DNA of 64,000 nt from Haliotis rubra (lineage: Eukaryota). The stretch is taken from NCBI RefSeq assembly GCF_003918875.1, contig NW_025764968.1:124001-188000 (forward strand), in the 5' to 3' direction. Below are positions 1-64,000 of the stretch, in pieces. The notes under the pieces were generated by a model that had not been told where the DNA came from, did not search any database, and worked only from the letters and a program-made list of their open reading frames with translations. The first letter of the stretch is position 1, and every line of letters starts with the position of its first letter. The translations under genes were made by a program, and so were the position numbers.

Positions 1-248
1 TTATTTATAATTACTGATATGAATTGTTGACAATATTGACTAGGTTATTTATAATTACTGATATGAATTGTTGACAATATTGGCTAGGTTATTTATAATT
101 ACTGATATGAATTGTTGACAATATTGGCAAGGTTATTTATGATTACTGATATATGACAATATTGGCTAGGTTATTTATAATTACTGATATGAATTGTTGA
201 CAATATTGGCTAGGTTATTTATGATTACTGATATGAATTGTTGACAAT
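1..248. repeat. 44-bp AT-rich minisatellite (about 5.5 copies, runs off the window start)
   Basis: Unit TTATTTATAATTACTGATATGAATTGTTGACAATATTGGCTAGG. Confidence 0.95.
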
Positions 249-330
249 TTGGGCAAAATAGTTGATGAACAGATGTATGAAACCATATGCAACTCGCTGG
301 CATACCTAATCACAGGCTTTGTGTTCACAG

Positions 331-600
331 AGGGCATCCACGAAATAAAAACCAAACGACCTCGTAGTTTGCCCAAAAACATCTTCCGAATCGCAAATGG
401 CAAGCGAGTTTCCAGTCCTGGGAAGACACATGGACAGTCGACCAGCCCAGATCAGACATCTCCCACGAAGTCATCACCTCCAAAGTCTCTGCCAACCACT
501 AAAGCTCAAAGCCAGGTCACAGACCAGTACAAGTCTCTACCCCCTGGTCTTGGAAATGATGCCTTAGTGCCAACTAGTCCTGGAAATGGAAATTTATTAG
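331..600 (+). CDS. LRRK2: LRRK2 exon W1, Ser/Pro-rich linker (EGIHEIKTKRPRSLP...GNGNLL)
   Basis: ttcacag| acceptor (an alternative AG ends at 315), |gtagga donor; phase 1-1; open frame joins W2. Confidence 0.72.
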
Positions 601-910
601 GTAGGACTTCTATAATTATTCTGATGTAAAACCTATTTGTATGATAATATCCAAATATCATAAGTTTATAACTAAATTTGTCCACATGTCACTCAGAGAA
701 TATTGTTACTCTCTCTGCAGCGTTCACACTCACGACCAAAACAGTTATTTAATGAACACTAGTTCATACCAGCATCCAGTTGACTGTAGTTGTATGAGTT
801 CCTGATTCTTGTGTTACACTCAGTGAGAAAAGGCAGGCTTGTTTATCTTAGCTGCAATTTTCACTTGAACTGAAAGACATGTATATTGGATGGACATTTC
901 TGATTTGAAT

Positions 911-1400
911 GAGTGAGTGAGTGAGTATAGTTTTACACCGCTTTTAGCAATATTCTAGCAATATGGGCGGGAGACACCAGAAATGGGCTTCACACATTGT
1001 ACCCTTGTGAGGAATCGAACCCAGGGCCCCGTTCCTCAAAGCGATCGTAGCGCTATGTTGATCGTAACTCTTATACTTTAACATAGACTTGTGACTGTCG
1101 TAGCGTTATGTTGATCGTAACTCCTATACTTTAACATAGACTTGTGACTGTCGTAGCGCTATGTTGATCGTAACTCCTATACTTTAACATAGACTTACGA
1201 CTGTCGTAGCGCTATGTTGATCGTAACACCTATACTTTAACATAGAGTTACGACTGTCGTAGCGCTATGTTGATCGGAACTCCTATACTTTAACATAGAC
1301 TTACGACTGTCGTAGCTCTACGATCGCCTTGAGGAACGGGGCCCAGGTCTTACGCGGAATGAGCGAACACTTTAACCACTATAGGTTACCCCACCGCTCC
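911..1400 (-). mobile_element. tRNA-derived SINE (family A), interrupted by a MITE
   Basis: Reverse complement has an A/B-box head and (TCAC)n tail; same family as 9862, 26005, 26224 and 59511. Confidence 0.85.
1025..1343. mobile_element. PIF/Harbinger-like MITE with about 5 internal 53-bp tandem repeats
   Basis: 26-bp TIRs GGCCCCGTTCCTCAA(A/G)GCGATCGTAG; CAG TSD at 1022-1024 and 1344-1346; splits a SINE. Confidence 0.88.
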
Positions 1401-1691
1401 TCTGATCTGATGGTTGACAGATAACATATTAGGGAATATGGATAACAACATCTTAATTATGCTGTAATAACAACAGATCCTTATTCCGTTGTTAAGAAGG
1501 ACTGGACTTGCTTGCCAACAGTGTTAGGATGTATAGAAAAACATTGCTATTACAGTGAAACATGGGTGATATGCACTTTTTGTCTACTTTCTAAGGTATG
1601 TGTTGTGTACAGGAAAAGCCTGGACATGTGGGCCATCTGTTACTGTCATAAAGAATATTATTCTTCCCATATACATGTTCATTTTGTCCAT

Positions 1692-1880
1692 ACCCATGAA
1701 GATCCGGGTTAGAAGTGATCTAGAAGGCGACTAACTGGATCGGGTGGTCAGACATGTCATCGTAGATCAATGCTTATGCTGTTGATCACTGGATTGTCTG
1801 GTCTAGACTCGATTATATACAGACAGCCGCCATATAGCTGGAATATTGCTGAGTGTGGTGTAAAACTAAACTCCTTCACT
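1692..1880 (+). mobile_element. SINE-like repeat family B (internally deleted copy)
   Basis: ACCCATGAAGATCCGGGTTAGAA...GGCGACTAA...GGAATATTGCTGAGTGTGGTGTAAAACTAAACTC, shared with the 47996 copy. Confidence 0.8.
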
Positions 1881-2121
1881 TTTTTTCACCAAGCGAAAAG
1901 TATTTTCCATTTCTGAAGAAATGTTTTCAATGACCTTCTCGATATAGTCTCAGCCAACACCTGACGTCACACAAGCCACTTTCATACTGTCCATCCTGTA
2001 GGCCACAAACTGACCGATGACCTGACTGTCAAGTAAAGCTATGCACCAAACGTTTTTCTATGTTACTAGTCAGAGATATGCTGCTTCAAACAATATGTTA
2101 TGTTTCTGGAAACTGTTTCAG

Positions 2122-2265
2122 ACACACCAGTATTTGAACACTCTGTAGTCGAATTGGAAGAATGGAAACAGACGACTCTTACTGGTGCCAATATCCCCTT
2201 CAGCCCTTCTGACCCACGCAGGAACTCTCTAGACAAAGTTGGGAACACTCTGGATGAGCCTCGAG
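2122..2265 (+). CDS. LRRK2: LRRK2 exon W2 (DTPVFEHS...RRNSLDKVGNTLDEPR)
   Basis: gtttcag| and |gtacat; phase 1-1; in frame with W1 and W3. Confidence 0.8.
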
Positions 2266-2309
2266 GTACATCCATACACACTGACACTTGCAGCATACAC
2301 TGAAACATT

Positions 2310-2840
2310 GATAGATTCACAACACATAGTACACACATTAACACACATTATATCCATTTACACATAGTACACACATTTACACACACCAGCACTCATTTAC
2401 ACACATTAGCACTCATATTTACACACATTAGCACACAACACACATTTACACACAGTCGATACATTTACACTTAGTACACAGCATACAGTACACACATTTA
2501 CACACACGAGCACACATATTTACACACTTTAGCATACAACACACATTTACACACAGCACAGTACACACATTAACACACAGTCGATACATTTACACAGAGC
2601 ATATAGTACACACATACACACAGCACAGTACACACATTTACACACAGTCGATACATTTACACTTTCTACACAGAGCATACAGTACACACATATACACACA
2701 CGAGCACACATATTTACACACTTTAGCATACAGTACACACATTTACACACAGCACAGTACACACATTAACACACAGTCGATACATTTACACTTAGTACAC
2801 AGAGCATACAGTACACACATTTACACACAACACACACAAT
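2310..2840. repeat. CA-rich degenerate tandem array
   Basis: Repeated ACACACATTTACAC / CAGTACACAC motifs directly after the W2 donor. Confidence 0.9.
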
Positions 2841-3083
2841 CCAGATAGTTTAACAGAAGACAGAATCATCAGCATTATTTGGCTGATTTCACTCACTGTC
2901 ACTTTGTCATTATTGGCTGAAAAAAAAGAGGAAGCTTCTAAATCACAACAATGCTCAAAACAAAATCTTTTCTTGATCCTGTGTCAGTGCCCTTTGTTAT
3001 GTGATGCATCACTGACAACAATCACTCCTGATGCAAATCCCAATGTTGACTTGCACAATGTGTGCGTTTGTTTCTTTTAAATA

Positions 3084-3475
3084 AATTATTAATAATAATA
3101 ATGTGTCCATTTATATAGCGCCAAACTCCACACTAGGCATGCTCATAGAGCTAACAATCAAGGCACAGCACATTATTACCCCGGATAACCCAAGCTGCCT
3201 GTTAGGCGCTAGAAGGTTATAGTCATATGACTTTTTGCACCGGGTACCCATTTTCTGCTGGGTGAACAGAGTCAATTTTGAACAAACTCACTTGCCTAAG
3301 GTGAGACCACATGTGTCACATGTGCTTCGTTGTGGGGCAGGACTCACGTCCTAGAAACTCTCAGGAGTCAAGCTGCCAAACACTGTCACCCATCCAAGGA
3401 CTCTCTGAGCTCGATGCTGCTTAACTTCACCGATTTGGTACCTGAGCTTTGAGCACAGGACCACGCGCCGCCACT
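3084..3475 (-). mobile_element. CORE-like SINE with a 5S rRNA-derived segment in its head
   Basis: Minus strand: tRNA-like start, 5S-like GAAGTTAAGCAGCATCGAGC...CTTGGATGGGTGAC, CORE-like CCTTAGGCAAGT...CACCCAGCAGAAAATGGGTACC, (ATT)n tail; a 3' fragment recurs at 58604. Confidence 0.7.
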
Positions 3476-3827
3476 GATTGACTTGCCTTTACATGTGTTT
3501 GTGCTGGGTTGCAACCAACTGATGACTATTTTACAATGATTCATAAACCCATGCTTATAAGACAGTGTACTATTGTCTCAGTGTGGAGCTGACATCTACT
3601 GTGGAGATGGGTATTGTCATTGTTTATTTATATTCCTTGACTTCAGTGAAAAACTAATTAAATTGCCACGTCAGTGGGCCTTGCATTAATTCATTGCCCC
3701 AACAACTACTCATCATCTGTCCAGTTTTGAAGTGATGAGCTCATAGGCAACATTTATTTGTCAGAACATGTAATCCTTTGTTATTAGAGTTTACAGTCTA
3801 TAATTCCCATTGTTTGCATATTTTCAG

Positions 3828-3946
3828 GAAAATGGCTGAGAAAATACTCTCCAGTGAAAAAGGAACAGAGTGATGATTATGTTCAGCAAGGGACCAGATC
3901 TTTCTCTGACTCCTTCACGGACTCTGGACAGTCCTATAGCTCTGAG
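3828..3946 (+). CDS. LRRK2: LRRK2 exon W3 (GKWLRKYSPVKKE...SGQSYSSE)
   Basis: ttttcag| and |gtgaga; phase 1-0; bridges W2 and W4. Confidence 0.8.
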
Positions 3947-4019
3947 GTGAGACTCGACATACCTTGGAAAGAACATTTTTGAGTAATTCCCACAGATCAT
4001 GACTAATGTATTTCCAGAG

Positions 4020-4565
4020 GCAGGACGGGGTCCTACTGCCCTGTGATAGGACTCATCCTGCCCAGGGCAGATCCCAGAGTCAGGGTAGTTATGTGGCTCA
4101 GAGGTAGGTCTCATCCTGCCAAGAAGAAAGGATAATGTGTAACTTATTCCCAGAGTCAGGGTAGTTATGTAGCTCAGAGGTAGGACTCATCCTGCCCAGG
4201 GCAGATCCCAGAGTCAGGGTAGTTATGTGGCTCAGAGGTAGGACTCATCCTGCCAAGAAGAAAGGATAATGTGTAACTTATTCCCAGAGTCAGGGTAGTT
4301 ATGTAGCTCAGAGGTAGGACTCATCCTGCCCAGAAGAAAGGATAATGTGTGACTTATTCCCAGAGTCAGGGTAGTTCTGTAGCTCAGAGGTAGGACTCAT
4401 CCTGCCCAGAAGAAAGGATAATGTGTGATTTATTCCAGGAGTCAGGGTAGTTCTGTAGCTCAGAGGTAGAACTCATCCTGCCCAGAAGAAAGGATAATGT
4501 GTGACTTATTCCCAGAGTCAGGGTAGTTCTGTAGCTCAGAGGTAGGACTCATCCTGACCAGAAGA
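4020..4565. repeat. 76-bp minisatellite (about 7 copies) resembling the W3 exon-end/donor
   Basis: Unit contains TAGCTCAGAG|GTAGGACTC versus the W3 junction TAGCTCTGAG|GTGAGACTC. Confidence 0.9.
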
Positions 4566-5201
4566 AGAAGCCATGAGTGACATATTCCCTATAGCTCTTA
4601 GGATGAGAGTTAGTGAGTAACTTGGACTGAAAATGCCTTTCAGCAGTAAACCAGTTTTATCTCAGCATGTGAGCGTAATGCGAGAGTAGAGATGTAAGTG
4701 ATGCAGGACAGAACCACTGTGATGAAACAGTAAGCCTGTGGGACACTTGTAGCCCAGTTTGTGTAGAGTGGAGTCTGGTGGGCATATCACAAACATATCG
4801 CTGTGTCTGTTTGCCACGATGATATTCATGCTTCGTCAGCCTAATACCAAGCCACAATTTGTTTCATCTCAGCAGTAAACATCTAGGTTTTATTTTTTCC
4901 TAACTCTATATGAACATCAACATTCAAATGATATATGAGTGTTTGAAATCAATTGAAAAATATCGTCCAAGATCAATTTCAAAGTGCAAATGTTTTCCCA
5001 ATCAGTATTAGAACCGTATAGATCAGGTTAATAAGCAGATGCTCTACCTCACAGCCACCGAGCCAACAAAGTCCTTGGGGCTGAATTATCTATTTATAGT
5101 TACTGTCATTAAATTTATTTTACTTGCGCTTCAGTTATTGTTATGTAGCTTCATTAAATGATCATCTACATTATAATTATCCATCATTGACGGTTTATAT
5201 G

Positions 5202-5364
5202 TTAGGGAAAACACTTCCCCTCGGTTTTGGTAGAGAATGTAAAACCTAGGGAGGAGGGAAATCCTCATTCTCTACCAAACCCGAGGGCTAAAGCCCCTCG
5301 GGATTTCTCTCCTCCCAAAGTTTTACATTCTCTACCAAAACCTCGGGGGCATGTTTTCTCCTAT
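5202..5364. mobile_element. Palindromic (foldback) MITE-like element
   Basis: Long inverted arms GGTTTTGGTAGAGAATGTAAAAC / GTTTTACATTCTCTACCAAAACC. Confidence 0.65.
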
Positions 5365-5598
5365 ACTAAACATCTGTGACCTGCATCACTTTGGCCATGC
5401 TTCCTTCGACAGGCTGACCCACAACATACAAGGAATACTGTTCAAAGCAAAATCCATTATGCAACATTGTTTCATTGTTGATCAAAATAAGGACATTAAT
5501 GTTTTAGGCTCATTCTTTCCATGCTGATATGAGATAAAACTATTAGCATACAGTCAATAGGTGCCAGTTCTTAATGATACATGATATCTGATTTTCAG

Positions 5599-5629
5599 GT
5601 TTCAAACAGAAGCACAGTGTCAGAATCCG
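5599..5629 (+). CDS. LRRK2: LRRK2 31-nt micro-exon W4 (VSNRSTVSES)
   Basis: attttcag| and |gtaagc; phase 0-1, which converts the W3 phase 0 to the W5 phase 1. Confidence 0.75.
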
Positions 5630-5899
5630 GTAAGCACTAGTTTGTTGTATATGTGTATATGAGTTTTAAGTGGAATTTTAAAACATATGGAATGAATCAG
5701 ATGTTACCCAAATTCATTTTGAAGGTACAGTATGTTAATAAGTGTTACATTTGAATACCCTTGCATTTTGTATTGCAGTTGTCTTCATGTACAGGTTCTT
5801 CAGGGCAACAATGTCTTGTGATGCAGGGGGTTTGATTGTGAGGCAGGGTAAAATGGAAATCTAAAACTTCACGTGACAATAAAAAAAAATTGAGAAAAA

Positions 5900-8450
5900 A
5901 GTTAGTGTCACTTCATGGCGACCAAAAATCAATGGAGAGCTTTGTGATTTTGCTCCGCATTGAAACTCACCATGGTGATATAAGGAGTGGGCTTTTGCTA
6001 CATATTTGCATATCAACAAAGAGATAAGCAAACCAAGTATTTGATTTTCACCATGAATGTTGATATAAGTCTCTGGAGAGCTAGAATTGGCTGTTTTTGT
6101 CCTCACAGCCGACGACCACGTTGGTTTTACCCCAGTATACGGATGCCCGGTGGGATGCGTGTAGGATGTTGCCTGTTGTTGTTGATAATGACTTTACTCA
6201 TTGTATCTGGAGACGTGGAATCAAACCCAGGACCTCCTAAAACACCACATTCAGTCTCAGATGTCATCGTTGAATGACAAGTTCGACAAGTTTCGTAACG
6301 ACATCAGCGAAAAATGACATACATATCACATTCTGGATCTAGTGTTGTTGACTATTTTATTCTTTCTTCAAATATATTTGATAATATTGTCGATAGGAAA
6401 GTTTGGCAACGCACTGAGTCATACCACCTTCCATTGGTGTGCTGTTTTAAGAATATTATCCCATCAGTAAGTAATAATGAGATTCCGAATTCACAAAAAA
6501 TTGAACCATATTCAAGGATAAGTTACCGGCTTCCTCGGGATTGTCAAATTCCATATCAAAGTTATCTCCGCAGTAAATATGTCATAGATATGTTTAACAC
6601 ATTTACTTTATTACTGGAGGAAAACATCAACACTGTTGTAAGACAGAAAATATTTTCTGTTGAACAAATTCAGAAAATTTAAATGTGATTTAAACTTACA
6701 ATTGTATGGGGATGCCAAAAATGAATATAAATAATGTTGTGAAAAGAAAAAGCGTTCTTATAATACCAAAATATGTGATGATATAAAGAGGTCTGCTGAA
6801 CATGGAGATTGTAAGAGTTTTTGGAAGACATTAAAGAAAGTTATACGTGGAAATGTTCCAAGTTATTCGATGTCTCCTGATATTTGGTACGATTATTTCA
6901 ATAATTTGTTAAATCCGAAAGTTGAAAATGTTGATGTAAACAATTTTGATTCTTTTGTTTCCCAGTATATTAATTCACATTCTTGTGAAGATTGTAATGA
7001 TTTGTCTTTCACGGATGATCTTTTGTCAGGTGAAATAACAGATAGAGAAATAGTAGATGCTCTGAAAAATTAAAATGTGGTAAATCTGCAGGTGAGGATG
7101 GAGTACCCCCTGAAGTTTTCAAGATGTCGGGAAATTTCATTGTACGTTATTTGAAACTTCTTTTTAATCGTATCTTAAATATTGGCGATTTTCCAGAATC
7201 ATGGAATATAAGGTATGATTTTGGGTAAACGTTCTGACCCCAACAATTATAGAGGTATTTCCATTCTGAATGTTACAGGTAAATTGTTCACTATTGTTAT
7301 AGAAAAGCATCTTAGAATTTGCTTAGATGTAAATGATCTTATGTCAGAGTATCAAGCTGGTTTCCGCCAAAATTACTCAACAGTTGATAATCTATTCATT
7401 TTGCAAGCATTGTGTTCAAAATATTTATGTAAGCCAAAAGGCAGATTTTATTGTGCTTTTATCGATTTTAAGAAAGCTTTTGATTACCTTGATAGAAAAA
7501 AATTGTTGTATGTACTGCTTACTAAAGGCTGTCATGGAAAATTGTATAAGGTCATTAGAAATATGTATTCTTCTGTAAAGACTTTGTCTTAAACCTTCAT
7601 CTGGTAGAACTGAAGGGTTTTCCACTTCTAGTGGTGTGAGACAGGGTTGCATATTAAGCCCAGCTTTATTTATCTTTTTCAATAATGAACTTGTAACAGA
7701 GTATATAATGAGTGTAGTTATGGTGTATTTGTGACACAGGATATTGTTGACTTAATGTTACTTCTTTTTTGCTGATGATGTTGTCATGTTTTCATATACT
7801 GTTAATGGCCTGCAGAAACAATTAAATGTACTGTCTTTCTTTTGCAAGAAATGGGGTTTAGAAGTCAACTTACAAAAAACAAATGTCATTGTATTCAGAA
7901 ATGGAGGAAAAATTGCTAAACATGAACACATATGACAATGTTCCTTTAGAAATTAAGACATATTATAAGTATTTAGGATTAGTTATATCTTCTAGACTAG
8001 CATGGTCAGTATCTTGTAAGCAATTAGAACGTCAAGCATCTAAAGCTGTTATTTATATATATTTTTAACAAAACTTGTAACTGTTCCATTTTCTACAGCA
8101 TGTTCTATTTTTCATGGTAAAATTGCACCGATTTTGTTATATGGTGCAGAGATATGGGGCACTAAATATAATGAGGCAATACAAAAAGTCCAATCATTTT
8201 ATTTTAAACGCTTTTTTATGGGTTGGGAAGTTTGCTTCAAATAAGGCCATTTTAGGCGACCCAGGGTGTTATCCTCTTTTCATTCTCAGCCAAGTTAGAG
8301 TGGTTAAATACTGGTGTAAATTACTAAAGATGGAACTACAACGATATCCTTATCAATGCTATAATTTATTAAAAACTCTTGATGATAATGGTAAGACCAG
8401 TTGTAATTGGGTTTCAAATGTTAGATCTTAGCTTTTTACTTGTAATCTTA
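5900..8450 (+). mobile_element. Decayed APE-type non-LTR retrotransposon (LINE; CR1/L2-group-like) with N-terminal 2A peptide
   Basis: Fragmented ORFs: 2A GDVESNPGP; APE C-terminus (GSSVVDYF, ESYHLPL); RT motifs GKSAGEDG, NYRGISIL, QAGFR, FIDFKKAFD, GVRQGCILSP, FADD, YKYLG; many stops and frameshifts. Ends are approximate. Confidence 0.93.
6209..6235 (+). other. 2A/StopGo ribosome-skipping motif GDVESNPG-P
   Basis: GGA GAC GTG GAA TCA AAC CCA GGA CCT matches D(V/I)ExNPGP and follows a hydrophobic helix (LLLLIMTLLIVS). Confidence 0.9.
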
Positions 8451-9861
8451 ATCTTTAATTTTAATCTTGTAACTAAGAACAAGACAATCAGTAACAGAAA
8501 TGACCAATGACCGCAACTGTGGTGAATACAATAGCACTGCACATTTCTTTAACTGACTTAACTTGCTTATGTTATCAGAGTTTGATAATATTAAATGTCA
8601 TAGATAAATACTTGAATTTATCAGGTCTATTTGGTCAACTCTATAATTAGGAACCTCACAACTGAACTGCTTATAATATATATTTTTCCCTTTTCAGCAA
8701 TTCCTCATAATGTGTAAATACTGGTAGCAGTGACAAACCTCACAAGATATCAGTCCAGTTAATAGCTCCATGAACTTGTTTTAAAGGTTATTCAGACGTA
8801 TAGATGTAACAATGTGTCAGTTAAAATTTGATTTAATCTGTGAGCCAATTATGGAAGCCATGTAGGTGAGCTACAGAACCTGTTTCTGATAGGAAACTTA
8901 TGTTTACAACTCTACATACGTAGATATGACCACTTATGTATGACCCCTTGCCATGTGTTAGTGTCAGGCAAAAAAAACAATCAGTGTTTCTTCCTGTTGT
9001 TTCAATGAACTTTTCCCCTTTTCCCCATTTCCAAATTTGGGTATTCTTCTCTGTGGGACCATCGCCAGTCTTTAAGGCTGTAATCCATGGTACACACACC
9101 CTACACTGTGTGTACAGTGTCTTTGTTGCCAGGGGCTTGAAATGTACTTTTAACACTCTGCTGTTCACAAGTTAAATTTTACATTTTTAGTCCGGTGTCT
9201 CTGGTTGCCATCTTTCATTCCTGTTTTGATCCCAAGACCATCTCCACAAAAATGTTGTTAGAAAAAAATAGAATAAATTTGGGTCAGCTTGCTTATTTCA
9301 AATCTGAAATTGATGAAACCATTTCTTCTCATTGTGTTTGAGAGGTTTTGTGTGTACACAACTCATCTGGCCGAGATAAAAGACTAGTCCGCGTGTATTT
9401 CTGACCGACTTGTGATAAAATCTATTCGGTTGTTCAACTGATAATGTTTATGACACATTTCAAATTTAAAAAGAATCTTTATAAAAACATTTATCTGTTA
9501 TCAGTTGAAGTATTGCAAATACTGAACTCATGCAATTTGGTTCGTCAGTGAAACAGATCAGCACGGGGCACACATGTGAGCTGGTTGATATCAACAAGCT
9601 GTGGATGCTGATCTGCGTGAAGTATGTCATGAAGATTAAAGCACTTGACATGCTCGTGATGGTTCTGATCCATGAAGTGACTTGGTACACTTGTGTGAAG
9701 CACGTACATCTGTACAGTATAAGTTGTACAAAGTGACATTGTAATCATGACTCATGTTGCTGGACCATTGTTTCCTCAGATAATTAGATCGTGTTAACAA
9801 TGGCAGGTGTTTGGTGTGGAACGTGTGGTGCCATGACCGATCAGCTACAGTCCCAGTAATA

Positions 9862-10032
9862 TGAGTGTGTGAGTGAGTGAGTTGTTTTTTACTCCTCTTT
9901 TAGCAATACTCCAGCAATATCACGGCTGGGGACACCAGAAATGGGCTTCACACATTGTACCCATGTGGGGAATCAAACCCGGGTCTTCGGTGTGACGAGC
10001 GAATGCTTTAACCACTAGGCTTACTACCCCCC
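9862..10032 (-). mobile_element. tRNA-derived SINE family A
   Basis: Reverse complement reads ...CCTAGTGGTTAAAGCATTCGCTCGTC...GGGTTTGATTCCCCACATGGG...(TCAC)n. Confidence 0.85.
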
Positions 10033-10826
10033 AGTAACATGAAGTGCTATCTTTGAGTAGTATATAAAGTAGAATGGCCTTGAGTGATTCACACCAGAGA
10101 GGTTCTGAATGTCAATCAAACAAACATGATGAGATCAACCTGTTCCATATATCATCATGTTGCTCTTTATCTGTCAATAAGTGTGGTTGTCGTTCAACAT
10201 GGGCATGAATATTTTTATAATGTATAGTTTTTATCAAACACTTATATTTATTGTGTACTTAATTTGAACTTTCTAAACACATTCACTCCGCTGGGTACAG
10301 CAGATCGGCCAGAATGCTTTTCATTTTGGTTTGTAAGTTAAAAGTTTTTAAACTTCCAAGATAATGTTTAAGCATTTAAGTCTGTGCAGTAGGAACACCG
10401 AGAACTAGTGATAACTAGGATTGAACAGAGTACAAATATTGTGAACTTTACTAATACAAATTGTGAACGGGGACAGATGATTTACATGGCATCTTCATGG
10501 TGATGGAAGGTTACACTAAGTTGGCTGTTGGAACCATGTAAGATGTCAACACAATATATTGATCTATCTTGTTTATCAACCCAAATAGTTTTTGTTGGAT
10601 TTAAAGGCAAAAAGGCTGTGAAAATTATACAAATAGATCACTGAAAATAAGAGTTGACACCTGGTTTTCACAAAAGTCTTAGTATGTCCCAATCAGGTAG
10701 CACTGTACTTCTTCCCTGCGATGGCGATCTGTGAACAAACCAGAGAATCCAGTGATTGACAAGAAAATAGTCATTTGGTGGCACAATTGCCTGAAACACA
10801 GCATGTTATTTTTCAGTTAAGTGTGT

Positions 10827-11889
10827 TGTTACGGTTTAGAAATTACCGTGACAATGGTCTTGTGAGTCCCCTTTAAACCAGCAGAATATGACACAGACAA
10901 GTTTATAATATTCAATAATATATCAACAATTAAGGTTACAATGAATGACAGTACAGATTCCCAGTACAATACAATTGGAGCACTAGTCTAAAATATTGGG
11001 TCACAAATCTTAAATATTAACTCACCAAAGTCTTGATATTTCTGGTAAACAGATGTACTGATTGAAGATTGTTGACCGATCAATGTAGATGAGGCCTCGT
11101 GAGTGGTTGGTCTTGAAATGTTGATGTTAGCAGACAGATGAGTGTAAATCCAAAGTGGTAGTCCTGTCATACGTCTCAACAACCACCCCTCAGGGGTGGA
11201 AATAACTTTAAAATTGCTAGTGTACTCCGGTACACTAGCAGGGTGATGGAGATAGATAGAGAATACTGGACTTCACACAGTTTATTTTATAACTTTGGTC
11301 TTACCCTGTCTGGATGGTTAATAGATCTGACAACATTAAAATCGAAAATCCAGTATTCGAAGAAATATAATGTCTGAATGGCAATAAGGATTGCTTTGAA
11401 AGGAAAACACCCACCAGGTATTTTGACATGAAGTTACATTTCTCAGTGTACTCCGGTACACTAGCACATGTAACATCGCTTGCCCTGATAATTTTTCCAC
11501 TATACCGTTCGTTTTCTTGTTGATTTAAAAAAAAACCCAACATAATTAACATTGGAAAGTCAACTGGACACCGGTACAGTGTGATATACAAATTTGTTTG
11601 CCCGACAGAAAAAAACACTGGACACAGACGTCGGGCAATTGGTTATTTCCACCCCTGCCCCTTATATACCTATTATACAGTTCTAGACTTTTCTAGCAAA
11701 ATGCACGCCAAACCAGGATCATCTCACAGCTTACAGCATCGTACTGAAAACCGGAAGCACAACAAAGGGAATGTAACTCTAACTTACTCTTAAAAGGTGA
11801 AATTTCATAGCCTAAGTTCAAGATGCGAGAACAAAACTCAGTGCTGTAAACTTGTGACCCATAATAACTAAAAGTTAATTAATGTGACA
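10827..11889. mobile_element. Dispersed repeat, possibly a solo LTR (related copy at 17290-17796), hosting a MITE
   Basis: Shares GTGACAA..AGTCCCCTTT..ACACAGACAAGT..ATATTCAATAATAT and TTGTGACCCATAATAA blocks with the 17290 copy; TGT...ACA ends; no TSD seen. Confidence 0.5.
11191..11657. mobile_element. hAT-like MITE with 5-bp TSD and a captured local insert
   Basis: TIRs CAGGGGTGGAAATAAC / GTTATTTCCACCCCTG; TSD CCCCT; family copies at 37858 and 62189. Confidence 0.85.
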
Positions 11890-14800
11890 TTATTATTAAC
11901 AAAAACACATCCTCATAAAACTGTTTTGCAGCACTGTAGCTATTCTACTGCTTACAAATATAGAAAAATATTTAAGAGATATATTTGTTTCGAAACACAG
12001 TTGGAGGCAGATGTAATGTCTCAGCCAAGCCATTTCTTTGGTAGCAGTGTTTCAAGGCAACTCACTCACTCACTCTGCCCAATGTAGGGATTATAAGGTA
12101 GCCTATATATAGCCTGGGTTCATACATGGCACTCTGGTTCAAGTGTTCGCTTGACATGCTGAAGACCTAGGTTCAGTTCACGATATGGCACAGTGGTTAA
12201 ACTGTTTGCTCATCAGAATACTTGGGTTCTACTCCCCATATGGTACAATGTATAAAGAAAGTAATCCATTCTCAATTTCTCTGCATATTGTACCACATTA
12301 ATTCCTTAGTCCGACATTTACCGCCTGATAAATGTGTTGTTTACATGCAGTGTGCACTATGACGTGATGTTTTGTATATATGTACATTCTAATCAAGGAC
12401 TAACCTCAAGCCTGTGCCAGTCACTGAGGAATGATTTTTTCCATGAATTTTTCCATGAATAAGACAATGTTTTTACTTTAGATCTTTGTAATCTCTACTA
12501 AAAGCTCAGACACTTCATGCAGTTTATTTTATAACTTTGGTCTTACCCTGTCTGGATGGTTTATAGATCTGACAACATTAAAATTGAAAGTCCAGTATTC
12601 GAAGGAATATAATGTCTCAATGGCAATAAGGATTGCTTTGAAAGGAAAACACCCACCAGGTATTTTGACATGAAGTTACATTTCTCCTTTTTTTGTTTCT
12701 TATATTAGATACAGTTATACTTTTTCATGTAAAAAAGAAGGTCGAGAGAAACCCTTCAGAGAGCCATGGTATTGTTTTTCCATGTTTAAACCACATATAA
12801 TTAAATATTAGATTTTCATTCTCAAAGTTTATGAAAGTGACATGGAAGAAAAAGTGTTGAAGTAATTTGTTTAAAATTTAAAAACAACAACATTTTTCTC
12901 AGCATGAATAGATGTAATTCAGATGAAATATACATTTTCTGAATTATGATGATTATTTCATCAAATCAACATGGAAACATTTCTAGCAATTTTCTTCATT
13001 TTCAGGGAGAAATGCAATGATATGAGGAAATAGGTTTCAAGGTGTTTTGGGCAGGAATGGTAAAAAAAAAAGTTTTAAAAAATGCCCCTTACCTTGTTGT
13101 GGCCTTGGAAGTGAACCCATGCAGTTCACTGATGCACACCTATAGGGTTGCCACCTGATCACTACGCCCCTCACTGATGTTTGCTGGATGAGCAGCTGTG
13201 GGATGAAATCAGTAGATAGCAGCCTCTTTCATTCATATCAAGTAGCGTACTACTGTAGGAAGCAGAGGGACCATCTTGAAATTCATTTCTCTTTATAGAT
13301 GAATGCCCTATGACAGTTTAATAGTGTAGGAGTTGTGTTTTACATGAATAAATGTTTGTTGGCAGAAAACTTGTCATATGCAATGATAAAATTGTGGATA
13401 TCGTGATGTTAAGTTTTATAACCTAGCAAAACAAATTGCAGATGTTAAAAAGAACTTATTTCTTAAAAATATGTTGTTTATGTAGAGACGAAATCATATA
13501 ATTTTGTAGAGAGAACATATTTTTAATTTCAAAATAATGACTACGGCGTTATTTTACTTAGTGATCATACTAATTTGATTTTCTGTGTTTGTGGAAAATT
13601 ACTTATAGAAATTTGTAAAAGTGTAATATGAATTCTCTCATAAGTGAAAACTTATCATATAATATGTGTGTGTAATAACTTTTTTATTTATTGCCCATTG
13701 CTTCTTAAGGATTTGTATCTCTCCTTTAGAAACATCATAGAGACGTGATTCACTATTGATATTTAAAACAGTAAACTCAATAGAAGAAATTTGAGCTACT
13801 TCTTAGTTTTGTTCATGCAAATATAAAACAGATGGTGTTGATGGTTATGATGTTAATCTTTAGAATATATGTATTTTTCCTTTAATCAAAACTTTAAGTT
13901 TAGCACTTTTCATAAAAATAGATAGTCCCCTTTGATGTTTAAAATTCTTAAACCATGGATATATATTTGAAAATGATCATTTAACTGTTTATATCACCCC
14001 TATTAAATCACGAAGGCTTTTGATTGGTTGGAAATCGATACATGGATCGACACATGCATGTTTAACCTTGTTGATAGCTGCAGCTGTAATTAGTATATCA
14101 GGATTTATTGGAGGAAATAATTCTCTTAACTCTGTAAGTTATTACTATATTTCTCATTGATTAGATTAGTCTGATCAAGTATTGACTTCAAATGTCCAGA
14201 TTTATTGATTTAGGTTTAGTCGGCATACCCTACTCAACATATTTATTATTTGATCCAGGATTTTTCAAGAAGAATTTTGTATTGACTAATAAATGTATTG
14301 TGTCGGGAATTATGATTTGTCAGGGGGGAAATATATTGTATAATTTTAGGTGATAAAATTATGAGTAGAGTAGACTGCTTGATGCGACACTAGTGTTTGT
14401 GAAATGTACAGGGTTTTTTTAGTTCAGAGATTGTTATTTGTCAGTGAACTTGATCTATCATTGCAACAAGCACGCAGAGTAGTATGATGTACTCTATATG
14501 TCAGCATATGTATCAGCCATGTAAGTTTCTTGACACAAATATCACTTAATGACAAATATTTATGTTTAATCCCCTTTCAAAATATTCTTTCTTCCTGTCC
14601 CACATGCATTCCTAAGTGTTTTGACAAATTTGAATGAATTTTAATTACTAATGTAAAACTGTCTCTTATCTTCAATCTGTAAACATTAAAAGTTATGTTA
14701 TTTGAACGTTTATCATGGCTGGCTATTTTTGAGAATTTTAACGTAAGATTTTCTGTTTTGGAAAAGTAGTGACGTGAAAAGGGTTGTAATCAAGACTAGT

Positions 14801-15507
14801 TCCCATATATATATATATATATATATATATAGTGGTTTAGTGTGTTAATGTGTGTGTATCTGCCATTAGAGTCAGATATTTTCTGGTCAGGGCCGTCACT
14901 CTGTTCTCTACTCCATGGAAACATTACACGTCCACAAAGAACTTGCAAGAAAGTGTCTTAGACCTTAGTTAATAACATAAATAGCAATTCATCTTTTCCA
15001 ACATCTGTATTAAACATGCCGCATCACATTATCTGTGTCTGCTAGTACTTACAGACAAGAACTGTAATATGTGTCATTTGAAATTCACGATGTGTCCTAC
15101 TGAACATTCGCGTTTCATTTGAGTTGCATCTGTCGGCAGTAAGTTTACGCAGATTCCTGGAATAGTTGTTCAGAAGAAATGGAATATCTGAAAACATGAC
15201 ACATGGACATACTTTTAAATGAAATAATACGGAGTAACAAACTTCCCATGGCTTAGAGCTATTGACGTACACAGGCATAAAACAATATTCATCAACCCAC
15301 TGTGGACATGATAGTAGTACTTCAAGTATGTCATAGTTACACATGTTTATCTTAATAACAGGTGTCTGAAAGATGTCAGATATCTGGAATTCCATGTTTA
15401 TCTCTTTGGCAGCCCAAGGTTTCACAAATGTGACTGATTATAACTGAAATATCAGTCAAGCAATGTCATCACCCTAAGACATCCGTGACCTCTTCCATGT
15501 TGTTGTT

Positions 15508-15740
15508 ATTATCCCCCCGCCATCAAGTGGGAGGGGGATATTGCATTGAGCTCTGTCCGTCCATCTGTCCGACCGAGATGAGGGGGACAGATTTTTTCAG
15601 AAACCATTATAGATAATAAATGAAATGAAATGTGATATTTGTTTTCAGGACATGAATTCCTTGATGGAGTTTGAAAATGGAAACAGTGTTACTGTTTGTT
15701 ACAGAGTTATGGCCCTTGTCATGTGTTTCTTGACTTAGTT
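15508..15740 (+). mobile_element. Helentron-associated (DINE-1/HINE-like) element fragment
   Basis: TTATCCCCC(C)GCC..AAGTGGGAGGGG hairpin then GTCC microsatellite; second copy at 35128. Confidence 0.6.
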
Positions 15741-16277
15741 TGTATCAATAGAACAGCAAGTCAGTTAGCCCTGAGCTAAGATTGTTAATTTAGGTCACTG
15801 ACACTGTCGTTTTTCTGTTTGTTGTCTGCCTTAGATTAATCATAATTAATCATGGAAGGTATTAAAATCAGCATCTTAGAAAAGACATACAGTTCGCGAT
15901 ACCATCACGAGCAAGCATCCTCATACTTTGACTATAATAGTTCAGGGCAAAATTGTACTTTATTACACTATAGATGGTGGTAGTGCAAACTGAATTTCAT
16001 AATATTTCCATTGGTATTTCAAATTGTGGCGTCACAATATGTCTGAGATATTGCCAATGTGACGTTAAATATTATTAACTCACTCCCTCAAATTGTGGCC
16101 TACCAGTAAACCAGGACATTCTTTGCATCTCTAACCATGTTTGATTCAACTGACAGGGATGTCAAGAGATTCATACCTCATGTATCGATACATAGACTGA
16201 TACTGGGGTCATGATGTACATACTGTGCACCATGACCTACTAGGTGATTACTGGGTTAGATTTGAACATTTTATTGA

Positions 16278-16829
16278 AGGCACTATTTCACACCACACTT
16301 CTCTAGGTATAAATAATGCATTTCTCTCAATAATTCTAACCATCAGCCCTCAGGGAAGCTACCATATAATTTGTTCCATAAAACATTACATATTTAGATT
16401 AAAATATTAAATCAAAAAGTTCGAATGAATTAATGCAAAGCTGCATTAAATCAACTCTAGCGCCCTCTGCTGGCAGAACATTATTTCAAGCGAACCCCTG
16501 AGAGTTATCTACCTTGGAGTACTCTATGAATATCCTATAACTCCTTTGGAGACAGAACTCAGTTCTAGACAAAAAAACACGCGCAACTTGTGATTGAAAC
16601 CAGTTCGGCAAACACCGACAACACAGTGTGCGGCAGTTTTCGCAATTGTTTACATTCCATATATGGCAAGTGCAAATATCGAAGCTCTTCGCCTCAGAGT
16701 TTCAATTTCAGGCATGTCATAAGGTATAATAAGTCTTTTATTGCATCAATAGGAAGCTAAAGTGAGTGCATATGCCCCAATATATATAATATAGGCCAAA
16801 ATATTCTTGAAAATCGTGAAATTGTGCCT
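16278..16829. mobile_element. MITE with TTAA-like flanks (Kolobok-like)
   Basis: TIRs AGGCACTATTTCAC / GTGAAATTGTGCCT, flanked by TTGA and TTAG. Confidence 0.55.
16458..16476 (-). promoter_or_regulatory. Putative CTCF-binding motif
   Basis: Minus strand CTGCCAGCAGAGGGCGCTA closely matches the CTCF core CCAGCAGGGGGCGCTA. Confidence 0.45.
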
Positions 16830-17289
16830 TTAGTATGTATGAGGTGGTGTGTTTACCAGGATCTTGTCCAATACTGATATGAAACTTTGCGCTCATAAAG
16901 ACCAGTTGCCTACTTGTGTCTACAAGTTTAACTTTGGCTTTGTTCACAATGGTTTAATTATCTGTGGAACTGTTCGATATAAACTTTGCACACATACATT
17001 TTGCAAGCAATGTATATTTAGCATATACTATTTCTGTTTTCTTGGCAATAGGTTTGACTTTGAGTCACTTCACGGGGCTGGGCTTTTTTGGACATATCAC
17101 CAAAATCACTGTTTTTCTTCAGTATGCTAGCATAGTGCTGGGCAGTTATTTTGGACATATCACCAAAAATCACTGATATACAAATTTTTCTTCAGTATGC
17201 TAGCATAATAGTGAGTCATATCATTGTCAAATAATGAACTGATACACAAATTTTATAAAGTTCCAGAATACACACTACCAATGTCAGTT

Positions 17290-17796
17290 TGTTAGAACGT
17301 GACAAAAGGTTTATAAGTCCCCTTTGATAGAACACAGACAAGTCTAAAATATTCAATAATATATTGAACAAACAATGAACAAGCTACAATGAATGACAAT
17401 ACAGATATCTAGTACAATGCAATTGAGTCACAAATGCAGACAGATGTGTATAACTCCAGTCATGTAAAAAGTCTGTGTGTGATTCCGTCTCGCACAACAC
17501 AACAACCAGCCTTTATATAGCTCTTACACATTTCTCGAGCATTCTAGTAAAGGCAGGCAGCATCACCATCCACTCAGAAATAATGGAAATCTGTGGAAAA
17601 CTCCACAACGTGAAGAAGTCAACACGATAAGCAACCAGCCAAGGGAGGCAACTCTGAAGCACTGTCAAAAAGGCGTACCGCTAAAAAATACTACTGCCAT
17701 TGAACATACATGATGTGAGATGAGATCCACAACCCACACTCAAAACTTGAAACATTGTGACCCATAATAATTATCACTCAATCAATGATATCACAA
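17290..17796. mobile_element. Second copy of the solo-LTR-like repeat
   Basis: Block similarity to 10827-11889. Confidence 0.5.
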
Positions 17797-18086
17797 ATTA
17801 CAAAAAACACATCGTAGCAAGTTTTAGTTTAGGACACTATTTCAGCCATGTTTCTGACAAAAGGACAGATAGATGGCTAAAGTAGAACTGGTGAGTTAGG
17901 CATTTTAAAGAAAATGAATGCATTAGAATATCTTCGGTTTGCCTGAACCAAAACAACTTTCTTGGTAACTGGATGATTGCCTTGAACAAGTAACTTGTGT
18001 CAACTCATGGAAGAGCAGTTTTAACCATTGCAAGCCTATGTTTGCCTATACAAGTGTCTATTTTTAGATATTGTCATGAATTTCAG

Positions 18087-18304
18087 AGATGGATACCAGC
18101 ACTGAAAACCTCCCAGGCTTGCAGTCGATGCCATCTTTCAAGCGGGATTTCCATATGACATGTCTGGATGTGTCCCAGAACAAGATTGGTTCCTTGTCCC
18201 ATCTTCTGGAGGCAAAGGAACAATTACTGGCCTGCTTCGCTCGCCTCCAGAAACTCGACCTCAGCTACAACCAGCTGGAGACACTCACCAGCAAACTCTT
18301 CAAG
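18087..18304 (+). CDS. LRRK2: LRRK2 exon W5, first LRRs (EMDTSTENL...LDVSQNKI...LDLSYNQL...LFK)
   Basis: tttcag| and |gtcagt; LxxLxLxxN motifs; phase 1-0. Confidence 0.92.
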
Positions 18305-18785
18305 GTCAGTCAGGGTCAAGTTTGGAAGGTGACCATTATGTGGAATAGTGAGTGAGTGATTGTAGCTTTATGCTACAGTTAGCAATCATTGAGTTGTGAG
18401 GTCAGCCTGTGAATTGTGTAAATATCAGAGCAAGTGAGTGAGTGAGTGAGTGCTTGGTGTTTTTGTGCTGCATCAGGAGACAAAGGTAGACTGCATGAGC
18501 TGCGTATTAGGCAGGAAGGTTTCCTAGTTAGGATTGTGGCTTAAATCAAAGATTGGTTGGAGTTCCATGAGAATTCATACTGACTACAGTGGCCACAAGA
18601 CTGAAACTGAGTTCCAGGTATTCAGACGTGAGATAATCAAGCATGACAATGTTGTTATACGCGTTCAAATCTGCTGCTGTGGATCACTGGATTGTCTGGT
18701 CCAGATTCGATTATTTACAGACCATCACCATATATCTAGAATATTGGTTGGCTAGTGCTGAGTCTGGGAGTTAACCTTGACATAA

Positions 18786-19277
18786 CAGAGGCCCAGATAA
18801 GCTGCGTATCCGGGTAAAATACGCAAATAAAATTTCCAATTACGCATTGAAAAATAACTGTTGCGTACCAATTACGCATTTAAAATGTTAGATACGCAAA
18901 AAGTTTTAAAAAAATGCGTACGGAATATATTTATAAAAATCACTTGCGTAATGAAAAAGACATCGATTGCTATCAAGTTGTACTGTTAGTATAGGACAAG
19001 TGTTGTACTGTCAGTATAGGATGAGTGATTTTTTATGAAATCATTTCCATTATGTTTAAGTTGGTGTTGATTAGGTATGACATAAGGCAGAACATACCTG
19101 CTTAGCAAACTTACTCAATGACATAATACTTAGTTGAGTAAAATGACTGAAATACGCACATATTTGAAAGCAGTGGGTAACGGAAAATGAAATACCCACT
19201 CAACATTCATAATACCCACTAAAAAAAAATACAGTGGGTACAGTACCCACATGAGCTAAATCTTATCTGGAGCTCTG
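18786..19277. mobile_element. hAT-like MITE with 5-bp TSD
   Basis: Imperfect TIRs CAGAGGGCCCAGATAAG / CTTATCTGGAGCTCTG; TSD CATAA. Confidence 0.8.
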
Positions 19278-19431
19278 CATAAAATATGACAGGTATGTCA
19301 GTGTGTCACTTGTTACATGTTGAAAATGTGTGTTATTGAGTCTGACTATATCCATAATGTTTGCAACTGTCTCTTGTAATGGAAGGTTGTAGGATACAAC
19401 TGCCTAATGCATTCCCCCATTCCTGTTCCAG

Positions 19432-19542
19432 CACTTCCCAAGTCTACAGTATGTGGATATACGATACAACAATCTGAAATCATTTCCACATGAATTCGTA
19501 GAGTGTACTGCACTTATCTCTCTCGATCTCAGTCACAACCAG
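19432..19542 (+). CDS. LRRK2: LRRK2 exon W6, LRR (HFPSLQYVDIRYNNL...LISLDLSHNQ)
   Basis: gttccag| and CAG|gtgagc; 111 nt; phase 0-0; not in the ORF track. Confidence 0.93.
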
Positions 19543-22500
19543 GTGAGCTCCATTACATTCCTTGTCACACTCTCAGTCACTACCAGGTGAGCTCCATTAC
19601 ATTTCTTGTCACACTCAATCACAACCAGGTGAGCTCCATTACATTCCTTGCCCCACTCAGTCACTACCAGGTGAGCTCTATTACATTCCTTGTCACTCTC
19701 AGTAACAACCAGGTGAGCTCCATTACATTCCTTGTCACTCTCAGTCACAACCAGGTGAGCTCCATTACATTCCTTGTCACTCTCAATCACAACCAGGTGA
19801 GCTCCATTACATTCCTTGTCACTCTCAATCACAACCAGGTGAGCTCCATTACATTCCTTGTCACACTCAGTCACAACCAGGTGAGCTCCATTACATTCCT
19901 TGTCACTCTCAATCACAACCAGGTGAGCTCCATTACATTCCTTGCCCCACTCAGTCACTACCAGGTGAGCTCTATTACATTCCTTGTCACTCTCAATCAC
20001 AACCAGGTGAGCTCCATTACATTCCTTGTTACTCTCAGTCACAACCAGGTGAGCTCCATTCCATTCCTTGTCACACTCAATCACAACCAGGTGAGCTCCA
20101 TTACATTCCTTGTCACACTCCGTCACTACCAGGTGAGCTCCATTACATTCCTTGTCACTCTCAATCACAACCAGGTGAGCTCCATTACATTCCTTGCCCC
20201 ACTCAGTCACTACCAGGTGAGCTCTATTACATTCCTTGTCACTCTCAGTATCAACAAGGTGAGCTCATTTACATTCCTTGTCACTCTCAGTCACAACCAG
20301 GTGAGCTCCATTACATTCCTTGTCACTCTCAATAACAACCAGGTGAGCACCATTACATTCCTTGTCACACTCAGTCACTACCAGGTGAGCTCTATTACAT
20401 TCCTTGTCACTCTCAGTCACAACCAGGTGAGCTCATTCCATTCCTTGTCACTCTCAATCACAACCAGGTGAGCTCCATTACATTCCATGTCACACTCTGT
20501 CACTACCAGGTGAGCTCCATTACATTCCATGTCACTCTCAATCACAACCAGGTGAGCTCCATTACATTCCTTGCCCCACCCAGTCACTACCAGGTGAGCT
20601 CTATTCCATTCCTTGTCACTCTCAGTCACAACCAGGTGAGCTCATTTACATTCCTTATCACTCTCAGTCACAACCAGGTGAACTCCAGTTCGTTCCTTGT
20701 CACACTCAGTCACAACCAGGTGAGCTCTATTACATTCCTTGTCGGACACAGTCACAACCAGGTGAGCTCCATTACATTCCTTGTCACACTCAGTCACAAC
20801 CAGGTGAGCTCCATTCCATTCCTTGTCACACTCTGTCACTACCAGGTGAGCTCTATTCCATTCCTTGTCACACTCTGTCACAACCAGGTGAACTCCAGTT
20901 CATTCCTTGTCACACTCAATCACAACCAGGTGAGCTCTATTACATTCCTTGTCACACTCTGTCACTACCAAGTGAGCTCCATTCCATTCCTTGTCACACT
21001 CAGTCACAACCAGGTGAGCTCCATTACATTCCTTGTCACACTCTCAGTCACTACCAGGTGAGCTCCATTACATTCCTTGTCACTCTCAGTAACAACCAGG
21101 TGAGCTCCATTACATTCCTTGCCCCACTCAGTCACTACCAGGTGAGCTCTATTACATTCCTTGTCACTCTCAGTCACAACCAGATGAGCTCCATTACATT
21201 CCTTGTCACTCTCAGTCACAACCAGGTGAGCTCCATTCCATTCCTTGTCACTCTCAATCACAACCAGGTGAGCTCCATTACATTCCTTGTCACACTCAGT
21301 TACTACCAGGTGAGCTCCAGTTCATTCCTTGCCCCACTCAGTCACTACCAGGTGAGCTCTATTACATTCCTTGTCACTCTCAGTCACAACCAGGTGAGCT
21401 CATTTACATTCCTTATCACTCTCAGTCACAACCAGGTGAACTCCAGTTCGTTCCTTGTCACACTCAGTCACAACCAGGTGAGCTCTATTACATTCCTTGT
21501 CGGACACAGTCACAACCAGGTGAGCTCCATTACATTCCTTGTCACACTCAGTCACAACCAGGTGAGCTCCATTCCATTCCTTGTCACACTCTGTCACTAC
21601 CAGGTGAGCTCTATTCCATTCCTTGTCACACCCTGTCACAACCAGGTGAACTCCAGTTCATTCCTTGTCACACTCAATCACAACCAGGTGAGCTGTATTA
21701 CATTCCTTGTCACACTCTGTCACTACCAGGTGAGCTCCATTACATTCCTTGTCACACTCAGTCACAACCAGGTGAGCTCCATTACATTCCTTGTCACACT
21801 CTCAGTCACTACCAGGTGAGCTCCATTACATTCCTTGTCACTCTCAATCACAACCAGGTGAGCTCCATTACATTCCTTGCCCCACTCAGTCACAACCAGG
21901 TGAGCTCTTTAACATTCCTTGTCACACTCTGTCACAACCAGGTGAGCTCCAGTTCATTCCTTGTCGGACACAGTCACAACCAGGTGAGCTCCATTCCATT
22001 CCTTGTCACACTCTGTCACTACCAGGTGAGCTCTATTCCATTCCTTGTCACACTCAGTCACTACCAGGTGAGCTCCATTACATTCTTTGTCACACTCAGT
22101 CACAAACAGGTGAGCTCTATTACATTCCTTGTCGGACACAGTCACAACCAGGTGAGCTCTTTTACATTCCTTGTCACACTCTGTCACGACCAGGTGAGCT
22201 CCATTCCATTCCTTGTCACACTCTGTCACTACTAGGTGAGCTCTATTCCATTCCTTGTCACACCCTGTCACAACCAGGTGAGCTCCAGTTCATTCCTTGT
22301 CACACTCAATCACAACCAGGTGAGCTCCATTACATTCCTTGTCGGACACAGTAAGAACCAGGTGAGCTCTTTTCATTCCTTGTCATACTCAGTCACAACC
22401 AGGTGAGCTCCATTACATTCCTTGTCACACTCTGTCACTACCAGGTGAGCTCTATTCCATTCCTTGTCACTCTCAATCACAACCAGGTGAGCCCTTTTAC

Positions 22501-22970
22501 ATTCCTTGTCACACTCTGTCACAACCAGGTGAGCTCCAGTTCATTCCTTGTCACACTCTGTCACAACCAGGTGAGCTCCATTCCATTCCTTGTCACTGTC
22601 AGTCACAACCAGGTGAGCTCCATTCCATTCCATTCCTTGTCACTCTCAATCACAACCAGGTGAGCTCCATTCCATTCCTTGTCACACTCAGTCACAACCA
22701 GGTGAGCTCCATTCCATTCCTTGTCACACTCAGTCAAAACCAGGTGAGCTCTATTACATTCCTTGTCGGTCACAGTTCACAACCAGGTGAGCTCCAGTAC
22801 ATTCCTTGTCACTCTCAGTCACAACAAGGTGAGCTCCAGTACATTCCTTGTCACACTCAGTCACAACCAGGTGAGCTCCATTCCATTCCTTGTCACTCTC
22901 AATCACAACCAGGTGAGCGCTTTTACATTCCTTGTCACACTCAGTCACAACCAGGTGAGTTCCATTCCAT
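19528..22970 (+). repeat. 42-bp minisatellite, about 80 copies, built from the W6 exon end plus 5' splice site
   Basis: Unit CTCAGTCACAACCAG|GTGAGCTCCATTACATTCCTTGTCACA; the first copy overlaps the real exon end. Confidence 0.97.
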
Positions 22971-23102
22971 TTTCTAGAACTGTCATTGTACATTGTCTTT
23001 GGCCAGGCACTGACCACCTGGTCCTGCCTGTAACAGGGACTTATATGATTTATATATAATTTCATATTTGGATTCATATTTTTTATCTTGACACTGATTC
23101 AG

Positions 23103-23239
23103 ATCACCAATCTGAGCAACAAGGACCTGTCTGGAATCTACAGCATCAGGGAACTGAATCTTTCTTCTAATCAGATTGAAAACTTTCCAGACAAAATTGA
23201 CAAAGCCATGCCACATTTGGAGAAGCTGATTCTTTACAA
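23103..23239 (+). CDS. LRRK2: LRRK2 exon W7, LRR (ITNLSNKDLSGIYSIRELNLSSNQI...LEKLILY)
   Basis: gattcag| and |gtaagt; phase 0-2. Confidence 0.93.
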
Positions 23240-24446
23240 GTAAGTGATTCATTGCTTGCTTCACATGATTCATTATTTTGCAATTGGAGGATTTTCATCA
23301 AATTAATTTAATATGTCATAGAATGTTTTGCTATAATTTCTGCAATCAAAACTCCCAGAAAGAGTCCTGCCCAAAGTGTTCGTTATAACAACCAGAAAGC
23401 TTGTTCTTTCTCAAATGTGTTCATAGAATCGGAAGTACTTTGTAAGAAACTATTCTAAAGTGTTTCCCCCATTTAAACTCCATGTTATTTTTTTAGTCAA
23501 CTGTAATGAAAAATACATGGATTGATTGCTGAAATAGGCATGAAACCCAACTCACTCACTCACTCACTCAGTACTGTCAGTACAATAGTACTGTCGGCTT
23601 CCTGGTGAACCTTACCTTAAGTGATATTTGGCCTGGGGTTAATATGGGGTTTATCAAAGCTTGGAAGAGGCAAGCTCAGTTCAGTTATCAGAGATACTCT
23701 GTGCCAGGATACTCTGATTGAAAGCTTGATTGTAAACCTGTTCTGATATTAGTTCCACCAGCAAAATAGAAATTGTGGTCTTTCCTTCCATGTCAGGCAA
23801 TGGGGTAGCCTCCTGGGTAAAGTGTTAACTCATCACGCTGAAGGCTGGGGTCGATTCTTACATGGATTGAAGGCATACCTGGTGTCCCCCACAGTGATAA
23901 AGCAAAAAAAACCTTGTACCTTGTAGAGTTCCTCTTACATCACTTGCTTGATAACGGTGTTAGTACCTACACCGAAACGTCGCATGGATTGCAATAAGGA
24001 TGTTGACTATCCATAGAACTTCACCTATACAACTTCTAAAAGAAGGGATCCTCTTAGTTGTGCCAGGATCTGATTGAAAGCTTGAGTGTAAACCCTCTTG
24101 TTAATTTGTTCTGATCCTAGTTCTACTAGGACAATAGCCATTTCACATCACTTTAGCCTTTCCTTCAATGTCGGGTGATGGTGCTTAAAGTGTTCACTCG
24201 TGCTTAAAGTGTTCACTCGTGCTTAAAGTGTTCACTCATGCTTCCCTATCTTTGTGAAGCCCATTCCTGGCATCCACCACTGTGATATTGCTCAAGTATT
24301 TCGCTCACTCACCACATCCACATTGACTGACTCCAAGGTCTGTCGTTAGATACCCAGCCCTGTCACACTAGATGATGTTTGCTGGTTATTACCCTGTGTG
24401 GCTCTTGGCAGGATAAAACACAGGCTGGTTGTCATTGAGGCATATA

Positions 24447-25018
24447 CAGTCGAGCACCGTTGTGTCGAACTCTGATAACTCGATATCTCGGTTGTGTCGA
24501 CATAACGTCTTGGTCCCGACAAAATCCTTCATAAATTATCATTATTCAAACTCTTTTAACTCGATACGGATGTCTCAATATTTCGGATATCTCGATATAA
24601 TTTCATGGTCCCAACAAGCAAAATTACCATTTTAACTAAATATTTGCAAAGAAACTCAATATTCACCTACCTTTCATGGGCAAGTATCCCTCAGAACTGA
24701 GGTTGTTTCCACACGTTTACACACGGTGCGGCGTGAATCAAAGGAATGCGGTAGTGTAAACAATTAGGGCTAATTGAGTTGAAGGTGTCACTTGTAATTT
24801 AATTAGGATTAAGTAAGGAGGAATTAATTAGGAAGTACTCACTGTATGACTAAACACTACTGATAACGGATTATAGTTTCGAATCAAAACATACTGAGAA
24901 GCGTTTGTTTTCTTTCATAGTGATATGTGATGACATGCCCTGGTCGGATGTCTCGAAGTTCGGATAACTCGATATTTTTTCTTGGTCCCATGAATATCGA
25001 GACAAAGGTGCTCGACTG
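24447..25018. mobile_element. Tc1/mariner-pogo-type MITE
   Basis: TIRs CAGTCGAGCACC(G/T)TTGT(G/C)TCGA; TA TSD; subterminal GATAACTCGATAT repeats. Confidence 0.88.
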
Positions 25019-25294
25019 TACTGTGTCTAAGTGGGGATTTTCAGTGAGCTAGGACTATTATATCTCCATCAGTTGGGACTGGTACAAGCAGCCACACCTC
25101 AATTCATGTTGTAGCATGTTGTAACTATGCTAATCTTGAACATAAAACCACACTGACCTCAACTCACCTTTCTGCCGTGAATCACTCTGTAGCTCATTGA
25201 CACAAAGGCTTTAAGACTGATCAACAAGAGTATAATGTGTATGCTTTGTCGTGTAACTGTTCTAGGGAGGTGTTAATTCTATGTTTTCTCCTAG

Positions 25295-25446
25295 GAACAA
25301 GATATCTAGTCTTCCCAAGTCCACCATTAACCTGCCACAGCTCCGACGTCTTGACCTGTCCAGGAACTTCATCACACACCTACATGGCAACTTCCTGTCT
25401 GCCTGTAACAAGCTGGAAACACTCGAGATGGTCAGCAATGGTCTAG
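25295..25446 (+). CDS. LRRK2: LRRK2 exon W8, LRR (NKISSLPK...LRRLDLSRNFI...MVSNGL)
   Basis: ctcctag| and |gtgagc; phase 2-1. Confidence 0.93.
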
Positions 25447-25698
25447 GTGAGCATTGTCCTGCAGGTGTCCTGAATGGTCAGTAACTGTCTAGGTATTTAT
25501 AGTTCTGTTGTCCTGTTCTGAGTGCAGGTCCAGAAGAACAAATAATAACACTCTCACCTGAGTGTCCTCAACAAGAAACAAGAAGAAACATAGATATGTT
25601 CAAGAATATTTTATGTTGTAAGCCTCATTTCTCAGAACACAAACTCCCAGTCCACTCTCTTTTCTGTCAGATCTGTCAGATGATGTCTGTATTTCCAG

Positions 25699-25822
25699 AA
25701 CAACTCCCTGGCGAGGACATGGCCAAACATTTTCCCCGACTCAGCACTTTGAAGTTAAAGGGGAACCTGCTGAAGGAGAAAGAACCATTCTACATTCCAA
25801 AGTTCATCTTGGAACTTCAGAG
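25699..25822 (+). CDS. LRRK2: LRRK2 exon W9, LRR (EQLPGEDM...LSTLKLKGNLL...IPKFILELQ)
   Basis: tttccag| and |gtcggt; phase 1-2. Confidence 0.9.
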
Positions 25823-26004
25823 GTCGGTACACAGCAGGATGTTTGCATCTGGAGATTCATGTATAATGTACCATTGTTCCTATTTTTAGATTGTATCATT
25901 GCAAAATTTGATAAGTAAAAGGTCTTAGAGGCTCATAACTGAATGTTTCTACCATGATAATTTTTGCTGTTGTATATTATTTGACTCTCTTCTGAAGTAG
26001 GGAC

Positions 26005-26450
26005 ATTGGGTTGCCCACTGGTTAAAGCATTTGCTCATCACACCGAAGGCCCTGGTTCAATTCCCTACATGGGTAGAATGTGTGAAGCCCATTTCTGGTG
26101 TCCCCCGCCGTGATATTGCTGGAATATTGCTAACAGCAGCATAAAACACAACTCGCTTACTCTTCTTCAGTATATGCCATGTTGTGTGTTGTCCATACTG
26201 AGATATTGTCTCCAGTCACTATTGGGGCAGTGAGGTAGCCTCGTGGTTAAAGTGTTCTCTCATTGTGTTGTAGACCTGGGTTTGATTCCCCACATGGGTA
26301 CAGTGTGTGAAGCCCATTTCTTTTGTCCCTCACTGTGATATTGCTGGAATATTGCTAAAAGCTGTGTAAAACTAACCTCACTCTGTCTTTTGTCCCTCAC
26401 CGTGATATTGCTGGAATATTGCTAAAACTAAACTCCCTCACTCACTCCAG
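26005..26450 (+). mobile_element. Two tandem tRNA-derived SINE family A copies
   Basis: GGTTAAAG..GGTTCAATTCCC / GGTTTGATTCCCC heads and shared body. Confidence 0.85.
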
Positions 26451-26580
26451 TCACTATTTCAGAGTATGTAACATAAGCAATGTGTTGGTATTGTGCTGGT
26501 TACTAGGCACTGTGGAAGCTTGTTATGCACAGGTAGACACAGTCAGTGGGTAGCGCTAGTAACACATCTTTCTGTTGCAG

Positions 26581-26692
26581 CCTCAGGTTTGTGGATTTGT
26601 CCAAGAACGGGCTGATGGGATTCCCTCCTCCAGTGTTATGGAAGTCCCAGATCCTGAAGGAAATCTTAGTGTCTGAAAACAACATCTCAAGA
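26581..26692 (+). CDS. LRRK2: LRRK2 exon W10, LRR (LRFVDLSKNGL...WKSQILKEILVSENNISR)
   Basis: gttgcag| and |gtaagt; phase 2-0; resembles human WKSLNLRELLFSHNQI. Confidence 0.94.
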
Positions 26693-27004
26693 GTAAGTTC
26701 AGAATGGCCTACTCATTAGTACTGACTCAACTCGTTTTGCTTTTATTTCATTTCATTTATTTCATTTTGACAGTCATCTGAGGCGATGCAACTCACTGAC
26801 AGTTGTGTCCCCAGAATCCTGTGGGTTTGTATTGTTTAGACTGTGAGAATCATGGCTTTGTCCACAAAGCTATCTTTGACGTATCACCTTCATAAGTCAG
26901 TGCTGAAGTAAAACCTTCACTACTTCACCAAAACAAAACTGTCTGAAGCACTTCAAAAGCACTGCCAACAATGAACAGAGCCAAAAGATATCTCATCCCA
27001 ACCA

Positions 27005-27253
27005 GTTCCGTGGATGTCCGGGTTAGAATAAGCCTTCAGTAACCCATGTTTGTCGTAAGCGGCGACTAACAGGATCTGGTGGTCAGGCTCGCTGGCTTGG
27101 TTGACACATGTCATCGGTTCCCAATTGCTCTGATCGATGCTCATGATGTTGATCACTGGATTGTTTGGTCCAAACTCGATTATTTACAGACCACCGCCAT
27201 ATTGCTGGATTATTGCTGAGTGTGGCGTTAAACTAAACTCACTCACTCACTCA
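27005..27253 (+). mobile_element. SINE-like repeat family B
   Basis: GTCGTAAGCGGCGACTAA core and (TCAC)n tail. Confidence 0.85.
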
Positions 27254-27557
27254 CCCCATCCAGCTACAATGAACTGACTAAGCCACCACTAATTCGTTGC
27301 TTCAGCTATGTGTATTTGGTTCCACCTCATGTACACTTGGCTTCCTCCAGTCACTGTTACTGCAATACTGACCAATATCCATAGTTGTTCTTGTTAATCC
27401 CTTTCATACATGCTTAAACTTTATGGGGTGGTGGGGCAGCCTGATCAAGCCGGCATGATCTGATATAACTGAAATACACTTCAAAGTCATTTTATATCCA
27501 ATTCACAAACACCTTAAAAGTGATATTGATAATGGAACTGTTATGCCACTGTTCCAG

Positions 27558-27629
27558 CTTAATTTGGATGGTGCTAAAGCTTGGGCTAAAGTTGAGAAGT
27601 TCCATATTGCAAGGAACAAGCTGTCAGAG
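27558..27629 (+). CDS. LRRK2: LRRK2 exon W11, LRR (LNLDGAKAWAKVEKFHIARNKLSE)
   Basis: gttccag| and |gtaagg; 72 nt; phase 0-0. Confidence 0.93.
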
Positions 27630-28158
27630 GTAAGGATTTGTCCCAGGAAACTATAGTTTTAAGATCACTGCATCAGAATTCATCTTGTTATATTACCGGG
27701 TACGTTTTAACTAGATCACCAGTAGGGGAACGTGTGCACTGCACAGCTGATTGCTATATCCGGCTCTGTATATGAGACGGTTACACACGGTATCTTAATC
27801 CCTGCATATATGACAATGCTTAGCAAAAACAAATTAAAACTGAATAGGTAGATAATCTTGTCTAGTGATGTTTAATTGCAAAATTGACGTCTTTACTGTC
27901 AAAGTCGTCTTCCCTTATTTGGTCCTCAAAATTCGGCTTATCTATGGTAATATATGGTAGATATGTTTTAGACTGTAAGCTGTAAGTGTTGTAATTCTGA
28001 AGCACATGTAGCACAAGAGGTGTCTCCTGGGGCATGTGATTTTGTTTGAAATGTGCCCCTGTCCGCTCAGCAGTTTATGGGTACCTAGTAGGGTGAGATG
28101 GTAGTGTGACTGGTAACCTTCAACTGTGTATCACTTTGAGCAATTTGGGTGTCGGTTT

Positions 28159-28199
<41 letters not shown>

Positions 28200-28248
28200 C
28201 ACAATATGAAGCATGAATCAAGATTATTGTTGAGTGGATTTCTTGTAG

Positions 28249-28359
28249 ATTCCAAAGGATATTGGTCATCTGGTATCGCTACAATCACTGGACTTGAACC
28301 ATAACAAGTCCTTGACTTCTCTACCAGATGAACTTGGCAGGTGCTCTCGCATGTGGGAG
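28249..28359 (+). CDS. LRRK2: LRRK2 exon W12, LRR (IPKDIGHL...LPDELGRCSRMWE), includes the S1292-equivalent Ser
   Basis: cttgtag| and |gtaagg; phase 0-0. Confidence 0.95.
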
Positions 28360-28498
28360 GTAAGGTTGTTTTCAATGACATCCTTTTCTGGGCAGGTGTT
28401 GATCAGATTTTGTTTAAAAAGTTTGTTACTGATTCTGTTGAAAGATAAAAACAAGATGTAAACATGTGGCCTCCTGATATGTCTTCACATGTATTCAG

Positions 28499-28597
28499 AT
28501 GCCTCTTGATGGCTTGAACTTGAGTGACCTTGATGACAGTCTCGTTAAAGGAAGAGTGAAGGATCTGATAATCTATCTCCACAATCGACTGAAAAAG
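28499..28597 (+). CDS. LRRK2: LRRK2 exon W13 (MPLDGLNL...KDLIIYLHNRLKK)
   Basis: tattcag| and |gtaaga; phase 0-0. Confidence 0.95.
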
Positions 28598-29030
28598 GTA
28601 AGAGGTTCTCAGCTGAGGTGGACGAATGGTCTAACTTTTCTAACAAGTAGGGACCTCTCATATTCAGAACTAGTTTAAGTGTAATTTTAAGAGCCCTTCA
28701 AGTAGACAGACAGTCATATCTGAAGTCTTGTTTCGACATAAATTGTTAGGAGATGGACGAGTAATGGTGATAGTTATCTCAAGATTTTTTTCCAATGACG
28801 TGATTTCCAAACTAAAACGTGAAAGTTAATCCCAGATCAATAAGTACAAAACTAAATTGGGAAATCTAAGTGTGGTTTTATGTGTTCTATACCAGCAATG
28901 AATAATGAATAATTAGTTGTTTACTAATAGTACATTGTGACCGGAAGCCTTGTGACATTATTGACCAATCGCAATGTCATTGACCAAAAGCACCATGGTC
29001 CTTCTTGTGCCGTTACTTGATTAAACAAAC

Positions 29031-29268
29031 ACCCGTGAAGGTCCGGGTTAGAATGTGCCTTCAATAACCCATGCTTGTCGTGAAGAGGCAACTAACGGGA
29101 TCGGGTGGTCAGGCTCAGGGACTTGGTGAATGTCAAAATCCCACCAGTGCAAATCGATGCTCATGCTGTTGATCACTGGATTGTCCAGACAGACAAGATT
29201 ATTTACAGATTTACTCATATAGCTGGAATATCTAAGTGTGGTGTAAAACTAAACACACTCACTCACTG
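29031..29268 (+). mobile_element. SINE-like repeat family B
   Basis: ACCCGTGAAGGTCCGGGTTAGAAT head and (TCAC)n tail. Confidence 0.85.
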
Positions 29269-29450
29269 ATTAAACAAGTTGTGTTCAACCCCATGCTCGT
29301 GCTCATGTCGGACGGACCTTATTTCATACACGGCTCATGCCATTAATTCATAAATACATCAACAATGACAATTACGCGACACAATGTACCAACAATATTA
29401 GACACAACTACACCAAGGTGAGATGACAAACTCACGATGTTTGCTGACAG

Positions 29451-29593
29451 GCCCAGCGTTACTTCCGCATGAAGCTGATGGTGGTTGGATACGGGAACCG
29501 TGGCAAGACCACCCTTCTGAACACACTCCGCAGGAAGACAAAACATAGAAGTGAGACGAGACCCACAGTCGGAGTTGTGGTGGATGATTGGAA
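29451..29593 (+). CDS. LRRK2: LRRK2 exon W14, ROC P-loop (AQRYFRMKLMVVGYGNRGKTTLL...PTVGVVVDDW)
   Basis: ctgacag| and |gtgagt; GxxxxGKT; phase 0-2. Confidence 0.96.
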
Positions 29594-30233
29594 GTGAGTG
29601 GACATTTGCCATTCATGTGAACAGGGAATTTGTTTTCACCCACATTTGAATGAATTTATTCTATGATCTAAATCATCAATCCGATATAAGGGTATCAATT
29701 AATTATTTTAAATCCATCTGAAAGCAGTGCTTTTATTATAAGTACATAGAGGTCACTTTGACAACCTGAAAGTTGATCTATCTGTCCATCCACTGAACTC
29801 AAAAACCCTAAATATTGTACTTCCAATAACATGTTCAGCTTCCCGTATCTAAAACAAACTTCACATGGGCACAATGTGTTTAGAAGTACCCAGATTCTGG
29901 TGTCAAGCCCCATGATTGCTGGGAATGTAAACATTGCGAACTTTACCATGTCGCTGCTGGAATATTGCTATCCGTTGGAAAAGCGTAATGAAACTAAACT
30001 CGTAAAGCAACTGCAAGTCAGTCAGTCAGTAAAACAAACTAACAGTAATTTATGAAAATTATCCATTTAGAAGATGATAGATGACAAGGCTGACACAATA
30101 TTATGGATGAGAACCTACAATGTATATTGTAATGGTGACAATTTGGTATAGATCTGTTGTACCACTGTCAAGATATAATGAACATGGTATAAAACTATAT
30201 GTGGCACGTGAAGGATGTATGTACAGTATTGTA

Positions 30234-30394
30234 TACTCATGGAAACCAATAAGGGAACACATGAAAGAACAAGTGTTCCTTTGTTCTTTTCCAGGTTTCT
30301 TCGCAAGGTATGTATTGCACTGTGAGTGAAATTCTGGAAATATATAAAGGAACACTTGTACTTTCATGTGTTCCCTTATTTGTTTCTATGAGTA
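30234..30394. mobile_element. Palindromic MITE with TA TSD (inverted copy at 41750-41912)
   Basis: Long TIRs TACTCATGGAAAC..AATAAGGGAACACATGAAAG. Confidence 0.85.
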
Positions 30395-30404
30395 TATATT
30401 ACCA

Positions 30405-30735
30405 GGTCGTCCCCCCGGGCAGCGGAAGGTCGCGGGTTCGATCCCCGACTGCGTCATACCAAAAGACGTTAAAATATGGTACTTGTTGGTCCCTGCCTGG
30501 TGTTCGGCATTAATGGGTTTTCAACAAGGACTGATCGGCTCAGAGTTAGTATAATGTGTCTGAGTGTGGTATTCATACTTCACTGCGGCGGGGTATCTCA
30601 GTGAGCTAGCACTATAAAACCAGCTTAAGTCTGGGCTAGTACAAGCAGCCGCACATACACATACACACGCATGCACGTGGTCATATGAGCGAAATATTCT
30701 CAAGAACGACGTTAAACCCAATTTCACCTCACCTC
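30405..30735 (+). mobile_element. tRNA-derived SINE family C (Meta-domain-like)
   Basis: B box GGTTCGATCCCC, then GTCATACCAAAAGACGTTAAAATATGGTAC; (TCACC)n tail; highly similar copy at 55570. Confidence 0.85.
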
Positions 30736-30791
30736 ATATATTACCAGGTAAACATGTATGTATCGTGTGATGTGACTGTTGTGTTTGCCAG

Positions 30792-30912
30792 GTACGAGAG
30801 ACAGAACTTCCGCCACAACATGAAGTACACCCTGTCTACGTGGGACTTTGCCGGGCAGGAGGAGTTCTACAGCACACACCAGTGCTTCCTGTCCAATAGG
30901 GCGCTCTATCTG
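30792..30912 (+). CDS. LRRK2: LRRK2 exon W15, ROC switch II (YERQNFR...WDFAGQEEFYSTHQCFLSNRALYL)
   Basis: ttgccag| and |gtcagt; phase 2-0. Confidence 0.97.
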
Positions 30913-31301
30913 GTCAGTTCTGCTAGTCATCGTATTGTGTATCAATACAGAGCTCTCAGTTAGGTGCAAAGGTGGCCCAGTTGTGTAAGGTTCTGGTATT
31001 AGCAGCTCATTGTTATGAGTTTGAGTCCAACATTTACCCTCGTGACGTGTGTTCTTGAGTTTGGCAAAGGGAGCCTTGTCATGACCTGCTTCACTTCGGC
31101 CCTTCCATTGACGTTAATCTGACGTGCAGTGATGTAACTAAAAACTGTACTGGACAGGGTGTTTCTACAATGATGGTCATGACGGTACATGCATAAAACA
31201 TATGTTCACATCTCTTCATAATGAAAGCTGGGGCATGATCAGACAAACACTCAGTCTCGGAGTATATATAACTGAGAGTTGTTTCTTACACTAAATATTC
31301 A

Positions 31302-31631
31302 GGCCAGACCAATTTTATTTCTTGTTTTACAGATCTGCCTGTCATATTTTTTCAAGAATAAGAAAAAAAAATTAATTAATTTTCCCCGCTCAAAAAATAA
31401 AATCTTAATATTTTTTTGGTCCAAATGTAAACTTACATGAAAATGGTATTTAGATTGTTTTTTGCCCAGTATACACTTCATGAATTTCCAAAAGTAAAAT
31501 ACTTTTAGTATTTAAAAGGAATATTACTTTTACTGGTGATTTTTTTTTTTTTTTTTTTAAATTATTCCCTCCTGCCTTTAGGTTTTCTGAGGACAAAGAT
31601 CTGTAAAACAATAACTAAAATTGACCTGGCC
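31302..31631. mobile_element. PIF/Harbinger-like MITE
   Basis: TIR GGCCAGACCAATTTTATTT; TSD TCA; copies at 34353 and 45788. Confidence 0.8.
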
Positions 31632-31879
31632 TCATGGAGTAATCTCAGACGCCTAAATGGCGCACAAGTGATTCTGAACAAATGTGTTCTAGATAGAATG
31701 GACGTTTGAATTGGAACTTATTTAATCATTCAGTTTAAAGTTTCAGTTGAAAGGCTAGTGCCTTCTTTAGTGACTTCCAGAAACAGCACCTGTTTTGTAA
31801 GTTTGCATTTGAAGGAAGGAATTGAAATCCATGTGACAGTTTTAAAATGCAACGTACAGATATTCTGAGTGTTTTCCAG

Positions 31880-32009
31880 GTTGTGTATGATGTCAGCAAG
31901 GGGCTGGAGGAGATTGACCGACTGAAACCCTGGCTGTCCAACATCCACTTCCGGGCACCAGGATGTCCAGTCATCGTTGTGGGGACTCATTTCGACAAGC
32001 TAAATCCAG
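31880..32009 (+). CDS. LRRK2: LRRK2 exon W16, ROC (VVYDVSKG...KPWLSNIHFRAPGCPVIVVGTHFD)
   Basis: tttccag| and |gtgagg; N1437 and R1441 equivalents conserved; phase 0-1. Confidence 0.97.
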
Positions 32010-32662
32010 GTGAGGATCTACCAAGAGTCTGATATTGGGCACAGCTCTGCAGCAAATGTCAGAAATATTTCTAACTTTGATTTACAGATTTCTCAGTTCA
32101 TGTGATATCTTTTAATTGACATTGCAATAAGCTGTCAGAGACAATATTGTATTGTCTGCTTTGATGCTTTTTTATTTTTAAGCACAGTTAATTTTTTTGT
32201 GCAAAATATTGATGTTTGTATTTTTGCCAATTGCGTGATAAGGGTGCTTAGTTTGGAATTCTATATAAATCATGAAGACATTCAAAAATACATGTTCAGC
32301 ACAAAGTACAGCTGGTCATGAACTCTGAGGAAAAGTATCATAATCTATGTAATGCTTGTGATGCTTGTCTTTGATTTGTGGCAATGCCTGAATATGTATG
32401 CTTTACAATCATTGACAGGCATCAGCTCTTCAGTTCTGTTGTGGAATGTGATCTTCAACAATGTCATCATTTCTAACATTGGTTTTGGCATTCAAAACAG
32501 TGGAACAAGGCATAAATTAGACAGTTAAGAACAAATAAAATATTCTCTGAGAGATGATTTCCTTCACCTCTACACTACATGGGTTGATGTGATTTGACAG
32601 TTGTCATGTCAGTTGGGTTTGCGGAGAGACAGCCGTGATAACTGTTCATGCGTTGTTTCCAG

Positions 32663-32725
32663 AACATGCAGCTGACCAGATTGACGGGATGGAAGCAAAA
32701 CTGTACGAGCTGTCCAAGAAACCAG
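32663..32725 (+). CDS. LRRK2: LRRK2 exon W17, ROC (EHAADQIDGMEAKLYELSKKP)
   Basis: tttccag| and |gtcagt; phase 1-1. Confidence 0.9.
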
Positions 32726-33427
32726 GTCAGTCATTTAGTGGAGTCATTCTGTGGAGAAGCCTAGTGGCTAAAGCATTCGGTATTCAAGCCAAAGACTCAG
32801 GCCATTTGTGTTTGAGTTTTTATATGTACGGTCATCCCTCACAGTAACACTCTTGGCGGTATCATGGTTTGGGTTAAGCTGCAGGGTAATCTGTGGTTCC
32901 CATACAAACAACAAAATATCCCTGATCACACATCTTTACATCATCGGAAATAGCATATCAACAAATCGGCTGTTGTGCTCAGGTTTATGACGTTGTAAAC
33001 TTGATCAGTGAAATTCAGTGCGGATTGATATAAACAGTGCTCATCGTACATATCCTTGTGTTGTGTTTTTTCAGATGCTTAAAAACATTCAGGGTTCTCT
33101 TGAATAATTACACGAACAGCTGCACATCGTAATAACTTATAATAGACATGCTATCAGCCGAGAACTTACAGTGTTTGCTGTGATACAACACACCGCGTTA
33201 TAATGCGGGTAAACACCGCCATCCGAAAACCTATGATGTCAGAAACACATAATAAAACGATCTTCCTCCATTTTATTTTATTTGATTAAACTTAGTCCCA
33301 TTGTTTATTCATTAAAAGAGTTGATAGTAACATCGGAGAAAAAGTGCATTGGAGAAATGGCATTACCTCATTATATACTCGTACAACTTACCATATTCAT
33401 GAGGGTCTGCTTTTCGCGCCCACCACG

Positions 33428-33928
33428 ATTATTATAATCTATTTATATAGTGCCGAGTTCCAGCTAGGCTGCTCACAGGCGCTTTAGTTTTTCCCACGAT
33501 CATAGGATGTCAGTCTTAACAGCACTTCGTATTATCAATCTCAACTCCCTTGGGAGCATACAACTCTTGCAGCCACTCGGCGCACCAAGTTAATGTGGCT
33601 TTCCCATCCTTACAAGGTACCCATTCATAGTTGGGTGGACTGGGACACATAGTCACAGTACTTTGTCCAAGTTTACTGCACGTTGCTGTACCCACAGGTG
33701 TTTGCACGTATTTATGTGGCCTCCATCTGTTTATATACCAACAGATTCGTGGGTATTTTTAAGTACACAGGGTTGTGTACTGTACACTAGGGGTTGTGAC
33801 AACACTGAAAGAGTCTACACACAAAGTTGACTCTAAGGATTTTACACCCGGTCACAGGTGGGCTCGATCCAGGTACCACAAGCTCGCTGGATCACTAGCC
33901 TGGCGCCTTAGCCAACTCGCCCACCATG
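33428..33928 (-). mobile_element. tRNA-derived SINE with CORE-like body
   Basis: Minus strand GGCGAGTTGGCTAAGGCG..GGATCGAGCCC head, CACCCAACTATGAATGGGTACC body, AT-rich tail. Confidence 0.65.
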
Positions 33929-34149
33929 ATAGCACCAATTTGACATTATTCTCATTCTCATCATCCATTGACCCCCAAGACCTGTGTTATTGACCTATTG
34001 AAGTCATATTTGACAATTAATTGCTAACTTTTTGTTTTTACAATCAAAGTGGCATGTACCACAGGAAGTCAACGGTGACTTGTCAGATGTATAACATGAT
34101 ATATATGTAAATATATTCAGTTGTTCAGCTGTTGTGTGTATATCCCTAG

Positions 34150-34246
34150 GTTTCCCAGAGCTGAACTGTACTGCTGTCGTTGATGCTACCAAGGAGAACC
34201 CGGAGGTGGATAGGTTGCGGAGACGAGTCAAGGAGGTCATCGATAG
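34150..34246 (+). CDS. LRRK2: LRRK2 exon W18, ROC end (GFPELNCTAVVDATKE...VKEVID)
   Basis: tccctag| and |gtagga; phase 1-2. Confidence 0.93.
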
Positions 34247-34352
34247 GTAGGAGTCACCAGAGTTGCTGTCCTTCCTTTCGTTCCACCTGTCATGTCATAC
34301 CCCATTAGTGATCTCATCCATACAAAATCATGACAAAGATCATTGGCCTTAA

Positions 34353-34670
34353 GGCCAGACCAATTTTATTTCTTGTTTTATGGATTTTGTGCACAGAAAA
34401 CCTAAAGGCAGGAGGGGTTAAAAAAAATATCACCAGTCAAAGGAAAAACCCACATGAGTTTCCATGTTAACTCTTTTGGTTTGTTATATCAACTAAATAT
34501 ACGTTGAGTGAGGTTAGGTTTCAATGATTTCAAGAGTATTTCACGTATATCACATTAACATTAGGACTCTATGTTTTGAGTGGGGAAATCTAATTTTTTT
34601 ATGTTTTTTATTATTCTTGAAAAAATCCGAACGGTGGATCCATAAAACAAGAAATAAAATTGGTCTGGCC
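34353..34670. mobile_element. PIF/Harbinger-like MITE
   Basis: Perfect ~30-bp TIRs GGCCAGACCAATTTTATTTCTTGTTTTATGGAT; TSD TAA. Confidence 0.88.
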
Positions 34671-34824
34671 TAAGTTGATGTTCCAAATTTGTAATTTGAT
34701 ATTTGTATTTTGATAACAATATTGAATTTGCAAAATGGTAATTACCATTTTGGTGGAATTACATGGCGCTCTGAAACTTCTGATGCTACATATCCAATGG
34801 TTGTTTCTGTGTTGTCTGTTACAG

Positions 34825-34879
34825 TTACAAGATCCGAGGACAACTGGTGATGGGTCAGAAGGTTCCAGCAAGCTATGTG
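34825..34879 (+). CDS. LRRK2: LRRK2 exon W19 (YKIRGQLVMGQKVPASYV)
   Basis: gttacag| and |gtaggt; phase 2-0. Confidence 0.94.
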
Positions 34880-35127
34880 GTAGGTTGATAGAAAATTCCT
34901 TCTGAATCTGGAGAACAGTACATGCTGAACAGAAGCGTCTGCTAGACATCTCTGACATTTCAGGAAATGTGTCTGATCACATCAGTAGTTTTCATTTGGA
35001 TCCTTTTGCAGTGATATAGTGGTGATTTAATTTGTGGTTCCATGTGTGTTTTATGTGTTCCTTGACCTCAAAATGTGATCGGAAACTGATTCCATGTGTG
35101 ATTCCAGGAGTGTCTAGAAGCTTTTCT

Positions 35128-35372
35128 TTATTATCCCCGCCACGAAGTGGGAGGGGTATATAGGTTTGAGTTTCGTCCGTCCATCTGCCTGTCTGTCTGT
35201 CCATCCGTCCGAGATGATGGGGACAGATTTTCTCGAAAAACGTTATCGATAGGGAAACAAATTTGGTATTTGTTTTCAGGACACGAATGCCTTGATGGAG
35301 TTTGAAAACGGAAACCATGTTACAATTTGTTACAGAGTTATGGCCCTTGTCATGTGTTTCTTGACTTAGTGC
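35128..35372 (+). mobile_element. Helentron-associated (HINE-like) element fragment
   Basis: Homologous to 15508-15740. Confidence 0.6.
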
Positions 35373-35583
35373 ACGGTATGCCAAATAGGAACAGATTTTC
35401 TCATTTAACAGCTTATGTATCGCTAGCGTAGGAAGAATGAACAGTTGTCAAAACAGGAACAGAACACTGTGGCGGGGGATATTGATGATCATGTTTTCTT
35501 GTGTTCTTTGTGGTTTCCAAATGTGTCCTTATGTTCTGTGGGGGTTTCAAGACTGGTTCCATGTGTTCCATGTGTGATTACAG

Positions 35584-35712
35584 CGCCTAGCAGAGCTGCT
35601 GTCGGAGGAGGCCCGGAACCTGGAGAGCATACGTTACCCAGTTATCCGGCAAGGGAGGCTGTCGCAGATAGTCCAGGGGCTGGACCTGCAGGAGGAGGAG
35701 GAACTACAGCAG
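35584..35712 (+). CDS. LRRK2: LRRK2 exon W20, COR-A (RLAELLSEEARN...LQEEEELQQ)
   Basis: attacag| and |gtgaca; phase 0-0. Confidence 0.9.
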
Positions 35713-36180
35713 GTGACAGGGGGGATTACAGGGATGCTTCCAGGGAGTATATATATGTCCTGCCAAAGAAACATGGGGACAGTGGGGTAGCCTAGTGGTT
35801 ATCATGTTCGCTTGTCACACTGAAGACCCTGGTTCGATTCCAGAATTGGGCACTATGTGTGAATCACAATTTCCGGTATCCAATGTTGTGATGTTGCTGA
35901 AATATTGCTATGAGCGATGTTCAGCTGTACTTGATTACCTACCCAGCTAGGATGCCTGAATATTTATCTCAGCAGACTTTCTTTGGAAGTGGGTAGGTCA
36001 GGGACCAAGCATTTCATATTCCATCTATATACCATGTTTGTAACATCTTGCATGTACTTTTCTTATTATACTCACCTAATCCAGAAGATTGTTCATCCAG
36101 ACTGTTTCAGTGGTTACCATCCTGATAACAGGCTTTCAGACTATTTTAGAAAGTAGACTAATCTCCCCTTTCTGCTGCAG

Positions 36181-36342
36181 GCTGTGAGGTTCCTGCATGA
36201 GGGCGGGGTCCTGCTCCACTACAACGAGACAGCGCTGCAGCTGAGAGACTTCTACTTCATCAACCCTGGCTGGTTGTGTCGGATGATGGCACAAGTGGTC
36301 ACTGTCAGGATGATCAATCCATTCATTGACCCTTTGACTGGG
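36181..36342 (+). CDS. LRRK2: LRRK2 exon W21, COR-A (AVRFLHEGGVLLHY...PGWLCRMMAQVVTV...LTG)
   Basis: gctgcag| and |gtaatt; phase 0-0. Confidence 0.96.
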
Positions 36343-36489
36343 GTAATTGAATACTACATGAAATTATATCTTGTTGGTTTTGTTTTTTTATTTTGATGCA
36401 GGTAGATTGTCTTTGTGCATATTATAAACCATGACTGTGTTGGGTTTGAAAGTATTTGCCCCTTGAATTGTAATTGGTAAGTTGGTTGC

Positions 36490-36732
36490 TTGGTTGGTTT
36501 GTTGTTTAATGCCGCCCTGAGCAATATTCCAGCTATATGGTGGCAGTCTGTAAGTAATCAAGTCTGGACCAGACAATCCAGTGATCAACAGCATGAGCAT
36601 CGATCTACACAATTGGCATACAATGACATGTGTCAACCAAGTCAGCGAGTCTGACCACCCGATCCCATAAGTCGCCTCTTACGACTAGCATGGGTTGCTG
36701 AAGACCAGTTCTAAACCAGATCTTCACAGGTG
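36490..36732 (-). mobile_element. SINE-like repeat family B
   Basis: Reverse complement of the 47996 family. Confidence 0.85.
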
Positions 36733-37188
36733 TACTGAAAAGCTGTACAAACATCAAATTGATACCACCACTGGCTGGTCAAGTGGTCAAAGGTAATCAC
36801 GATCCTTATCTTTGTCAGTAGCGTTGGGGATCCCAGGGAAAGTCTGGATCAGGTTCTGTGGGCTCTGGGTGAGATCCTATGCCCTGTGCATCATGGATTC
36901 GTAACCTGGATTAACCCATATTGTTTCTAGTTTTGTCTCGGCCTTGCAGAGATCATACTGAACCATGGAGTCTTGAGTCATGGACTGCAGGACCAAGTCT
37001 GTTGATGATCTATAAGATGTGAGTTGGTATGAAGAGTACTGTGGATCGTTGGTAATCAATGTGATAACTGAGAGTCCTATTGGATGATGTTGGAGGAGCT
37101 GTGAGGATGTAGGAGTTTAGGATATTAATCTGACCTAGTATCCTCTTAAGATGTTTCCTTGTAATGTAAATTTCTTTGTTTCTTGCAG

Positions 37189-37277
37189 ATAATGAAGAAG
37201 TGTGATGTGAGCTTGTTGTTCCGAGGAGAATCATTCCCCAACAGCCTAATACCCCAGTATCTCAGACTCCTCGAGAA
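37189..37277 (+). CDS. LRRK2: LRRK2 exon W22, COR-A (IMKKCDVSLLF...QYLRLLE)
   Basis: cttgcag| and |gtaagt; phase 0-2. Confidence 0.94.
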
Positions 37278-37687
37278 GTAAGTACTAAGACATGATAGTA
37301 TGTCAGGATTTCTTGGCTTTGAAATCAAACACATGTGGATCCTGGTCAGAGTAAGGGATATAACTCTGCAATGCAAGTTACAGCTATTGTGAATTTGTTT
37401 GTTGTTTAATGCTGCACTCAGCAATTTTTCAGCAATGTGATGGTGACCTGTAAATAGTCGAGTCTGGGCAAGACAATCCAGTGATTGACATCATGAGCAT
37501 CGATCTACACAATTAGGATATGACAAGAATGAGTTGCTGAACAGTCTTTACGGCCGAACAATTTTGAAGCAAATGATACAGAATATAGTAATTTAGATGA
37601 TGTATATTTAGTAGGGGAGCATCCATTTGTATACTTTGAGGTGGATAGGAAGGTATCTTTTTCCATATTTTCATTTTCTTGTTTCAG

Positions 37688-37788
37688 ATTTGAAATAGCA
37701 TTGCCGAGGAACGAGGAGGAGTTACTGATCCCTTGTCGCCTTCCTGAACAGAAACCTGCCCTCAGAATGCCTAACTTGTCCAAACATG
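37688..37788 (+). CDS. LRRK2: LRRK2 exon W23 (FEIALPRNEEELLIPCRLP...SKH)
   Basis: gtttcag| and |gtaggt; phase 2-1. Confidence 0.95.
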
Positions 37789-37857
37789 GTAGGTTGGGAC
37801 TTGGAGACAGGTCGTCCATTTAAGGGAAGCATGGATGAGAGGGATTTGATGCACTGA

Positions 37858-38073
37858 CAGGGTGGAAAACCATGGACGTCCGAGAGGGGGCAAGCAAATT
37901 TGTATATCACACTGTACTGGTGTCCAGTTGACTTTCCAATGTTAATTATGTTGTTTTATTTAAACAATCAACAAGAAAACGGCCGGTACAGTGGAAAAAT
38001 GATCAGGGCAAGTGATTTTACATGTGCCACTGTACCGGAGTACACTAGCAATTTTAAAGTTATTTCCACCCTG
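37858..38073. mobile_element. hAT-like MITE (11191 family), 5-bp TSD
   Basis: CAGGGTGGAAA...TTTCCACCCTG; TSD ACTGA. Confidence 0.85.
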
Positions 38074-38708
38074 ACTGATGTACAGAAAGTAGTTACTCTC
38101 GTCAATGCAAATTTTTGCTACCCTCGCTATGCGAGAAAAGACAAAATACAGAAGCTGCTTTTGTATATATTATGTCCATTTTTAACCTTCCTAAATATGT
38201 ATTATATTTTATGACTCTACCAAGGAGATTGTGATGTTATTGGGCCCCACTAATTTCCTCTGACCCCTCCCCAAATGATACATGACTGGTCCCTCATGAA
38301 TCCCCACATGGGCAATGTGTAGCCCCTTACCCTAATGTTGCTGAATATTGATGTTGTATTTGTATCAGTAGTAATATGACAGGGATCCCCTGATTGCTGG
38401 TCTAAATTGTAAGCATACATTTCATATATTCATGTCGAGTAATTGCAGAATTTCTGTGAATGGACATTGATGTTTAATTCCTGTAAGTAAAATGTACCTG
38501 TCACCATAACTTTATGTGATATTACGATTGCTGGCAAATTTATCCCTAAGTACATCAATAATTAAACGGTAAGGTAGCTTGTAAGTTACTGGAGGATGAC
38601 TACAGGGATATTGCAGCTATGGACTCCTCAGGCACCCTATTGTTTGTCCATTTGTTGCATATTTTCCTTGTTGGAAGATATCATTGTGTCTTTTGTCCTG
38701 TTTTCCAG

Positions 38709-38809
38709 AGAAGATATCCCGGATCTACTCCATGCCGTTCACGCCGCTGGGCTTTTGGTCTCGTCTCATCACACGTCTCATCGTCTTCTCCAACAGCAAC
38801 GTCACAGAG
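38709..38809 (+). CDS. LRRK2: LRRK2 exon W24, COR-B (EKISRIYSMPFTPLGFWSRLITRLIVFS...)
   Basis: tttccag| and |gtgagt; phase 1-0. Confidence 0.96.
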
Positions 38810-39175
38810 GTGAGTTGCACATCATGTCTGCCTGTCTCATCAATTGAACCAATACTTTCTAAATTGTGCTCATGTGATGATGGAAATATATCAATACAAA
38901 TTAGAGGCAAATATGAAGAAGAAAATAAAGTACATATGAAATATTTGAAAATGTTAGGTGGTAAATATGAATATTTATGGATATTAATGAAGTAATTATT
39001 CCAGTTTGTCTTTTGCAATATTAGTGAAATTTTTTCTACTTTTACCAATACATGTAATTCAGTAACTGAGAACCAATTCTTTGATGTTCATGCTAATTAT
39101 TGAGCAAATATATTTATATAAGTTAGACTGAATCTTAGTGTCAAATGAAGTATTGCTGTTCCATCCATCTTCAAG

Positions 39176-39247
39176 ACCATGATGCAGCTTAGAAGGGAGC
39201 CTCAGATGCAGTACTGGAGACAAGGAATCCTCGTCAAGTGGTCAAAG
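39176..39247 (+). CDS. LRRK2: LRRK2 exon W25, COR-B (TMMQLRREPQMQYWRQGILVKWSK)
   Basis: cttcaag| acceptor (an in-frame CAG lies 12 nt downstream) and |gtaacc; YWRQGI motif; phase 0-0. Confidence 0.9.
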
Positions 39248-40109
39248 GTAACCCTGATCCTAAGATCGGTCAGTAGTGTTAGGGGTCAGTCCCAGTGTTG
39301 AAAGGAGACAAGGCAGAGTGCTGGAGACAGGGATCCCAAGGGAATCTGGTTAGGTGCTTTAGGGTCAGGGTCAGATCCCATGCTGGTGATGAAAGGAGAC
39401 AAGGCAGCCTCAGTGCTGGAGACAGGGATCCTCGTCAAGTGGTCAAAGGTAACTCTGATCCTTATATTGGGCTGTAGTGTTGGGGACCCCAGGGGAATCT
39501 GGGTTAGGTTCTGTGGGCTCAGGGTGAGATCCCATGCTGGTGATGAAAGGTTACCTACTGGATGACTTACTTGATTATGTGCCCTTACATCCCAGTGACA
39601 TGGATTAATGTTCACAATAATGATTATTTTTCCTGGTCCAGACTTCACTATTTACTGGTCACAGTCATAAATCTGGAATATTGCTCAGTGCAATGTTAAA
39701 AACATACATAAACATTAGTAATGGGTTATTTGGTATGTGGTACTTTATATTCAGAAGCATACAAGATTGATGATTGTTCTTGATGAGATTCTGGGTCAGG
39801 ATAGGTCCCCAGCTCTCCAGTAATGCTGAGGAGCTGCGACATTGCAAGTCCTTTACAGCTTGGATTTGTGCCCATGATGTCAACCACTGGATTTCTTGGT
39901 CCTGATTTCTCACTCAAGTGTAAAATAACATTACATTGAGAAAAACAGCTCACCACTCATCAGCTCGCCATTCATCAAAAATAAATCCACTCACCAGCTC
40001 AACCACTCACTCACTCACTCACTCACTCAGTATTTTACAAATCTGTCTGTACAGAGCTGGATATCATTGGCATGCCAGAGACCACATGTTCTTTTCATCA
40101 ACTCTTCCA

Positions 40110-40925
40110 TCATACAACTCACCCAACCACCAGTTATCTCACCCAGCCATCCATACATCAACTCGCCCAAACACCCGCCATCTCACCCAGCCTTCCATAC
40201 ATCAACTCACCCAACCACCAGTCATCTCACCCAGCCATCCATACATCAACTCACCCAACCACCAGTCATCTCACCCAGCCATCCATACATCAACTCACCC
40301 AACCACCAGTCATCTCATCTCAGCCATCCATACATCAACTCACCCAACCACCAGTCATCTCACCCAGCCATCCATACATCAACTCACCCAACCACCAGTC
40401 ATCTCACCCAGCCATCCATACATCAACTCACCCAACCACCAGTCATCTCACCCAGCCATCCATACATCAACTCACCCAACCACCAGTCATCTCACCCAGC
40501 CATCCATACATCAACTCACCCAACCACCAGTCATCTCACCCAGCCATCCATACATCAACTCACCCAACCACCAGTCATCTCACCCAGCCATCCATACATC
40601 AACTCACCCAACCACCAGTCATCTCACCCAGCCATCCATACATCAACTCACCCAACCACCAGTCATCTCACCCAGCCATCCTTATATCAACTCGACCAAC
40701 CACCAGTCATCTCACCCAGCCATCCATACATCAACTCACCCAACCACCAGTCATCTCACCCAGCCATCCATACATCAACTCACCCAACCACCAGTCATCT
40801 CACCCAGCCATCCATACATCAACACACCCAACCACCAGTCATCTCACCCAGCCATCCATACATCAACTCACCCAAACACCCATCCAACAACTTACCCAAT
40901 AACCCATCAACTCACCCATCCACAC
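40110..40925. repeat. 44-bp C/A-rich minisatellite (about 17 copies) with degenerate flanks to about 41115
   Basis: Unit CATCAACTCACCCAACCACCAGTCATCTCACCCAGCCATCCATA. Confidence 0.96.
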
Positions 40926-41131
40926 AGCCATCAACTCAGACACAATCCATCAGTTCACTCACTGTTTAGCAATTCACCCATGCCCACGCCCACACACACA
41001 CTCACACGCCTGTGCCTGCATACACCGACACCAGCACCCGCACATGCACACACCCATGTCAATGATCTCACCCACCCATCAATGATCTCACCCACCCGTC
41101 AATGATCTCACCCACTCGCTGACTGTTTCAG

Positions 41132-41217
41132 AGTGCCTTCTTCCTGGTGGATGCTACCAAGCAGCAGGAGAGCGAGGAGTTGTACATCACAGTGCCAGCC
41201 TCACAGCATGGCTACCA
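41132..41217 (+). CDS. LRRK2: LRRK2 exon W26, COR-B (SAFFLVDAT...LYITVPASQHGY)
   Basis: gtttcag| and |gtaggt; phase 0-2. Confidence 0.93.
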
Positions 41218-41749
41218 GTAGGTCCACACATCTACACTCACGACGTAACTTGGTCATACTAAACTGATTAGAATACAGATTAACTATCGTCATATGAAAG
41301 AATCAGGTTTTCTTTAACCCATTTTGAGTTTTATATGCTACTCACACTTTGATAAGGATCACAGAAAGTCACGACTTTACTTAATCGTAGATTTATAATA
41401 TGAAATTGTATCCTTTTAAAAGTGGATAAATAACCCCTTTTTAGGCAGACAGCCACTTTATTTTAACCTTATGTACTTGAAACATGACTAACCAGAAAAT
41501 GGTTTTCATGGCACCACTCAACCATTTTGCAAATCATGGAACGAGTCATTGACAAATAAACAACACTTGTGAATAGCAGGTACGGATCCACAAGATGCAA
41601 TGACATACTGACACCTAGGAACCATGCTTACATAAGCTTAGATATTTAAACCAAATTTGACCCCACATCATAGTTTTCTGTTGAATCCATGATTTGATCT
41701 TTAGCAAAGTGTGAATAGTATATATTCTTCTGATGTCAGATCTGGTATA

Positions 41750-41912
41750 TAAACTCATAGAAATGAATACAGGAACACATGAAAGTACAAGTGTTCCTCT
41801 ATTTATTTCCAGAATTTCACTCACAGTGCAATACATACCTTGTGAAGAAACCTGGAAAAGAATAAAGGAACACTTGTACTTTCATGTGTTCCCGTATTCG
41901 TTTCCATGAGTA
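41750..41912. mobile_element. Palindromic MITE (30234 family)
   Basis: Inverted copy of 30234-30394. Confidence 0.85.
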
Positions 41913-42201
41913 TATTTTGAAAGGAATATCCAAAGTTGAAATCTCAGCTGAATAAGATATGGAAGAAATGGCCAAGGCTGAAATCTCTCTTCACTGCCAT
42001 AAAATTACTTTTTGATTATTTGAAATAAACCAAAAACATGTAGCTGCCTGATTTGTCTTTTGCCATGGCCACTTTTAATATTTATTTTAGGACAATGTTT
42101 GTCTAGAACCTTAAAGTAGGTGCTGACAAGTTCATAACTAATTATGCACCCACAAACAAGAGTCCAGTGACTTCTTCGAGTGGCATTGAAAAGTTGGTGT
42201 T

Positions 42202-42345
42202 TTGAACAACGAGGAGAGTCCTATGGATATACAACTTCTTTTTATTAATATAATCGATGACGATGGTGTTAGTAGCTACACTGAAACGTCGCTCATATTA
42301 ATAATACGGAAGTTGTATGTCCATAGGACTCTCCTCGATGTTCAA
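42202..42345. mobile_element. Inverted repeat enclosing a degenerate hammerhead-like motif (Penelope-like remnant)
   Basis: About 50-bp inverted arms around TGACGA-TGGTGT..ACACT-GAAACGTC. Confidence 0.55.
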
Positions 42346-42403
42346 GAGTCCACTGTATTATCAATAGGGACTGAGGGAAATACTCCTGCTGTCTCTGTTG
42401 CAG

Positions 42404-42531
42404 ACTTCTGGGCTTCCTGGCTGATCATATCGATGCTCTCATAGATGAGTGGTACCCCGGTTTAACCAGCATTGACCCCATCCTTGGCCGGGAGCTCCTG
42501 GAGAAGTTTGTTCCCTGTGTTAAGTGTAAAG
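42404..42531 (+). CDS. LRRK2: LRRK2 exon W27, COR-B (LLGFLADHIDALIDEWYPGL...FVPCVKCK)
   Basis: gttgcag| and |gtacac; phase 2-1. Confidence 0.96.
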
Positions 42532-42619
42532 GTACACACTCCAGCTCATCAATGGATTAGGATTTTACCACTGCCACAAGATAATGTTCTTGTCTTTCTT
42601 CTTGTATTGCTTTGGTTTG

Positions 42620-42842
42620 GTTTGGGTTTTTAAATGCCACACTCAGCAATATTTCAGCTGTATGGCAATGGTCCGTTAATAATCAAGTGATCAACAGCAT
42701 GAGCATCAATCTATGCAATTTGGAGACGAGGGGTGACATGTGTCAACCGAGTCAGCCAGTCTGACAACCTGATCCTGTTAGTCACCTCCTACGACAAGCA
42801 TGGGTTGCTGAAGGCAAATTATAAACTGGATCCTCACGGGTC
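42620..42842 (-). mobile_element. SINE-like repeat family B
   Basis: Reverse complement of the 47996 family. Confidence 0.8.
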
Positions 42843-42966
42843 TTATTTCATGTAAACAGACACACATTCAAAATCATAACAGTCAAGGCAACTGGAAGAT
42901 ATTCTTTGCAATTAACAGATTTTACATAATTTTTAAAACCTGCTGATGGCTGTTTGTGCTCTGCAG

Positions 42967-43073
42967 GGCCTGAACCGTACAAGTTTGTGTTTGAGGATCT
43001 GCTGCGACAGTCAGAGAGGAGTGATGTCATCAAATGCCCGTACCACGAAGATGACGTGCAGCTGGCAGATCTG
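42967..43073 (+). CDS. LRRK2: LRRK2 exon W28 (GPEPYKFVFEDLL...KCPYHEDDVQLADL)
   Basis: tctgcag| and |gtgaga; phase 1-0. Confidence 0.93.
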
Positions 43074-43691
43074 GTGAGATATTGACATTTATACCATGGT
43101 TTCAGCCGAGTACCGGCAACTTGCAGACTTTAGTCTTGAATAAATTCATGACATGGCTTTTCAAGCCTGCAGCACTGTTATTGATGCTGTTTTCCAACTA
43201 AAACTTAGAGTGCAATTCCCACCATATTCATAATAACGAGAACATGGAAACACAAACATGTTACATAGTAATTTTCAGTTAAGGATAGAAGTGTATGTTT
43301 AAGGGAATGTTTAACATTATGTTGAGGTCTGCACTTTGACATATACATGCAACCACCAGTCATGTGCAGTGAGATATAGAGTACGTCAATATGCCTTTAA
43401 GGGTGACCACAAATGGGAAGGATTGATTTTTGCAGTTTTAAGCCAGAACAATTTTCAGTATGCTATTGGCATCAAAATACAGGGAACTCCAACTATCTCA
43501 TCATCATCTTACTGAACAAATATAAGAAATTATTGAGTCTTACCTCGTGAATATTGAATAAGTGGTTATTAGTTGGGAAGAATATATTGTATTAAAATAA
43601 TTTTGTTCTATGTACGATTAAGAAATGACTATGTTTAGTAAATCATGTAGATGATGTATGGGAAATGTACATTACTCTGTTTCCCCTCCAG

Positions 43692-43765
43692 GCACCAGAT
43701 GTGATGTTGAGAGATTTGGAAGATAAGTTCCACATGGATTGTGATCAGCTGGAGCTGAAGGAGAG
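43692..43765 (+). CDS. LRRK2: LRRK2 exon W29 (APDVMLRDLEDKFHMDCDQLELKE)
   Basis: cctccag| and |gtacgt; phase 0-2. Confidence 0.94.
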
Positions 43766-44606
43766 GTACGTGGAGGGGTCACTGAATCCTGGATCTGCAG
43801 CAGTAGTTGTGTTTTAGTGATGTATGGTTTCATACACAGCATGTAATCATCTATTTATTTTACTGTATTCTCCCAGCATTTAGTGTTATCTAACTATATA
43901 TTCTAAATGTATAACATTTCTAGTCACAATATGGCTACATGCCTCTAAATCGTACTCACCTGCCTCATACCAATGGTAGCACGTGTAGTTACAGGTTGTT
44001 ATCCCTTGTCACTTGTGAAGGGGATATAACTTGGGGTTTCATCCACCCAATTTCAGTGGAGAAAAACAAATTTTTGTAAACCCACTATAGACAGGAAGAT
44101 GAAATATTGCATTAATTATATAGTAATTAAATATATTGAAAACCAGTAGGCTATTGGAAATATATTTCTGACAGAGTTATGGCCCTTGTCTTATCCCCTT
44201 GGTTTGAGACTGTATCAGCTTTGCTGACCATGCCAGCACCCTCTCCCTTTTTTGAGTAACATGTTTTAATATCCTCCCTGAGTCTTCTTGTACATATTGT
44301 TCAATTTCATAACTTATATTTTTCTATTAGAACTGTCATTTGTGATTTTATATACTGCTGCTTGCCCCGCCCAAATCTCACTGCCACACTGTATCCCCAC
44401 ACCCCCACCTCCATCCCTCCCCTTCTCTCATAACTGACAGTGCGTTATATGTTTGCTTCAGTATACCCAATCATCAAACACAAATTGAATACACATTTTC
44501 AGTGTGCTTTAGCTCAGACAGTGATGCACATCCTTATTTCCATGTGTGACATCTACAAGATTAACAGCACATGTGGCCTAATAAAACCGAGTATCTTTAC
44601 TTGCAG

Positions 44607-44670
44607 TTCCGAGTACTTGCTTGGTGATGGGGGTTTCGGGGCTGTCTTCAAAGCCATCTATAAGAACCAG
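44607..44670 (+). CDS. LRRK2: LRRK2 exon W30, kinase Gly loop (SEYLLGDGGFGAVFKAIYKNQ)
   Basis: cttgcag| and |gtacat; phase 2-0. Confidence 0.96.
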
Positions 44671-44740
44671 GTACATCAAATTTCTAATTGGGAGTTAACG
44701 TAATCCCTATTCTATTTTAGTAAAGGTAAGTAATCAGAAC

Positions 44741-45098
44741 CATACCTGTGAACTCTCACGTATCCTGCGTGAGACTCATGCATTTTACTTCAATGTCATG
44801 CAATTACCTCTCAAAACTCACGCATCATTTAAAAAATATATTAAAAAATTGTTTAACAATGTAACATGCAATTATACTGAGAGAACATAGTTGTAGGACA
44901 GATATATCCAGATTATAAGAAAATTGTGAAATATTTGTTAATTGTTTATGTTTTTAAGTGTGTTTTTTTTTTGCCTTATAAACTACCACTAAATGACATA
45001 AAAATTATCTATAAATAATGTTCAACCCCCCACCCAGGGTGTCACCCCCTGGCCCCCAGCTTCTCACTCATTGGAACTCTCAGTGGTTGACAGCTATG
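44741..45098. mobile_element. MITE with CA...TG termini
   Basis: TIRs CATACCTGTGAAC / GTTGACAGCTATG; flanks CAGAAC and CAGACC. Confidence 0.6.
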
Positions 45099-45314
45099 CA
45101 GACCTGTCTTGAAGTCAATGTCCATTTCTTTATGATGACAGGCAACAGCTTTGTAGCTAATGAATATTGTAGGAAACTATATGTTACATAACAATGCAAC
45201 ATTGGAACTCAGTGTTCATGAAACAGTCATTTTCTTGGCCAAAAATGGTACAAATGTATAATGTTATTCACATAATGAAATGAATGTTTGACATGCCATA
45301 TGTTGATGTTTTAG

Positions 45315-45380
45315 GTGGTTGCTGCCAAAGTGTTTGCTGCGATTGGCGACGTCCATCCTCACAAGATGCTGAGACAGGAG
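45315..45380 (+). CDS. LRRK2: LRRK2 exon W31, kinase VAxK and alphaC (VVAAKVF...MLRQE)
   Basis: gttttag| and |gtatgt; phase 0-0. Confidence 0.95.
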
Positions 45381-45411
45381 GTATGTCACTCTTGTAAAGA
45401 ACTACACATTA

Positions 45412-45572
45412 CATGGGCGGATCCAGGAATTTTGAAAGGAGGGGGTTCAGGGGTTTGAACCCCCTCAACCCCCCATTGGCTCTACCAACGCAAAAAATCT
45501 TTAATTTGATCTTAAGTCATTTTGAAAAGGGGGGTCCGAACCCCCTGAACCCCCCCTCAGGATCCGCCAATG
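45412..45572. mobile_element. hAT-like MITE, 5-bp TSD
   Basis: TIRs CATGGGCGGATCC / GGATCCGCCAATG; TSD CATTA. Confidence 0.82.
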
Positions 45573-45787
45573 CATTATGGGAATACACTATAGTGTCGTC
45601 TATAATGGCAGTGTCTCCACAGTTTGACCAGAGTTCAGTGGAGATCTACCTGAAGGGAGGTAGGGGTCGTGGGATAGCCTATGGGTTAAGGTGGTTGCTC
45701 TTCATGACAAAGGTCTAGATTCTATTCCCTATAGTGGGTTAAACTGTTGGGAGTTTCATCTGCCATGATATTGTGGATTTTTGCTAA

Positions 45788-46097
45788 GGCCAGACCAAGT
45801 TTATTTTGTGTTTTATGGATCCGCCGGTTATACTTTTTCAAGAATAAGAAAAAATAATAATAATAATTTTCCCTGCTTAAAAAAGTAAAATTCTAATGTT
45901 TTCTAATGTAAAATTACACAGAAAGTGTTTTTGAGATTGTTTTGTACCCCAAATACACCCTATAAAATGCCAAAAGTAAAATACTTTTACCATTTAAAAG
46001 GAATATTACTTTGACTAGTGACTTTTTTTAAAACTATTTTTCCTCCTGCCTTTAGGTTCTCTGAAGACAAAAATCCGTGCAACAAGAAATAAAATTG
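45788..46097. mobile_element. PIF/Harbinger-like MITE (31302 family), right end eroded
   Basis: TAA-GGCCAGACCAAG start; body homologous to 31302. Confidence 0.75.
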
Positions 46098-46465
46098 TTA
46101 CTGGTACTGGCGTTACTCTTTCATCAGTACCAGGGCATAAAGTGATAAATATCTGAGATTTGCTTTACTTTGGGATTTCCTTTTACATTAAACTGACATG
46201 AGTTAATTATCATTAGTTTATGTTATGAACTTGGAAAAGCACCTCTCACTTAAATGGTTAGCTCAGTATTATTTGCAATATTACCATTGTGTATTGCTAC
46301 CAGAAATTAAAGTGACTGAGCTAATATCCAAGATTATACAGTCCCACATCATTCCTTGATGGGTGTAGCTCAGTGGTTAAAGTGTCCGCTCGTCGCACTG
46401 AAAACCCGGGTACATTGTGTAAAACTCAACTCACTCTCTCATTCATTCCTTGATGTATGTTCCAG

Positions 46466-46636
46466 GCCACCATCCTGAGACGACTGAACCACCCTAGTGT
46501 GGTGTCCCTGATCTCGGTGGGACTCCGCCCAAGCAGGGTGGTGTTGCTGGAGTTAGCTGCCCTTGGTTCACTGGGGTCACTGTTGAAGGGCAACAAGCCT
46601 CTAAGCAGATCCTTACAACACAGAATAGCTGTCCAG
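46466..46636 (+). CDS. LRRK2: LRRK2 exon W32, kinase hinge (ATILRRLNHPSVVSL...LELAALGSL...LQHRIAVQ)
   Basis: gttccag| and |gtagag; phase 0-0. Confidence 0.96.
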
Positions 46637-46943
46637 GTAGAGTCAGTGATGCTTCAACTAATCTATGGATAACAGCACTTTTAAAGAAAACCATTTTGAT
46701 ATATATAGATATAGCGGTAGTCTATTCTGTTTGTGTTGTATTTATGTGGTAAAGTGGTGGGAATGCTGCAATTTGATTGTTTGAAAAAAATATGGTCTAT
46801 GAGATTGTTACTTGTTTGTCTTTTGTTTCTTATTTGAATGATTTTTATATTTTTAGCAGTATTGTGTGTTTTGAACCAACAAGACAACACAATCAACACA
46901 GATTCTGAACATAATAAATATCCAGACAATGGTTTCTCCCTAG

Positions 46944-47042
46944 GTGGCTGAAGGCCTCCAGTATCTCCATCTGCTGATGGTGGTGTACCGCGACCTCAAG
47001 CCGGACAATGTCCTTATCTTCAGCAACTCCCCCAGCGCCCTG
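46944..47042 (+). CDS. LRRK2: LRRK2 exon W33, catalytic loop (VAEGLQYLH...YRDLKPDNVLIF...)
   Basis: tccctag| and |gtaggt; phase 0-0. Confidence 0.97.
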
Positions 47043-47246
47043 GTAGGTACCAGTTCCATGCTACTCTATCATATAATTCATTCAAGATTTGACATTTCTT
47101 TTTGCATGTACAGGACACAAAGACATGGCTGAAATATTGCTGAAAGCAGTGTAAAACAACATTCAGTGGCCTATTTTACTGCAGCGTGTAAACAGCTCCT
47201 GAACCTTCACATCAAGATTGGGTGACTGTTCCTGTTCTGTGTGCAG

Positions 47247-47477
47247 GTGAACGCCAAGATCTCTGACTACGGCATCTCCCAGTTCACGACCCTGTATGGG
47301 CTGACCGCCCAGGAGGGGACGCCAGCCTACAGGGCCCCCGAGGTGGTCCGGAGGGAGACTTACTCCTTCCAGGCGGACGTCTTCTCATTCGGCATCACAT
47401 TGTACTGCCTGCTGACGGGTCGACATCCATATGACGAGCTTGAGTTCAAGTCAGAGATGGACAAGGCTGTCGCTGAG
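47247..47477 (+). CDS. LRRK2: LRRK2 exon W34, DYG/activation loop (VNAKISDYGI...GTPAYRAPE...ADVFSFG...)
   Basis: tgtgcag| and |gtgtgt; LRRK-typical DYG; phase 0-0. Confidence 0.97.
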
Positions 47478-47995
47478 GTGTGTGTTTGGTGCTAAATGTG
47501 GAAATATTCACTCAAATTTCTTGTTTTGATAAAATCTATACCCACATAACTTATTAAGCTTCATAAACATGTTTTACAACTATCGTGGCTTGAATTGAAA
47601 TAAGGACTCTTGATTATGAGGGTTGATTATGGGACACAATATGTCCTCCCTGGAAATGGAAGATAACCAACAAGGATCATATATATATATGTTAATTCAT
47701 GATCCAGAATTTGTTCAACTCATGACTTTCACAAGATAATATATGTTAAAGCAAAAAAGGATTTATTGTGAGGTGAAAAGGAAGATCAGTAAAATGATTT
47801 CACTTGTCTAGTTATGGGTGTAGACAGATTTTACTAGACTGGACTTACGCTGGTTTCACAATGCTAGCCCGTTACGTTGACGTATATACACAATGATGTT
47901 TAAAGTAGGTCGTTATTGTATTTTATGATATCTTTGTATTCATGTAAGATTTGTTAAATAGTATTGTATAACTATTAGTACATTATGCCTGTGTA

Positions 47996-48241
47996 CCCGT
48001 GAAGATCCGGGTTAGAATATTGATCTTCAGTAACCCATGCTTGTCGTAAGAGGCAACTAACGGGATCGGGTGTCAGGCTCGCTGACTTGGTTGACACATG
48101 TCATCGGTTCCCAACTGCGCAGATCGATACTCATGCTGTTGATCACTGGATTGTCTGGTCCAGACTCGATTATTTACAGACCACCGCCATATAGCTGGAA
48201 TATTGCTGAGAGCGGCGTAAAACTAAACTCACTCACTCACT
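47996..48241 (+). mobile_element. SINE-like repeat family B (best-preserved copy)
   Basis: ACCCGTGAAGATCCGGGTTAGAAT...GTCGTAAGAGGCAACTAACGGG...AAACTAAACTCACTCACTC. Confidence 0.88.
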
Positions 48242-48293
48242 ATGTCTGTGTTTGCTATAACCTTGTTTTACTGTGTTTTACTCTGTCCATCAG

Positions 48294-48398
48294 AACCGAC
48301 CCGTCCAAGCTATCACTCAGAGAGGTCAGGCACCATGGCCAGACATGCAGGATGTCATTACACAGTGCTTGCAGCAGATCCCAGACCATAGACCCACG
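48294..48398 (+). CDS. LRRK2: LRRK2 exon W35, kinase C-lobe (NRPVQA...APWPDM...CLQQIPDHRPT)
   Basis: ccatcag| and |gtcagt; phase 0-0. Confidence 0.95.
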
Positions 48399-48776
48399 GT
48401 CAGTTTCCATGGCAACTAGCAATAGAGTGTACAGTGTACAGAGAAGCAATTGGAAATATAAGATTATTTATGTACGCTGTGCAGGTGTATTCGGCTGTAT
48501 GAAAGAAACCTATAATTATGGATATAAATCCCAGTTTCGATGTTTGTCAACACCAAACCCATTCACTTGGGTTTCACCAAAGGGGTAAACACCTATAACC
48601 TGTATCACATGGGATTTCTTCTCCCATTATGCTGACGCTGGAAGACTGTTCGAAGCAGCACTAATTCCATCTCATTCACTTGCTTGAGGAACAGGTTTTG
48701 ACTATTGTTCATTTGAACAAAATAGTTAACACCAAGCAAAGGGTTACCCTTGATTGACGAGGTTGTGATGTTGTAG

Positions 48777-48878
48777 TCCAGTGATCTGGTGGAGAGGTTG
48801 GCGTCGGCGGAGCTGTTCTGTCTGAAGGATGTCATACCGGTGTCTGTGGGCACCACGGTGGAGTGTATGGCTCATCAG
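48777..48878 (+). CDS. LRRK2: LRRK2 exon W36, kinase-WD40 junction (SSDLVERLASAELFCL...VECMAHQ)
   Basis: gttgtag| and |gtcagt; phase 0-0. Confidence 0.93.
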
Positions 48879-49889
48879 GTCAGTTCCACGCAACATACAC
48901 ACGCAATCAGTAAAACTGACACACCATTATAATACAAGACAAATAGACAATTTGGTAATTCAAAACTTGTCTTCTCACTGTTGTTGATTCACATGTACTT
49001 TTCATTCACCCGATGAAGGCGTAAGAATATTCTCTGAAACATCGTGTTCTTCAAAATAAAGAAGTTGACATACATACCATTCTTGCCTTTCACCATAATG
49101 GAAGTCAAATAGTTCAAAATGTAAAGCCAGAAATATGTCTTGATTACACTCTAGATTCCATAGTGATGCAAAGAAAATTTATCACTGAAAATAATTGATG
49201 TAAAAGCAAATATTTGTGAAAAGGGTAGGCATGCCACTTGTAGCAGTTGTCACTCACACAACTTTCTTAAGAATGTGATATAATGGAACTGTAACTAATT
49301 GCTTGTGGTCGAAACAATCCAGTAATCAGTATCATGAGCTCTGATCCTCCTTGATAGACTACATAATTAAATACTGATCCCTAAGAGTCATAAGAGGCAA
49401 CCAAATGGTTTGGGTGGTCCGAGTCTTGGTCGAATGTGACCGAGTACATCTATGCTCATAACGCATATCATTGGATTGTCTGGTCCAGACTTGATTATTT
49501 ATGGATGACCAACATATAGCTGGAATATTGCTGAGTGTGCCGTGAAACATGAATCTTTAATGGGTGTCACAAGACCTTAAATACAGTTGGGATTCAGTTA
49601 TATGAACAGTGTGTCTGTTAGACTGAGTACGGGCTGCACCAGAGGAGCCAATCAGAAAGCTTGTAATGGGTGGTAGTAAAGATAAACATGGCTGACCCCG
49701 AAGAAATGTTCGTCTGACTTTAATTTCAAATAAGAAATAACAACAAATAACAGAGTCGGTCTTGCCTTTGTAACACCAGAAGAAAGAATAGTCATATAAA
49801 CTTGGATAAAATTGGTGAATTTTGTTATTGCCATCCGAGTTTCTGAAATATCCTGAGTTTATCTTTGAATTATGTTAATACTTTCTCAG

Positions 49890-50024
49890 GTACTGGGTGA
49901 GGACAATGTTCGTCTGTGGGTTGCCAGCGGTGACAGTGACTACATGCAACTGAGCTGGCTCAACCTACTCGACTACCACGACGACAGCAGGGGCAAGCTA
50001 AGCCGCAAGTCTATAGACTACAGT
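49890..50024 (+). CDS. LRRK2: LRRK2 exon W37, WD40 (VLGEDNVRLWVASG...RKSIDYS)
   Basis: ttctcag| and |gtaagt; phase 0-0. Confidence 0.92.
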
Positions 50025-50607
50025 GTAAGTAGCGAGGCTTGACAAACCATAGTCATGCAGTGTGGTGTTGAAGCTGAAAGGACCTGTGTAAATACTTGGA
50101 GTTAGCGAATTGGACACAACCACAAATTGATTACTGAATAAGTATTACCAAGCATAGTATAGTGACCAAGCTTTCACTTTCACTTTCACTTCACCTTAAG
50201 CTTAGACAGTGTAGTTTGACTATATTTGTGTACCTGTACTAGCCAAAAATAAAAATATCCCACTTGGAAATTTTTTACAGAAAAGGTGCCAATGACTTGT
50301 GAAACTCAGGAATTTGACGTTTCAATCTATACAGTTAGGACATAATCTGTGTCAACCAAGTCCATGGAAACAATTCGGACAGTAAAAAGATAATCATGCT
50401 GGACTTTAAGTAACTGTCAGATGATTTGTTCTTTCAAATTTGTGAGGCCCAGGGGGCTTTGTCATCTTCTGATGACTCTTGTTTCAGTGTGCCAGGGGGC
50501 ACTGAAAGAGACAATTAGTTGTGCCTTTTGGAATGTTAGTGTATAGAAGATTCCTCTTGATCCTAACACCAGGAATCTAGCTGTCATTGACTGCTTCGTC
50601 TCTTCAG

Positions 50608-50780
50608 GGCAGGGTGATGCGTGAGGGTAGAATCCTGTGCATCCTTCCTATAGACGAGGACCACGTGCTGCTGGGCACACAGACTGGCTTGATTTGGGTG
50701 TTCAATGCTAAGGATTGTGATCTGAAACATTCCACCAGGAGGCTGCCGGACTCTGTCCTCTCACTACTCCTCATCAAAAG
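50608..50780 (+). CDS. LRRK2: LRRK2 exon W38, WD40 (GRVMREGRILCI...GTQTG...DSVLSLLLIK)
   Basis: tcttcag| and |gtgggt; phase 0-2. Confidence 0.94.
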
Positions 50781-50829
50781 GTGGGTCCTGGCATAGAACG
50801 TGGAGTAGATGGGTCGGATGGGGTCATGG

Positions 50830-53745
50830 TTGAAGAGTTTATTGATGGTTGAAAAGTGGATGGTGGGTTTAGTTGATGGAGAGGTGAGTTGATGGAAGGT
50901 GAGTTGATTGAGGGTTGAGTTGATTGTTGTTGAGTGGATGGCGATGTGTTTAGTTGATTGAGAGGTGAGTTGATGGAAGGTGAGTGGATTGAGGGTTGAG
51001 TTGATGGTTGGTGAGTGGATGATGTGTTTAGTTGATTGAGAGGTGAGTTGATGGAAGGTGAGTGGATTGAGGGTTGAGTTGATGGTTGGTGAGTGGATGG
51101 CGATGGGTTTAGTTGATGGAGAGGTGAGTTGATGGAAGGTGAGTGGATTGAGGGTTGAGTTGATGGTTGGTGAGTGGATGATGTGTTTAGTTGATTGAGA
51201 GGTGAGTTGATGGAAGGTGAGTGGATTGAGGGTTGAGAAGATGGTGAGTGGATTGAGAATTTAGTTGATGGAGAGATGAGTTGATGGAAGGGGAGTTGAT
51301 TGAGTTGAGTTGATGGTTGTTGAGAGGATGGCGATGGGTTTAGTTGATTGAGAGGTGAGTTGATGGAAGGTGAGTTGATTGAGGGTTGAGTTGATGGTTG
51401 TTGAGTGGATGATGATGGGTTTAGTTGATTGAGAGGTGAGTTGATGGAAGGTGAGTGGATTGAGGGTTGAGTTGATGGTTGTGAGTGGTGGATGTTTAGT
51501 TGATTGAGTTTGAGTTGATGGAGGTGAGGTTGAGTTGATGAGTGGATGGTGTTTAGTGGATTGAGGGTTTGAAGTTGATGGATTGAGGTTGAGTTGGATG
51601 GATGATGGGTTTAGTTGATTGAGAGGTGAGTTGATGGAAGGTGAGTGGATTGAGGGTTGAGTTGATGGTTGGTTGAGTGGATGATGTGTTTTAGTTGATT
51701 GAGAGGTGAGTTGATGGAAGGTGAGTGGATTGAGGGTTGAGTTGATGGTTGTTGATGAGTGGATGATGATGGGTTTAGTTGATTGAGAGGTGAGCTGATG
51801 GAAGGTGTGAGTGGATTGAGGGTTGAGTTGATGGTTGGTGAGTGGATGATGATGGGTTGAGTTGATGGTTGAGAGGTGAGTTGATGGAAGGTGAGTGGAT
51901 TGAGGGTTGAGTTGATGGTTGGTGAGTGGATGATGATGGGTTTAGTTGATGGAGAGGTGGAGTTGATGGAAGGTGAGTGGATTGAGGGTTGAGTTGATGG
52001 TTGGTGAGTGGATGATGTGTTTAGTTGATTGAGAGGTGAGTTGATGGAAGGTGAGTGGATTGAGGGTTGAGTTGATGGTTGGTGAGTGGATGATGATGGG
52101 TTTAGTTGATGAGAGGTGAGTTGATGGAAGGTGAGTGGATTGAGGGTTGAGTTGATGGTTGTTGAGTGGATGGATGATGGGTTTAGTTGATTGAGAGGTG
52201 AGTTGATGGAAGGTGAGTGGATTGAGGGTTGAGTTGATGGTTGTTGAGTGGATGATGATGTGTTTAGTTGATTGAGAGGTGAGTTGATGGAAGGTGAGTG
52301 GATTGAGGGTTGAGTTGATGGTTGGTGAGTGGATGATGATGGGTTTAGTTGATGAGAGAGGTGAGTTGATGGAAGGTGAGTGGATTGAGGGTGAGTTGAT
52401 GGTTGATGTTGGTGAGTGGTGGATTGATGGTTGTTTAGTTGATGGAGAGGTGAGTTGATGGAAGGTGAGTGGATTGAGGAGTTGATTGAGTTGAATTGAT
52501 GGTTGTTGAGTGGATGATGATGTGTTTAGTTGATTGAGAGGTGAGTTGATGGAAGATGAGTGGATAGAGGGTTGAGTTGATGGTTTGGTTGATGAGTGAA
52601 TGGATTGAGAGGTTGAGTTGATTTAGTGAGTGGATTGAGTTGATTGGAGGTGAGTTGATGGAAGATGAGTGGATTGAGGGTTGAGTTGATTGGTTGGTGA
52701 GTTGATGGAAGGTGAGTGGATTGAGGGTTGAGTTGATGGTTGGTGAGTGGATTGAGGGTTTAGTTGATTGAGAGGTGAGTTGATGGAAGGTGAGTGGATT
52801 GAGGGTTGAGTTGATGGTTGGTGAGGATTGAGGGTTTAGTTGATTGAGAGGTGAGTTGATGGAAAGTTGATTGAGGGTTGGTGAGTTGGTGAGTGAGGTT
52901 TAGTTGGAAGGTGAGTGGATTGAGGGTTGAGTTGATGGTTGGTGAGTGGATTGAGGGTTTAGTTAATTGAGAGGTGAGTTGATGTAAGGTGAGTGGATTG
53001 AGAGGTGAGTTGATGGAAGGGGAGTTGATTGAGGGTTGAGTTGATGGTTGGTGAGTGGATTTAGGGTTTAGTTGATTGAGAGGTGAGTTGATGGAAGGTG
53101 AGTGGATTGATGATGGGTTTAGTGGATTGAGGGGAGTGGATTGAGGGGGTTGAGTTGATGGTTGGTGAGTGGATTGAGGATTTAGTTGATGGTGAGAGGT
53201 GAGTTGATGGAAGGTGAATGGATTGAGAGGTGAGTTGATGGAAGGGAGTTGATTGATGGATTGAGTTGATGAGGATTGGTAAGTGAATTTAGGGTTTAGT
53301 TGATTGAATGGATTGAGAGGTGAGTTGATGGAAGGGGAGTTGATTGAGGGTTGAGTTGATGAGTGGATGAGAGGTTGAGTTAGTTGATGGAGAGGTTGAG
53401 TTGATGAGTGGTGATGAGTTGTTGAGGTGAGAGTTCGTTGATGGAAGGAGTGGATTGATGGTGGGTTGAGTTGATGGTTGGTGAGTGAATTTAGGGTTTA
53501 GTTGATGGAGAGGTGAGTTGATGGAAGGTGAGTGGATTGAGGGTTGAATTGATGGTTGTTGAGTGGATGATGATGGGTTTAGTTGATTGAGAGGTGAGTT
53601 GATGGAAGATGAGTGGATTGAGGGTTGAGTTGATGGTTGGTGAGTGGATTGAGGGTTGAGAAGATGGTGAGTGGATTTATGTTTTAGCTGATGGAGCTTG
53701 AGTTGATGGCAGGTTGAGTTGATGGAGGGTTGAGTGGATGTGGGA
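50830..53745. repeat. G/T-rich tandem array, 78-81-bp unit made of ~13-bp subrepeats
   Basis: Unit GAGAGGTGAGTTGATGGAAGGTGAGTGGATTGAGGGTTGAGTTGATGGTTGGTGAGTGGATGATGATGGGTTTAGTTGATT; almost no C. Confidence 0.96.
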
Positions 53746-53852
53746 TTCAGCTGTGGATTCAGTTGGTGGGTTGAACTAGTGAAGATGATGTATGGTTTTG
53801 TAGCTGGGATAACCTTGATTTCAGTACTAACATTTGTTGGCATGTGTTACAG

Positions 53853-53928
53853 GAGAGGGGACAATCTGGTGCTTGCAGGTTTAGCCAATGGAGGGATCAA
53901 ATTCTGTCCTGTCTCAGAGATTCTGGAG
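53853..53928 (+). CDS. LRRK2: LRRK2 exon W39, WD40 (RGDNLVLAGLANGGIKFCPVSEILE)
   Basis: gttacag| and |gtgaaa; phase 2-0. Confidence 0.92.
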
Positions 53929-54419
53929 GTGAAAACATTATGAGTTTTAAGCAGCACCAAATGTATAGGATGTCCGAAATTATTTTCACATAACACCATC
54001 TCAAATTATTGCTGTAGGTAGATGACGCTTGGTACATGACATCTAAAAATCAGACCATGGTTGAAATAAATTGACAGTGACCTGTTTATGAGGTCAAGGT
54101 CACTGTAAAGGTCAATCTAAGTGAGAATAGCATGTGCCACAGTTACATCACTGAATTCACAATCAAAACGTTATTATTAAATTTACCTGATGTAAGTATG
54201 CATAGGCAGATCAGGGGAGGGGTGGGTGGGTTGAAAGTTTATTAAATGATCATTGAAACTCTTGTGAAACGAAATGAACTGTGCACCCACCCACCCAGTG
54301 TGTTCTTAAAAGAATGGGTCAGGAGTTATTTTAAATACCAAACTTTGATAGCCAACTTTGAGTTTAATGTATATGTAACCCAATTCACTCACTCACTCAT
54401 CACTGGCTACATCCCCCAG

Positions 54420-54592
54420 GAGCCAGACAGCACCCTACTTGGGATGAACCTGGGCAAGTCACACGAACCGGTGCGATGTCTCGTGCAGGTCGACAAGAGG
54501 ATCATAGCTTCCTGTGGCACCAAGGTCGTCATTTTCATCAGCTCCAGGAACGGTCTTGGGATAGAAAAGGATTTTGATACAGTTAAAAGCAG
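54420..54592 (+). CDS. LRRK2: LRRK2 exon W40, WD40 (EPDSTLLGMNLG...PVRCL...SCGTKV...DTVKS)
   Basis: cccccag| and |gtctgt; phase 0-2. Confidence 0.92.
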
Positions 54593-54860
54593 GTCTGTGT
54601 TATCGGTTGCGTTTACCATCGGTCACAGGGTTGTCTGGTCCAGACTGGAGTATTTACAGCCATCATGTAGTTGTGATATTGTTTAGTGTGGCACAACAAC
54701 GTCCAAAACAAAACTGATCAAGCATAATGTGCCAAAACAATTAGGGTGAGCTTCAGAGCCTAGTGGAGTAGATGCACAGAATATGACAGTACTTGGGACT
54801 AGGAGGGCACAATGGGTGCTGTTTGAGATTACCTAGCTGTAGCTCACCTAGTACAAACAT

Positions 54861-55082
54861 ACCCATGAAGACCCATGTTAGAATTGGTCTTCAGCAACCC
54901 ATGCTTGTCGTAAGAAGCGTGTAACAGGATCGGGTAGTCAAGCTTGTTTACTTGGTTGACACATGTCATCGCATCCCAGTTGCGTAGATCGATGCTCATG
55001 TTGTTGATCACTGGACTGTCTGGTACCATATAGCTAGAATATTGCTAAAAGCATCGTGAAACCTTACTCACTCACTCACTAC
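54861..55082 (+). mobile_element. SINE-like repeat family B
   Basis: Homologous to the 47996 copy. Confidence 0.82.
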
Positions 55083-55388
55083 TATCAACCACAGGTTTTT
55101 CGCTCTCGACCTCTGTTCATATTGCAGGCTATCTTGCAAAAGCTGTCTCAGATGTAAACATTTCCTTTTAAAAGTTGCAAATCCCTACAAACATGGCTAG
55201 TTCAGAAATTTTAACTCACTTACATGGTTCTTAACTTCTTTTGAGTTGTAAAAACTCCTATGTCACTCACTCACACACTAACGCACACACTCTCTCACGC
55301 ACACACTCGTTCAATAGTTCACTCATGCACTGAGATATTAGGTCCTACCTGCAGTTGTTTCGGTAACACAGTCTGTTCTATGTTCCAG

Positions 55389-55529
55389 TGGCAAAGTGAG
55401 GTCCCCCATCTGTACTATGGCAGTAGGACGTCACATCTTTCTGTCTCGGCGTCGGTCTGCCATGCTGGAGGTGTGGGACCAGAACAAGGAGAGACAGAGG
55501 GGCTGTTGCAACATCGCGGACACATTCAG
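55389..55529 (+). CDS. LRRK2: LRRK2 exon W41, WD40 (GKVRSPICTMAVG...LEVWDQNKERQRGCCNIADTF)
   Basis: gttccag| and |gtgagg; phase 2-2; G2385-equivalent Gly retained. Confidence 0.93.
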
Positions 55530-55569
55530 GTGAGGTCTTGAATCTCATGATCAGAGTGTTCTTGCCTGG

Positions 55570-55905
55570 TGACCGCCTCCGTGGAGAAGCGGAAGGTCGC
55601 GGGTTCGATCCCCGACCGCGTCATACCAAAAGACGTTAAAATATGGTACTTGTTGGTCCCTGCCTGGCGCTCGGCATTAATGGGTACAACAAGGACTGGT
55701 CGGCTCGGAGTCAGTATAATGTGTCTGAGTGGGGTATTCATGCTTCACTGCGGCATGGTATCTCAGTGAGCTAGCACTATAAAACCAGCTTCAGTCTGGG
55801 CTAGTACAAGCAGCCGCACATACACATACACACGCATGCACGTTGTCATATGAGCGAAATATTCTCAAGCACGACGTAAAACCGAATTTCACCTCACCTC
55901 ACCTC
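55570..55905 (+). mobile_element. tRNA-derived SINE family C (Meta-domain-like)
   Basis: Highly similar to 30405-30735. Confidence 0.85.
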
Positions 55906-56033
55906 TTGCCTGGCTATTGGAACCAACACAGCATGTTACTGCATCTGAGGGGGCCACCTTGGTCCCCACAGAATCTAAACTGGTTCTATGTTACACCACC
56001 ATTGCAGTTAACACCATTATTTCTCCCAATCAG

Positions 56034-56212
56034 AATTTCAACAGATGAAGCCAGAATCACATCCATACTGTACCTACAAGACAGCCGGGCATTGTGGGTA
56101 GGAACTGGTGGAGGTCACGTGGTGGTGGTGGATGCAGTGTCCCTGGCGCCGATCATGCAGACCGCCCGGCACACGGCGTCGATTAGATCACTGATGGCAA
56201 TCAAGTCTATAG
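56034..56212 (+). CDS. LRRK2: LRRK2 exon W42, WD40 (ISTDEARITSI...ALWVGTGGGH...SIRSLMAIKSI)
   Basis: caatcag| and |gtaggt; phase 2-1. Confidence 0.96.
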
Positions 56213-56234
56213 GTAGGTGAATACTTCCCTCTGT

Positions 56235-56510
56235 GGTCGACCTGTAGATGAGGGGTAGTAGAGATCGACCTTCAGATGAGGGGTAATAGAGGTCGACCTT
56301 CAGATGAGGGGTAATAGAGGTCAACCTTCAGATGAGGGGTAATAGAGGTCGACTGTCAGATGAGGGGTAATAGAGGTCGACCTTCAGATGAGGGGTAATA
56401 GAGGTCGACCTTCAGATGAGGGGTAATAGAGGTCAACCTTCAGATGAGGGGTAGTACAGGTCGACCTTCAGATGTGGGGTAATAGAGGTCGACCTTCAGA
56501 TGAGGGATAG
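56235..56510. repeat. 28-bp minisatellite (about 10 copies)
   Basis: Unit GAGGTCGACCTTCAGATGAGGGGTAATA, starting just after the W42 donor. Confidence 0.95.
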
Positions 56511-56569
56511 TAGTTCTTACAGTGTTTCCTCGGCACATTGAAGACCTGGGTTTGTTTCTACTCATCGGT

Positions 56570-58210
56570 TTAATAGCCCTTGGTGCCCTGTCCTTCATTA
56601 GACAGCGTATGGTAATGCCATTCTGTTGTTATGATGCATACCCTGGATCTGTTTATAGCCCTTGGTGCCCTGTCCTTCATTAGACAACGTATGGACATTC
56701 TGTTGTTGTTTATAGCCCTTGGTGCCCTGTCCTTCATTAGACAGCGTATGGTAATGCCATTCTGTTATTATGATGCATACCCTTGTTTATAGCCCTTGGT
56801 GCCCTGTCCTTCCTTCATTAGACAATGCCATGGTAATGCCATTCTGTTGTTTATAGCCCTTGGTGCCCTGTCCTTCATTAGACAGTGTATGGTAATGCCA
56901 TTCTGTTGTTTATAGCCCTTGGTGCCCTGTCCTTCATTAGACAGTGTATGGTAATGCCATTCTGTTGTTATGATGCATACCCTGGACCTGTTTATACCCC
57001 TTGGTGCCCTGTCCTTCATTAGACAGTGTATGGTAATGCCATTCTGTTGTTTATAGCCCTTGGTGCCCTGTCCTTCATTAGACAGCGTATGGTAATGCCA
57101 TTCTGTTGTTATGATGCATACCCTGGACCTGTTTATACCCCTTGGTGCCCTGTCCTTCATTAGACAGTGTATGGTAATGCCATTCTGTTGTTTATAGCCC
57201 TTGGTGCCCTGTCCTTCATTAGACAGCGTATGGTAATGCCATTCTGTTGTTATGATGCATACCCTGGACATGTTTATAGCCCTTGGTGCCCTGTCCTTCA
57301 TTAGACAGCGTATGGTAATGCCATTCTGTTGTTTATAGCCCTTGGTGCCCTGTCCTTCATTAGACAGCGTATGGTAATGCCATTCTGTTGTTATGATGCA
57401 TACCCTGGACATGTTTATAGCCCTTGGTGCCCTGTCCTTCATTAGACAGCGTATGGTAATGCCATTCTGTTGTTTATAGCCCTTGGTGCCCTGTCCTTCA
57501 TTAGACAGCATATGGTAATGCCATTCTGTTATTATGATGCATACCCTGGACATGTTTATAGCCCTTGGTGCCCTGTCCTTCATTAGACAGTATGGTAATG
57601 CCATTCTGTTGTTATGATGCATACCCTGGACATGTTTATAGCCCTTGGTGCCCTGTCCTTCATTAGACAGCGTATGGTAATGCCATTCTGTTGTTTTATA
57701 CCCCCATGGTGCCCTTGTCCTGTCTTCATTAGACAGCGTATGGTAATGCCATTCTGTTGTTTTGAGGCCTGTGGTGCCCTAGTCCTTGGTGCCCTGTCCT
57801 TCATTAGACAGTATGGTAATGCCATTCTGTTGTTATGATGCATCATTAGACCTGCCATGGTAATGCCATTCTGTTGTTTATAGCCCTTGGTGCCCTGTCC
57901 TTCATTAGACATTAATGACATTCTGTATGGTTAATGCCATGGTCTGTCCTTCATTAGACAGTATGGTATGCCATTCTGTTGTTATGATGCGTACCCTGGA
58001 CATGTTTATAGCCCTTGGTGCCCTGTCCTTCATTAGACAGCGTATGGTAATGCCATTCTGTTGTTTATAGCCCTTGGTGCCCTGTCCTTCATTAGACAGC
58101 GTATGGTAATGCCATTCTGTTGTTTTGAGGCCTTGGTGCCCTGTCCTTCATTAGACAGCATATGGTAATGCCATTCTGTTGTTATGATGCATACCCTGGA
58201 CATGTTTATC
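56570..58210. repeat. Minisatellite with alternating 59- and 82-bp units (141-bp higher-order repeat)
   Basis: Core TTTATAGCCCTTGGTGCCCTGTCCTTCATTAGACAGCGTATGGTAATGCCATTCTGTTG, with or without a 23-bp insert. Confidence 0.95.
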
Positions 58211-58603
58211 ACCTCAGAGGTGATCCAACGAGCTCCATGTCTCTTATTACTAGTTAACCTTGAAATCAACAGCCAATCAAAACAGCTCCTCTGTCTCAAG
58301 TTTGGCATGGTACTGTTACAAAATTACTGCCTTATATGACCAAACCCCTGATCTGTTTGATGGAATCAAGAGACTGTTATGATATTGTGTTTGGTTAAAA
58401 CAGTAGTATCAAGATGGGTGAAGTCTTTTTCAGAGGAGATTCCAGTTGTGTTTGTGAAGGCATGTGAAAGTTGGTTTGAATCTTCTCAGGTTTCCTGGTT
58501 TCGTTCATGAAAGACATTTGTAATTTGATTGGATGTCTGTTATTAGCGTTTTGTCTTTTGAACCAGGTATTTATTGTAATAGTATGGAAATTTAATCAAT
58601 GGA

Positions 58604-58777
58604 TAATAATAAAAATAATAATTTGTACCTCTATAGAGCTAAATCCCATACACCAAGTGCATGCCTGAAGCACATACAAACAGACAGTTCATTATTACCC
58701 CGGATAACCCAAGCTGCCTGTGAGGCACTAGAAGGTTATGGTCACATGACCACCGGGTACCCATTTTCTGCTGGGTG
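58604..58777 (-). mobile_element. 3' fragment of the CORE-like SINE seen at 3084
   Basis: Shared CATTATTACCCCGGATAACCCAAGCTGCCTGT..GGGTACCCATTTTCTGCTGGGTG. Confidence 0.8.
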
Positions 58778-59279
58778 TTGCTTTTCAAATGATATGTATT
58801 GCAGTATTTTTCCTGAGAACCGGTATATTGGGAAAAGAACATATATGAAGTTTTGTCATTATCGTTATGGTTTAAATTAATATCTACACAGACCTTCATT
58901 CACACCAAATGTTTTCCTTGGTTATTCAATGACAAAACGGCATGCTATAGTGTAATACTATAAGTTGTATAAAATGGTCAAAAGAATAACTGATTATGCA
59001 ACCTAATATGGGATTACTATTATCAGAACCGTAACATTTATGTTTAGGGACTTGTAATGTAGAAAATAGGATTGACATGCACAATTAGTGTCACCTACTG
59101 TCAAACAATTAAGTTCCCAATATATCACAATACGTATCGCAATACGGGTACCTGAATCGCAATATATTGCAGTACAATTTATTTGGCAACACACAGCCCT
59201 AATTATTGGTGACTTCTTGCCCCTTACATGTGTTTCTTTGAATGTTTAAATTACTAACATGGGTCAATTCTTGTTTCAG

Positions 59280-59354
59280 CATATCAGCCATGCTCAGTTG
59301 TCCTGAGTGGAGGACTTGGATTTCGACACAGACCTGAGGCTGAAGTTAAGAAAG
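59280..59354 (+). CDS. LRRK2: LRRK2 exon W43 (AYQPCSVVLSGGLGFRHRPEAEVKK)
   Basis: gtttcag| and |gttaga; phase 1-1. Confidence 0.88.
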
Positions 59355-59508
59355 GTTAGAGCTGAGTTGAGATGGAAGAGTGTGAACGTATGGTTGGGAT
59401 TACGAGGGATGCTGATTGTAAACTGAATCACACAAAACATATATGTTCCATGTCCAGAGCAAAGCTTGTAAACTAGGGCTAAACTGTGCCTTCTGCCCTT
59501 CAGGAATT

Positions 59509-59682
59509 AGGGGCGGTGGGGTAGCCTTGTGGTTAAAGCGTTCACTTATAATGCTGAAGACCCGGGTTTCGATTCCCAACATGGGTTCAATGTGTGAAGC
59601 CCATTTCTGGTGTCCCCTGCTGTGATTTATATTGCAGGAATATTGCTAAAAGCAGTGTAAAACTAAACTCACTCACTAACTC
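59509..59682 (+). mobile_element. tRNA-derived SINE family A (near full length)
   Basis: GGGGCGGTGGGGTAGCCTTGTGGTTAAAGCG..GGGTTTCGATTCCC head; flanked by direct repeat CTTCAGGAATTA. Confidence 0.9.
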
Positions 59683-59938
59683 TTCAGGAATTACATTTCC
59701 AAACCCCTACTCCCCCATATGGTGCAGGAAGATATTAGCTATTAGTATTTTGGTCTGACTGCACATCCTATTTTACATAGCAGAACTAACAACCCGTTTG
59801 CCGTTTCTTTATGAACTTTCTCACATAAGGTTGTGAACGGGGAATTTTTGTTTGTTGTGCACATAATGGAAGAACGTTTGATTAGGTTTGAGCTTGGACT
59901 GTGGTCAAACTGCTGGAGAAACTTCAGTATTCAACCAA

Positions 59939-60401
59939 GGTGCCATTGTACAAAACAAGCTTAGCGTAAAGACTACCTTAAGTCTATGTTAAGGTATGGG
60001 AGTTACGGTCACCTTAGTACTAAGACTATCTTAAAGTCTATGTTAGGGTATGGGAGTTACGGTCACCTTAGTACTAAGACTACCTTAAGTCTATGTTAGG
60101 GTATGGGAGTTACGGTCACCTTAGTACTAAGACTATCTTAAGTCTATGTTAGGGTATGGGAGTTACGGTCACCTTAGCACTAAGACTACCTTAAGTCTAT
60201 GTTAGGGTATGGGAGTTATGGTCACCTTAGTACTAAGACTACCTTAAGCCTATGTTAAGGTATGGCAGTTACGGTCACCTTAGTACTAAGACTATCTTAA
60301 GTCTATGTTAGGGTATGGGAGTCACCTTAGTACGGTCACCTTAGCCCTAAGATGGGAGTTACGGTCACCATAGCCCTAAGATCGCATTGTACAACGGCAC
60401 C
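59939..60401. mobile_element. Harbinger-like MITE with about 7 internal 53-bp tandem repeats
   Basis: TIRs GGTGCC(A/G)TTGTACAA; flanks CAA and CAG; unit is a diverged reverse complement of the 1025 element's unit. Confidence 0.83.
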
Positions 60402-60677
60402 CAGATGGTAAACTGGTGCCATTGGCAGTGAGGACTTTAAATGTTTATGTTTCTTGTGAATCTATATGGATACATGCTGGACAAAGACTTGTGTGGTTCT
60501 GGTTGTGTTTCTTGGTCAGTTATTAAAACTCTCGCTATTTCTTCATGAAACTTTGTATATATCTCAATCAAATGGTAAACGCTCATTTTATTCTATCTTG
60601 GGCTTTGGAAGTTTGTTTAGAGAGAGGAGTGACATGGAACTGCTGAATGATTCCTCACCATGTTCTGTATATCCCAG

Positions 60678-60811
60678 ATGGTCAATACGGATGTATCGCA
60701 GTCTGGGATGCAGAGTTCCCGCAGATCGTGCGGCTGTTTGAAGACGACCGGAAGAAAAGACAAGAGCTGGAGAACAACATGAAGAAAGAAAGAAGGACGC
60801 AATTCTTGTAG
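60678..60811 (+). CDS. LRRK2: LRRK2 terminal coding exon W44 (DGQYGCIAVWDAEFP...MKKERRTQFL*)
   Basis: atcccag|; TAG at 60809-60811; resembles the human C-terminal helix (CLTVWD...MRRTSVE). Confidence 0.94.
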
Positions 60812-60896
60812 ACCTTGCTGCTTCTAAATGGAGATGTGGACTCGTAGAATCAGATATTTATTTCCAGGAACTGTGATACACTGATACCTAAGACAC

Positions 60897-61102
60897 TGTG
60901 CATCAAGATCAGTGATGAATAGACTAATATTTTACCACTGTGCCAATACCAATATAGGTCCAAGTGTGCATCAAAGTCAGTGATGAATAGACTAATATTT
61001 TACCACGGTGCCAATACCAGTATAGGTCCAAGTGTGCATCAAAGTCAGTGATGAATAGACTAATATTTTACCACGGTGCCAATACCAGTATAGGTCCAAG
61101 TG
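60897..61102. repeat. 68-bp triple tandem repeat in the probable 3' UTR
   Basis: GTGCATCAAAGTCAGTGATGAATAGACTAATATTTTACCACGGTGCCAATACCAGTATAGGTCCAAGT x3. Confidence 0.93.
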
Positions 61103-62188
61103 AACAGTCACAAGAAATATGATATTAGTACTGAACTATATAAGGCTGTGTATATATCCTTCAACAAGTGAATGGGGCATGGTTGGCTCAGTGGGCAAAG
61201 GTGACTTTAATTGTTGGTTTCAATCCCAGATTTGCCCTGATATGTTTTATGTTCAAGTGACATGCTCTTTAATAACGGACATACTGTTCAAAGCATGCTG
61301 ACCAAACTCACCCTTTGACTCTTTTCAGTGAGTGAAAACATTGAAGACGAAAACAAGATTATTTCCTGAGAAAGTGTGTTCCACCGACATATTATAAATA
61401 TCATGTCTGTTCTTGTTCAAGGATTTTTTAATATACTGTGGAAAACATATCATTATTCTTTTAATGAAGCAAATATGTGTATGTATCATATATATATATT
61501 GGATTTACTTGAAAAACAGTTAATTTTTCTTTTGAATTTAAGATATAGTTTGGAATAACTGGAAAAGCATTCATCATTCTTTTAATGAATCAAGTATAGT
61601 TTGGAATTACTGTAAAAATCCTTAGGTCATCGCTTTTTGAATGAAGCACTTCATAGTTTGTTACCAATATAATTGTGACAGCCTCTGTCTTGCTTGGATG
61701 TGCAATTAAGTATTAGTTCCTGCGTTTCCGAAACTCAGATCACTTGACTTTATACAATCATCAGAACATGAAGCATTTCAAGCATTTTTTTTTTTAAATC
61801 CATTTTTCATACAAAACAGGGAAGCGTTGCATTAAGCTGCTTTTAAACCGTAAACATCTCTAATTGTTTTAACAGTGTGAGTATGTACTTCTAATGTACC
61901 TAAGTTATCAGTCTAATGACGAACCAGATAGTTTAGTCAGTGATAAACAACGAAGGCTGATACCTACAATCAGACACTTGGGAGACAGTCACTTCCCAAT
62001 ATATGCCATTACCTCAATATATTCCTTTAACTATTTCCCATCATTTCAATGCAAAATGACATTAATCTTCTATTTTTTCACACTTCATAACTTCTCCTTG
62101 ATTATAAATTCTGTTCCTTGTAAACTAATTTAATGAGGATAGAATGGGCCAATAGGAATCATCATGAAAAACTAAGGAGTTGTTAACA

Positions 62189-62419
62189 CAGGGAAAATTG
62201 CCCGACGCCCGAGTCCAGTGTTTTTTTCTGTCGGGCAAGCAAATTTGTATATTACACTGTACCGGTGTCCAGTTGACTTTCCAATATTAATTATGTTGTT
62301 TATTTTAAAAAATCAACAAGAAAACAGCTGGTATAGTGGAACAATTATCAGGGCAAGTGATTTTACATGTGCCACTGTACCGGAGTACACTAGCAATTTT
62401 AAAGTTATTTCCACCCCTG
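62189..62419. mobile_element. hAT-like MITE (11191 family)
   Basis: Body homologous to 11191 and 37858; ends CAGGG...CCACCCCTG; flanks TAACA and CAACA. Confidence 0.82.
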
Positions 62420-63059
62420 CAACACAACTAATTATTGTTACCAGATTACATGAAATCAGAGAAAGTAATTACAAGAAGAAATGTTCATTATCCCAATAAT
62501 TGAAGAATAATTTGAGATAAGCGTAATAATCCAGATCTGTTCGATTCTGGTGATTATTACTGTTGCTGATCATGTGATACATGTGATGATATTCTTACCT
62601 TATATCCAGACAAATGTGATAGCTCCTGTTCTAATCCTTGAGATTTATACTACTATCCTGACAAATATGTCCTCTATTCTGAATCTGATGTGGAGAGACC
62701 CAACTAGACCTTGTAATCATCTGAACACTTCTCTCATTTACTGTCAGAAACCATTTTGTTCACAATGGATGTAAACTTTATGTATTCATCAAGATTTCAC
62801 CATGATATATACCGGTACACATAATAATAAGTCTCATGCTTCTGTTCAGTCCTCGGTGTCTCCTTTGGCTCATGATCAACAGATGACTAGTCTCGTCTTA
62901 ACTATTAATTTTATAAAGCCAGAATTTAAGTTCTGTTAAAAAATACATGCAATATAAGAACATGATATTGAGGTTGCTCCAGGTGGAAGTTTTTTATCTG
63001 GGTTGCTAGGTACGTAGTCAGGCTTTTGTGCAATACATACCAACACGTCATTCCTCCAG

Positions 63060-64000
63060 TGTTTCATGTACAGTGATGAAATATACATATACAGTGTACG
63101 TGTTTTATCTACTGTACAGTGATGACATATATATACAGTGTACATGTATTTACTGTACAGTGATGACATATATATATATTCAGTGTACATGTATTTACTG
63201 TAGTGATGACATATATATATACAGTGTACATGTATTTACTGTACAGTGATGAAATATATATGTACAGTGTACATGTATTTATTGTACAGTGATGACATAT
63301 ATATATATACAGTGTACATGTATTTACTGTACAGTGATGACATATATATATACAGTGTACATGTATTTACTGTACAGTGATGACATATATATAGTGTACA
63401 TGTATTTACTGTACAGTGATGACATACATATATATACAGTGAACATGTATTTACTGTACAGTGATGACATATATATAGTGTACATGTATTTACTGTACAG
63501 TGATGATATATATATATACAGTGTAGATGTATATATCTACTGTACAGTAATGATATATTTATATATACAGTGTACATGTATTTACTGTACAGTGATGACA
63601 TATATATATATAGTGTAGATGTATATATTTACTGTACAGTAATGAGATATTTATATATACAGTGTACATGTATTTACTGTACAGTGATGACATATATATA
63701 TAGCGTACATGTATTTACTGTACAGTGATGACATATATATACAGTGTACATGTATTTACTGTACAGTGATGACATATATATATATATACCATGTACATAT
63801 ATTTACTGTACAGTGATGACCTACATATATATACAGTGAACATGTATTTACTGTACAGTGATGATATATATATATATATATATATATATACAGTGCACAT
63901 GTATTTACTGTACAGTGATGACATATATATATATACAGTGTAGATGTATATATCTACTGTACAGTAATGAGATATTTATATATAGTGTACATGTATTTAC
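63060..64000. repeat. About 44-52-bp AT-rich satellite with internal palindromes and variable (TA)n
   Basis: Unit TACAGTGTACATGTATTTACTGTACAGTGATGACA(TA)n; runs off the window end. Confidence 0.95.

What the first reader, a model, noticed from the sequence alone, without database searches (positions are those of the whole stretch)
19528..22970. An exon-intron junction amplified about 80 times: a 3.4-kb array of the LRR exon's own splice donor
Seen: the 42-bp unit is the last 15 nt of exon W6 (CTCAGTCACAACCAG, encoding LSHNQ), its donor GTGAGC and the first intron bases. Nearly the whole intron is therefore about 80 copies of the authentic CAG|GTGAG site, and the last copy (22954) is a perfect CAG|GTGAGT. 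The unit is 14 codons and reads as LRR-like VSSITFLVTLSHNQ. Each CAG|GT also follows a pyrimidine-rich stretch, so it resembles a 3'ss/5'ss ratchet point; splicing the true donor to any unit's CAG would regenerate an identical junction. Established: tandem duplication of AG|GT is a proposed intron-gain route, and AG|GT ratchet points underlie recursive splicing. Inference: the array may be removed recursively, act as a U1 decoy, or make copy number a dial on productive LRRK2 splicing.
Basis: partly seen in the sequence, partly recalled or inferred. Interest (0 to 1): 0.85.

Follow-up and report, generated by a model that had tools for sequence, protein, structure and literature searches.

The report
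Splice-donor minisatellite in abalone LRRK2-like intron
An intron of the blacklip abalone LRRK2-like gene is 96% filled by about 82 tandem copies of its own exon end and splice donor; the array is real and extreme, but it belongs to a kind of junction-spanning minisatellite long known in human genes and is most likely spliced out whole from the first donor.

Summary
TRF finds a 42-nt unit repeated 81.8 times at 19528-22971. The array starts 15 nt inside a 111-nt LRR exon (19432-19542). That makes 82 donor-like sites, of which 72 are exactly CAG|GTGAGC and the last is CAG|GTGAGT.

The window is Haliotis rubra (GCA_003918875.1). The gene is LRRK2-like (XP_046571062.1), and its NCBI model joins 19542 to 23103.

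The intron sits at the same codon and phase in Physella (171 nt) and Patella (1621 nt). So an old, probably short, intron was inflated to 3560 nt; it was not created by the duplication.

All 81 downstream donors would give a premature stop. By a matrix built from the gene's own sites, the pseudo-donors are strong. The unit's CAG is a poor acceptor, which argues against ratchet points.

The kind is already known: F7 IVS7, IFI6 (6-16), CBS, LMNB2 and PDGFA (Borensztajn 2006). In those genes the most upstream donor is used.

A random-seed null gives 1.03 junction-spanning arrays for this gene; 1 is observed.

No RNA evidence could be obtained. The recursive, decoy and dial ideas therefore remain untested.

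The scan had already noted at least 24 similar arrays elsewhere in this genome.

Best reading: a near-neutral VNTR. It is a new member of a known kind.

The parts
19432..19542 (+). Exon W6 (exon 8 of NCBI model XP_046571062.1), 111 nt, phase 0, encoding HFPSLQ...LDLSHNQ. Its last 15 nt are the first 15 nt of the repeat unit.
   Evidence: Exact spliced mapping of P0002 onto the locus. The orthologous Physella exon is also 111 nt.
19528..22971 (+). 42-nt minisatellite, 81.8 copies, with 58 distinct unit variants.
19540..19548 (+). Authentic 5' splice site CAG|GTGAGC (cut after 19542). This is the most upstream of the 82 sites.
   Evidence: The gene model and the H. asinina protein both read LSHNQ-IT without a gap.
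19543..19586 (+). First intronic unit, a 44-nt variant with 2 extra bases. It shifts the frame so that the TGA at 19588-19590 stops any read-through. The same 44-nt variant recurs at 21014 and 21772.
20636..20929 (+). Block of 7 units that recurs 18 units (758 nt) downstream at 21394-21687. This is a higher-order duplication inside the array.
   Evidence: identical unit labels at lag 18, with 8 identical pairs at that lag.
21394..21687 (+). Second copy of the 7-unit block.
22952..22960 (+). Last pseudo-donor, CAG|GTGAGT. It scores 12.1 bits, above every real donor of the gene, and lies 148 nt upstream of the acceptor.
22972..23102 (+). Unique 131-nt tail of the intron, carrying the T-rich tract and the acceptor (ending ...gattcag). 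It is the presumed remnant of a short ancestral intron.
23103..23239 (+). Exon W7 (model exon 9), 137 nt, encoding ITNLSNKDL...LILYK.
   Evidence: The Patella orthologous exon is also 137 nt.

Best explanation
This is a near-neutral minisatellite (probably a VNTR). A 42-bp segment straddling the exon W6 / intron boundary was duplicated in tandem. Slippage and unequal exchange then expanded it to about 82 units, inflating an old intron that was probably about 160 nt long to 3560 nt. What is shown: the anatomy, the gene identity, the age of the intron, the strength of the pseudo-donors, and the unproductive outcome of using any of them. What is inferred: the spliceosome uses the first, exon-adjacent donor, because only that site completes definition of the 111-nt exon; the whole array is removed in one lariat; the 81 downstream sites stay silent or are used rarely; and any such transcripts carry a premature stop and would be degraded by NMD. 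No recursive splicing or selected decoy function is needed.
For: Anatomy. Array dynamics are typical of minisatellites. There are 58 unit variants, a 7-unit block is duplicated at lag 18, and the 44-nt 'first' unit recurs at unit indices 35 and 53, so it is not a junction-specific device. The unit occurs nowhere else in the window. The window is H. rubra contig QXJH01001068.1. The NCBI model joins 19542 to 23103, and H. asinina has the same gapless LSHNQ-IT junction. The intron lies at the same codon and phase in Physella (171 nt) and Patella (1621 nt). The 5277 nt of CDS in the window has no stop. About 12 stops would be expected if the gene had been dead for the time implied by about 11% pairwise divergence between units. 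The gene tolerates a second intron that holds 51 AGGTGAGT motifs. Under a random-seed null, 1.03 junction-spanning arrays are expected in this gene and 1 is observed. In Physella the figures are 9 observed against 5.64 expected (P 0.07), and in Patella 0 against 0.48. Singleton mutations hit the donor 9-mer about as often as expected (4 against about 6). RNA folding shows no structure that would mask the sites (z = +0.8). Precedent: in F7 IVS7, LMNB2 and PDGFA only the most upstream of the reiterated donors is used; in IFI6 and CBS the next two are used as well (PMC1557585).
Against: There is no RNA evidence. The only two runs found behave as genomic DNA: one contig runs unspliced through W6 and both flanks, and nothing was laid on W7. 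The gene model is an automatic prediction. The pseudo-donors are strong (10.3 bits, above 86% of the gene's real donors). The last one is the best donor in the gene and lies 148 nt from the acceptor, so it would form a normal short intron. Proximity or intron-definition rules would favour it (established knowledge from duplicated-5'ss experiments). The donor 9-mer is the second least variable 9-nt window of the unit (rank 2 of 42), which could hint at constraint. IFI6 and CBS show that the nearest pseudo-sites can leak. Copy number comes from a 30x Nanopore hybrid assembly (PMC6774278) and was not confirmed by any spanning read.
Confidence: 0.72

Rival explanations
1. Leaky decoys or expression dial. 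A measurable share of transcripts is spliced from pseudo-donors, either the next one or two (as in IFI6 and CBS) or the last, perfect one near the acceptor. These transcripts carry a premature stop and are degraded, so array length and unit variants set the productive output of the gene.
For: All 81 sites lead to a stop. The sites are strong and the last is the strongest in the gene. There is no masking structure. IFI6 and CBS use two pseudo-sites, and CBS VNTR length has been linked to enzyme activity (titles cited in PMC1557585). Read contigs hold a 32-nt unit variant that is absent from the assembly, a hint of allelic variation.
Against: F7, LMNB2 and PDGFA show no use of pseudo-sites. The ORF is intact and the junction is conserved in congeners. 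Junction arrays occur at the neutral rate, which argues against a large fitness cost. No RNA data were available.
Confidence: 0.17
2. Recursive (ratchet) splicing. The intron is removed stepwise by splicing the exon to a unit's CAG, which regenerates CAG|GTGAGC for the next step.
For: Every unit has AG|GT, and the regenerated junction would be identical to the original.
Against: The acceptor half is weak: median 3.2 bits against 8.0 for real sites, with 14% of random intronic AGs scoring as well. In 47 of 81 units another AG lies 3-15 nt upstream. The intron is 3.6 kb, whereas known recursive sites serve very long introns (established knowledge). The motif exists simply because the unit was copied from the exon-intron boundary.
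Confidence: 0.03
3. Selected U1 snRNP platform. The roughly 81 U1-complementary sites recruit U1 to enhance definition of exon W6, suppress premature polyadenylation, or retain the pre-mRNA.
For: The donor 9-mer is among the least variable parts of the unit (minor-allele fraction 0.014 against a mean of 0.071). A second intron is also packed with GGTGAGT.
Against: Rank 2 of 42 windows is only marginal, and a second block (unit positions 29-37) is equally invariant. Singletons occur at about the neutral rate. Arrays of this type are as frequent as chance seeding predicts. No expression data were available.
Confidence: 0.04
4. Assembly artefact in copy number. The array exists, but its length and unit order are distorted by hybrid Nanopore and Illumina assembly and polishing.
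For: The assembly used about 30x early Nanopore reads, Racon and Pilon polishing, and haplotig purging in a genome with 1.3-1.4% heterozygosity. No laid record spans the array, and one unit variant in the reads is not in the assembly.
Against: Hundreds of short-read contigs match array variants at 95-100% with no indel differences. The 58 variants and the block structure are unlikely to be products of error.
Confidence: 0.04

Closest known systems
Human F7 intron 7 37-bp VNTR (Borensztajn et al. 2006, PLoS Genet, PMC1557585)
   Same: The first monomer of the minisatellite spans the exon-intron boundary, so the authentic donor is followed by identical pseudo-donors. The pseudo-sites are functional in themselves but silent, and the most upstream site wins.
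   Different: F7 has 5-9 copies against about 82 here. Its unit holds 4 exon nt plus 33 intron nt, against 15 plus 27 here. It is a vertebrate gene, and its splicing was tested experimentally, which was not done here.
Human IFI6 (6-16) intron 2 minisatellite (Turri et al. 1995, as cited in PMC1557585)
   Same: Many reiterated donors (the authentic one plus 25 pseudo-sites) arise from a junction-spanning repeat.
   Different: In IFI6 the two nearest pseudo-sites are used constitutively. Here any such use gives a premature stop. The paper itself could not be read.
Human LMNB2 and PDGFA intronic repeats, and the CBS IVS13 31-bp VNTR (as cited in PMC1557585)
   Same: [quoted passage not shown] The CBS VNTR sits at an exon/intron border.
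   Different: These have 10-20 copies and units of 31-100 bp. In CBS, VNTR length is reported to be associated with enzyme activity, which is a precedent for the dial idea.
Recursive splice sites (ratchet points) of long Drosophila and vertebrate introns
   Same: An AG|GT juxtaposition that regenerates a 5' splice site after the first step.
   Different: Here the acceptor half is weak, the intron is short, and the motif is explained by the origin of the unit. There are no RNA intermediates to examine.
Junction-spanning arrays in the Physella acuta LRRK2-like gene
   Same: The same gene family in another gastropod has donor-side and acceptor-side minisatellites built from exon edges. The annotated site is always the exon-adjacent copy.
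   Different: These sit at different introns, and the orthologous intron in Physella is a plain 171 nt. The largest array there is 46 nt x 48, at an acceptor.

Membership tests
Minisatellite whose first monomer spans an exon-intron boundary (F7 / IFI6 / CBS / LMNB2 / PDGFA type) | Tandem array of units of about 10-100 bp | tested here: met
   42 nt x 81.8 copies, 88% matches.
Minisatellite whose first monomer spans an exon-intron boundary (F7 / IFI6 / CBS / LMNB2 / PDGFA type) | The first unit contains the authentic exon end and its donor | tested here: met
   The array starts at 19528 and the exon ends at 19542 by exact mapping of XP_046571062.1. The boundary is conserved in Physella and Patella.
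Minisatellite whose first monomer spans an exon-intron boundary (F7 / IFI6 / CBS / LMNB2 / PDGFA type) | Downstream pseudo-donors identical or nearly identical to the authentic site | tested here: met
   72 of 82 sites have the identical 9-mer CAGGTGAGC, and 81 of 82 keep GT.
Minisatellite whose first monomer spans an exon-intron boundary (F7 / IFI6 / CBS / LMNB2 / PDGFA type) | The most upstream donor is used and pseudo-sites are silent or nearly so | not testable with these tools
   No RNA runs were available. The evidence is indirect only: the gene model, the congener proteins and the intact ORF.
Minisatellite whose first monomer spans an exon-intron boundary (F7 / IFI6 / CBS / LMNB2 / PDGFA type) | Copy number polymorphic among individuals (VNTR) | tested here: inconclusive
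   Read contigs hold a 32-nt unit variant that is not in the assembly (joint 22003 to 22559). No spanning reads and no second individual were available.
Recursive splice site (ratchet point) | A strong 3' splice site (pyrimidine tract, AG) directly fused to a 5' splice site | tested here: not met
   The 5' half is strong (10.3 bits). The 3' half scores 3.2 bits, below 84% of real acceptors and at the 86th percentile of random intronic AGs. An upstream AG is present in 47 of 81 units.
Recursive splice site (ratchet point) | Lies in a very long intron | tested here: not met
   The intron is 3560 nt.
Recursive splice site (ratchet point) | Recursive intermediates or lariats present in RNA | not testable with these tools
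   No RNA data.
Intron gain by tandem duplication of an AGGT-containing segment | The intron is absent at that position in relatives | tested here: not met
   An intron is present at the same codon and phase in Physella acuta and Patella caerulea.
LRRK2 orthologue group | LRR, Roc, COR, kinase and LRRK2-type beta-propeller architecture, closer to LRRK2 than to LRRK1 | tested here: met
   The COR exon scores 8e-14 to human LRRK2 and 9e-5 to LRRK1. Pfam domains Roc, COR-A, COR-B, Pkinase and Beta-prop_LRRK2 are found, and congeners also carry ARM_LRRK2 and ANK_LRRK2.

The most novel reading that the evidence does not exclude
Array length and unit composition act as a heritable dial on LRRK2-like output. 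A copy-number-dependent share of transcripts is captured by pseudo-donors (especially the last, perfect one, which lies 148 nt from the acceptor) and removed by NMD. More broadly, gastropod spliceosomes follow such a strict exon-adjacent-site rule that junction minisatellites are neutral and have become a main route of intron expansion.
Probability: 0.12. Interest if true: 0.7.

Novelty: new member of a known kind. Interest (0 to 1): 0.4.

Why it matters
With about 81 strong pseudo-donors behind one authentic site, this is a much larger natural 5' splice-site competition than the human examples (4-25 pseudo-sites). It also lies in a lineage where splice-site choice has hardly been studied. If only the first donor is used, that extends the rule that the most upstream, exon-adjacent site wins to molluscs and to an extreme case. 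It also shows how an old intron, probably short originally, can grow more than 20-fold at no cost. If pseudo-donors leak, the array is a length-variable brake on an LRRK2 homologue. Public RNA-seq from the sequenced animal can settle the question. The gene is a mollusc homologue, so nothing here bears directly on human LRRK2 or Parkinson's disease.

Tried and rejected
- **RNA evidence.** The look-up of sequencing runs (kind rna) returned only two runs of unknown kind from one sample. Read laying showed contigs like genomic DNA: one runs unspliced through W6, nothing was laid on W7, and there were no splice joints.
- **Transcript fragments.** Protein searches with the joined W6+W7 peptide and with the W6 read-through ORF found nothing.
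- **Orthologous intron in other abalones.** The H. asinina and H. cracherodii genes span 172 kb and 131 kb, so no DNA was served. I did not try to get round this limit.
- **Masking structure.** Five units fold no better than shuffled sequence (z = +0.8).
- **Genome-wide repeat family or transposon origin.** There are no copies outside the array in the window. The rest of the genome could not be searched.
- **First-unit insertion as a safety device.** I rejected the idea that the 2-nt insertion in the first unit is selected for that purpose, because the same 44-nt variant recurs twice deep in the array.
- **Junctions as preferred seeding sites.** I rejected this for this gene, because 1 junction-spanning array is observed against 1.03 expected.
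- **PDB search with the LRR exons alone.** It gave only generic LRR hits, so the COR exon was used to identify the gene.
- **Turri 1995.** The paper is not held in the library.
Full report
**What is there.** Reading 19200-23400 and running TRF confirm a single array at 19528-22971: period 42, 81.8 copies, 88% matches, score 5177. I parsed it at every GTGA(G/A) anchor. This gives 82 donor-like sites, counting the authentic one at 19543.
- 72 of the sites are exactly CAGGTGAGC.
- The last site (G of GT at 22955) is CAGGTGAGT.
- One site has lost its GT (CAGATGAGC at 21184).
- 74 units are 42 nt long. The others are 44 nt (3 units), 41 nt (2), 43 nt (1) and 47 nt (1).

A 29-nt core of the unit matches 74 times with up to 3 mismatches. 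All matches lie inside the array on the + strand, and none is expected by chance. The array occupies 3429 of the 3560 intron bases. The remaining 131 nt (22972-23102) carry the T-rich tract and the acceptor.

**Gene and organism.** The exon translates to HFPSLQ...LDLSHNQ and the next exon to ITNLSNKDL.... The LRR exons alone give only generic LRR hits in the PDB. The COR exon (36169-36345) matches human LRRK2 at 8e-14 and LRRK1 at 9e-5.

A search of the representative library found P0002 at 97% identity. This is XP_046571062.1, 'leucine-rich repeat serine/threonine-protein kinase 2-like [Haliotis rubra]'. Its locus, L001, is contig QXJH01001068.1 of GCA_003918875.1. The window is the same DNA, offset by 3777 bases. 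L001 is therefore not independent evidence.

I mapped P0002 exactly onto the locus and recovered 46 exons. W7 is exon 9 (23103-23239). The model joins 19542 directly to 23103. The H. asinina orthologue (P0151) reads LDLSHNQITHLSNKDL without a gap and is 92% identical over 161 residues.

**Direction and age.** I fetched the orthologous genes of Physella acuta (L002) and Patella caerulea (L003) and mapped their proteins exactly.
- In Physella the homologous exon is also 111 nt. It ends in phase 0 after ...LSLNK and is followed by a 171-nt intron.
- In Patella the exon ends after ...LTKNQ and is followed by a 1621-nt intron and then a 137-nt exon.

The intron is therefore old, and the exon end is ancestral. 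The array was copied from the junction; it did not create the junction. Taking the repeats away leaves about 27 + 131 nt. This suggests, by inference, an ancestral intron of roughly 160 nt that has been inflated about 22-fold.

**Array dynamics.** There are 58 distinct units among the 82. A block of seven units (20636-20929) recurs 18 units downstream (21394-21687). The 44-nt variant that forms the first intronic unit recurs at 21014 and 21772. This is ordinary minisatellite behaviour: slippage, unequal exchange and block duplication. It also argues against the reading of note s1-333174, that the 2-nt insertion in the first repeat is a purpose-built safety device.

The fact stated in that note is nevertheless correct. 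Read-through from W6 stops at the TGA at 19588. The second donor gives a +44 frameshift. All 81 downstream donors lead to a premature stop.

**Strength of the sites.** I built log-odds matrices from the gene's own 43 donors and 44 acceptors, scoring the real sites by leave-one-out.
- *Donors.* The array donors score 10.3 bits, higher than 86% of the real donors. The last one scores 12.1 bits, higher than all of them.
- *Acceptors.* The unit's CAG, read as an acceptor, scores a median of 3.2 bits, against 8.0 for real acceptors. That is below 84% of the real sites, and 14% of random intronic AGs do as well. In 47 of 81 units another AG lies 3-15 nt upstream.

The 5' half of the proposed ratchet point is real. 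The 3' half is not convincing. Five units fold no better than shuffled sequence (z = +0.8), so structure does not hide the donors.

**Constraint.** Across the units, the donor 9-mer has a mean minor-allele fraction of 0.014, against 0.071 for the whole unit. That ranks 2nd lowest of 42 circular windows. Positions 29-37 of the unit are equally invariant. Singleton changes strike the donor 9-mer about as often as expected (4 against about 6). I take this as no clear evidence of selection either for or against the decoy donors.

**RNA.** Laid on 19250-23450, they behave as genomic DNA.
- A 364-nt contig runs unspliced from the upstream intron through W6 into the array.
- Array pieces match at 95-100% with no indel differences.
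- Nothing was laid on W7, and there are no splice joints.

One contig carries a 32-nt unit variant (shown as a joint from 22003 to 22559) that is absent from the assembly. This hints at allelic or unassembled variation. Searches for transcript-derived protein fragments found nothing. Which donor is used was therefore not observed. It is inferred from the gene model, from the congener proteins, and from the intact ORF. The 5277 nt of CDS in the window contain no stop. About 12 stops would be expected at 5.5% neutral divergence and about 2 at 1%. The mean distance between units is about 4.8 differences in 42 nt, which suggests the array is not brand new. That dating is rough, because minisatellites may mutate faster than ordinary sequence.

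**What is known.** Borensztajn et al. [quoted passage not shown]
- *F7 IVS7:* 37 bp, 5-9 copies.
- *IFI6 (6-16) intron 2:* the authentic donor plus 25 pseudo-sites, of which the two nearest are also used.
- *CBS IVS13:* 15-20 copies, with two pseudo-sites used.
- *LMNB2:* 10-15 copies of 100 bp. [quoted passage not shown]
- *PDGFA intron 4.*

[quoted passage not shown] Only a pseudo-site made to match the consensus perfectly shifts the choice, and then only partly. The abalone array meets every structural criterion of this class. It differs mainly in scale (about 82 copies) and in lineage.

**How common, and is it more than chance?** The scan's first readers had already noted at least 24 junction-derived arrays elsewhere in this genome. 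These notes are unchecked. In this window, TRF finds 11 arrays inside the gene, and one of them spans a junction. I used a null model in which a seed of one unit length lands at random in the array-collapsed gene, and seeds that fall wholly inside an exon are discarded. The results:

| Gene | Observed | Expected | P |
|---|---|---|---|
| H. rubra (window) | 1 | 1.03 | 0.67 |
| Physella acuta (L002) | 9 of 19 arrays | 5.64 | 0.07 |
| Patella caerulea (L003) | 0 | 0.48 | 1.0 |

In these three orthologous genes, junction-spanning arrays are about as frequent as random small duplications would make them. This argues against both a special seeding mechanism and strong selection against reiterated splice sites. 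In Physella the arrays lie on both the donor and the acceptor side, and the annotated site is always the exon-adjacent copy. That fits an exon-definition explanation for why the first donor wins, but this step is my inference.

**Verdict.** The functional proposals (recursive removal, U1 decoy, copy-number dial) are untested, and the recursive one is disfavoured by the sequence.

The best explanation is a near-neutral, junction-seeded minisatellite that is removed as part of one intron from the first donor (confidence about 0.72). The main rival is leaky use of pseudo-donors followed by NMD (about 0.17). It cannot be dismissed, because the last donor is the strongest in the gene and lies only 148 nt from the acceptor.

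The copy number rests on a 30x Nanopore hybrid assembly (PMC6774278) and needs a spanning read. I class the finding as a new member of a known kind. It is of moderate interest as an extreme natural test of 5' splice-site choice and as a clear case of intron inflation.

Noticed in passing
window 50781-53852 (intron 40; TRF array 50842-53740): A second intron of the same gene is filled by a 15/31/81-nt G/T-rich array holding 51 AGGTGAGT and 72 GGTGAGT motifs, against 1 AGGTGAGT in the other 57 kb of the window. The array is not derived from exon 40's own end (AAAAG|GTGGGT). The gene therefore carries well over 100 strong decoy donors in two introns.
   Followed up: partly
window 39230-39296, 39431-39497, 36775-36841: The end of exon 27 plus its donor (…GGTCAAAG|GTAACC) and the start of the intron are copied 201 nt downstream (82% to the reference copy at 36775-36841) and into intron 23 about 2.5 kb upstream (the exon-27 copy is 70% identical to it). 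This looks like a two-copy stage of junction duplication and confirms note s1-333175.
   Followed up: partly
L002 (Physella acuta LRRK2-like), e.g. 25247-27435, 19611-20361, 12489-12910, 28178-28839: The 29-kb gene holds 19 tandem arrays, and 9 of them overlap an exon edge by at least 5 nt. These include 48 copies of a 46-nt unit made of an acceptor plus the first 23 exon bases, and a 142-nt x 5.3 donor-side array. The annotated splice site is always the exon-adjacent copy.
   Followed up: partly
window 19250-19281: Read-contig depth jumps to about 46,000 (X1) and 14,700 (X2) over 19250-19390, and many contigs diverge at 19280-19282. This marks the end of a very high-copy interspersed repeat just upstream of exon W6.
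   Followed up: no
window 56235-56513 and 41059-41115: A 28-nt x 10 array starts 22 nt after exon 44's donor. A 20-nt x 2.8 array ends 16 nt before exon 28's acceptor. Both lie close to junctions but do not span them.
   Followed up: no
window -1776 to 600 (model exons 1-3); P0002 versus P0151/P0152: The H. rubra model has 1823 aa and lacks the ARM and ANK N-terminal half that is present in the 2587-aa H. asinina and H. cracherodii proteins. Its first exons are probably an artefactual start for a truncated model.
   Followed up: no
window 7000-8450 (+ strand ORFs): ORF fragments in a large intron resemble a reverse transcriptase (for example …FFADDVVMF…), consistent with a decayed non-LTR retrotransposon.
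   Followed up: no
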